DNA from: Camelus ferus
Taxonomy: Eukaryota
Assembly: GCF_009834535.1 (NCBI RefSeq)
Contig: NC_045696.1
Span: 32,862,001-32,926,000 of the forward strand
Reading direction: 5' to 3'
DNA length: 64,000 nt
Shown here: one piece after another, positions 1-64,000 of the stretch
How positions within the stretch are numbered: the stretch's first letter is position 1
Layout: each line of letters starts with the position of its first letter
The notes under the pieces: model-generated
Seen by the model: only the letters and a program-made list of their open reading frames with translations
Told to the model about the DNA's origin: nothing
The model's database searches: none
Position numbers and translations under genes: made by a program

Positions 1-894
1 CACATTTGCTTTTGCATTTGTTTGATGGGAGTACTGAAACCTAAGAGAAAGACAAACCATTTTGAGCATATGCATACTAATTTTCTAAAGATGAAATTTT
101 GAAATATACTCAATTATCTCAGCAATTCTTGATGAATCATTAACTTATAAATGACAACATTTTCAGCCTAAAATTCAGTCAAATTTCAGCTATATATTGA
201 GCACAAAGTGTAAATTCATATTAGATGGTTTTAAAATATGGATAAATAATACTATTAATGAAATTAAAGTGTAACTCACTGTTTGAAAACACGTTCAAAA
301 TCTACTGAGTTTTTTTTTAATAGATAAAAGCATACATCAAGTATGATATGCCATTGAGTTAGTGATTCCTGATTATTGCATCTGGGCATATTTGTGATTA
401 AACAAATTTATAAATTGAATGTGTAAATTTCAAAAGTAGGTTCCTAAAACCATTGCAAGGGACTTCAAAAGTCATTTAGGACATATTTTCATGCAATGAG
501 AGGAAGACATTTAAACATTCCTGGCAGGAGACCAGGTTGCCATTAATTAAACAACATTTTTGACAGAGCCCACTCTCTCATGAGTTTCCTAATTACAATT
601 GTGAAGAGCTCAATAAATAGAAAGACAGTCTCTGTATCAAATCCAAATGGACCTCTTACTAGCTTCTCAAATTGAATGATTTGATCAGGATAAGTATGAT
701 CTCCTATTCACATGTCAGTAACCACTTCATCTACTCTCAGTGTTCTCTCGTCCAGTGAAAATACTCCCCAAATTTAAATTATATATTTATCATATGTGAT
801 TTACAGTCTTGGAACTACTTTTATTCTTTATCAAAATGTACTGTATGGATTGTCAGAGAGATGAAATTACTATATACTAATAGTATATGAGTGG

Positions 895-920
895 GTGTGT
901 GTGTGTGTGTGTGTGTGTGT
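895..920. repeat. (GT)n microsatellite
   Basis: About 13 uninterrupted GT units. Confidence 0.95.
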
Positions 921-2741
921 TTGCAGTGTTTTCCTTTCCCAGTAGTTATCTTAGTAAAAGTTTGTATGGAATTCTCAAGTTTTAGAGATTTTAGATGATC
1001 CCATCATTATATGAAGAATCTGTAGAACTCTCCCGTTTTGTAAAACTAAGGTCATGCTGATAGCTTAGATGACATAGTCAATAGAACATAATTAGCATTA
1101 CTTTTATAGATATTTCTTCTCTGCTGAATCCAAGGAGGTGTTAAGGAGAACATGTTTGTAAACAATAGATTGGTAATTCTTTTTTATAATTTAGTAACTA
1201 AGTGGAATTATGACTAGAGACAGTCTATTATCTATTGTTTTCTATCATTCCTGGGTATCAACACCAATTTTAATATAGAAGCATTAGCATATATAGATGT
1301 AGTGGTACAAATAAACCTACAGTAGCAAGGCAGAAACTATACTAACTGCTTACTAATATCGCCCCTTCCAATGCATACAGTTGGACTGTGTTTGCTAGCC
1401 TCCCTTGAAGTACGGCCATGTGTCCAGACGTGGAATGTTAACTCAAGTGATATTCGTGTTTCCAGGCCTCTGCCAGGAAAATTTGCTACCCATGCTTCCC
1501 TAGGCTCACTTCCTCTCAGAAGGTTTTCACAGTCAAAAGATGAAGATAACAGCTAATGTCACTAATACTTGTGTAGTGTACATTGCCTCCATCAGTGGCC
1601 TTGAGCAGTCCTTTACTCTGACATGTTAGAGAAACTTCCTGTACTTCAAGCCACTAAAATGCAACTCTACTGTAAAATTAGTGGGTGTAATGATACCTAG
1701 ACAGTTAACTAGAGATACGAAAGAAAATTTAAGTGCATTTGCCCTGGCTTTACAAAGTTCTTCTTGCCATATAAAATTGTAAAAGTCAAAGTAAGGTAAG
1801 CCTACTTACTATCTTAAACAGAAGGAGTAAATTTTCATAGTCTGAATCCATAGGTTTAGAAGTTTTACAGGCATGGGCTATTATATGGTGTAGGGGGATA
1901 CTCACCTGCCTTAGATGTTTAAAGTTTCAGTTACATAATTCAATTTATGTCAAAATGGAGAAAGATATTTAGAATGGGGTCAGAAAAATGAGTTTTGTGT
2001 GAATTATGAACTTTTTTTGGTTTATTTTGATCTCTTAATGATATTTTGGTACTATATAAGTAAGAAAAAAACTAGCCTAATGATTTAGAAACTAAAAATC
2101 AATAGCTGGAAACTCCTTTCAAGTCAAATTTTACAAAATGAAAATTATCAGGTGCAAAGAATCTATTAGAACATAAAAAGTTCAAAGTCATTATCATGTA
2201 AAACTGTCATTTTTTCTAGAGCATACCCTCCTTACTTATTGTATGAGATGATTCACCAGGTGCACCTGCCATTTTATTTATTCAGTGAGCTTTCACTTGT
2301 TCATTCACTCTCACCTGATGGAGAGACTGGGAATTATATTCAGAGCACTGTGCTCATGGCTGTGGGCAGTAGGTAGCAGTCTCATCCGTGGCTGGATGCT
2401 CCAGGAGATTACCATATAATAAGATAAATGGTACCTATCAGCATATAAGTAATGGACCACATAATGTTCGCTTTTAATCTCTCATTAACTCAACAAATTG
2501 TTAGTGAGCTTCATGTACTTTCTTGCCCCGAAAGCCTAAAGGAAGGAGTGAATGTAGTTTGAGGTGGACAGCATGGAAGAATTTATCAACAAAGCAATAT
2601 GTTAATTAGTTTGAATGATAAGTATGACCTGGAGACATGCAGGGAATATATGTTTTTACATAAAGAGGCATGGATTACGTTCTATATTTGAACAAATGTT
2701 CATGCATTTTTAAATTATTAGGCATTTTGAAGAGGGATGGG

Positions 2742-3804
2742 GAAATAGATCAGAAAAGTAAACGTTTCTGTTCATTAGGGCCTTATATAATGTGAGAGTT
2801 TAAATGTTACCTTACAAGAGAGATAATTGGGCAGGGATACAGATGCATTATGAATGTTGTCTGTGTGCAGAGCTTTAGGAATTTAAAAGAGTGGAAAAGT
2901 GGAGGGGTTTCCATGAGGAGGAAACTCTGAGGGACAAGACTTAGCAAAGATGAGAAGGTGGAAAGTAGAAATACCATGGAGTTTATATCCTTTCCTCAAG
3001 TATGGAAATACATTTTCCATACCCAGGCTTACTAATTTTTAGTACATGTTAGGTATGGTAACATTTTGGTTTTTTAAATGTTTCATAATAACAGATTACA
3101 AGTAGAGGAGTGAGAGTAGTGACTTTTTGTTTTTATACATTTGAAATAAGAAACTCTGGGATTTAAAAATTGAATTCTACCACTGAAAAAACTTCCTTCA
3201 AATAGTGACACAGTTTCCAGATTTATTGCTTGGGTTTTGTTCACATTTCTATTCTAAAACTCCATTTAATATGGTTTCAGTAAAAATTCAGTCCCAGCTG
3301 AAACTTGGTAGACCAAATATCAGCTCTGGAGCAATGGTTGTTTTTACCAATTTTCCAGAAGATTGATTTAGATTGTTTTATGTTGTATGACTGTAAAAGA
3401 ACAAAACACAAAAGAATTCACTAGCTTGATATTTTATTCTGTCTGTATGTGTTAACTCCTTTATTTCTGGCGGTCCATAGTAGTATCATAAATAACATAT
3501 ACTAATTATAATCAGTATATGATTATGCTATTAACAAAATACTTGAGATATTAATGAATTAACATATATTAACACTTGTAAGAAGAATGGCTAGATTTTC
3601 ATCTTAACCTTCCTCTTGTATAATATCTAGAGGCATATTTTGACGTCATACATGTCAGTACACCAACTGCAAGGTCTGAGAAGAGTCAAGAAATAGACTA
3701 GAAAAGTAAGCATGTTTCTGGTCTTTAGGGCTTTATGTGATGCGACAATTTAAATGTTATCTTACAAAAGAGATAATTGGGTAGGGATATAGGTGTATTA
3801 GGAA
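2742..3804. repeat. Diverged ~115-bp direct repeat pair (2742-2854 and 3690-3804)
   Basis: Manual alignment gives about 95 of 115 identical columns, with one 2-bp indel. Confidence 0.85.
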
Positions 3805-6639
3805 AATGAAAAGAGCCTGGAATCTGTGACGCATTTAAAACTATATTAGAGCTATTTGACTTGTTTTTCCTTTCTGGTTTATTAGGAAACAGATTTAATT
3901 AGCAAATATATATATATATTCTGATACACAAAGACAAAGTTGACCTCACTGAAGCTTTAATTCCTCATCCTAGTTTTTACCCTTGGGGATAGTATATATT
4001 TGAGCTGAAACAGAGAGCTGGCAGATGGCATGAATCAATTTGGTTAGTGATCAGTTCTAGAATGATCAGAAGGGGCAAAACAGAGTAGTTAGCACAGGTC
4101 TAAGGTTAGCATAGTGGATAGGGTACAGAGAGCAGGCCTGTTACAGAAGTCAGGAAACAAATAAGAGTGCTGGTCTGGGCAACCTTGAAACACCAAAGTC
4201 ACAACCATGGGGAGGAATACATTATTAGTCAGCAAGCAACAGAATAAAACTTGATATTGAATCAAAGGCCACGTGCAGCATTCTTATATATATCTTTCCC
4301 CTAGGCAGAACCTGGCTTCTGCACTGCTATAGCTAAACTCCCTATAGATATCAAGTGGGGACACCTGGATGGTGGACACAAGCTGAGAACACGGAGAATG
4401 AAGGCTGACATATCTGTCTTTCTTGAAAACCCATCACACTAGTGATGTTAAACTTACTTTACTCAATGAAACTTACTGGTTGGAAAATAATATGTTTAAG
4501 AAAATTTTTAGATATATGCAGTGATTGCTTTGGCTAAATCCTATTGGTGTAGGATGGTATGCTCTTGGAAATGTATGCTCAACATTGAGAATTTAAGTAG
4601 CCAAAATGACACTAGAAATTACTTGTATCATCCTCATGTAGGCTTTCCTTTAGTTCCTGTCTACAAAATATAGTGAATTATAATAAAATAATTCAGCACA
4701 TAATACTCATTTACTATATGGAATTTTCTAAAATGATGTTAATATGTACAATTATAGAATATTATATGCAAGATTGATGACCCACATGTTAAACTTAATC
4801 CAGTGAATTTTAATGGGCATCTCTATGTACTGTGATATGCGTAAAGCCTTCTGTGAAATATAAATACTTATAAAAATAAATATAAATATAAAGAGATATA
4901 ATCGTGATTTCAGAAAGTTTTAGATCAAATGGATTAACTAGGAAGAAATGCAAAAACAATGGAGATGTTATCTGCTACATTTTAATAGTCTCTGAAATGT
5001 GTTTACATCATGAAATATGTTTTTATCATTTAAGCATCCTAAAATATGACATAAAGTACTACTTACGGGAAATTAAAGATAGTTGAAAATATTTCTGGTA
5101 TGAAGTATGTGATCACCTTTATAAATATCACAACATTTAAGGAGGGAAAACTATTAGTACAAGTATGCACAAATTGCTATTATTTTCTTAAATGAATAGT
5201 GTTAGATAAATTCAATAGTATTAATGTTATTAAGTTAATTTGGTTTAAAACTAATTGATACACGATTTATTAAATATGCCAGTAACATTTGTTAGAAATA
5301 AGGGTAAAATGTGTCTAAAATTCACCAAGTAATCATCAGGAATTTTTATTTTACCCAATATGAATCCCAAATATACATTTGTATGATTGATGAACCATTT
5401 AGAACCAACGGTATGTTGGGAAAATAATTTTCACCGAGTTAAGTGCTATTTAATAGATTCTTATTCATTGGTCAGTACTTCTTATTTGCAGCTAAAATTA
5501 AATTCTCCAGAGGTCAGAGTTTTGAACTGTTAAATCACCTCACCAGTGGAGGATAGGCACCTAATGGCTGATGAACTGTGACCTCAGAGTAGCCCACTTA
5601 ACCCACTAGCTCATTTTCATCTCTGTGATGTGTGAGCAATTACCTTTCATCCCTTTATTACACATACTCATTTGTTTTCTTCAATTATTCCTGGGATAAT
5701 GTTTAAAATCTATTTTTTAATGAAATGTGTTTTTTAAAAGATAATTTAGGTAACATTCTGTATTCTCAAAGGAAAAACACCTTTTTTTTAATGATTGAAT
5801 TCACTTCAGCTGACAATATGACAATTCTTTATTGAAGTTCACTATAAATACATGGGACTTGCTATGTGGAAAATATGGGTTATTTCTGATTAACTGCTAC
5901 CTTTCGTGTTCATTTGGAAACCGTAAGATAACATGACAGTAGCTTCAGAGATCACTCATTCAGTATTTCATATAATTTTTCAAAGATCGGTCACTTTGTT
6001 AATAAATTTTGTAGCATGTTTCTAGGGCTTTTATGCTCAACAGCATCTAAACAGGGCACTTTTTTTTTTCTCCTTTTTTTTTTTTGGCTTTTCTCCTATG
6101 GGAGATCTTAGAGATGTATCAAAGAGGACTTCCTAATTCAGTTCTTTTTCACTCTGCTCTTACCGTAGACAGTTTGGCTTTCAGTTTCCATTCAGTAGTC
6201 ATTCACCAAATACCTCCCATGCAGATAGTGATGGTTCAGGGTGCTGCAATGAGCAAGACAAAGACGCCACTCACAGAGAATCCACTGAGTTATATTACAT
6301 CCCTCTTTGGACTTTTCAAGATTTCCTGTTATTCTTTCATACTTAAAATGCTGTGATAAAGTGAATTGAAGAATGACATCATAAGTATTTACAAACTTGA
6401 AAAGATAAATGCTGTAGATGTAAGATTTGCTTAAAATGTTCAATCCAGTGAGGATCTCCTCAGGCAACTCTTCTGTTTTGGAAAATAAATTATCAAGGAA
6501 ATTTATGCAATAAATAATCTATGTACTAACTATGTCAGTTTCTTGGCTTTTGGGAACATGTTTTCAAGTTTTGAGTATATATTCATATATTTCAGTTCTC
6601 TAAACCATATTCCTTATACTTTTACTCAGTTGTGTAATC

Positions 6640-6765
6640 TCTACCTAACACTTAGCAGACTGAGGTACACAATATTTAAGTGACTTACCTGGGTTCATAT
6701 GGTTAACCAATAACAAAGCTTACATTAAAATGCAGGTATTCTACTTTCAGAGCCTAATTTTTAGT
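6640..6765 (-). mobile_element. MIR SINE fragment
   Basis: actgaggtacacaatatttaagtgacttacctgggttcat...ctttcagagcc. Confidence 0.5.
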
Positions 6766-8240
6766 CAAGGTTAGTAGGGATCATGAAACAACAAAAAAAA
6801 ATTATATGATTTGGTAATCTGAGTCAATTGAGACATTTCAGACTCTAAAAATTTCAATTCTCTCAAGATTCCAAACCCCAAATATTTTAATATATCATTG
6901 CAGATTTGTTTTAAAGCACTTGACACATTACATAATATCATTAAGTTCCCATCATAATCCAAAGATGGAGATACATTATTACCCACAGAAAACCTGACCT
7001 CGTATAAGTACTTAAAGTAGATCTTTTGATTCCAAAGTTAGTGCTTTTTAGCTTTACTGCACACAAGTGGTTTAAATATGAATTTTTATATTTGTATGTA
7101 TTGAGTAATTTAATTTGATTTTGGTAATGTTATATAGTTACCATATGATAGTCTGACAAAAAGAGAGTTAAATTCCTTTTGCCAAGATTCACTGAAAATT
7201 GTAAGCTCGCTCTCCCTCTGTCAGTGGGACCTGTGTTAGAGGAAATGGAATTGAACACAGGGAGTGAGTAGCATGTTTTACCCATACAGTATCATGGCAG
7301 GAACCTGAGGTTTTCCCTTTTGGTGACTTCTTTTTTAAAAAGCCAAGAAATAAGTGATAAATTTTTTTTCTAAATCAATCATAGCTTTGAAAAATGGTTG
7401 ATATAGCATGAGGTCCTATTGAGGAAATGACAAATCTGTGTCCCACTGTTTTCCTCTTGCAACTGAACAAGGCATATATATATATTAGGGAGTGTAGGAG
7501 ATAGAGTATGAAATAGATATTTTTATAAAATGTCTGCTGTACTCTAATGGAGTTGTAAACACAATCATAGTCTAACTTCCTTATTTTTTATATTCATTAA
7601 AAAGCAGTTTTTAAAATCTTTGCAAATATGTGTCTCCTTATGAAATTAGAGTTAACAAAGAATGGTCTCAGAGGGACTGTAATCATTAAGGTGTGTGTTT
7701 TTTGAGTAAATGGGAGGATGATTTTTTTAAATACACTTAAAATCATGAAGATTTAGAATTTTCCAGAATATTTTATATTTTCTAATTGCCTGCTTCTCTC
7801 ACAAAGCACGAAGGAAAGGTACAGGCAATTTAAGAATATATGATACTTGGAATCCCTATCTTATTCTATGGCCAAGGTATATAATGAATTTTAAGCTTTG
7901 AGAACCTAACCATTTCCCCTATTCCATCAACTGTGCATAAATTTTTTAAACTGTGTTTTTAGTGTACATTCATGCCTAGTTGTGAGAAATAATATGGAGA
8001 AGTCCATGTACCCTTCACCCAAATAACATCTTGCAAAGATGTTACAACTAGAAAATTGACATTGATATAGTCCACCAATCTTATTTGGGTTTCACCAATT
8101 TTACATGCATGCATTTGTGTGTGTGTGTGTGTGTCTGTATTTAGTTTGATTCAATTTTATTACATTTGTAGGTTAATATATCCATCACCACAGTCAACAT
8201 ACAAAACAGTTCTATCACCACAAAGATCCCTTGTGCTGTG

Positions 8241-8362
8241 TTTTTTTTAATTCTTATTTTTTATTGACGTATAGTCGAAGCAATTTAGTTATACATATAC
8301 ATACATATGTATATTTTTTCAGATTATTTTCCATTGCAGCTTGTTACAAGAATTTGAATATA
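8241..8362 (-). mobile_element. Very short L1 3'-end insertion nested in an old L1M 3' end
   Basis: tttttattgacgtatagtc...gttatacatatacatacatat...ttacaagaatttgaatatag matches the 3'UTR at 9755-9892. Flanked by gctgtg at 8235-8240 and 8363-8368. Confidence 0.7.
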
Positions 8363-9710
8363 GCTGTGGTGTTATAACCACACTCATATCCCTCCCCATC
8401 CCCACCAACTCTTAACTATCCTTAACCTTTGGTAGCCACTAATCTTTTCTCTATCTCTTTCAACTTTATTTATAGAGTTTTTGATTGTATCACTTTCACT
8501 TGTATGTTTTCTTAGTAGTTGATCCAGGTATTGAAATACTATACATTTAGGACTTACCACAGTCTACCAGTTTTACCACTTCTAGTCAGGTATGGAAACC
8601 ATTAGGTTCCTTTGCCCTGTCCAGTTTTTACTTGTCTTGAGCATTCCTTCCATATGTGTTGCACACTGCATCAGTCAATGTTACAATTTTTGTTTCTAAC
8701 ATCATGTAATGGAGAAAACTCAGGAGAAGAAGGATAGTCTATATTGTATCTATCCCAATTTTTTGTTCTTTCAATTGTTCTTTTTTCCTTCTTGATGCTC
8801 CAAAATTTCTTCTATTCTGTTTGAAGAACTTGAACTTTTCTTTAAGACAGATCTGCAAGGGAAACATATTCTTAGTTTTCCTTTTTCTAAGAATATATTT
8901 CTTTCCCCTTGATACCTGGAAGTCAGTTTCGCTGGATAAGAATCCACTATCGACAGTTCTTTCGTTTCCACACTTTGAAAAATATGCCACTCCCTTTGAC
9001 CTCCATGATTTCCAATGAGAAATCTTTTATCATATGAGCTAGTGTCCTCTTACAGGTAATATATGTTTCTCTCTGGCTGCTTTCAAGGGTTTTTTTTGGT
9101 TTTTTTTTTTTCTGTTTGGATTTCAGGAGTTTAATTTTAATGTATCTTGGTAAGGACTTCTTTGGGTTTAACTTATTTCAGTTTGCTCCTCTTCTTGTTT
9201 TTGTAAATGTATTTCTTATACCAAACTTGTGAAGATTTTGATCACTATTTCTTAAATTCTTTCAGCTCCACTCTCTTTCTCTTCTTTTGGGACTCATATG
9301 GTACCAGTGTTGGATATTTTGTTATTCTCCTACAAGTCCTTGAGGCTCTGTTTTTTGTTTGTTTATTTTTGTTTGTTTGTTATTTTCCAATCTATTTTCT
9401 CTCTCTTGTTCAGAAAGGGTGAATTTTATTGTTTTATCCTTAAGTTCACTGATTATATCCACTGACATCTACATTGTACTATTAAGCCAATCTCATGAGT
9501 TGTTATGGTTATTGCATTTTGACTTCTATAATTTCCTTTTGATTCTTTTAAAATAGTTTTTATATTATTTTGCTTTCTTTATTTATTATTTGTTTTAGGA
9601 TAATTAGTTAATTATTTGTTAAAGCATTTTTAACATGGGCATGGCTTCTTTAAATTCTTTGTCAGATAATTCCAACGTCTGTTTTAACTCAGTGTTAGCA
9701 TCTATTGATT

Positions 9711-10038
9711 TTTTTTTTTGCCTTTCATTCCTTCTCAACATTTTTTATTGTTATTTTTTATTGAAGTGTAATCAGTTTGCAGTGTTAGTTTCAGATGTAT
9801 AGCAAAGCGAATCAGTTATACAAATATATACATACATATATATTTTTTCTGTTTCTTTTCCATTACAGCTCATTACAAGAAATTGAATATAGTTCCCTGT
9901 GCTATGCAGTAGATCCTTATTGTTTATCTATTTTATATATAGTAATGTATATCTGTTAATCCCAAACTCGTAGTCTATCCCCCCCAATTAGATTTTCCCC
10001 CTGGTAACCAGTTTGTTTTCTATGTCCATGAGTATGTT
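9711..10038 (-). mobile_element. Short 5'-truncated L1 3'UTR insertion nested in an old L1M
   Basis: Candidate TSD atctattgatt (9700-9710) / atctgttgatt (10039-10049), 10 of 11 matching. Body resembles the other young L1 3'UTRs. Confidence 0.82.
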
Positions 10039-11567
10039 ATCTGTTGATTATTTTTTCTCATTCAAGTTATGTTTTTCCTGGTATTTGGTGTGACCAGTGA
10101 TTTTTTTTTTTTTTATCACATCCTGGGCATTTGGCTATTATGTTAGGAGACTCCGTCCTATTTACATCTTCTGTTCTAGAAGGCAATCATTTTGTTTAGG
10201 TTTAGCACACAGATCTTGGCTTACATTTGTACACCATGACTATACCAACAACTTAATCTTCAGAGCCTTTGTGGTGCTAATCAGACACTTTGAGTTGTCT
10301 GGTTCCATGGGGAGTTGCATTCATCTCTACTGGTGCCACCTAAGAAGGCAGAGGAACTTCCTCAGGCCATATTTCCTAGTGTTCTAGTTGGGGTAAGTGG
10401 TTCTTTGGCTCATTGAAGATCATTTCAAAGGCTGAGTAATTATTATAGCAGGACTGACCCACCGTCCATGCTGCCCAATTGACCATTGCCTCTCAGGAGG
10501 GCAGGGGAGTCTCCAGCCCAGTGGGGAAGGAGATTGCTTTACATGGCACTTGGCAGTGTTGTGCTCACTTGATTACCCTTTTGGGTAGCCCAGTGTCTCC
10601 TGAAGTTCCTGGTAGGAATCCCATTTGATCTGCAATAAAAATGGGTCTACCTAGGCCACTTTCTGTTGCTGGGTTCTGTTTAGGAGAAGCCATGCCTCAG
10701 TTGCCTTCTACAGTTGGCTGGGGAGCCACTGTGTTGTTCCTCAGGTCCTGGTATCCCTAACTGGTCCTCTTTCCTCTTTCTACCTTTCAGAGTACTCCTT
10801 TGGTCACTTCTTGCTTAATTCCAGGTTTTATAACTACACTTAGTAAGGCGTAAAATGATATTTAAACTTTTTAATATTTTCCCCAAATGAGTCAAAAGGA
10901 GCATAAATCAGCAAGAAGCTAAGAGATCTTCAGTGAAAAAAGTCTTCTGTGATAGAAAAGGTGGTTTGAACCAAAGCATATAAAAGTATTTAACAGACAG
11001 GTACAGCAGAGGAAACAACCAATCAGAGCAAATTTAAACATCAGGTACCTGACTTGTTTTTCAGCTGAAAGTCAGCTCTTAATAAAAAGAAAAAAAAAAA
11101 AAGTTTAACAGGTATCTCTACTGCAGAGAACTTTCAAAATCCTAAGGTTCATTGTTGGTCTTTTAGAGGTCATGCAGCAGTCATAGTTTTCCAAATGTAT
11201 TTGTGCATAAAAGTGAACCCTTTTGTTTACAGTTTTCTTGGCACTGGTAACCAGTGAAAGACTGTGGAGGAAAGCCATTTTTATCACTATCAACATCTAC
11301 CTCATCCAAAGTGTTTTACTTACTAGATGGAATCATTTAATTAAAAAGTTATTTCTGAGAACATTAAGGAACATTTAATTCTACTTTGGTTACACAAATC
11401 TGATAAAGTATTTCAATATATTTAAACCTTCCTTTAAAACATTTCAGGAAATTAGATTTAGACATATAGCCAAAGAAAATATTTATTGTGATGTGCTAAA
11501 AATATGTAACCTAACAGTACTGACTTTTCCTGATGTTGTTCATATTTCCAATATTTTATTTTTCTAG

Positions 11568-11720
11568 CTTTAAGGGACAATAGGATCGAGCTGGTTCGGG
11601 CTTCCTGGCATGAATTGAGTATCAGCGTCAGTGATGTTTCTCTCTCTGATGAAGGACAATACACCTGTTCTTTATTTACAATGCCTGTCAAAACTTCCAA
11701 GGCCTATCTCACTGTTCTGG
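11568..11720 (+). CDS. CADM2: CADM2 internal coding exon (153 bp, phase 1-1), C-terminal half of Ig V-set domain 1
   Basis: Acceptor tttctag| and donor G|gtaagt. Translates (A)LRDNRIELVRASWHELSISVSDVSLSDEGQYTCSLFTMPVKTSKAYLTVL(G), containing the V-set DxGxYxC motif. I recognise this peptide as CADM2. Confidence 0.97.
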
Positions 11721-13858
11721 GTAAGTGCAAAGGACTAACACTATGTAATCACAAGCCAGAGAGGTGTGTACAGCAACAACAACATGAATCAATAACAAAT
11801 ATACACTTTGAGGATCATCCGAGGGCATTTTAAAAAGCCACTTAGTCACTTTTCCATTTTATAAATAAAGAGAGGTGTAAAGATTTATATGACTTCTGGA
11901 GAACACAGCCATTTTGTTTCCTGGCCAGCAACAGACACCACGTTTCTTGATTTTCAACTAAATTCCTTTGTGTCAGCTCATCTATATAATGCATATATGG
12001 TGATCCTTGTGTAAAGTGATAGAATAGTGAGCATACTGAGTTCAACGTGTCTATAGGATATGCCTCCATTTTCTCATCAGTTACCAATGAGGGTCTTCCC
12101 TAATATCTTTTGGCTGCTGGATATGACCCCTTTGTGTATTTCAGTGTCTTTAAAGGACCCTGACATTTCTACATACCTTCTTGCCTTTTGACTTTGTAGT
12201 TTTCTAGATTTCTAAATGAAGTGCATAATGTCACTTGTGCATGCATCTTGTAGCTTCTTTTTGTTTTTATTCTCTAAATATTGGACGATTTTTCTAAAGG
12301 TTATAGTGACACCAAAAAGCAATACATTCATAGAGATTCCAAGGCAATCAAGCTGCAGCTCAGACAGAGCTCTCTGTGATTCCACAGACGTCAGTGGCCC
12401 AATCAGCTGAAATTGCCGTAGTTCATTGAAACACACCTGTGTACTGAACAAGTTAGAGGAATTTAAAGATTGAGTTTTTTTCCCCTAGCTCTCCTTCCTT
12501 TTTTGATAGATAAAGGCAGAACACTGCATTTAAATGAACTAGTGCATGCTATTCTTTTGGGTGAGAATATTAAACTTAATCCTGCTAGTGAATTGGTTTT
12601 GTGCATAGGATGTGAAATATGTTTCTTTGCAAGTCCCACTGGGACTATTTTTATAAAAATCTTCTCAAGTCTGCCATTAAGGACAGTATATACCCACTAA
12701 AGGGAGTATTTCAGGATAACAATTGCCTAAGGTTAATGTATTGCTCTGTAGAGGAGCTACCTCGAGACCCCAAGGATAGACAAATGGCTAATTTCAGTTT
12801 ATTAAATAGTGGTGTGACATAATTTTTTTAAAGGCAATATGAAGGTAACCAGAAAAAAAAAAAACAACTAGTCAGCTAATCGGAAAATGTTGATCTGTCA
12901 TTTATCTTTGTTCTTGTTGTTTTAGTTTGTATTTCTTATATTGCTGCTGTCCAGTATTCTTACATTTGATGCTTTTCAAACTGAATTAAATAGTACAATA
13001 AGCTTTCAGCCTGCCTTTATGACTGAATACTTTTAGAAGAAATTTTAATAAACCTCTGTCATGACAACAGAATATGGTTGCACTCCCAAAATGTGTAGTT
13101 TTCTTTATTTCAATCACTCATATACGGGATCTGCATATTAGTTATCTGCTTATTCATTGGATGATTTGGACTCGAGAAGGTACTAAGTGGCTAGCATTAA
13201 AAATAATACATATTATGCTCCACAAAACTACAATTGCATTTCTAATACAAATGATATCAAGAGACATTCTCTACTTTAGAAGAATCAGGAAATCAGGAGT
13301 ATAGTTGCAATTATTGATGAATCCCTTATTCCAAAATGCATTTTCTAGAACAAAGTACACAGAAGATAATATGTTTTTCAGCTTTAAGAATTATGAAATC
13401 AGGAATGAAAGATGCTATTTTAGATAAATCACAATTTACTAAATAATAAAGAAATGTCCTTTGCAGAGTTTACTTCCCAATGCAAGCAATCTACCTTCTT
13501 AAATCCCCATACTGGTAAATCTTAAGATATATTGAATGGTTGCTTTTAAGATTTACAAAGAGTATTTTTACAGGTAAAATTCAATTAAAAAAAAAAGACT
13601 TTGAACTAAATGCACTTTATGTTTTCAGGATAATAAATACAAATATGCATATATGCAGACACATAAGTATGTGTGTGTATATATATACACACACACATAT
13701 TTTTATATATTTTAAATATTTTATTATATAGAAGTGTATTATTCTTGATTGAAGTTATTGTCCATTAAACACCCAGTTTAGTTTGTGAAAATAATAGTCA
13801 TAAGAACAAATCAACCCTGGTAATTGATGTTTATTTCATTTATTTGCTTAAATTTCAG

Positions 13859-13996
13859 GTGTTCCTGAGAAGCCTCAAATTAGTGGATTTTCATCACCAG
13901 TTATGGAGGGAGACTTGATGCAGCTGACTTGTAAAACATCTGGTAGTAAACCTGCAGCTGATATAAGATGGTTCAAAAATGACAAAGAGATTAAAG
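13859..13996 (+). CDS. CADM2: CADM2 internal coding exon (138 bp, phase 1-1), N-terminal half of Ig domain 2
   Basis: Acceptor atttcag| and donor G|gtaagg. Translates (G)VPEKPQISGFSSPVMEGDLMQLTCKTSGSKPAADIRWFKNDKEIK(D), with the Ig B-strand Cys and C-strand Trp. In frame with the previous exon. Absent from the ORF track. Confidence 0.97.
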
Positions 13997-16806
13997 GTAA
14001 GGAATGGGAAAAGATCTCCAAATCAAAATTAATGTGCTGAAACTAATGTGAAGTGTTAGATCCAGGGCATATTGTATTTTCTTTTTCATACCACAGTCAC
14101 TTTCTGATTAAGTGTAATTTGAACCAGATTTATCTTAAATTAGGTAATTTTATAAGGTATATTAATATAATCTGTGTGTGCCCCATTTTTCTCTTATGTA
14201 AAGCAGATTTTACAATAATATATATCCAATTAGATAGTTGGAGGAATAAATGTGTTAATATATTAAAAATATATTAAAATACATAGATTTGTGCTTGACA
14301 ATAACAAGCACTAAGTACATGTTAGATATGATTAATTTCCACACTCATATTCTACAGTATATGGATTATAGACAGAGAAACTCCATGAATATTTCTTCAA
14401 TTTGTTGGTTTCTGGAAATACAAAGTTCTGAGAATAAAATAGCTAAACATCAATAAACCTGATTTTTAGTGGTTCTCACAGAGGACAAAAAAAGTACTTG
14501 TCTCAGTAAAAATGCACAGAAGTTTAAATATTAAGCATAATTCTGCTCTTCATGCACCTAAACTTACATACACACACACAAATATGCATTTTTAGGAGGA
14601 TTAAGTTTATAGGGGAGATGGCTAATGAGGTTAATAATTTTTTTTATATTACACATGCAAATATCTTGGCTCTGATATCACTGGTACATTAAAATCCAAG
14701 TATAAGAATAATTTATTGTGATTGTTAAAAATGTTTCCTATATATATGTAGTAATATGTATCAATCTCAAGGTAATCTTCTAGGAGATGGGTTTATGCAA
14801 ACCATTCTGATTATTTTAACTTATAATTCAAGTGTTGTACTAGTGGGCATGTAGACCTAACAGATAGAGTTGCCTATATTACCAAGAAATCATGGGTTAA
14901 TAATCCATATAATAATTATGTCTCTTTTCTGTTTTAATTACTCTCGCTCTGTAAATTTCTTCTCAAATCAGGAACCTATTTGTAATTTATCTCTAATCAC
15001 TATCTTTGTTTCAGAACCTGTAATAAATTCACTTTATTGGACTAAATTTGGAGCAATTAAAGCACCCAAGACACAAGTTAGACACATTGCTATGCTAAGT
15101 TAAACTTTCTCTTATGTTCTGCCAGGGCTCAGGAACATCCATTCTAATTCTGCCTTTAGGATATGTTTGTTTAGGTATGTGCAGTAAATGTCTGGCCTTG
15201 GTTAGAGCTTTTTTAAATGGACCCAGTACATCGCTTCCAGACTTATCTTACTATGACAAGGATCTGAGCCAGTCACTTTTTCTGCTTAAGCACTTCTGAT
15301 TGAAAGCCTTAACCTGTAGGATAAGTTTAAAATCCGATTTCCTTGGCCTATAAAAAAGCTCCAGGCAGTGAATTCTTGTATCAGATGTTTTTCTGTTTGA
15401 AGGGCTTGGTTTATACTAGAATATTCTTCCTTCTTAAATACTCTCCTTCAGTTAAATTGTTTTATTACTGCACGTACATGCAACCCTTTCTGAATTCTGA
15501 CATAGTTAGTTCTTCTTAATTTCTTACCATTTTATTTGTGGTTCGTGTAAATATGTCCTCAGAGAGGTCAGAGACTAACATACTAGTCATTAATACTGAT
15601 TGATTGTTTTTTATATGGTAGCCTTATGAGAAACACATAATGTTTTCATAAAAATAGTTTTATAAAATATCTTACTTTTTGACAAATTTGGCTTCTGCTC
15701 TGAATGCTAGAGTTGTTCTTAAACTAAATAGAGGGACTTGTTTATATATAAAAATACATACTTTGGATCTTATAAACAGTATACTTTAAAATCATCTGAT
15801 TCAGGACTAGACCAAAAATCAAAACAAAATCATGTACAGAATGAGCATAAGGTTCTGTACTCTTTTCAGAATTAGTGAAGCTTTTTTTTTCTATGCTCTT
15901 TAATGCATGGCTATCAATAGAGCATTTATTATTCCTACACTTGCATTCATAGCTTTTTATCTATTTACAGCTCTTCTTTCACATGTTTACATAGTTTGTC
16001 TTCACAACTAGCTGGTTAAATTCCTGAGTGCTCTAAACTGTTTTTTATAGGTGTATATGCACCTATTATGTATGCAGTACTCTCTGCAGAATGCACCTTC
16101 GTTACTATGGCTGTCCTCTAGATACGCCAGGTGGAAGTTCACTCCAAAATCCCTCAGCAGACACTCCTCCCTGAAGGCAGTGCTCCATCCTTGTCTTGCA
16201 CTCTTGTGTTTTCAGAAATCAAAATTTGTTTTCCTATTATCATTGAACAATTTTTGCTATAATATCATGACACTTTTTAAAAAGACAATCCCTAGTATAA
16301 AGCAATGGAAAAACATAGGCTAATCAAATCCAGCTAAATTCAATTCAATAAGAAATAGTTAAAATGTGTTCCAAGTGCACAGCATTCTATGGGGCATGAG
16401 TGAATATCCGAATGAAAAAAGAGGAACCTTGACTTGGAGATATTTAAGATGACTTTGGGGTAATAGAACTAGCTATGAGGAATATTTTCCTATAAAGAGG
16501 AATGTATACTATATGTAAATCCCAAAGTAGCTATTATGGTAAGGGGAAGGATTATTTTCCATATGTTTTAACTAAGTATTGACCAGTCAGCATATTGACA
16601 CTGTGTTAAGTTTCAGACTCTAGGATGGATGGAGGGATGGGCCTTCAAAGTGACTTCTGATTTCAGGATGAATTATTTTTTCTGTACAATATTTTGTCCA
16701 TTTCTATCTAACATTTGAATTGAATTGCCAAGTTTCTGGGGGAACGTTGTTTCAAAGTTCTAGCTGATTACAGTTTCTTGGCCAGGATATTTATTAGAGT
16801 ATAGAG

Positions 16807-17000
16807 CAGTGGTTCTCAAACTTTAGCCAGCATCATCATCACCTCCAGGGCCTGTTAAATCTCAGATTATAGGGCCCTGAGCCCTGGTTTTCTGATTGAG
16901 TAGGTCTGAGTGGGAACCTGAGAACTTCTGTTTTTAGTAGTGTGTTAAACGTGGGGGTAATAATGATGCTTCTGTTTGGGGACCACATTGCTAAAGAGAA
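16807..17000. mobile_element. MER5A-like hAT-Charlie MITE
   Basis: Begins cagtggttctcaaactttagccagcatca; internal tttctgattgagtaggtctg. Confidence 0.75.
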
Positions 17001-17024
17001 TAAAACGTTAGGAAGTATCAGCAA

Positions 17025-17205
17025 CTTCTATAAAAGTCTTGTCTCTGTCTCTGAATATTGGTTTTTTCATCTGCTAAATGAGGATTATAAAGCTTGCCTC
17101 AAAGTGCTGTTGCAAGGATTTCATATAAGCCAATATGTATAAAGTGTTTTCATAGTACAAGGAATCACTGAATACATTTAGATGTTATTCTCATTATTAT
17201 TATTA
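17025..17205 (+). mobile_element. MIR SINE
   Basis: tctctgaatattggttttttcatctgctaaatgaggattata...gctgttgcaaggatt...aatatgtataaagtg. Confidence 0.55.
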
Positions 17206-18089
17206 TCTTGAGCATGATTGATGATCTGTAACAATCCCTGAATTAGTCCTAGAAATATAAACACAATAGAATTATTCCTTTAAGATATTCACATTTGGGG
17301 GTGGACGTACGAACATAAGATCTAGCAGGTCTAGTAATAGATGTAGGAACTGGCTACAGTTTTTGTACCAAGGAAGAAGCAGAGATGAGACCTGTTTTGT
17401 GGGACAGGTGAAGACAAGAATTGTTGATGAATGTAGGTCCTCAGTAAAGATTTGTTAAGTGAATAAGTGGGGTATTAAACAATGAATGAAATTCATCATA
17501 TGGGTTGTGGGTAAAAGTAGGTGGTAGAACATACTTAAAAAAGGAACCACGTGCTTACACAGAGTAAAAGCATGTGATCATTTGAAGGAACTATGAAACT
17601 TTCTGAGTGACGTGGACATGGGAGGTGAGTGCAAAGGCAGGGGCCAGTTAAGTCATGGAAGGTCTTTTACTCAGATTAAGGGGTTGGAATTTATTCTGTA
17701 GGCAGTGGTGAGACATTTTCTTCTATTTGTTTTAAACAGTGGAAAGTGAACAGTCATAATTTTCATCTAACTCTGTTTTTCCCTCCCCTTGAATCTGATT
17801 CAGAAATCCCTTTGGTGCCTCTGGGCAGCTCTGTATTCAAAACTGCAGGGGGTTTCAGTGCAGCTTTTAATCTTCTGTGTAGCAAGGAAGTCTGGATATT
17901 TGCCATTAAATGTGGGGAAAAGATGTGTATTGCCTTCCTAAATCTATCAGCATCCTGAGAACTTATATAAACTTTCCATTCCATGTATAAGTTTAGTAAT
18001 TTATAGTATGAGCAGTTATCATAAAATCTTAAGATTTTCTTTTCCAGCTAACTAGTTTTTCCAGGAATATGTTAGGTATAATTTGATGA

Positions 18090-18699
18090 TAACCCTTAAT
18101 GACCCACATTTTTTAAAACAATCTTTTCCCCTGGAGTGTAAGAGGGACTTGTGACTATATGTGATCTCACCGCCTTAATCATGTTACCTTACATGGCAAA
18201 AGGGATTTTACAGATATAATTATGGATCCCTTTTGAGTTTGTCAGAGGTTAGATTGTCAAGGGAAGCCTGACATAATGAGATGAGGTCTTTATAAAAGAT
18301 TGACGAGCCAGAGAGACATTCTCCTCCTGGCCTGGAAATAAGCAAATAGCTATTGTGTGAACTGTCTTTAGGGGCCATGTAACGAAGAACTGTTGGTGAC
18401 CTCTGGGAGCTGAAAGCTGTTCCTTAGTGACAGCTAGTGAGAATATGAGGACCTTGAATATGTAGGCTCAAGGAAATACATTTGCCAACAATCTGAGTTT
18501 GTAGGGGATACTAAAACTTAGATGGGAATCACAGCCCCTGCCAGCACCATGACACCAATTTAGTGACATTGGGAAGAGGACCAGGCTATGCCCTATCTGA
18601 ACTCTTAATCCATAGAAATTGTGAAATCAGTGCACTTTGCTTGAGGACACTAAGCTGGTAAGAATCTGTTATGCAGCAAACACAGGAAGCCGATCCAGA
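18090..18699 (+). mobile_element. MaLR solo LTR (MLT1-like)
   Basis: gttaccttacatggcaaaagggattttacagatataatta and a 3' end cactaagctggtaagaatctgttatgcagc, both typical of MLT1. Confidence 0.75.
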
Positions 18700-19619
18700 G
18701 AGGAAGAATGATTTCTCATGGTCACACACATGGCGAAGACTGGGCTTGAATATTCTGATTCTAGGACGCAGGTCTCGAGTTTGGGAGGAAAGCTGACGGC
18801 TGAAAGAGTATTTAAGGGACGTTTAGAGCATGAGCTAATTATAATTAGGCTATGAACTAATGGGTGAAACAGATTTTAAAAAGAGGTGGATTTAAAAGAG
18901 AAGATAAATTTCAGAGGAACTTGGTAAATGATTCTGAAAATGGGGCTAAAATATGGGTCAAAGACAGTACAATTTGGGTGCCCAAGTGACTTGGATAGTG
19001 AACATGTGAAACTAAGAAAGGCATTGGGAGAAATGTATTCAGAAATAAATATGTTTATTCTTTAAAATATTGAGGTTGATGTAACTATATAGAATCTAAA
19101 AGTGAAGCTTAGCAAGCTTTTAAAGTTAGGTGACTTATAACTAAGAAAGGAATTTTGACAAAGAGGCCTATTATCTCTTAATGAAGAACATTTTTACTTT
19201 TAGCTTTTTGAAATAGTCATCACGCTTTATGTGTACAGCACGCTTCCAACAGAAACTCCCTCAGGACTCCCTCCTGACCCTGAGAATTATGCTATGTAAT
19301 AACTTGCATATCCATCAAAGCCTGACTTTGTGGTGAGTTGCTGAAGCTTGTCAGTACTTAATAGTATTGCCTGTGTTCTACAAGTGTTATTTACTTATTA
19401 TACATCATTTGTTCCAAATGTTTGACCATCAAGCTTAAGCTGACTTTCTTTAGCTGCATTTCCCTGTGTGAACAGGGATTTTGACCTAGATTTTAATGTT
19501 AATCAAAAATAATGCAGCAGCTCATTTTCAAGTTGGCTAAATATATTGTAATTTTACTGTGAGCTACTTAGGACATAATTTTTTCAGCATTTGGAAACGG
19601 TAGAGTGTATTTCTGAATG

Positions 19620-19806
19620 TTATGTTTCTCAAAAGCCTTTAGACTGCTTGGATTAGGATCACCTGAGATACTAGTTACAAAAATGCAGATTCCTGGGCTC
19701 AGTGCAGACTTTTAAAATCAGAACTCCTGGATTTCAGGCCTAGGAGTCCTAATATTTAGTAAGTACCTCTGTTGATCCTTAGGTTCACTGTAGTTTGAGA
19801 ATGCAT
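19620..19806. mobile_element. MER5-like hAT-Charlie MITE
   Basis: Inverted termini tttctcaaa...tttgagaa; aaaatgcagattcctgggc core. Confidence 0.72.
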
Positions 19807-20699
19807 GCAATTAGAGACCAGGAAGCCGAGGATTCATGGATAATCAAAGAAAGAAAGAAAGAAAGGGGTCTCAATCTACTAAGTTTAGAAAATTACTCAT
19901 TGTTCTGTGTCCTTTATGAGTCTGTTCTTAGAAGGAGATTCTCTACTGAATCGACATGTGCTTTAGTGGATTAACATTTCTGAGAATTACTGCAAAAATT
20001 CCATTAGCCAACATCTTAGCAGTATTCTTTGACTGTATGATTTTCTTTTTAAATTTGTTTTGTGTTTCCTGCATTGAACTCTATGGAATCTACTTTAAGA
20101 AATGGTAGGATATATATTTAATTTAAATACTCTGTCTGGCATTGCAAAACTAGTTTTGGCCTAATGCTTCATTAAATGTCAGTTGTACAAAACCTTAACT
20201 TAAATGAGTGAAATATTAACATGTAATCCAGAGATTGTGAATTCTCTGGAGCTAAACACAAAGGAAAGTAAAACAGGTATTTGTGTCTCCTAAGGTTAAA
20301 GCTCCTGTATCATGTATGGCAAGGATTAATTGAAAGTGTTAGTATTTAAGCTTGAAGTGTACACCATAAACCAATGATATTTTGTGTTCTTTTGTTTAAA
20401 TTTGCCACTTTGAAAGTGTCCTTGCCATTTAAGTCTGGATCATGCTGGACCCCAAAGCAAATGAGGAAAAGAAATAGCATTAGTAATACCTGCTAGTGGG
20501 GGCTTGGGGGTGTGTGCGCGTGCACATACACGACCTGGAGTTTTCTGAAATGCTGTTGAGTGTGTTACCTCAAGACTCTTTCAAGACGTCATGAGATACA
20601 TAAGACATCTTTTTGGAAAGAGATAAAAGAATTGATTTCTCTGGGTGTGAATAGCTGATGAAAGCAAATGATCACCAAAAATCTTTAAGAAACTTTTTT

Positions 20700-23140
20700 A
20701 AATTTCTTATTAAAAAAGAAAACAATTTTATTGAGATAGAAACCATCAACACAATCAAGATAATGAACATATTCACCATCTACAAAAGTTCATTCATATA
20801 CCTTCATAATTCCTTCCTCCTGACCTTCTCTGCTCATCCCGCATCTCCCTCCAGGAAACCACTGCTCTGCATTATGTCATATAGATTACATTTTCTAGAA
20901 TTTTATATAAATAGAACCATATAGCATATACTCTTCTTCTGATCTCTCAGGATAAATATTCTGAAATTCATCTATGTTGCGAGTATAAATATTCTTCCTG
21001 TCTATTGCTGATTAGTATTCTATTGAATATATCCATAGTATAACTTTTTTATTCATTTATCTGGTGATAGACTTTTGGGTTATTGACAGTTTGGGGCCTT
21101 GCAATAAAGCTGCTATGAACATTTGTGTATAAGTCTTTGTATGTATCTATGCTTCTGTTTCTCTTGGGTAAACGCCTAGGAGCAGAACGGTCGCGTCAAA
21201 TGGCAGACCTATGTATAGTAATTTTTAAAGATATTTCCAAACTATTTTTTAACGTAGTTATACTACTTCATGAAATCCAAATTTTTAATTGTATTAATAC
21301 TATTTTTTTTTTACTTTTAAAAATCATGCCTTGGTATATTATATGTAAGATACTTTTGCCTAATTCAAGATCACAAAGAATCACTTCCATAAATTTCACA
21401 TTTTTTTTAGGTTTTGAATGTATTTTGAGTGATTTTATATTTTCAATGCACTTCTCTCTTATTTCTCTCAGCTGTATTATTTCTAGGTCAGTTTCGATAG
21501 ATTGATTGATCTCATTATAGATAGCATTTTCCTGCTTCTTTGAACGCAGAGTAGTTTTTGATTGGATTCCAGACATTGTAAATTTTACCTTTCTGATGCT
21601 GAATATTCTCCTATTTCTATAAATATTCTTAAGCTTTGTGCTGGTTAACTTAGAAAGAGTTTAACCCTTTCAGAGCTTCTTTTAAATTCCTTAAGTGGGA
21701 CTGAGTAGTTTTTATTGTAAGATTATTTTTCTCTTTTTTTTAATATATATATTTTTGTTGAAGTATAGCCAGTTTAAAATGTGTCGATTTCTGGTGTATA
21801 GCACAATGCCCCAGTCATACATGAACATGTGTATATTCATTTTCATATTCTTTTTCATTATAAGTTACTACAAGATATTGAATCTTGTTCCCTGCATTAT
21901 ACAGCATAAACTTGTTTATCTATTCTATATATATCAGTTGGTATCTGCAAATCTCTAACTCCAGTTTATCTCCTCTCACTCTCCCCACCCCCCGACCCAG
22001 TAACCACAAGTTTGTTTTCTGTGTCTGAGAGTCTGTTTCTGTTTTGCAAATAAATTTGTCTTTTTTTTTTTAGATTCCACATATGAGTGATATCATATGG
22101 TATTTCTCTTTCTCTTTCTGGCTTACTTCATTTAGAATGACAATCTCCAGGTCCATCCGTATTGCTGCAAATGGCATTATTTTATTATTTTTTATGGATG
22201 AGTAGTATTCCATTGTATAAATATACCACAGCTTTTTTATCCAGCCATCTGACAGTGGACATTTAGGCTGTTTCCATGTCTTAGCTATTGTAAATAGTGC
22301 AGCTGTGAACATTGGGGTGCATGTATCCTTTTGAACTAAATTTCCTTTTGGATATATGCCCAGGAGTGGGATTACTGGATCATATGGCAAGTCTATTTTT
22401 AGTCTTTTGAGGAATCTCCATAATGTTTTCCACAATGACTGTGCCAAACTACATTCCCACCAATAGTATAGGAGGGTTCCCTTTTCTCCACACCCTCCCC
22501 AGCATTTATCATTTGTGGACTTTTGAATAACAGCCATTCTGACTGGTGTGAGGTGATGATCTCATTGTAGTTTTGATTTGCATAAGAATTACTTATTTTT
22601 CATTCCTGAGGTAAAATCCTCTCAGTGCCCACGGTAACAGTAATGAGTTTTTTCAGTCAGGTTGGTTAGGACAAGCACTGTTCCCAGCCCTGAGTAAGCA
22701 CCATACGCTATTTCCTCTAATCCTTTTTGATGGTTCTTGTCCATCAAACACTTTCCTCACACAGAAATGCTGATCAGTACTTACTTTGCCAAATGCTGTG
22801 GGGGGCACTGCAGATGTCTGAAGGTCTCTTTTCGTGTAGTTCCCTTCTTTTTTGATACTCTATCCTGCAAACTCTAGCTGCTTTAGTCTTCTTAGACACC
22901 CAGCTCCATCACCTGAACTCGGGAAGGCCACCAGGTTCTGCATGGGTTTCCCTCCATGTACCTCAGCCTAGACGATCTCTCAAGACATTAAACAGGGACA
23001 GATTTTAGGGTTCATCTCACTAGCTTTCCATCTTTCTGGGATCAGTGTCCATGATTATGATGTTCAGTATCTCGAAAACTTTGTTTTCAGGTAAGGGGTA
23101 AATCCAGCTTTGTTATTCCACTGGGTTGGAAGCAAAAGTT
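20700..23140 (-). mobile_element. Old L1M (L1ME-like): 3' end (~20700-21260) plus 5' region (~21440-21730 and 22583-23140), split by a young L1
   Basis: 3'-end motifs (ttttctagaattttatataaatag, aataaagctgctatgaacatttg). 5'-end-like ggtaaatccagctttgttattccactgggttggaagcaaaagt near 23100-23140. Confidence 0.62.
21732..22582 (-). mobile_element. Young 5'-truncated L1 (ORF2 C-terminus + 3'UTR), nested in an older L1M
   Basis: Open ORF 22070..22537 is the ORF2p C-terminus, with a degenerate cysteine-rich motif ([18 protein letters not shown]). The 3'UTR resembles that of the 52-kb element. T-rich tail ~21732-21757. No convincing TSD. Confidence 0.92.
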
Positions 23141-24439
23141 TTGTTGTCTTTGTTTTTGAAATGTGGAGAAATAGTACTTTTATTTCAATGATAGTGTGTT
23201 TTAATTTTGCCTAATTGCTTATTTGTTTTAAGATGATATAATGGATTTAGGAGGATGAACATGAATTAGAGTGAAATGTATCCCTGCTCACTTTGACAAA
23301 ACATTTTAGAGTAACAATACTGCTAGATTTAAAGTTAGAAGTTATTTTATGTAGCCACAGAAATTCAGCATTGTTATGGGTTATTGTGGGAATGGAAAGA
23401 AAAGTTCTAGCATGTGTATGATGAGATAAATAAATATAAAGTATTTATAAATGAGATAAATATAAATGGATTTCACGTATTATCAAGAATGAGCATGCTA
23501 TCAGTTTTTCTTTGATTTTAGTTCATGTTTTTAATCAATGCTTTTAATTTAAGGGTTCAAGTGTATACCTCAATCATCCAGGAATCATCAGCCAGTAAGC
23601 AATCTTGAGGTTATAGTAACATAAATATTCAAACCTACTAGCTTCTTAGCTAACATCTGCTAATGGAGAACTCAATCACTGTTCAAATTCCCCTCAGGTT
23701 ATTTCCCCAAGACACTTTATGGCTCTTTCATGTGCGAAAAAAGATGCCTCTCCCATTCCTTAGCTTTAGATTTTTCATGGAAATGCAATTCTTTAAGGTT
23801 TTTGTGGGATACTAAGAGAGAAGGTCTTATTTTCATCAACTTTAGCAAATAATCTTCTTGGGATCCAGAAAGATAGTTTATGAAATTTATGAATCAGATC
23901 TTTCTAAAAATGATTGAATTATTTGATCAATAAAAGTCATTTGATTCAAATAATTTTTAATTACATTATAGCCTAATTGACATTAGTGAGGTAGTATCTT
24001 AATGCTTTGGTAATATTTGTTCCATTTGCATTGGTAATGGGGAATTGATAGAGACAGATTATTTTACTGAGATTATTCAATAGTAGTACAGATTAGAGTT
24101 GGTTCATAAAGTCCTAAGTACATTCTTTGACTACTACTTTATTTACTAACTTGAATACTAAACACTCTGTTTCTTGAAAGTAGTTATCATGTGTAGTGTT
24201 TATCTTCCAAGAGAGTGACCATTCCTTCTTTTTCTTCTTTTTTCTCTTTAATCAGTAACTTTTTAAGTTAATTATTTGTATTCCTCTTGAATTGCAGTCA
24301 AACATGAAATTAGCCATTTTTACTAATCTTTATATTAGTACATTTTATTTATACTTATTTATTTATATTTATATTTATTTATATGTATTGTATATACATA
24401 CACACACACACACACATGCATATATATATATTCTTATAT

Positions 24440-27150
24440 TGGAGCTTTATGGAGATACAATTAGTATACCATCAACTTTACCCAAAGTGTACAATTCAAT
24501 GATTTTTAGTAAGTTCACAGAATAGTGTAACTCTTACCACAAGTAATTTTACATTTTCATCATCCTAAAGAAATTTTGTATTAGTAGTCACTCCGTATTT
24601 CCTCCCAATCTCCTCCCTGGCTCTAGGCAACCACTAATCTGTTTTCTGTCTCTATAAATTTGCCCATGGTGGATATTTCGTATGAATGAATTCATATTAT
24701 TTATGGCCTTCTGTCACTAGCTTCTTAGCATAACATATTCAAGGTTTGTGTTCCAGCATACATCAGCACTTCGTTGCTGAATATTATTCCATCGTGTGCA
24801 CCTACTTCATGTTACTTATTTATTTGTCAGTTGATGGACATTTGGGTCTTTACATTTTTTTGCTATTATGAATAACTCTGCTATGAAAATTTAAGTGCAA
24901 GATTTTGTATAGAAGTATGCTTTTATTTCTCTTGGGTATGTACCTAGGAAAGATATTGCTGGGTCTTATGGTTTCTCATTCATGAACTTGGGTGCTTTAT
25001 GTGTGTGTATATATATGTATGTGTGTGTGTGTGTGTGTGTGTGTATGTTTGTAATTGTTAGATCTTTCTAATGGATTGACACATAAGGTTACAATTGATA
25101 TAGGTTGATTTCTGTCTACCATTTCACATTTTATTTTTTCGTTTCGATTGTTTTTAATGAGAAGTCAGTTAATATTTTTTGAGTCCCTTTGTTTGTCAAA
25201 AGGTTTTCTCTTCCTGCTTTCAAGATTGATTTTTTTTTCTTTGTCTTTGTTTTTGACATTTGTGTTATAATGTGTTTGGATATAGATCTTTTATTTGCAT
25301 TTAACCTATTTGAAGTTTACTGAGCTTCTTGTATGTGTAGATTAATGTTTTTCATCAAGTTAAGAAGGTTTAAATCAGTCTTTCCTCAAAAGTCTTTCTA
25401 CTCCCTTATTCCTTTCCTTCTGATCTTATTACACAAGTTTTGTACTTAATGGTGTCATAAATATCTCTCAGGCTTTGTTAATTTTTCTTTATAATTTTTC
25501 TTTCTTTTCTTCAGATTATAAAATCTTCATTGATCTTGTATCTCTTGTAGTTTGTAACTACTGTTGAGTCCTCTACTAAATTTCTCATTCCAGTTATTGC
25601 ATTTTTCAATTGCAGAACTTTGATTTGGCTCTTGCTTTATAATTTCTATATCTTTATTGATGTTCACAATTACTTTGTTTTACTTCTTGAAGTATGTTAT
25701 ATTTTAGTTCTTTGAACATATTTATAATGAATCCTTTGAAGTCTTTGTCTGTTAAATCTATCATTTGGACCTTCTTCCCAGAAGTTTTTGATGTTTGCTT
25801 TCCTTTCCTTTGTAGGAGTTACGCTTTGCTGTTATTTTCATGTCTCATTTTTTTTTTTAAATTAGACATTTAGGTAATAAACTGAGCAATTCTGGATACT
25901 GATCTCACCTTGCAGCTTATTGTTGTTTGCTTTTTCATAAATTTAGTCACTTGGGTGGACTGTTTACACTGCCTTTGACGTCACTCAGAGGACAAAGTTT
26001 TGATATGTGCATGGTCACCCTAGGAAGACAATAGTTTCTGTAGGGTTCTCTTTGACTGCTTCTTTCCCTAATATCTCTGTTAAGCTCCCCCTCTCTTGTA
26101 CACTGGTATTATGCACAGCTGTTCTTCTCCACCATTTGTCAGTTGATCGTGCTGTTGTTTTTAACAATGTTCTGTGCATAAATTGTTCTGCAGCCTGATC
26201 CAATTAAATTGAGGACACTTTGCTGAAGTATTTTTTTGAGGCTAGTCTTTGAGGTTTTCTTTGATGACAGGAAGTTTCTTCCTAGCTGTTCTTTTCTCTC
26301 ATAAACTAGCTGGTCTGTGGTCTAGCTTGTTGAATTCATGGGGCTACCCATCTCCTCTTACTTGCTTACTACCGAAATCTTTAATATTTTCAAGAGGTCC
26401 CTAGGTTTGGGCTTTCTCACTCTCTGTTCCAAATAGTGCCCTTAGAGAGATCTTCAGAATGCTTTTATTATGGCCTGCCTCTTCCCCTGGGCAAAATATC
26501 CATACTGCTTCTCCTGAGCTAGTGGTATGGCCTTCTTTTGAAATAACACTCACTCCTACTTTATAAGCAGGATATGGGGAAGTGGTAGTAGCCTGTGGTC
26601 TTTTTGGCTCGCCTGTCTGACTTAAAATCTCTGTTCTGTAAGTGGACTGGGTGAGAACTGTGGAGATCCTTATATTCTTGGCCAGTGAGTTGGGACTGGG
26701 TAGAGGAAGATAACCTTAATCTCTCAGCCACACTCACTCGGAATTAAGTCTCTGCAACCAAGAACAAGAGTGAGGGGAATACAAAATGCTGGCTACCTGC
26801 CTCTCCTAAAAAAATAATGTAGTCCTTGATTGGGAGCTGGCAGGGAAAAGGAGCCCCATCTTTTTTGGTCACATTCATCAGGAGTTAAACTCCCCTCCAG
26901 CTGAGCTGGAGGTGGGGTAGATGTAGTGAGCAAGACATGAGTCCAGTACCATAGACTCTACCTGGTCTTACTAAGATTTAATAGATTTCTTGAATAATCG
27001 TTTCTTCCTTTGCTGTATGCTCTTAGCACAATTTTTAGAGACTTAAATGTGTGCATGTGTGTTACTACATAATTTTCATCAGCTCTGACTGTTTCACTAG
27101 ACAGAGAGTTTACAGAATTTTTTATTGTGATATTCCCTAGTTGCCCTCTG
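24440..27150 (-). mobile_element. Old L1M (L1MA/MB-like): 3' end (~24440-24975) plus ORF1/5' region (~25040-27150)
   Basis: aagtgtacaattcaatgatttttagt, ctaggcaaccactaatctgttttctgtctctata and cagttgatggacatttggg mark the 3' end. Further on, gagaagtcag and ttcctgctttcaagatt are ORF1-region motifs. Confidence 0.7.
24999..25046. repeat. Compound (TG)/(TA) microsatellite
   Basis: atgtgtgtgtatatatatgtatgtgtgtg...; lies at the junction between the two halves of an old L1. Confidence 0.9.
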
Positions 27151-28246
27151 ATTTTTTTATGCTCATATCTTTTCACAATGTTGACTCATAAATTATTTTA
27201 TTATCTTTACGTATGTTCCTTTATTATTACAAATCATTTGTCTCTCATTTCCTGCTACTTTTTTCATATAGAAATCTATATTTCTCTTCTTGACCACTTT
27301 ATATTCATAATTTAATTTTTGCCTCTGTAAGAGATGAAACTAGTCATAATTTTTCCTTTCCTTGTAAATCTAGGTAATTTTAAATTATGCTCTTCCTCTT
27401 TTTTATGAATTTTATGTAGAAAGATCATGTATGAATTTAAAATAAAAATTAATAGTTTGGTGTATTTTTAATTTAGTTTTTTTTTAATTTAGGTTTTTTT
27501 CCTTAATGATATTGTCAGTCTTCTTTCCTCCCCCTTTTTATCTGCAGTTAAATATATCTGAACTCCCATCTCTAAGTTCTTGTGCATGAAACTCTGAACT
27601 ATTTGGGCTGCACTCAGGCTTACTGTGCCTATAGAAAATAGTAAAGGGGTAACTAAAAGACGGCCCAGGGCCAGTACAGATCTGAATTAAACAAAAATTC
27701 ATAGCAGTCAAGAAGAGTGGGGAAAAGATAGCAAAAGAATAGAACTGCACTAGATAAAAATTATTTACTTACACTTAGTGTGTCTACTCCCCAGTCTTTG
27801 CTCATCTAACTCTAACTTTTGTACTCTTCCTAAACAGAAACTGCCCACTTATTCAGAGGATAGTCTAATGACATCTTCAGTTTTTTTCTGTAGAGTGAGG
27901 TAAAGAGGATTTAGAAAGAGGTTCAGTACTAAGAAAAGTAATGACAATTGGCTACTGCCCCCAAATGTACACACATTGACGTGGAATGATTCTACTTACT
28001 AGAAGGAAAGGAATGCTTTACTTGACTGAATATGACCATTATTTTAATTAATTCAAAGCTGATTTATTAAGCATCTATGATATTCCAGACCCTGTCCTAG
28101 ATACTGGATATGAAAACTATATGGAAGTATAAAAATTAGGAAAGCTTGGAAAGAAGTGAGAGATAAGAGGGGAGAAGATTAATGGAAGAGAAAAAAGATA
28201 AAAGTAGTAAAAAAGCAAGAGATAAACAGAATTAAAATTCTAACTT

Positions 28247-28337
28247 ATTTATTTTATAAATACATGAATTATGAACCTTGTGAATACCCTTGTGAATTTA
28301 TTTTATAAATACATGAATTATGAACCTTGTGAATACC
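28247..28337. repeat. Perfect 42-bp duplication with a 7-bp spacer
   Basis: atttattttataaatacatgaattatgaaccttgtgaatacc at 28247-28288 and 28296-28337. Confidence 0.93.
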
Positions 28338-29347
28338 AATAACCTTGTGGGTAATTGGAAGTTAAAAATGATATGTTGCTCAGAAAACAAGATAACCTGT
28401 TGAAAAATAATCAACAAAACTGTGGTAGTACATGGTTGAGAGAAACATGGTAACGTATTCAGAAAGCTAATTTCTCATCACAAATGTTTTACTGATGCAG
28501 ATGATTCATCTTCACAATAGATTGATGAGGGGCAGATTGATTTTTCTTACATGTGTTGAGTGCAACAGGATCCCATAAAATAAATTGTCTGATGACTAGA
28601 AACTTATATTCGTGTATGTGTTTCAAAGGAGTCACACTTGCCTGCTGCTTATAGAATTTACTCAAATAGATAGTTTTTTGTTTTTTTTTTTAATTTTCTT
28701 TTGGACTTTGCATAATGGATGGGCTTTTAAATTTTTTTTCTGCCATCCTTTATCATTTTGGGGGCCTACAATAAAACATTTTTTTTCTATAGAATATAAA
28801 AGAAATCATTCAATCTTCAATAGAAGAAAGGGCATTATAATCTACACAAATATAGTGACTACCCTGAGGCATCTGGCTTAGAGACAGGTAATTTTTTAAA
28901 ATATTTTGCAGTCAGTTGATGTAATCCTTTTGATTCAGCCTAAGGAAATGTAGTGCACCAAATATATAGTATTTTCTTAGAAGAGATTGCAAATGAAAGT
29001 TGACTTCTCATGTCTAAACTTTTGGTTAATGGCACTGAGGTTCACTTAACGTACTCTCAAGTGAAAAGAGGTATCATAAGGTTTTCCTGACCATTGCCAA
29101 ATAAAAGGAGCAAAAGAGAACCTATTTTGCTGGCCATTGTACAAGCACATTATGTAATATATGACATGCATATTTTGAAAAATGTAAATAAAAAGAAGAA
29201 ATATATGTTGAAAGAGTAAAAACAGAATGGAAGCTTAGAGTGGCAATAAAAAGAAAGAAAGACAGATACAGAGAAAGGTGAGTAAAATATGTCTCAACAT
29301 TCATTCATCTTTGGTTAGATCATCTCTGGCATCAATATATCCGTTGT

Positions 29348-29482
29348 ACCCTTGCTCCTCAAAATATGTCTGTGGACCAGCATCAAACTTTCAGGCTCCA
29401 CCTACAACTATTGAATCAGAATCTGCATTTTAATAAGGCACAAATGTGATTCATATGCACATTCCTTTTCAAGAAACACTAC
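29348..29482. mobile_element. MER5-like hAT-Charlie MITE fragment
   Basis: gtggaccagcatca...gaatcagaatctgcattttaataagg...tgattcatatgcacatt. Confidence 0.7.
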
Positions 29483-31770
29483 TCTTGATCACAATGTCAC
29501 GTAGTAACATGGGAAAGGAGAAAAAAATGAAAACTCTAAAATAAGACAGGATGAAACAAGAATACACATGGAAGCAGCAAATCAACTCTGCAACATAAGG
29601 AAAATTTCTATTGTTTCTGTTACAGTGTAATGTGTCAGTTATTTTATAAAGCTAGGAAGCAAAATAGAAATAAATTTTAAGTACAATTTCCTGTTTGAGG
29701 AGGATGTCAGCAGAAAATTTGGAGAAAGATACTATGATTGGCTCTTTTCCATGCTTTTTCCTTTTCATCTTATGCCTTTTAGTAAACCTATAAGCTGTCA
29801 CAGAAACTAATATTAAAAGCAACAAATTATACTTTTGTTTATTTTGTTGAATGATGCTCATTAAAATTTTATGTTATATACAATTGCTGTCAGATTTTAT
29901 GTGTCCAATTAATATTACATTAAATGGTACTTTTGTAAAAGAAGCAGTTAAAGGAAGCAGATGTGAGTTCTTAAAATGCAGCTATTATTAAACAAATTGG
30001 AAGCAATATTTTGGAATAATTTATCATAGATAGTATAACAATTATAAAAGCGGTTTGGTAAGAGATCTAAATTTTCTTATACTGCCACTACTTAGAGCTA
30101 TGAGCAAGAAAACATTGCTCATTGGACATAGATTTATAAGAAAGGATATAAAATATGAAAATGAGGCAACATTTTGTATATATTTATGAGACATTGAAAA
30201 ATAAAAGAACTCATTTTTTAATATAGCTGAGATCTATAAATGCATATGTATTATCCTGATACATTTTGACTGAAAGAGGATCATTTTATCTTTTACGCTA
30301 ATATTTTTTTAACTGAAATTAAATCTCATTTTTGAATGTAAAAATGTTAGAAATTACTTTGGTTAACAAAAAAGATATTTCATAAGACTAATGTTTATGA
30401 AAAACCTTGTATCCTGCATGATTAATTTATAGTTAAAAGACAGAGTTGGGAATTTTATGCTCTTTTCTTTCTTCCCAAATGTTAGAAATTTTTCTTACTC
30501 ACAAAAAGTGCCTAAATTATGTACATTTTTTGTAAAAGTCTTAATTAAATCATTATTTTCCTTATTTGTGAATATGGTCATAAACATACATTTTCAAAAC
30601 AAGACATGGAACATTTATCTAGTTTTATTCTTTACTAATATTTGTTTTATTTTTAAAACCAGTGACTAGGATAAATCATACTTCTGTGGAAATAAGTAAA
30701 ATTCAATGAGCCATGCAAATGTCTACCCATCAAATACATAAAATTCAATATTATTTTTAAAGTCAGGTCTTTACATAGAGCATCAAACAATTTATGCATT
30801 TTATGCAAAAGAACTCTTTTCTTAAAAATATCATTGTTCATTTGAAATGAAAGTCTAAGAAATCGGAACAGCTTTCTCTGTCAACTACATTCAGCTATAC
30901 TTAAGATCTTGTTAAAATGACATCTTAACCTTAGCCTATCATTTTAACTTCTAATTCATTAAAATTGCCCTCTTCTTATCAGCTACTTTAGACTTGAGAA
31001 ATTTCAAATGAAATGAAAATATTATTAAATCTCTTTTCCACCGAGAACAAATAATCCCTAAGTGCACCATTTAACAATGAATCTGACTCATGCACAGTAA
31101 GTTCAAATATTGATAAGTGAATTCACATCTGGATGAAAGTATCTTCATTCATACAGAAATGAATTCTTCAGCCAAGTGAAGAGCATTTATCTGAGTATAA
31201 ATTTCAGTGCAAATATATATGTATATATATTTAAATATATTTAAATACTCTAAAAATTCAGATGACTGTCCTCCTTTACTAAAGATGATGACTTTCTCAT
31301 CTTAGGTATTCTTTAGCAATTATGTCCACCTCACATTGTTCATATTAAAAGCATACTTTCTTTTAGGCATACCCAGATGGTTGTGAATTTGCCCTTCCCA
31401 ACTGTACTTGTGGTTCAGAGAATTAAGATTATCTTTAAGTATAACTGAAATCAAATGAAAAGATACTAATACTGTAAAATGGCCTGATTTTTCAAATGAA
31501 GTATAAAAAAAAACTTACATGAAAGAAATAAAAGTTCTATGACCTGCCATTTAATTTCTGTGTTTAACTTTTAAGATTTATTTCTGGAGTAGTTTTATTT
31601 TTCTTTGCTCAAATTGAAATGGATCAAATGTTAAACTAACAAATATTTGCTTTCCAAAATTGGGTAAAGATAGGGAGAAAGCGCTTCTAGTCAGTGTCTC
31701 GGGTAAATGAGATCTGTTACATTTTAAAAGAGAATTTCACAGAATTTTTAAATGGATATTTTATTTTCAG

Positions 31771-31941
31771 ATGTAAAATATTTAAAAGAAGAGGATGCAA
31801 ATCGCAAGACTTTCACAGTCAGCAGCACCCTGGATTTCCGAGTGGACCGCAGCGACGATGGCGTGGCAGTCATCTGTAGGGTGGACCACGAATCTCTCAA
31901 TGCCACCCCTCAGGTGGCCATGCAGGTGCTAGAAATACACT
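31771..31941 (+). CDS. CADM2: CADM2 internal coding exon (171 bp, phase 1-1), C-terminal half of Ig domain 2
   Basis: Acceptor attttcag| and donor T|gtaagt. Translates (D)VKYLKEEDANRKTFTVSSTLDFRVDRSDDGVAVICRVDHESLNATPQVAMQVLEIH(Y). Overlaps ORF 31752..31949. Confidence 0.97.
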
Positions 31942-32469
31942 GTAAGTAAATGCTACTCCTCAACTCTTTATCTTGGCAGCAGATCCCTTCATCTACATTT
32001 AAAATCATTTCAGTATTTCCTGAAGTTACAGCAAATGTGCAGCAAAATCTAGAGCAAAATGATGTAAAATTACTCTTACTAGTATTAATCACATTCAACG
32101 GAAAGTAGTCTTTGCCAGAGTATCATTCTTGACAAGGAAGAAAAGTAAAGGAGATAGCAAAAGGTTAAAACTCCTAATTATCTCTCAATTGTTGGCTTGA
32201 TGTATGTGTATGCATTCTAGTTGGTAGGAAGAGCAGTAATTTTGGCAGAATCAGAGAGGTGGGAATCTGATAAAACCTCAAAGAACTTTCTAAACATAAC
32301 TTTATTATATGAAACGTGGCTTCCCATCTGTTTTTTAAATTAGAATTTTTTTTTTACTATTCTTAAAAAATATACTAAATCTTTATGAAGACAGGGGCAT
32401 ATCTATTATGCTGTCTTTCTTAACATCGTTATTGTTTACAAGTGTTAAGAACATTAATTGGATGACTCC

Positions 32470-32665
32470 AGTGAGCACAGGCAGTGCTAAATGCTTTGCT
32501 GGTATTATCTCAATTCATGGTATCTCACGTAAGGACATCCGCATAACAACGTGATCAATAGTTACTACTCTCTTTAGTCATGATTTATGGATAAGAACAC
32601 TGAAGTTTATAGTGGTTGAGTCACTTGGCCAAGTTCATACAACCAGCAAATGGTAGACTTATAAT
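32470..32665 (-). mobile_element. MIR SINE
   Basis: ggcagtgctaaatgcttt...tttatggataagaacactgaag...gtcacttggccaagttcatacaaccagcaaatggtag. Confidence 0.62.
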
Positions 32666-32979
32666 CATGACACTTGTAGTTAGCAAGGTCCTTGGGATAT
32701 AGTAGATGATCTAGAAATATCTATCAAAATGAGAATGAGTGGAATTGAAATATGTAAGGTAAAGTTAAAAAAAGTAGAGCACAAAGAGTTATAATTCTGA
32801 ATCATTTTACTTGAATATTTCATATATTAGAGTTTTTTTGGTTTGGCTTTGTTATGTGTGATAATTTATAGCTTCAATTTAGAATGCATATGTGTGATAT
32901 AAAATTGCATTGAATCTTAAAATTAAGATTAAATTAAGCCTAAGTACTGATCCTCTAATATGCCTCATTGTATTTTGTT

Positions 32980-33075
32980 TTCATTTATCTATTCAACAAG
33001 AATATATCGAGTGCCTGCTATGAAACAGGCATTCTTTTGGGCACTGGGGTTGCAGAAGTGAAGAAAGTAGAACAT
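32980..33075 (-). mobile_element. LINE-2 3'-end fragment
   Basis: tcatttatctattcaacaagaatatatcgagtgcctgctatg...ggcactggggttgcagaagtgaa. Confidence 0.62.
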
Positions 33076-33247
33076 CATTAACAAAACTAAGTGAGGTGGT
33101 CTCCAAGTGTCAAAAGTACCACCACTACCAGTGGCAACAAACTCTATCTAGTTCATAAACTAGAGAATTAATTTCTGCGCAAACTAGACAACTTAAGTCA
33201 AGTTTATGGCATTCAGTAACCCTACAATAAATGTCAAATGCCTTCTT

Positions 33248-33442
33248 TCTTAGTGGGTTCAGGCTGCTGTGACAAAAATACCATAGACTGGGTGGCTTAT
33301 AAACAACAGAAGTTTGTTTCTCACAGTCCTGGAGGCCTAAAGTTCAAGACCAGGGAGCAGCCACATTCAGTATCTGGTGAGGACCTTTACCCTGGTTCAT
33401 AGTCGGCCATCTTTTCTCCATGTCTGCACATGGCAGGAAGGC
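33248..33442 (-). mobile_element. MaLR LTR fragment (MLT1A/MST-like)
   Basis: ggctgctgtgacaaaaataccatagactgggtggcttataaacaacagaagtttgtttctcacagtcctggaggc. Confidence 0.8.
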
Positions 33443-36400
33443 CATTTACAACCACAGAAAGCACAGATGTTAAAGCAGAACTAGATTTGCTATTATAAAG
33501 ATGCTGTAGTTAATCACGCTAATTTTTGAGGTTTCGCTGAATATCTTGGTCTCTGCTTTCAGACCTGGTCATGGAATAGACTTGCCTTTTCTTATTCCAC
33601 CCCATAGTCACTGAGTAGCTTTATCGGATTATTGTTTAGATTCTAGAGAATTGCTTATGTTTGTTGAAGCTATTTCAGCCTAGCTGTAAGATGCCAATTG
33701 TTAGCTACCAAAGTCATTTTCACTTCCTTGGAAGTCCAGAATGGAACTATTATACATATCGGGCATTTTTAGCTGTTCACCATATTTCATTGAGCATTAT
33801 TAAGCAAACTTCATGGGGGAAGGCAATTGAATTATTTAATTTTTGCAGAATTTTACATAAAAAATGTTACACTTGATGGCCAATTAAAAACAACAACTCA
33901 TTCTATGGTGGTTTAATATGTAAATGGCTAGAAGGCAGAGACTAAATCTATTTAAATTATTTTTTATAGCATCTAGCGTACCATCATTCAAATATGTGAA
34001 GTTAATTAAAACTAACTGATGATAATGCTGAATGTTCCTTTAGGGGTGCAGAATATTCCCCAGGGGTAGAATGAGGACTGGAAAGTAGAGAGGGACAGTT
34101 AATAACAGTTGGCATCAAAATTCAAGCAAACTGAGCAAATTGAGTGTGGTCTTCATAGACACCTAAGAATAAGGAAAAAAAGTCTCATGGTTGTTTCCAG
34201 ACGCAGCAGATGGTTTCAGATAAGTTTCACATTTGTATGATGTGAAAAATTTCATGGATGCTAATGGGGGGAAATAGAAAGAAGAATTATAAAAGGGAAA
34301 AGATAGCTAGTCTTGAATGTATGGAATATAAATTTAGGATTTCCACTTTGTTTTACAATGTTTCTATTATGATTATTCACCAAGACTGGCCCCAGTAGAG
34401 GAACATTTAGTTTTTTGGACCCCCAGAGCAGAAGAGACACAATTGTTTTATGTGGTGACTGACAAGAGCAAGTATATATACCTACAGTAATGGGAAGTTA
34501 TGACTACACCTGAAATAAAAACCTTGTGTTATTGCAAAAAGGCAAGTTTGATGAGAAATGACCTAAGGGTTAAACACATAGCACCAAGGAGCATAATGAA
34601 AACAAATAGTAGGAGGGGTTGCATTTCTAGAGCTAAATGTTTTAACTCTGTAACCCTGTGATACACAATTTAGAAGGACTAAGCCAAAAAAAAGTATCGC
34701 AGCAACATTCATTTCTTTATAAAATGTTAATCTTAAATTTTAATGACACTATGATGGAAGAAAGTTTCTTTAAACTTGAAATGTAAGAAAATGTACACTT
34801 TTCACTGTGAACCACAAATGCTTGCAAATTTCAAGTAATAGGTAATAGCATACTTTGCACCTGAGCAGTGGGAAAAGCCAGTCTTTTTTTTTACAGATGG
34901 ATATTCTAATTCATCTTCTTATTTTTACACAGATCACGTTGAAAACAATAACTTCTGTCTGATTTAATTTTAGAACAGATTGTATGAGTCAAATTTTATT
35001 TAGTTCTCAGTAAGAATAGTGTGTCGCCTCTAACAGATAGAACTATGAACAAAATACAGAAAAGAAGAAAATAACTGAACATTCATTTTCTGTGGTGACA
35101 TTGACAAAATTACATAAAAATCAGCTGTTATTGAAAATGAAAACACAAGAGACAGATTAGTAAAATATTTCAGAATAATGAGTATTATGAGAAATCATTT
35201 TAGCATTGTGGCACTGAACTGCTAATATGGATAAATAAGAACCCAAATTTTAAGTCTGTATGTGTATGTGTGTTGTAAGGTACATTATATATAATCATTG
35301 AATCATGAAATCTTAAGCTGTCAGTAATATTTGTTTAGTATTTCTACTGTGTGACAGTGCCATGCTTTTCCTATAAAACAAATAATTATTTACACATGCA
35401 TGTCATCAACTTTTGAAACAATACATGGTTAAATATGTCATAGAAGAGGACCAAACTAAACAAATTCAGTATAAGCACCATATAAGAAAAAGAAAGTAAA
35501 TGAAAGAGAGGAGGGAGTGAGTGACTCTAGAAGCTGCCATATTGAAATTGTGTGCTTAAATGAGATCAATCAGGTTAATGACTGTAAATAAGAAATGCAA
35601 TATATACCTTAATAACCAAAAATCTCCTGGACCCATTACTATAATAACATAAGGAATTAAACGGTCAATTTACTGTCTTGATCTTTAGCTTCTTGAGGCT
35701 TTTATTTCCATTCTAAGTAACATGCAAATAAATAGTGCAATTAATCCATTTTCTGCTTAATGCCTTATGTTTAAAAATGTATTTCTAAAGAGATTCCTTT
35801 CCTGTTTTGCCCTTTTAAACAGAATTACTTTGTGCTGAGAGGAACTGAATTCTCAACTGTACATATCTGCTACTTTTCTGGGTCATGTGATATACATGAT
35901 TAGTTCTCCCTTTGGGTCTACTTATTTCAATAAAATAGATTTAAAAAATGAAATTCTGCTTATTGTAGAAGAGAGTCAATACAGATGGGTTTGGAGGCGT
36001 CTAATTATTTTGTTTATAACTTCATTTCCACCGTAGACTGACATGGTACAGAAATATTTTCAAATATAGGCAGAGATTCTTTATTAAGTGTAGCTTTGGC
36101 ATTTGTCTTTTTCCATTGATTGAAAAATAATTATTTCCATCTACTTAGTCCTCCCTACACAAATCTGTACACCTCTTTAGCCCAGGTAAGAGTCTTTTAA
36201 GTTGTCCTGTGTTAGTTATGTCAACTATGCTTCCACTACTTTTCCATTTGTTATAGAAAGCAGTTGATTAAATGTTTGAGGCTACATAGGTTTGTTGGAC
36301 AGAAAGGTGAATGTTACAAGTAGCATTTTAAAATAACATGCCGCACACATCTGGTGTTCCATGTGTAAAATGCTGATTTTCTAATTACCTTGTCTGTGAC

Positions 36401-37639
36401 AAATTTTCTATGGTCCAGAGGCATAGACTATAAAAGGAACCAGGAAAGGTGAAATGAAAACTATCTTTAGGTTAAATTTTAAAAATTAAAATAAACTGTT
36501 CTTTTGATACACCAAATGTCACATTTGTGCATGAGGGTGCCTTGGAAGTATTTTTAATAGAGCCCAAAATATTTCACAAACCTCATGAAATGTGTACATA
36601 CTAGAATCATGAAATGATCTATTCCGCATAGCAAAAAGATATTTAACTTCATTAACAAAAGTAGCCTAATGTACAGCCTCTATTTGAGATGCCAATAGGT
36701 TTTTCAACTTTTTCAGGGAAGATACACTTATTTATTACCGTTTATCATATTACTCATAGTAATGTATTACCAGCACATTTTTATCATGAGTTAATTCTTT
36801 TTTCTTTTATATATGATAGGACTATTTTATTTAGTCCCTGGCAATATCAAATTATTAGAAGTAATTGGATCAACAAATATTTTAAGTGATCTAAATGCAA
36901 GGATTCAAATGTTACTGTAATGTTTCTATTATTAATAGGTCTAACATTTTTTGTGTTATTAAAGTCCAATGAAGAGGAGTGTATGTTTGTGAATAGATTC
37001 TAAATGTTTAAAAACAACAGATTCGTTGATTAAAATAACATAATATAGTCTCAAATGGCTTTTCCTAATCAAACTGATCATAAAATATGTATTTATAAAA
37101 CTTTTTAGAAATCTTAACATTGTTTTAACCATTCAAATTAACTTCATATAAAGAGAGTCAAAAATAGTCCCCAAATGATGTAATGTATATATAGTAGAGA
37201 TGTTAGTGTATCTTTTGCAGATAATGTTAGGTTATTTTAATAGAGAAAAAAATGAATAAGAAAATGAAACAATTTTGGCAAGTAAAACCTAATATAAACA
37301 TGTTATTACTAGCTAGTATTTTAAAGTTTCCATTTAATAACCAATTCTATTTTATAAATCTATTTGTAAAAGATACTTAAAAACTGATTTTTTTTCAAAG
37401 TGACTGCATTTTTAATGTCCCTTATACTTTCAAGACTGTTCTAGTTCTGTTTTTCTGAATGAATTATAACACACACACACACACATGAATACAGACACAC
37501 GTTTCTAAGAGAAAAATAGATGATTAGAACACTACTGTAATAGATTGATATATAAACTTTATTAGATTAGCTCTTAATATATCAGCAAAGATTGTCTATA
37601 CTATTTATAATCTCGGTTCAGTAGACTTTTTTTTTAATC

Positions 37640-37890
37640 AAAATGCTTTATTTTTTAGAGCAGCTTTCAGTTAACAGAAAAATGAATCAGAAAGTACAGA
37701 ATTCCCATATACACCATCATCTCACCTCCATCACAATGTCTCCTATTATTAACATTTTGCATTTTTGTGGCCCTTTTTTTTTTTTAACGGCTGATGAGCC
37801 AATATTAATAGATTATTATTAACAAAAGTTTATAATTTAGAGTTTGCTCTTTATGCTGTGTACTTCTTACCAATTTATAATGTCAGGTAG
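37640..37890 (-). mobile_element. L1MC-like 3'-end fragment
   Basis: ttttttagagcagctttcagttaacagaaaaatgaatcagaaagtacagaattcccatatac motif. Confidence 0.65.
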
Positions 37891-38839
37891 CCATAGACAT
37901 TTTGTTTTTAGTTCTTTTTAGGTTTTAAGTTTTGGGGTTTTTTTTAATGATGTGTAGATGTAATAATAAAGGGGAAGGGATAGCAAAAAACAACTTTATT
38001 AGACTCTTTAATAAGAATTTAAATATAGCAAACTTGAATTTCTATTTAATATTTTCTGGGTTTGATGATATATATTCCCAAAATGGGCAACAACTGCCAT
38101 GCAAGATCCTGGAATATATCCATATTCTAAGTACTGAGTCCAGACTTCAAATATATCTTTAATGTGTCCTCTCTTAACTGCTTCTCTTTCTTCCTGCACT
38201 TGATAGTTCATAATTTTTTTTGAAGGGAGTAAAAATACCTTTTTTCTATCATTGCAAAACATTTCATTTTTAGATTTATAAGCACCAATTACATTTTAAA
38301 AAATTATTAATGTCTTTATCATGAATTACCTTCAACATGTTTCTGCTTATAAATTATAAATTCTTTTGCACAAAGAAGCACCAAAGATGACAGAATATTG
38401 TCATATTTTCTTTTTAGCAAAATCATGTTGCAGAATACTGTGTATGAAGTCTTTCCTTGTTTCCTTATAAATTGTTCACTTACCAATTTTTGAATTTGCT
38501 AAAATTCATCGAGATTAAGTGAAGACTTCTGTTTCACCATTTTCACTAGATTCTTGACTTCTACTATCTTCTCCTTGCATTTATTGTCTGACCTAATAAT
38601 TTTGAAATACCTTTCTCTGTCAGTGTCCTTCTCTTGCCATTATGAGCAGAAAATGAAGATTCTAAATTTTCAGCTGAGATCATGAGTACTAAACACCCAA
38701 CAAACAACCAAATGAAACTATGATGATGGTGTTTTTATTTCTAAACTTCTCTTCCACAATCATGAAGGAAAATGCATAACCTGAACAACCCTGTAAGTAA
38801 ATAGGAATCAGGCAGTGGTGATGATTTATATCACCCTTG

Positions 38840-39048
38840 TGTAATCCTTCCACATCAGCAACTTACTGTGATGATGGAAATGTTCTATATCTGTCCCAAA
38901 ATAGTAGCCAATAGCTGGCTAGACGTGGCTGCTCAGCATGTGAAATGTGGGTCTTGTGACTAAGGAACTGCAGTTAAAATTTTATTTAATTTTAATCAAT
39001 TTGCATTTAAATAGCCACATGTTGTTACTATATTGGTCAGCAACACTG
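38840..39048. mobile_element. MER3-like hAT-Charlie element
   Basis: tgtgatgatggaaatgttctatatctg...tgaaatgtgg...gactaaggaactg...tttaaatagccacatg. Confidence 0.75.
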
Positions 39049-40559
39049 TATAATTTCATCATACTTTCATTGTCATTATGTCATCCCTTTTAACATAGTT
39101 GGGGATAATTGATGAGTTAGGAATGAGTTAATAGTGAAGTAATTCATAGAATGCCAAAGTAACAAGATTTGTTACCAGAAATATGATACATATCATATCA
39201 TAATATATCTTACACTGACAAAAATCAAACATATTTGTTGACATTAGGAAAATAAAAACAATTTTTTTTCCATTATAAAAGCTACAAAAAAATGTTCTCA
39301 TTGTAAAGGAGAAACTTCATGGAGACCATCTGCTCTAACTATGCAATAATTTTTTTCACTTGACTTTTCTCAATTTAAATATATTTCCAAATATGCCACT
39401 AAATTTAAGAATTAGTATTACAATTTTTATTGTATTGTCATGGTGATTATGATAATTGATGATGATTTTGGCCTTTCACATATTTACCAAAATTATATCT
39501 AAGGGGACATTTTAAAGATTAGATCATGTATGAAATAAAAACAAATCTAATAGTTGACTAAATGGCTAACAAACAGGAAATGGAGTATCAACTTCCACAC
39601 TAAGCTTTATAGTTTTATGCTGTCATTGTATTTGACCTAACCTGTGCATTGTGTATTAATATTGTATGTTTGTTAAATAAACATCAAACGCTTAAGCTAT
39701 CCCATGACAGATTTATAAAAGCTAAAACAAGTTGATATAAATGTGTTTATTCCATTGTTTATTGTTTCTTTTTGTGTCCCCATGAGGAATCCATTTAATG
39801 TTGCTTTTGATAAACTTCATTTAAAAAAGCGTCAAAAACGTAAACAGCTTAAAAATGTTTAAAAACACAGTGAGTTCATATTTTTTGCTTTGTCCTTTAA
39901 ATGATGATATGGAGCCTTTTTTTTTCAAAACTAGGCTTTCAAAAGTGTCAAAATGTCTTATCTAGTTTTGAAATTTGACAACTGGCCTTTCTGATGCCTT
40001 TTCCTAAGTAATCCATCACAGTGTTGAAACCATCAACTAGTTGAATTTGTTCTATCTCCCTCCCAAGCACAACTAACTCTATCAACAATCTTGAATCAAA
40101 ACTATGCAGTTTGTATCAAATCAGACCATTAGTTTAGGAGAGTTTCATTCAATAGATTCCAAAATTTTATTTATTTTATTACTTTAACTGTTACAAATTC
40201 CTAAATTATATATTTCTTTATTCCCTAAATATTTTCATTATTCTAATAACAGGAATAAAATATTGGAGAAACAATTATATTAAGCTAAAATGTAAGTAAA
40301 GATAACAAATGAGATACAGAGAAAATGTGCTTAGAGTAATGTACTATGGAGCCCCCAATGATAGAAATTTATGAATTCAAATATAAACAAAAATATCAAT
40401 GCATTTATTATGTGTATTTTTCCTGCCATCTTTTTCTTTTCCATAAGATCTTCCTTGTGACTTTACTTTATCATAGAGACATAATTTACTTTAAATTGCT
40501 TCCTGATCTGATCAGTTTTACATATTGTCAAGTATCTCCTAAAGCCTGCTTTCTGATCC

Positions 40560-41112
40560 TTACACTAACTTGATCACAAACTTAAGATGACTTCTTACTG
40601 CCTCTAGCAAAATGTCCACATTCTTTGGCCTGAAATTCAAGGCTTTGAAAATATAATCGCCTATAATGCTGCTCTCAGCACCCATTTTTAGGTAATGCAC
40701 CCTACACTTGGAAGTATTTCTAGATGCCTCATATAGTCCACACTCTTCTCTACATCAACCTTTTGTTCAGCTCTTTGCCTCAAGTTCCTTTCTTTTATCC
40801 CTCTAGAAAATTCTGCCAGTCTAAATACTATGTATTGTTTGAATTGTTTTAAGTAGCGACTTGTTTAGGTAACTTTCTTGGTTTCTGACAAATATGTGTA
40901 ATCTCTTCTTCCAGAACTCCCATGATGTTTCACCAGAATGCTGTGTTGCTTTCAGTTGTGAACTTTGCATTATTTTGAACTATGCATGATTTATCTTCCT
41001 TATTGGGACTAAATTACTGTGGATATGTAGCACTTGAATAGTAGTAGTAATGTGTCTTGTACTTATTATAAATATGTATTATTTGTACATATTTGTCAAG
41101 CAAATAAATGAT
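40560..41112 (+). mobile_element. LINE-2 3' fragment
   Basis: aaaatgtccacattctttggcctgaaattcaaggct...tagcacttg...atttgtcaagcaaataaatga; highly diverged. Confidence 0.5.
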
Positions 41113-41589
41113 GGCCACAAGAGTAAGTTTTCACTAGAATTATAAGAAGTTGTCAGACAGTTGAAAGAAAAGTACCTGATAGTTTTGAGCATTATGAAAA
41201 GAATGTTGTGAGTTAAAAGGAAAGTAAAAGTTTGAGTTTTACTGGAAAATTACAAATAGGAAAAATAAATTAGACATCTTAGAAGAAGTCAGTCTTACAC
41301 AGAGAGAATGAATAGCAGGTAGTGCTGCAGCTGAAACGGTTCTGGTTAATTCTGTGTATATCAACCCACTACTCCCAATAAAAAGTGATAGACCTTGAGG
41401 TAGAGATCGAGCTTGATTTGCAGCTTTTTATTTCAGGAAAGTATCCTAATGGCCTGAGCCAGAGTATTCAGCATTTCCTTCATTTCAGATATCCAAGCAT
41501 CACATATAAATGCACTCAGTTTCACAGTTCTCTAGTACTTCCCAATTCCAGTAACAAGGAAGAGATATATAGATAATGAAGTGAGTCAA

Positions 41590-41812
41590 TATAAATATCT
41601 TAGAGGAGGACACCATTAATATTTTGGGTCCACATAATTCTTTGTTGTGGAGGGACTGTCTTGTGCATTGTAGGATGTTTATCTAATGGGTAGAAGCTAC
41701 CCATTAGATAGTATCCCCTCTCCTTATCTCCTGCACTGTAATAGCCAAAAATGTCTCCAGAAATTGTCAAATGGCCTCGGGGGGACAAAATTATTGCTAA
41801 TGGAGAACCATT
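41590..41812. mobile_element. MER20-like hAT-Charlie element
   Basis: ataattctttgttgtggagggactgtcttgtgcattgtaggatgttta...ccaaaaatgtctccaga...gagaacca. Confidence 0.8.
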
Positions 41813-42119
41813 AACTATTCCAGAGTAAACTCTAAAGTGGCTTCACAGAAGTGAATTGTTGCATAATTTTCTGTGTATTAATGAAATTACCAAGAGATTT
41901 TTATAAGGGTGCTAAATAAAGTATTTTGTTCGAAAACCATGTAATATAGTTGCCATTAAGGCAAAGAATCACAACTCCTTCACCTGCAAAATACTTAAAA
42001 GTTGCTAAATTCCCCTTGACAGAAATTTGCTGTGGGGATATTTCAATGTTATTCATGAAGAAGAAGAATATGTAAATAAGAAAGATACATTGTAATATAT
42101 AAGGTAATATACAAATTTA

Positions 42120-42422
42120 TATTTCCCCAGTTTTATTCATATGTAATTGATATATAACATTGTAATAGTTTAAGGTATACAACATAACTATTCAACCTAT
42201 GTATATATAGCTGAATGATTACCATAATGTTCAATTAATATCCATCACTGCACATAATTACAGATTTTTTCCTTGCAAGAAGAACTTTTAAGATCTACTC
42301 TCCAAACAACTTTTAAATATACACTACAGTATTGTTAACTATAGTCACTGTGTTGTACATTACATCCCCAGAACTTACTAATCTTGTCACTGGAAGTTTG
42401 TACCTGTTAATCACCTTCACTC
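42120..42422 (-). mobile_element. L1MA-like 3'-end fragment
   Basis: tttaagatctactctc...aaatatacactacagtattgttaactatagtcac...tacattacatccccagaactta motif. Confidence 0.72.
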
Positions 42423-42744
42423 AAAGAGTATTTTCATCTGTCAAAGAAAAAAAGACATGAGAGAGAGATGTGAGAGAGTTTTTAAAAAAGTTAGAGAGAC
42501 AGAGACAGAAAGGTTATGCATAGAACTCAGTAACATTGTCAGATATGTTTTACAACTTGCAGATCATGTAGAGACAAAGCAAGTCTGGGGCCCTGTTCCA
42601 ATTCAACCAGATGGAGGAAGAGTTGATTCTGAATACCAATAGAGCACGTATTACCATAAGCATCAATCCCTCTTGTACTCAAAAGAGAACAGAAAACACA
42701 GACTTGCTGAGGTGTGGTAGATCAGGAGAGATTCACACTGTCGA

Positions 42745-42915
42745 GGTTGATGTATGATTGTGTAACGGGAGTGAGTCATTTCTCTGAGCCTTAGTTTCCT
42801 ATTCTGCACAGAAAGTTAACAACAGAACCTACCTTGTATGCGATATGAGACTTCAATCAGCCTATGCATGTAGAGCATTTCCAACAATTATTTACCAAGT
42901 ATTTGATCAATGTTT
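42745..42915 (+). mobile_element. MIR SINE
   Basis: gagtcatttctctgagccttagtttcctattctg core. Confidence 0.55.
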
Positions 42916-43004
42916 AGGATAACTGGAAGATAACTGTGACAAATAAATTTGACTTTATAACACACTAGTGGTCCTGATTATGGGAAAGAAATTACCAAAA
43001 AACA

Positions 43005-43125
43005 TTACTCATTCATTTATTCAACAAATATTTAAATAAAGTCTAGGAGTTATTCTAAGACTGAGGATAAACCAGTGAACAAAATAGAAATAATCTCTTC
43101 TGTAATGAGCTTACTTTCCTAAAAA
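43005..43125 (-). mobile_element. LINE-2 3'-end fragment
   Basis: cattcatttattcaacaaatattt...ctgaggataaaccagtgaacaaaatag. Confidence 0.65.
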
Positions 43126-44172
43126 TATGCTAAGTCCTCAGTAGCACCATTTATGAAAACTAATACTTGAGCTTTAGGTGTTACAGTATGAAAGTTAAAA
43201 TGTACAATGCTATAATGTTACAGTGTTACAATTACAGTGAAACAATGGCTAGAAATGGGTAATAGTACTGTGCCGTGTATATTTTGGGAACTATATAAAT
43301 GTTTGTTAAATGAATCATTTGGGAGTCCTCATAGGAAATAACTTTTCTGGACAAGTAAAATCATAAAACTATCAAGATAACACTTCCCTTTTACTGAAAG
43401 ATCTATATAATTCCATGGGCAATGCAAATTACTGATACTTTAAGTTAAAACCATCTTTGTTTACTGAATATATTATACAACATGAAATGATACAGTAAAC
43501 TAATATTGGATGTTAGTTTATGATAGTTTCTCTTATTTAGCAATTTGGCCATCATACATAATAGGCTCGATATTACTTATATATAACCTGTTGCATTTCT
43601 TCGAGTACAGAGCAAGTGAGTTTTTTAATTGGTAAAATACTTGATTTAAAACTTCCTTTTATTCACCTACCTGCAAAGCCCTTAGTGATAAATAAGTGTT
43701 GTTGAACTACTGATACTAAATACTTTAAGAGCTGGGCTTTCAGTTTGTCTATTAGGTAGTCTAATAGTAGTTTCCTCACAGATCTTTGCTCTTTTCTAAA
43801 GTCTTTGTTAAAGATATAGAAAGTCAATTCCACTGGATCAGTATCTTTACTTTGATTCAAATCCTTAGTCATTTAAATAGAACAGGAGGTGTATTTACTT
43901 CCCAAGTTCATAAAGCTTTAAAAATTTGAACAATTATTTTAAAAAAACAACATTTTACCCGTATCTATCTCTTTATAGTAATTGTATTTTTTTAAGTAAA
44001 TGAGTCCTAGAATTTGTCAGATAAGTAAAAGAAATAATACTTAAGAAGGTATGTTTTCTTTTCATATTTTATTAATTTTAAAGATGGATTCTGGAGAATA
44101 ATATTTTTCCTACAAAAAACGTAGAGGAAAATTTTTTTTGCTTTTTTATTAGTAAGTACTAAAAAATTATTT

Positions 44173-44286
44173 AATTTATTTAATTTTTATTTTTTAATAA
44201 ATGTTACGCATTTTAAAGGTTGCTTTTCCATTTACAGTTGTTACAGAATATTGGCTATACTCCCCAAGTTGTACAATACATCCTTG
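44173..44286 (-). mobile_element. Very short retroposed insertion, probably an L1 3' end of a different subfamily
   Basis: 11-bp direct repeat aaaaattattt at 44162-44172 and 44287-44297. T-rich tail on the left. The body ttttaaaggttgcttttccatttacagttgttacagaatattggctata resembles L1 3' termini. Confidence 0.65.
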
Positions 44287-46289
44287 AAAAATTATTTGTG
44301 AATGAATGACCATGTTCCTATTTTTTATATGCTTCTGCAAAACTTCTTCATTTGCTTTCATTTTGAGAGAAATAGCAAGCAACTCATTCATTGATTCATC
44401 CAACATTTAAGGAACAATTATATCAAGCATTTTACTAGGATTTGACAACATAAAATCAAATAGGTTAAGATCTTGGATTCTAAATGCTCAAAATGTGGTT
44501 AATGAAACAGCCATGTTAAAAAAATTACATTTTATTAAGTGCAGCATTTTATAATAACAGTATATATCCTATATCATGAAATCATTTAAACCTAATCATT
44601 TACTTCTTCCTGTCATTCATGTGTGTATATATTAACAAATTGTATATTATAAATGTTACATATCATGTAATATTGTATTATATACATAAATTTATGATCA
44701 ATAAATAGGGTGTTAGAGTTGAATTATTTGAAAACAGTTTAAAACAAATATGAAAATTATTAGTTTGCAAAAATAAAAATCTGAGTTTAACTTATAGGAT
44801 AAAGCAAATCGAAATTAATTGTGGTAATGCTAATGCATTTTCACTAACCTACCTTTTTTTTACTGTTATTAATTGGTACAATACAATATATTATATGAGT
44901 AATTTTAAAGCAGAATATCATGCACATCCACAAAGTACTGAAGAAAAAGTGTCATTCTGTTTTGTGAAGAACTGGAGCAGGATGAAACGCAACTCATATC
45001 GCACCTAGACTAGAAAATAGAGAGATTATTTCCAAAGCAAGCATGGAATTACTATATAAGTAACCTCTGGTCAGAAAAATATTTCCAATCCTTTTGAAAT
45101 AAAAAACTACAACCAAGAAGAAAATCTACACATAACTTAAATATAGACAGGAGCAAAAGAAAAAAGATAAACCAGAAAACTATTTCTATAATTCTTAATA
45201 GGTAACTTGGCAAAGGCATGCATTGAAAGATTTATATTATGCAATATTTACATTCTGATTCCTATTCATATCTGGGTTAGTGAAAAGATTAATAGCATAA
45301 TAAATGCATAAATGTAAAGGTTATTTTAGAAAACTATTATCCTACCATCTACTCTCCATTGCATCACTTCTGAAAAATTCCCTGCTTATTCTGATATACA
45401 TATCAGAATTATATATATATATATATATGAAATATAGAAAAATATGTTTACATGGGGCTTTCAATTAAAATAAATCTTTTGAAGAAATTCTGAAAATTGA
45501 AGATTCTTTAAATTAATTCAGTTTTTGAGATGACAGTTTTTATTTTGCCTTGTTTTTGGCTCACTGAGATATCTGAGTAAGAATAGGAGTTCCCCACTAA
45601 TTTAAAGGTGTTATTTCTAGAATGTTATGGCCAATTCACTAACAGTGCTTGATTAACTTCCTTATGGATATAATAATGTGACTAACGAAAATATCATAGG
45701 AGTAGTAATGATAGAGATCTTTATCATTAAGTTAAAAACCTGTTAAAGCCCAAAGTATTTCCTGTTATTAAAAAAAATTCTTTGAGAAAGAGTCACACTT
45801 GGGATCATAATCACATATCTGTAGTATGTGATACAGAAAAAATGGAATTTTGTGTATATTGCTAACATGGCATGTTTAAAGAGTAATGCTGACCTTTCAT
45901 GAAACTGTAAACTAGAATTTTGGCTAATTATTTAAATAAATCTCTTCACAATTGAATGCTTCCCCTTTCAGAAACATGTAAGGAGAGAAAAGTAGTTTAT
46001 TTATCTAGTATATGAATTAAAAAAAAAAAACTGCCATTTATATAATCATGGAAGGTTGTTTTCTAATGTTATCTCATGCAGAAAATTTATACCAGAAAGA
46101 GAGTCATCAATGGCCATTAACTTAAACTAAATATGTGCTAAAAGTAAAGACTAATCAAAGATTTGTGACATGAATATTTAAGATTAATTTTCCATACACA
46201 TGCAGGCCCCAACAAAATTTCAAGTAAGCATTTTTGAATATTTTAAAATTAGTGTATAGAATGATAAATTAAAAATTTAGTGCAATTAT

Positions 46290-47350
46290 TTATTTAATAA
46301 TTTATTCATTAAGTACAGATTTTATATAAAGCACTATGTGAGACACTGAGGATACAACAATGACTTTTTAAAAATTATACAAGAATGAAAAAGAGAACAT
46401 ATGGCAGAGGTATCTGACCAAATGTGAGGGTAGTGAATGATTGTCCTCAGCACATCATAAGAGTTAAGATTTAAAAGTTAAAAAAGAGAAGGACCCCCCC
46501 CCAAAAAAATGGAGCAGTTCAGGTAATTTGTACAAATGCAAGATGAAAAATATTCATTAAAGTACCTGAAAGAAAGTATAATTATCTGGAATTCAGTGAA
46601 GGAACTGAGTATTAGAAAGCAGGAGAGTAAATATGTGAGGTGATCACAGAGAACTTAAAGACTGTGCTGATGATTTTGCTTTTAATCCTAAGAGCAATGA
46701 TTTACCATATAAAGTTTTAACTAGAATATTGGTGTCATCAGATTTATGTTTGAGAAGACGGTTTTGTTTCATTCTAGAAGAAAGATGTAGAGATGTAAAA
46801 AGTTGACACGTGGGAGGCCATTTGCTATTGTGGTAAACTAGATAAAAGAAGTGGTTGTGGAGTTGTGATAAATGAGTAGATTTCACAGTTGTTTAGAAGA
46901 TAGGTCAACCAGACTTGGCAATTTTGATTGGTTATAGGAAAGAGAAGAGAACAGGAGGTATCTGGTGTAAGTAACTGGACGAAGGCTGGTGGTGTCTGTA
47001 GAACTGAAATTGCTGGAAAAACAACATGTTAGGAAAGGGCTGGAGACTTTGAGTTTATTTTGGATGTATGAATGTGCCATGTCTTTTCAACATCCAAGTG
47101 GGCATGTCAGATAGGTGCTGCATATACGTAAGTGTAGCTTCTGGTAAAGAACTGCTCTAATATATAAATGTGGAAGTCATTAATGAGTAGATAGAAACTG
47201 AAGAGATGGGAGTGGCTGAAAGGACCTAGAGAGAATTATGTGAGAACAGATTGTTGATAATCTCAATATTTAAAGGTTAAGTACAAGAAGATAGCCCAAG
47301 AGAATATGAGAAAGAGTAGCCAGAAATGTAGGAGTTAAATCAGATATACG
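46290..47350 (-). mobile_element. LINE-2 3' fragment
   Basis: tttattcatt...agcactatgtgagacactgaggatacaacaatga, then purine-rich L2 motifs (ggaggccatttgctattgtggt, gagtttattttggatgtatga, catccaagtgggcatgtcag). Confidence 0.68.
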
Positions 47351-47689
47351 TGTGTCTGTGGAGGGGGTGGGGAGTGAAGGGGGATGAATATTAAAAAATG
47401 TGTGTGTAAGATAATTCTTAGAAATAGAGACTAATCAACATTGTGAGTAATTTTGAAACAAAAACCATAAAAGAGTATTGTATTCTATGACTTGATTTTG
47501 GTAACTGAGGTTATTTGGTGATCTTCCTGAAAGTTCCATAGAAATGCATGCTAAACTTGTTATCTGCTTTGGCATTTGCTTATAATTCAGATCCTTTATT
47601 TTGGATCTAATGGGAATGCTGAACCATGCTTCTGGGACCATTTGTTATACAAATTCTCTAATACACTACTTAAACTAAGCAGGCCGAAC

Positions 47690-48400
47690 TAAGAGAAATG
47701 AGACTATATCCTGTCTTCCTCTCTTCTAACACCTGCCTGCTCCTGTGTATTTTAACTCACTGAGGCAGATGCTGGGGTGACTGGCCCTTTTGGCACACAC
47801 CATTCCTGTGCACTGAGTAGACGGGGGCCCAGGGAAGTAACACCCGCACCCCCACCCTCAGCAATCCTCAACCAAACACAGATGAGCACTGGTCAATATT
47901 CCCTCAATACTCCTCTCCCTCACCCATCAATTAAGAGAACCCTGAGGCGTTCCCTACATTGTCTTCAGAGTTTCACAGCAGGACTGACTCCCAGTTGCCC
48001 CTGGTGTAATCTGCTCAATAATACACTCTTTTTTTTTAAAATTTTTTTAATTGAAGTATATTCAGTTTACAATGATTTGTCAATTTCTGTGTACAGCATA
48101 ATGTTTCAGTCATACATGTACATACATATATTCGTTTTCATATTCTTTTTCATTATAGGTGACTACATGATATTGAACAGAAAAAAAGTGCTGTTTATCT
48201 ATTTTATATATAGTAGTCAGTATCTGCAAATCTCAAACTTCCAATTTATCCCTTTCCACCCTCTTCCCCCTTGGTGACCATGTTTATTTACTATGTCTGT
48301 GAGTCTGTTTCTGAGTCTCTTATCAATAATACACTCTTTATTTACTTCCTTCCCTTCCTATCTCACTTCCCAGTGCTCCCTGAGGTCACCCCCTGTAAAA
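47690..48400 (+). mobile_element. ERVL LTR16-like solo LTR interrupted by the young L1 3'UTR insertion
   Basis: cagagtttcacagcaggactgactcccagttgccc...ctgctcaataatacactcttt|atttacttccttcccttcctatctcacttccc is continuous once the insertion is removed. Confidence 0.6.
48032..48322 (-). mobile_element. Short 5'-truncated L1 3'UTR insertion
   Basis: Perfect 17-bp TSD tcaataatacactcttt at 48015-48031 and 48323-48339. Poly-T tail. Body homologous to the L1 3'UTRs at 21755-22045 and 52275-52540. Confidence 0.9.
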
Positions 48401-48435
48401 GAAATTTCTCAGGGATTGTTTGTAAGGGTTCGACA

Positions 48436-48889
48436 TTTGTCAGGGTTCTACAGAGAAACCGGATCAACAGGATTTTTACAAAGGTGCAAATTCCAAGATC
48501 TGCAAATTGAGTCAGCAAGCTAGGGACCCAGAAGAGCTGACTTAGTTCCAGTCTGAGTCCAAAGGCCAGAGAAACCAGAAGAGATGGGCCTGTAGTTCCA
48601 TCCTGAAAGCCAGTAGTCTCAAAACCCAGTCTGAGTCTGACATATCAGCTCAAATGCCATCGGACAGGAGGAATTTGTGGGAAGGTCTGCCTTTTTGTTC
48701 TATTCTGGGCTTCAGTTTATCAGATAAGCCCCACCTATCTTAGGAGAGAAATCTGCTGCTCAGTCTACTGATTTAAATGTTAATCTTGTCCCAACACACT
48801 CTCACTAAAATATCCAGAATAATGAATGAATGGCCAAAGATCTGGGCACCCCATGGTGTAGCCAAGTGACATGTAAAATTACACATCAA
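48436..48889 (-). mobile_element. ERVL MLT2-like solo LTR
   Basis: gtcagggttctacagagaaaccgg...gttccagtctgagtccaaaggcc...gatttaaatgttaatct...ccaagtgacatgtaaaattacacatca. Confidence 0.78.
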
Positions 48890-49011
48890 ATTATCCCAAA
48901 ATCACACTATTTTGATCTTTCTTCTCCCACCATTTTCTCTGGAATTGAAGCTTTATTTTGTATGTCAAGATGAAATTAAAAGTTGCTATTTGTATATGTG
49001 GTCAGAGTTTA

Positions 49012-49141
49012 AAAGATGATAGTCCTCATTTTCCCAGGATCATTCTGATTCATTCTTGTTACCCTGTATATTAAATTACTATTCCCTCTTCACTTTTAAA
49101 AATGTTCTGCTTGGAAGACAAAATTTTATGATCATCATACT
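49012..49141. mobile_element. MER94-like hAT-Blackjack element
   Basis: About 130 bp, with cccaggatca...ccctcttcacttttaaaaatgttctgcttggaagacaaaattttatgatcatc resembling a CpG-decayed MER94. Confidence 0.55.
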
Positions 49142-50524
49142 AATAGATTCTGTAAATGTGATGATGATAATAGAAAAATTAGTGAAGTATATTTCAATCT
49201 TTTATTAAATGATCTTTTTCTACTGGTTAAAAATTATGATGAATATGTGTCATATTTCTTCAAATTAATTTTTTTCCTGGGTTTTATATTTCAGACTAGT
49301 TATTTTCCGTGATGTACATGAAATACCTATTTGTAAACCAAATATTATTGTTGATTATTTTTTTTTTAAGGATTGAGAAAGAATTTCTTTTTTTAAAGGA
49401 TTGAGAAAGAATACATTTGGAAAGTATAAGTAATTTGTAAGTATAATGTAAGGTCTTCACAAGATCGGAGTTTATTGTTCTATAGATGACAAATCTGAGT
49501 AATATTTTTCTGAAATAAGATAACTAACCTGAAAATGACACAGTTGGTGGATATTTATTTAATTAGTTTCTAAGTCAGAAAGTGAGTATAACCTCAGGGT
49601 AGTTTAGTTCTTCTGTCACGACAGAGGGGAGAGTGAGAATAATCGTGACTGTCTGGAGCATTCAGAGCCTGGTTTGCTTATGGTTGAGAATATGAAGATC
49701 AGCGGAGATACTTTCCTATTGACTATGGAGCATGCACTAGCAAAGTCTCATAAAGGAAAGAGCGTATCTTTTCTTTTATTTTTCATTTTTCTATGAAATA
49801 TGTATCTCCTGTTGATTAAAGAATATTACATGGCATAAAAGTTAGGAATATAAATGTCAAAGTGTTTTTGCATCCTCTTCCACCAAGGATGACTTTATTG
49901 TTAAATAAAAATAACTTTATAACAATTATGTTGTAGCATATGGAACAAAATATTAACTTTTCATAATACACTAAATAGCTATTTCAGATGATTTGCTAAC
50001 TGTACTTTAGGGCAAACAGCATGTGCTAAGTGCTGCATTACTGCATTTTCAGAAAGATTCTGCATAATGCTTGTGAGGCATTAGTTGATCTTGAGTTCTT
50101 TGTTGGTTCCTTATTGTGAGTCCCTTGTATTCTTGCAACAATGAAAGTGTTGTTATTCAAATGCACATAAATGCATTCAGTCTATAATAATAGTATTCAT
50201 AGCCATCTATAAATAGTTGAAGAAACAATTGTATGAAATGGTTGATATTTATCTGAACCACTTTTTGCAATTTCACTTTTAAATTCAGATTTCAGAAGTA
50301 ATACATCAGTGGCACTCGTAAAATATTCAGATACTGTTGTTAGTTTTTCCTGGACAGGATAGTAGGTTCTTAAAATTGCATACCCTGTTTTTCACCCAAT
50401 CTAAGATATCCCTTCTAAATATACACAATTAGGCTGAACATACACCAGGATGTACAATTATTAAATATGTAGTTTTATATGTGTTTAATGACTTTACTTA
50501 ATATTTCTTTTTATTTTTTTCTAG

Positions 50525-50615
50525 ATACACCATCAGTAAAGATTATACCATCTACTCCTTTTCCACAAGAAGGACAACCTTTAATTTTGACTTGTGAATC
50601 CAAAGGAAAACCACT
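50525..50615 (+). CDS. CADM2: CADM2 internal coding exon (91 bp, phase 1-2), N-terminal part of Ig domain 3
   Basis: Long T tract then ctag| acceptor; donor CT|gtaagt. Translates (Y)TPSVKIIPSTPFPQEGQPLILTCESKGKP(L). In frame with the previous exon. I found no following exon before 64000. Confidence 0.96.
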
Positions 50616-51415
50616 GTAAGTAATTTAATGAGCAATAAAGTTTTTCACTGTTTCTTCTATCCTGCTTTGACTGCAGACTTTAACTGCAGAAATCCAGTGT
50701 TTCTGTCTTTTCTTGGTGGGCAAAGTGATCTCAGAACAGAAAACCCCCTGAACCATGTCTTCATTAAGTGTCTGTTGAAGATTGGTCTTTTACTTTGACA
50801 TCTAGTGAAGTTTCTGGGAAGGTTTCCAGCTGTGATTTTTGTTTTCTTTTTTTTTTCCCCACTAAGATGTTTCAACCTGAAAGGAGCATGGGCTTAATCA
50901 GTCACTGTTTACATCATCAGATTGATAGAAGTTACACTTTGCTGAACCTAGTTCTCTCATGAAAAACTTTGAACATATTGAATACTCAAAATATGCCCAA
51001 GTTTTAAAGTTGCATGGGAAATCATTTTCATAAGGGAAAGCAAATCTACATTTCTTATGTAGCCCCATGAGACATAATTTGGGAATGTGATATGGTTGGA
51101 AGTAATGTGAATGAAAAGGGTCAGAAGCTCAACATTTTTAATTATAAAGTGATTTCATTGTTATATCACTTCAACTCTAAAATTTCACTTTTTGACCATG
51201 TTCATGAACAGCTAACTAGTAGAAAATCTGTATTTAATACAAAATTCAAGTATAGAAAAAATAAGCATTATTTAAAGACTGAAAGTGATTTGATCCTTCT
51301 GTAGTAACACTCTACTTGGAAATGAAAGTCATTTATTTGATCTTTTTGGAAGCTTCCAATTGATTTGCATTTCCATTTAAATTTTAATAGGAGGAATTGA
51401 ATTGTTCTTTATACA

Positions 51416-52019
51416 TGTTGGGGGAGAATAGGTTCTTGCCTCGTGCAGGAAAAAGTCAAGAGCAAGGCATGGTAAAGTGAAAGCAAGTTTATTTAGAGAG
51501 ATACACACCCCGTGGACAAAGTGCAGTCTGTCTCTCTCAGAAGGGAAAATGGCTTAGGAGATAACACTCCTTAGGCAGAGTTTGGGCCATCTTGGAAAGG
51601 TGAGAGGGAGAGAAGCTGAGAGGTGTGGGGTGTTTAGTTTAAAGTAAAAGTAGATGCACACAGCATAGAGTGCAGGCTGTCTCAGAAGGCAAGAGAGAGA
51701 GCGACAGCAAGAGTGACCACGTGGTGCAGAACTGTTAGGTTTTATGGGCTGGGCAATTTCATATGCTAAGGAGTAGGAGGATTATTCCACCTACTTTGGG
51801 GAAGGGGCGAGGATTTCCAGGAAATGCACCCCTGTGCCCACATTTTGACCTTTTATGGTCAGCCCAGGAACTGTCATGGTGCCTATGGGTGTGCCATGAG
51901 TCTCCAGGTCTACTGGAAGTCTAATCTTCCACCATCTTGGTTCTGATCAGTTTGTCCTGTCCTCAATGGCTGTGTCGTTCCTTCAATGGTTGTGTCCTGC
52001 CCCCTTTCCTCCTGCTTCA
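51416..52019 (-). mobile_element. Solo LTR, ERV1-like (604 bp)
   Basis: TG...CA termini. tttatt at ~51488 (AATAAA on - strand). GC-richer than its flanks, with degenerate internal repeats. The 4-bp flanks taca/tatg are consistent with a decayed TACG TSD. Confidence 0.8.
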
Positions 52020-52557
52020 TATGTAAATGTATGTGATAGCTTTTCTGCCAATCAAATTTAATAACTAAAAATTTATTTCTCATAACATTTGTTATTTAAG
52101 TATAGATTTTATATTATCACATGAGGAATTTATCTAAAATAATTTTAAGACAGAAGCCTGAAATTTCAACTTCCTCAGTTGTATTGTATTATACTATTTA
52201 ACGCACTAAGTGAACTCACAATTTCTTTATCACCAGTATTGATATTTTGTTTTTTTTTTAACTTTTTAACTTTTTTTATTGAGTAATAGTCATTTTACAA
52301 TGTTATGTCAAATTCTAGTGTAGAGCACAATTTCTCAGTTATACATGAACATACGTATATTCATTGTCATATTTTTTTTCTGCTATGAGCTACCACAAGA
52401 TCTTGTTTATATTTCCTTGTGCTATACAATATAATCTTGTTTATCTATTCTGCATTTTAAAATCCCAGTCTGTCCCTTCTCACCCCCCGCTTCCTTGGCA
52501 ACCACAAGTTTGTCTTCTATGTCTATGAGTCTGTTTCTGTTTTGTTTTGTTTTGTTT

Positions 52558-52928
52558 TTAGATTCCTCATATGAGCGATCACATATAGTATTTTTCTTTC
52601 TCTTTCTGGCTTACTTCACTTAGAATGACATTCTACAGGAACATCCATGTTCCTGCAAATGGCGTTAAGTTGTCGGTTTTTATGGCTGAATAGTATTCCA
52701 TTGTATAAATATACCACCTCTTCTTTGCTCAGTCATCTGTTGATGGACATTTAAGCTGTTTCCATGTCTTGGCTATTGTAAATAGTGCTGCTATGAACAT
52801 TGGGGTGCAGGTGTCATTTTGAAGTAGGGTTCCTTCTGGATATATCCCCAGGAGTGGGATTCCTGGGTCATATGGTAAGTCTATTCCTAGTCTTTTGAGG
52901 AATCTCCATACTGTTTTCCACAATGGCT
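52558..52928 (-). pseudogene. L1 ORF2p extreme C-terminal remnant
   Basis: [30 protein letters not shown]...[19 protein letters not shown]. Premature TGA at 52729. Aligns with the ORF2 remnant at 22070-22537. Confidence 0.92.
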
Positions 52929-53068
52929 TTCCTTGCTTCCTCTCCCACTCTTAATGATTTAAATGTATTCTTTTACAATTTTGTGTTTATTCTTTTTGTA
53001 ATTCATGGTAGTTATCACCTTTCCAGTTATGAGTTTCTCATTTTTGTAGCATCTTGCTTCTTTTCTAT

Positions 53069-53968
53069 TTAGAGTAGACCTGTCAATATTTCTTTTAGCA
53101 TGGGTTTAGTGTTGCTAAACTGTTTCAGTTTTTGCTTGTCTGTGAAGTTCTTTATCTCTCCTTCTATTCTAAAGGATAGCCTTGCTGGGTAGAGTATCCT
53201 AGGCTGCATCTTTTTTTCATTCAGGACTTTGAATATATCTTGCCACTCCCTTCTGGCCTGTAGTGTTTGTGTAGAGAAATCAGCTGAGAGCCTTATGGGG
53301 GTTCCCTTGTAACTCACTCTTTGCTTTTCTCTTGCTGCCTTTAGAATCATTTCTTTATCCCTGACTCTGGCCATCTTGATTATGATATGTCTTGGTGTGA
53401 GTCTGTTTGGGTCCTTCCTGTTTGGGACCCTCTGAGCCTCCTGTTCTTGGATATTTGATTCCTTTAGGTTTGGAACGTTTTCAGTCATGATATCTTCAAA
53501 TACCTCTTCAATCCCCTTTGTTCTTTCTTCCCCTTCTGGAACCCCTATTATGCGTAGATTGGCACGCTTTATATTATCCCATAGGTCCCTTATATTGTTT
53601 TCATTGTTTTTTATTTGTTTTTCTCTCAGCTGTTCTGATTGGGTGCTTTCTGTTGTCCTGTCTTCTAGGTCACTTATTCGTTCCTGTGCATTATCTAGCC
53701 TGCTTTGTACAGCCTTTAGGTCAGCTCTCATCTCAGCAAATGAGTTTATTAATCCTACTTGGTTCTTCTTTATAGCTTCTATTTAATTTTTGACATATTT
53801 TATATCTCTAAACACTATTTCTTTTAGTTCCTTCAGTACTTTGATCACTCCTTTTTTGAAATCTTGATCTAGTAGGCCATCGATGTCTATTTCCTTGATC
53901 GTGCTTTCAGGGGATTTCTCTTGATCTTTAAATTGGGAGTGGTTCCTCTGCTTCTTCATATTGCTCAT
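53069..53968 (-). pseudogene. L1 ORF1p (299 codons) interrupted by a single in-frame stop
   Basis: ORFs 53783..53968 and 53069..53731 share a frame and are separated by one TAA (53783-53785). A coiled-coil-like region is followed by typical ORF1p motifs (NLRIIGVPEGEE, PRHIIIK, YKGTPIRLSADFS, ARREW, YPARLSF). Confidence 0.93.
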
Positions 53969-55302
53969 TATCTCTTTGGGACTGTGGCTTAAGGAGTATC
54001 AGTTATCTTGTTCTCTTGGAGACGCTGTGCTCTTAATGATTTTATCGAGAGGTCTTTGTGTCTTCGCCCTGTTTCATGAACTCAGCTTGCTGTTTCCAGA
54101 GGCCCTTAGTTGGCACCCTCGTCTGTGCTGCTCCCAGTGGCTGTGGGCTAGCAGATCACGCCCCCTCCCAACACTGGGTCTGGTGCTGATCTCTTATCCG
54201 GTGGGTGGGCGGGTCACTCCCCTTCCCGATGCTGCAGTCAGATGCTGCACTCGGGGAGGCAGGTGAGCAGATCGCACCCCCTCTCAGCACTGTGGTCAGG
54301 TGCTGCATTCCTGCCAGGAAAGCAGGTTGCCACCTGCCCTTTCCCCGCACCTGTCACTCCGCTGCTCTGTGCAGCTGCCCGCTCTGGCTCTGGTCGGTGT
54401 TCTGAAGGCGGGCTCAAGGAAGATCGCGGAATGGCTCCGCCTCTGCTCCATGCCAAATCTCAGCTCCTTATTTGTCTTGGAAGCGCAAGTTCTCTGAGGT
54501 GCCAGGGCAGAAAGACCCTATCTGCCTCCAGCTGTAAACAAGTCTCGGTCCTGCCTAGGAGGTTTCGGAGTCCCCAGGTGCGGATTCAGGTCTTGGCCCC
54601 ACCCCCGCCGGGGCGCTGCGCACAAGAGAGTATGACGGCTGTGGCTGAGCCCCGCTTCTCTTCTCGCGAGAAGCCCTAGTAATGGGCGCACAAGTCTGAG
54701 GAGACAAAGGCTGTGGCGCCCCTCCACCCAGTGCACACAAGCCCTGTTGCTTTGCTTTTTTCACAATTTATGGGGGACCGAGATTGTTCTGCTCCATATC
54801 CCCTCCCAGCCAAGGCATGCAGTCCCCTGCAGTCCCCCAGGGCTGCCTCAGTGCAGCTGCCCCAGTCCTCCGCCTGGCTCAGGTGGCCTGTCCCGGCCCC
54901 AGCTGCCGGCTCGCATCTCGGGCTGGATGTCGCAGGGACCCTTTGTTCCCGTTTAACTCAGTTCTTTAGGACAGGGGGTGCTCAGGGCAGATCTGAGCCT
55001 CAGAGGCTCCCTCTCTGTCCCAGTGGCCTCCGTTGGAGAGGGGAGACCCAGCAAACGAGCACCAGTCCTTCTTTGCCGCTCCCTCCCCGCGGGACCGGTC
55101 CTACACTGTTTTGCTTTTTCTTCTTTTTCCCTTTTTTCCTACCAGATTTTTGGTGTCTTTGTCTTTCGAAGAGTGCGATGTTCTGTGTGAGTTCAGCAGG
55201 TGCTCTGGTTGGCTAAGTGGGTCCGTAGATGTGAGTTTTGGTGTATTTGTGGGAGAGGGTGAGCTACAAGCGTCCTTCTACTCTGCCGTCTTACTTCTCT
55301 CT
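53969..55302 (-). promoter_or_regulatory. L1 5'UTR / internal promoter region, GC- and CpG-rich
   Basis: The only extended GC-rich stretch in the window. The 5' end reads agagagaagtaagacggcagagtagaagg on the - strand, a variant of the L1 5' YY1 motif AAGATGGCG. Degenerate internal repeats (gcagatc...ccccct...cactg...ggtgctg) at ~54150 and ~54265. Activity is not shown by the sequence. Confidence 0.7.
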
Positions 55303-55789
55303 CCAGTATTGATATTTTAAAACTGTTCTCTCTTCTAGTAATTATTTTCTAGAGAATAAAAATATACTGATTTAAAGAGAATTTTATAAATTAATCTATT
55401 TTCTATCTTTTAACAAACTTTTAAGGCATTTTCAGACCTTGAAAGGAGCACATTTTTTCATAGTAGCTTTACTACATTCATCCTGTGCAGTTCACTTTGG
55501 TAGTTCTTACCCTCTGATAAGCTTAAATTGCTTATAGAAAACATTTTTCAACGGCAGTTCGCTATCTAAATGTGGCAGTGCATTTCAGTATTATAGCTTC
55601 AAGAAGTGCTTTTGGCTGTAAGTTCAATACTTGGACTAAGAAAGAAGTGTAATAGACTCTTGGCAGCGTTTGACGTACTTAAGTCCTAATTTCTTACTCC
55701 CGGTTCTGTGTATCTAATACCAGAACTTTTTCCTCACCTTCCCTTCCATTTCAACTTTTATTCCTTTTGCTTATTATTTTCCAACTCTG

Positions 55790-55823
55790 TTCCTCCTTTC
55801 TCTCTCTCTTTTCTTTCTGTCTT

Positions 55824-55855
<32 letters not shown>

Positions 55856-55862
55856 CTTTTTT
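55790..55862. repeat. Polypyrimidine tract with a ~30-nt poly-T run
   Basis: ctctctcttttctttctgtctttc followed by a long T run. Confidence 0.9.
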
Positions 55863-58800
55863 GCTTCTGTTTCTCCTTATAACCCCAGAAGTCAGCATTT
55901 GGGGATGTAATAAAGGAAGATGATCAGGATCAGGGCATGGCAAATCAGTTTTTACTTTTACCCTTTCTCCATAGTTCTGCCCCAAAGTACATATGTGTAC
56001 ATTCAGAATATATGTACAACTTATGCAATGAAATGAGGTGAAGATGGAAAATATATAGAATGCTTGGGAGTAAATAGATCCCTGCTCAAATAGAGCCCAA
56101 TTACCTGTCAGTGGTCTACTCTTTGGTTCCATATCCACTCCCAACAACAGAAACAGAATTTTATTCACATAAATGCTTGGAGTCTGATCTGTGTAATTAG
56201 TTTATTAAGTAGTCTGTTTCTCTCAGCTCAGATATGGCTGAATAGCTGTGCCTTATTGTGGGTCTCTGTTTCAGTTACCTAGAAACAAACTCAGTGTGCA
56301 ATACTCCTCTGCACTGCAGATAAATGTAAAGCCCAATGATCTCTCATTTATTTATTTAAGAATTAAAAGTTTAAGAAATAGAAAATGTCACCTTTCTCGG
56401 AAGGACCCTAATTAGTATCACTTTGCTATAGGTAGTGGAAATAAAAAGGCTCCTTATTTTACAAAAAGGAAAACTAAAGCTCAGTGTTAACCAGTGTTCC
56501 TTATTTATCCATATTTTAAATGGATGAGTCAGACTTTAAACTTAGTTCAGTCAATGCCCAAAGCTTACATTCCTTCACCGATTTTCTGCTGCTTCAGTTG
56601 CTGAATCCATATTGTCAATTATGTTAGCCAAAGTCACTTTTGAAAAACTAGGATGGGCTCTCTGATAACGTGCAGCACTGAACTGCAGTCCCTGGATGCT
56701 AGAAGTTGGAGAACTGGCTCCTCCCAGGACACTTTACTGCTGCCATTCTCTCGTTTCATGCTTTCTTCTATTTGTATGCCATTTCTGGAAATTTGCAAAA
56801 TTCCTAACAAACTGACCATTTCTAGCATGAATATACAGCCATATTAAAACCTCTAATTAGTTTAGTATCTTCCAGCAATTAACTTCTAAGCTCCATAAGG
56901 GTTAAAATATTTATTACGTTTTATCTTATCATTATGGATCCTAATTTTATGTTCTCTATGCTGTGGTCCACAACTAAATCTACATTAACATTCTCTTGTA
57001 TTGTATTCTTATTCCCAACTTTCTGTTTTACCATTTTCTTTCCTAAGGTCATTGGCATTAAAGGTATAGCCAACTGCTTTGATTCCTTTTTGCCTTTAGA
57101 CCACTGCTTCTCTTAAGTCCTTCCTAATTATCTTAAAATACACTCATCTGCATTTTCAAAGTAACTGTCATTTCCAATAAATGAAGGCAGTATCCTCTTT
57201 AAAGACAGTCTTATTTCTAGCCTCTCTTTAGTTTTTGTTCTATCTCTAATAGTGCCAGATGAGGCAGATAGGACAAAAACCAATAAACAAACAAGGGAAG
57301 ACAAAATAAATGATTGGATTTTCCCAGAAGGAAATTTTGCTGATCATAAAGCAAACAAGTCTCACTAGAGCAAAGAGAACAGAAGGCCGATTGAAATGGA
57401 TTAATCAGGAAGTTAGTAGCTGGTGGGGAAGCAAAGAAAATGGGAAGACCACCCACTTCAGAAAAAGAATCATTAAACCTGGAAAAGGGTGAGAAAGTTA
57501 CATCACACAGAAGTTTTAAAATGAAAAATGGTAGAGAGGCTGCCCATATTTTAAGATAGGATCAAAAAAGCCTGTAAACAGGGGGCTAAAAATGAAGTAT
57601 GTGATATCATATGTACCCAGTGGGGTAGGTCCGAATTTCCTATTTTACTCCGGTAATCACTGTCAGAGTTCTGCCCCATTACTTTGCATCTATTACACCT
57701 GATTCCCCATTTTGTCATTTTTAGAATCCCTGAGAAGCAATGCTGTGGCTTAGCTTCTAATTGGCTCCTGAAACACCTAATTTCTATTATCTTTACCATT
57801 TACCTGAGCCACCTTGAATGAGCAGGTGAGACTCAGAAATGAATAATGGATATGTGATTTCTTTACATCCTGTAGCTGACTTAAATCCATGACTAAGTTG
57901 ATATTGTTTCCTAAAAATATTTGACGAACGTATGATATCTTGAAGAATGAGCTATTCATGAATGATGGTGCGTTAATAGTAGCCAAGAATACCACCACTA
58001 TCTTTTGTATAAATCACAGAACTGTGGAGTAGCTCAGCTTGTGCTGAGACTCATTCCCTAGCCTGGCCTCCTGTATGCTAATATTGTTTTCCTTGTTCTA
58101 AATGCGAGGGCCCTAGTGACTGTTTATGAACAATCATGCCTTATTTGCCTGCTTTGGACTGAAGCCTTTTGCTGTTTTCCTGTGGAACAGCTGCATAACT
58201 TGGGCCAGGACCAAATTGTTCCACTTGACATTGCTATAGAGGCATTCTATTCTTTCCTTAAAAGAGAGATTACTGTACATGTCTGTCTTTTGTTTTAATT
58301 TTAGTTTAAAGTGAGGACTGAGCTAATGCCAACCACTTTCCTTTCAAGTCCCCAGAGTTTTTGCAACCATCGTCTTTCTTTGGCTGAATTCCCAGGCAGC
58401 TTTCAGGCAGCAGCATTCTCCATTTATAGAAGTAGAGGGGGGGAAATAGCTGTTATATTACATTAAAGTTATGACCTTAAAAGGTGTGGGGTTGCCCCTC
58501 ACATGCTGCAGCTAAAGAATCATCATTCATTTTAATCAAATGTTTAACACTTTGTAAATTTACTTCAGAAAAATAAAGGGATATTTTCAGTCATGTGTAT
58601 TTATTATTTATTCTATAACAGAAAATAACTGTAGGTATTGATAAATTTTTCACTGTATCCAGCATGATGTTTATGTTGTACTTACTGTTTTACCTTCTGG
58701 TAACCACAGTGTTTCTTATGTTTTTGGCATAAATCTAGTATATGTAATTGCATAGCACATAACATTGCTATTATGTACAAGAAGAAAGATTTTCATCTTT

Positions 58801-59149
58801 AGGAAGACAGATCACATATCGTATAACAACTAGTGAGATATTTTAGAGGAACACTTATGCATCCATTTTCAAAATGATCAAGACTTTAAGAAGAAATTTG
58901 ATAAGAACACACTGATGCATTTTCCTTTTTGCATAATAGAGCTTTTAAAACGAGATGCAAATTAAGGCAAAACAATTTTATTTGACGTCCCTGTTCTCAG
59001 CCTAGTGTGCATCTTTTTTACAAATCACAGGTTATTTACTAATTGTCATATAATCTAGTCACAGTCAGAAGTGACAAAACAAACGAGTTAAAGAAGGCAA
59101 GTTATCCAGGGTGAAATGTATTAGCCCCAAACAAAACAAAGTATAAATT

Positions 59150-59625
59150 TGTCAACCAAAGAACCATGCAAGAGGCTGTAAATAATAAAATAGTTTCTTT
59201 GGGGTCTTAAGAACTGCAATTCAGGAGAACACATGTTCCGATTAAACCAAAGGAATGCTCAGGGGAAAAGAAAGAGTCAGGGGCTTAAAAAGGCAAAAGG
59301 CATGAGACTGTTAAAAGTTGCCTGATGAGAATTGTGATTGACTCTGATGTGAGTCAGAAAATATTTGTCCTTAAGGAATCATGTATTATTTTAGGGTAGT
59401 CCAATAAGTAGATAGGCTGCCTCAAGTTATTTTAGGGTTAAGGGTCCAGTAAGTATCTTGAGTTTCTGGCAGATGACTTGGAAGCCTTCATTAGAACAGT
59501 GAGATCAGGAGGTCAGACTCCATCGGGCTGAGATGTGCAGAAGTCACACTTCCTTAATGCTCTCCTGGCTCCATTTTAGAGAGTTCTTTCAACAACACGG
59601 ACTCCATTTTGATTTTCCTTTCACA
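59150..59625 (-). mobile_element. Solo LTR, ERV1/MER4-group-like (476 bp)
   Basis: TG...CA termini. The - strand begins tgtgaaaggaaaatcaaaatggagtc. 4-bp flanks aatt/aact (3 of 4 matching). Confidence 0.72.
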
Positions 59626-59929
59626 AACTTTGGGAAAAGAGTATGAGTTACAATGATAATAATTTTATATGATTTGACCTAATGCCTAGTAGATGTTAAT
59701 TATACAATACCTATCTCTCTCCTGCCATCTATGCTATAGAAAGCCATCTAATTAATCTTCAAGGTCTTTGTTTATGTTCAGATATAATACCTAAGCTGTC
59801 CTGCTCTAGGGCAGAAAAAACTGACACAGTAGAAAGGGAAATACAGTAGTAGGTTTGAAGAATAAATCTGTGCGTATCTGTTGGCCTAAGTGGTCTTGAG
59901 CAAATCGCTTAACCACACCAAAAAATTTT

Positions 59930-60135
59930 TTTTGATTAATAAGCTTTATATTTTTTAACAGTTTTAGGTTCACAGTGAAATTGAGTGGAAAGTGCAGACA
60001 GTTCCCATATACCCCCCATCCCGACTGATGTACAACCTCCCTCACTATCAACAGACCACACGACAGCGGTACATTTATTACAAACCTTAAATCTGCAGGG
60101 ACTAATCATTTTCACCCCAAAGTCTGTAGTTCACC
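59930..60135 (-). mobile_element. L1MC-like 3'-end fragment
   Basis: cagttttaggttcacagtgaaattgagtggaaagtgcagacagttcccatataccccc motif. Confidence 0.68.
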
Positions 60136-61786
60136 AATGTCACCAAGTATTTTTCTATTTTATGAAATAAAGAAACAAAAATCTAGTAAACAAATCATTT
60201 TAAATATTAATGAAAATAGATACGAAATTTATGCCTTCAAGTAATTTCATAATAAATAATAGTCATGAGGATGATAAAAAGCTATTATTCTATTAAACAA
60301 TTACATATAGTGTATCTCACCAAGGTTTAAACTCAGAAGTCTTAATTATGTTTCTAATACTCATGCTGATATTGGGCTACCAGAATGACCCTGCAAACTG
60401 AATTATTATCTCAAATGTCCTCCAGGTCTCTGAAATTCAAGGTTCCAAGCAGAATAAACTCATCCTAGGACAATGATCTGTGACTTTCTAAAGAATGAAC
60501 AGCAAAGGAATCCAGACTAAAGTCATGGCAAAACTGACAGAGCAACAAAGCTTTCTTAGTTGAGTTTAAATGATAATAATGAGCTGTAGGAAAGAGGAGC
60601 TGAGGCATGAACCCTCATCAGGGGTCAAATGTAAAACAACTAGAAATGGGAAAATCCTGAGCTGCTCCACAGTGTTCAGGTAGAAACTTATTTAGAACAA
60701 TTGGAAAGAACCAAAAGGGGTAGAGAATGAGTCCTGGTTCCACGAATGTGGAGAAGGCTACACTGTAGAGTTCTGCTGGGATGAAAGAGACTAACTAGTT
60801 AGCTAGTTTCAACATAGACAGCCAAAGCAGGAGACCTGGAAGCTTTCAAGAAACCAAAACTAAGTGAATAGCATGGCTCATGTGTGGTTGAGAAACCAGG
60901 TCTGTAATGTAGAAGACCTTGTTCTGGTGCAGGTGTCCAAGTTCATTCATGCTTATTGTCTTATTTAAACCATACATCTACCCTGTTATAAAAGGTTTTC
61001 AAAGACTCTTATTATTGTTGTTTCGTAGATAAGGAAAATAAGTCCTGTGGAGATTATATGACCTCTTCTGTTCACGCAGTTGATAAATGGTAAAATTGGA
61101 ATTAAAAGACACATTTTTAAAAATTTAACAATATTGATGGTTGTGTTTTCAAGTCTCTTATATTGTTTTTTCACAATAGCCCAGTAAAGTTGGCACAAAT
61201 GAAAGAGTTCTTACAAACTTCTAGGAAAGCCTGTGTTTTAACCAAATCATTGTAAAAGATTACCAGTTATTAGTCAAACCTGTATTAGCAGATCTAAACA
61301 TTATCTAAAGAGTCTTTAAATAGATCTGTAGTTTTTGCTTGGATATCATGATTGTATGCATAATAATTACTATGTTGTTAAATATAATATAATTTATAAA
61401 TTTATAAATGAATATAAATATGTTTTTAAAAACCAGATTATATTATGTTCTTAATTTTTTGTATCTTTGAGAAAATTAAGACTGCAGATTAAAACTACAC
61501 AGCAATATCAGTGCAAAGACCATATCAATGTAATGGTATATGATGCAGAGCCTTAGAGAGTAAATAGAATAAGCAGAAAATAAAAAATAATAAAAAAAAA
61601 AAAACACTCCTCAAAAATATATCTTTCTTGTTAAATACTGTGCTTAATATGTCACCAAAACAACTGGTGGAGTAAACATAATGAGGGACTTCTTATTGTG
61701 TAAAAACTCTCACAGAGGCAGTGGTTGGATGATAAAAGTGACAGAGCATTTAGATTGTTTATTCCCCCTTGTGTTCTGATATCTAG

Positions 61787-61872
61787 AGAGAGATAGTCTC
61801 CATTAATTACTTAAAAGTTTAAGACAATAGAGAGATAGTCTCCATTAATTACTTAAAAGTTTAAGACAATAG
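61787..61872. repeat. Perfect 42-bp tandem duplication
   Basis: agagatagtctccattaattacttaaaagtttaagacaatag at 61789-61830 and 61831-61872. Confidence 0.95.
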
Positions 61873-64000
61873 TCATTTTTTTCTAAAATGTTTTCAGAGG
61901 AATAATATTGGGAAATTATCTCCAAGTTTTCATCATTAAAAAATATATATATCCATGTGCTGTCCTTTCCGTGTGAGTTTCTTTTCTGAGGCACATATGG
62001 TCTTTGGCGTCCATCTCATGGCTTCAAAATTTAATCACACGTTGACTCTCTGGAAACACACAAGTGGTTGTCTTGGAAATGAGACTGAATATATTTGGTT
62101 TTGTTTTTGAAACAACAAGCTGACTCTCGGTAATCTCCACTGCTGTTACTTAGACTGGGCATCTGTGGTGTGTTGGGCACTCAGTCATTTTCAATTAAAT
62201 GTTCTTGTGTCTTGTGAAAGTCCCACGAGAGCTTGCAGAACCATAATTATAGATCCATAGAGGAAATGTACTTCTTGAAGCAATTTTCTGGCAACAAAAA
62301 CCAATTATTTTGAGGGATTAGGTAAATGTTCAGTGGGAAACTCTAACACTAAATTTTCTCAATATGTTTAAGACACCACTGTGAAATGATGCTGTCATAT
62401 ACTTGACTAGATTTTTAAGATGTGCACTTTTGGGCTCATGGTTTAAAAATTTATCTTTTTTTTATATATTAATTATGAGATTACATCTAAGTATTTTACT
62501 CCTTATTTGAAGATCTGTAAACATTGCATTTGTGTTTATGTAAAAACAGTCATCAAAGTGGGAATTAAGGAAAAGTATAGAAACAAAAATCACACTTAAC
62601 TTTAAAAAAAGCTGAAATACTGTGCCTCATCCTTAATTTAAAAAAGTGTTAACCCATTGCTCAGCAAGTGCCATTCAATTAGGTGTTTTTTTCTCTTTGC
62701 ATTTTTTTTTCCATGCAGTGTCATAATGTTAGAGCTAATATCTTTCTGGTGATCACCAGTCAACTTACTGAGATGTACATTGTTCTGTGCTGGTATATTT
62801 TGACTATCACTTTTGCATAATATATGAAGAAAACAAAATGTGGAAAACAAAATTAATTAAAAATTACTGTAGATATTTAGTATTATTTCAGTTAATGGTG
62901 ATACCAAGAAAATTCCTAAGTGGAAAGCCATTTATTCATATTCTAAAGAAATTTTCTTGCATTATATGTGTTTTTACAATGCTTGGTGTGTATTGTTTCA
63001 CTTTTCCAAATATAACCTCAATCATACAGTCACCCCTAAACTTTGAAGTCTGAAAAAAATTTGAACAGCAATGAACGAAGTTGTAGAAAATATGAACATT
63101 TACAGATGTCTTCAATTAGAATAGGGGGAATCTGTTAGTGATGGATGATGGTTTTAAAGCCCAGCCCTCAAATTCAGAATACCAAAAATATCTGGGAAGC
63201 TTAAAGGAAAGGAGAAAGAAAAGAGATAGACAAAATTTTTAAAGCAGGAGAAAAGAGCAGTAAATTTGAAAATTGTTGGTTTTATTAACATCAATTATGG
63301 TGAACCTGGGTTTTGGGGACATTCAGGTAAAGAACATGCTAAGTCCTGGTCACTTCAGTTCCTCTAAAACCATCACTGACTGCCCAGTAATGTATGTTCA
63401 AACTAGAGATCTTGGCTCCAAAAAAGCAGTTGAATGACTTGAAGTATGTTCTGGTTAATACTATAGAAAAATTTGATCCTTTGAGAAGGATTTCATCCAA
63501 ATGATTAAAATCCTTGCAAACGTTTTAATCTTAAATTTCATTTATCTTCAGCATTTACTCACATGGAGCATTTAATTCCCCAGCTACCAGATAAATGATG
63601 TGCACTTACTTTTACTTTTCCAAGACCATTGGTTTTAATATTAGAAAAGAAACAAGTCATGGAGCAGAAGCGATTCTATAATGGTGACGCAGTGTTTAAC
63701 CTAAGTATGAGACCTTATAAGGTTAATTAGCACAATTTTATAGTAGTGAAAGTAATGGATTGTAGAGTAACTTTTATATGGAAAATAGAACCCCATCATT
63801 GCAACGTGCCCTTGAACTGAATGGTTTTCAGGGATTAGGATGCTTGTAGATATATTTTATATGGTATCAAATTGTCCTTATAATGTATACAGATTGATAA
63901 AGTAGCAGATTCTGGGAAACTCAAACTCAAGTTCTTGATTTAAAAAACATGAGATGTTCCAAAATCTAGCTTAGTCAAAGGCAATTTCAAGGAGTTATTA

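Follow-up and report, generated by a model that had tools for sequence, protein, structure and literature searches.

The 3,054-nt element read from 55302 to 52249 on the minus strand of the window (the whole 64-kb stretch of Camelus ferus DNA that was analysed) is probably a copy, now dead, from a HAL1-type family of camelids that originated through internal deletion and was mobilised by ORF2p acting in trans. The defining paper for HAL1 (half-L1) is reportedly that of Bao and Jurka in 2010. HAL1 elements are described as non-autonomous L1 derivatives that encode ORF1p only and have several independent mammalian origins (PMC5753468, PMC13756887), and the model given for them combines ORF1p in cis with ORF2p in trans (PMC3627910). 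Recent lineage-specific HAL1 families are described for marmoset and guinea pig (PMC3183009). The element analysed here is most likely a new HAL1-type copy, and the HAL1 kind itself is known from many mammals.

The boundaries of the element are set by a perfect 16-bp target-site duplication (CCAGTATTGATATTTT), located at 55303-55318 beside its 5' end and at 52233-52248 beside its 3' end; the two ends have no other exact repeat of 8 nt or longer in common. This 16-mer occurs twice in the whole window, and when 20,000 pairs of boundaries were drawn at random, none had a 16-mer in common. On the plus strand the empty site has the sequence TTTT/AA, which is the L1 endonuclease consensus (PMC5860796), and the element closes with an AATAAA signal at 52280-52275 that begins a 32-nt A-rich tail (52249..52280, minus strand). 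Combined, these hallmarks show insertion by endonuclease-dependent target-primed reverse transcription with a complete 5' end; the duplication, the TTTT/AA site and the A tail alone do not place the deletion before the insertion.

The closest upstream host exon (50525..50615, plus strand) is open, bounded by AG and GT, and is taken here to belong to CADM2. The translation of the exon at 11576-11725 agrees with Cell adhesion molecule 2 (PDB 3m45) in 49 of 49 residues, and the further plus-strand exons near 13.9, 31.8 and 50.5 kb (the last being the one just named), recognised from known motifs or by inspection, are presumably CADM2 exons as well. Given these plus-strand exons, the element lies antisense in a CADM2 intron, namely the one that follows the exon at 50525..50615, 1.6 kb downstream of it.

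The 5' end of the element is an L1 5'UTR of 1,334 nt (53969..55302, minus strand) with 58% G+C, in which an internal 40-nt repeat occurs in copies that are 85% alike. Its CpG o/e is 0.46 vs. 0.18 in the window, which corrects an earlier note on this DNA that called the 5'UTR full and CpG-rich: about half of the CpG has decayed. Downstream follows ORF1 (53069..53968, minus strand), whose 299 codons specify a coiled coil, an RRM and a CTD and which is dead in this copy, with a single internal stop at codon 62 (53785-53783). Three L1 ORF1p domains of Pfam (Tnp_22_trimer, Transposase_22 and Tnp_22_dsRBD) score over the cut-off. The nearest ORF1 relatives (proteins P0001, P0023 and P0083) are 85-87% identical, with 300 codons in P0001 (85% identical), vs. 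about 62% identity over the full length to the pig-type ORF1. No ORF1 relative was found in the genome contigs searched, and the metagenome contigs yielded two loci, at 57% and 67%, each belonging to an L1 lineage with a short spacer and thus uninformative for the junction. At the other end of the element, the L1 3'UTR (52281..52557, minus strand) is 84% identical to the 3'UTR of an older L1 at 21734-22069 of the window.

Between ORF1 and the 3'UTR, the first ~140 nt of a long ORF1-ORF2 spacer (52928..53068, minus strand), whose end resembles pig L1 spacers by eye, run directly into the end of ORF2 (52558..52928, minus strand), a remnant of ~123 codons of the camel 'ENV' type. The spacer/ORF2 deletion junction (52927..52928, minus strand) carries 1-2 nt of microhomology (A or AG) and lies 371 nt ahead of the ORF2 stop at 52558. 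It was placed by gapless alignment to the older in-window L1 3' end (22561-21734), with which the element agrees downstream of the AG at 52928-52927, agreement on the upstream side being limited to GTGGGA (52943..52948, minus strand). This hexamer stands in the same register in the spacer and in ORF2, 14 nt upstream of the break (shuffle p = 0.007 in a post hoc test). Because ordinary camel ORF2 reads C-x3-C-x7-H-x4-C-S-L-V-Q-P at this point, the break falls four codons past the cysteine motif. From the lengths of pig L1s (a spacer of about 390-530 nt and an ORF2 of about 3.8 kb), the sequence lost would be roughly 3.7 kb.

The anatomy claimed earlier was thus recovered in its main points: a 3,054-bp element with a perfect 16-bp duplication, a 299-codon ORF1 with one stop, a switch, ~140 nt beyond the ORF1 stop, into the final ~370 nt of ORF2, and a missing endonuclease, reverse transcriptase and cysteine motif. 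The first description lacked four premature stops that are present in the ORF2 remnant. These stops were considered as a trait of camel L1s, and this was rejected, as camel ORF2 tails are open to the normal stop.

The older, 5'-truncated L1 3' end used for the alignment (21734-22561, minus strand) has an open 163-codon ORF2 tail that is 85% identical to the ORF2 remnant of the element; a clear target-site duplication was looked for around it and none was found. Other L1-related sequences were also observed in the window. An L1 3'UTR piece of about 290 nt at 48015-48339 (minus strand), with a perfect 17-bp repeat on either side (48015 and 48323), is a clean 5'-truncated insertion, and weak ORF1-like matches at 8870-9174 and 25678-25869 (minus strand; 34-41% identity) are ancient L1 or HAL1-type remnants. 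Additionally, two exact short tandem duplications with 42-nt copies were seen at 28247-28337 and 61787-61870, with spacings of 49 and 42, respectively.

The nearest named relatives of the element are camel L1 proteins. To most of the matched proteins named Camelus dromedarius or C. bactrianus, the ORF2 remnant shows 85-94% identity, with 94% to P0124 over 67 residues. If the source lineage had long kept ORF1 under selection while the remnant was free to drift, more change would be expected in the remnant. Residue changes were found in 9 of 117 columns of the remnant (7.7%) vs. 15 of 256 in ORF1 (5.9%; Fisher p = 0.50), the column of the ORF1 stop being left out of the count because the relatives disagree there. 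A much longer drift of the ORF2 remnant than of ORF1 is not supported by this comparison. Among 22 camel ORF2 tails of the same type, 3.4% to 22% of residues are changed, with the top values coming from chimeric or frameshifted models. The stops are distributed less evenly, with four in the remnant vs. one in ORF1, against an expectation of 32% for the remnant (one-sided p = 0.037). The second half of the remnant (52558-52755, minus strand) holds all four stops and eight of the nine residue changes (p = 0.039 for the changes), a pattern that uniform drift does not explain; the clustering possibly reflects a chimeric tail or chance.

Decay after insertion is evident in the CpG loss and the internal stops, and the copy is of moderate age, probably in the range from millions of years up to roughly ten million or beyond. 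The word 'young' in the earlier note is overstated in view of the 5'UTR CpG o/e of 0.46 and the 6-8% of residues changed, and is valid only relative to the ancient eutherian HAL1. The wider claim, that the element may belong to a HAL1-type family and not be a one-off deletion, is supported in part: the HAL1-like anatomy is right, and a second locus is indicated indirectly.

That second locus is suggested by a dromedary gene model, P0130 (KAB1270384.1, Camelus dromedarius), a predicted protein of 941 residues with a predicted intron. P0130 contains translated pieces of the 5'UTR family of the element, in order, from window positions 55084 to 54083, and then runs from the 5'UTR into R-K-P-L-W, its ORF2 homology starting at the same codon as that of the window element. 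When a GT-AG splice was modelled in silico from a candidate donor (GT at 54080..54081, minus strand) in the 5'UTR to the AG just before 52931, the product read ASGNSKLRKPLWKTVWRF vs. ASENSKLRKPLWKTVWRL in P0130. The R-K of P0130 requires 0 base changes from the junction vs. 3 from the older in-window ORF2; starting from the ordinary L-V-Q, the 48 codon choices require 2 changes (8 choices), 3 changes (24) or 4 changes (16). Among the 342 anchored ORF2-tail proteins compared, R-K precedes the P-L-W anchor in one, and K alone stands at that position in nine further proteins. Within the 28 camel or camel-clustered proteins, three are without the anchor and R-K occurs in one of the 25 that have it.

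P0130 is considered to represent another locus because its match is confined to the L1 parts, 8 of the first 60 residues after the junction differ from the window copy (by eye), and it retains CpG-type codons where the window copy no longer has them. In one aligned block, CpG decay accounts for most of the differences between the two. The model also shows a 14-residue duplication followed by a tail resembling an older subfamily, and the duplication and older-type residues suggest that pieces of several L1s were stitched together in it. This one dromedary gene model thus gives an indirect indication of a second locus with the junction, which favours a family over a one-off deletion. The 5'UTR codons at the P0130 locus are CpG-rich, yet its ORF2 piece is 12-13% changed, and the locus could be a CpG island that derives from an L1, or else a genuine retrocopy of the deleted element after splicing. 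A different L1-bearing gene model was noted among the relatives, the Bactrian camel GTF2F2 isoform P0139 (XP_074234302.1), in which the last ~280 residues are L1 ORF2, either as an exonised L1 or as an annotation artefact.

The preferred history of the element comprises four steps. In the first, a full-length camelid L1 would have lost the ~3.7 kb between a point 140 nt inside the spacer and one four codons beyond the cysteine motif, with the ends joined through the 1-2 nt of microhomology and perhaps aligned by the short homologous patch upstream; the anatomy is observed and the deletion event is what we infer from it. Because the promoter, ORF1, 3'UTR and poly(A) signal were kept, the deleted element would then have been transcribed, its own RNA coated by ORF1p in cis, and ORF2p taken in trans from intact L1s via the A tail. 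This second step is argued from HAL1 and L1 biology, including the cis-preference and the poly(A)-dependent ORF2p recruitment described for L1 (PMC5860796). In the third step, as the hallmarks show, a full-length RNA was inserted at the TTTT/AA site in the CADM2 intron by the endonuclease-dependent route, and in the fourth the copy decayed by CpG loss, the one stop in ORF1 and the four in the ORF2 remnant. We infer that the deletion preceded the insertion, that ORF1p was used in cis and ORF2p in trans, and that the deleted form multiplied, the multiplication being argued from the one, indirectly indicated second locus.

The best-surviving alternative, which is nonetheless unlikely, is an internal deletion, whether one-off or recurrent, that founded no amplifying family; it would have come from template jumping in the course of insertion or from later microhomology-mediated repair. 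Such an origin is compatible with the about equal change of ORF1 and the ORF2 remnant, with a remnant whose level of change does not exceed that of ordinary camel L1 tails of its type, and with the single candidate for a second locus. If the deletion recurred, the second locus would stem from a separate deletion at the shared homologous patch, and the in-register GTGGGA could have guided such repeats. The crossover, however, lies outside GTGGGA, in 1-2 nt of homology located 14 nt further downstream, and an identical join would therefore not be expected to arise twice, and P0130 fits the exact join with no base change.

A spliced integrant comparable to the human SpIREs, in which a donor in the spacer was joined to the AG before CCA in ORF2 and the product was retrotransposed in trans, is very improbable. 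An AG does precede the 3' side of the join in ordinary ORF2, and human spliced, internally deleted L1 RNAs are reported to retrotranspose (PMC5860796). In the consensus spacers of pig L1s, however, a similar G-rich/A-rich motif at this place (7 of 13 motif places, by eye; PMC6501411 supplement 1) is followed past the homologous point by A/T-rich sequence with no GT, which disfavours splicing to the extent that the camel parent resembled the pig; moreover, the SpIREs described in the portion of PMC5860796 consulted are splices within the 5'UTR or between the 5'UTR and ORF1. Finally, the collapse of a full-length L1 during assembly can practically be dismissed, as the join has only 1-2 nt of homology and no repeat long enough to mislead an assembler, and a like join is implied by the independent gene model P0130, even though the matching sequencing runs share at most 0.60 of the sampled words and are silent on the junction.

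Further copies of the deleted form were sought in several collections. The junction peptide was found in none of the best 150 of 26,474 protein-representative matches, and the junction pattern gave 0 matches in metagenome and viral contigs; all of these collections are probably poor in camelid DNA. Sampled words of the sequence were shared by 20 sequencing runs from 8 studies under 3 organism labels, at 0.54-0.60 of the words, as would be expected of a copy that diverges by about 2-2.5% from the common words of its family if the flanks are fully present. In the literature searched, no description of a camelid HAL1 family was found, and Repbase, Dfam or supplements outside that literature may name one; 'HAL1' is absent from the main text of PMC8605555, and the PMC6675863 supplements have at least 869 'HAL1' rows, at least two of which are the ancient HAL1ME.

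Compared with known systems, the element shares with HAL1 its derivation from L1, a retained 5'UTR and full-length ORF1 (with one stop in this copy), the lack of an encoded ORF2p (endonuclease and reverse transcriptase being absent), and insertion as a unit by the L1 machinery with an L1-type A tail, a target-site duplication and a TTTT/AA site. Unlike HAL1, it has the form of a camelid L1 from which the middle was cleanly removed, with 123 ORF2 codons left, and its multiplicity is indicated indirectly, in contrast to that of the HAL1 families. The pig HAL1_SSc (L1A6; PMC6501411 supplements) is similar in its overall size of ~3 kb (3,016 bp, with a 5'UTR of 944 nt and an ORF1 of 906 nt) and in keeping part of the spacer, and is listed with N = 1482 in the 5'UTR divergence column. 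It differs in belonging to another L1 lineage with the short 5'UTR of the pig L1A type, and its middle is AT-rich, without the camel ORF2 remnant, such that the junction is not common to the two by eye. With autonomous camel L1s having the 'ENV'-type ORF2 tail (the KAB1262767.1 cluster, P0124), the element shares the same diagnostic residues, whereas those L1s continue from the cysteine motif into V-Q-P-L-W and remain open to the normal stop; the intact ORF2 of an autonomous L1, with endonuclease, reverse transcriptase and C domain, is absent from the element. SpIREs (Larson et al. 2018, PMC5860796) are likewise internally deleted L1s with normal insertion hallmarks, but those described have GT-AG junctions in the 5'UTR or between the 5'UTR and ORF1 and compromised promoters, whereas the camel element has its 5'UTR and ORF1 whole and no donor evident at the break.

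The finding leaves knowledge of how L1 or HAL1 works unchanged. HAL1 elements are natural experiments on the cis-preference of L1, since the keeping of ORF1 while ORF2 is dropped suggests that ORF1p must come from the RNA that it serves. A family made by a simple deletion from an identifiable parent would provide a clean parent-parasite pair for dating, for ORF1 dN/dS and for a trans-complementation assay. The annotation of camelid repeats would be corrected, as such copies would otherwise be split into two L1 fragments, and the copies of the family would supply presence/absence markers. A more far-reaching version, in which an uncatalogued camelid HAL1 family arose by clean homology-aligned deletion and reached at least hundreds of copies under selection on ORF1, beside a second, structurally different HAL1 in the same genome, is rather doubtful. 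If it is true, there would be two independent origins of ORF1-only parasites within camelids. The section of PMC3183009 on the alpaca reports no L1 family under 1% divergence in that species, and dated copies of the two families could then test their competition for ORF2p as camelid L1 activity waned.
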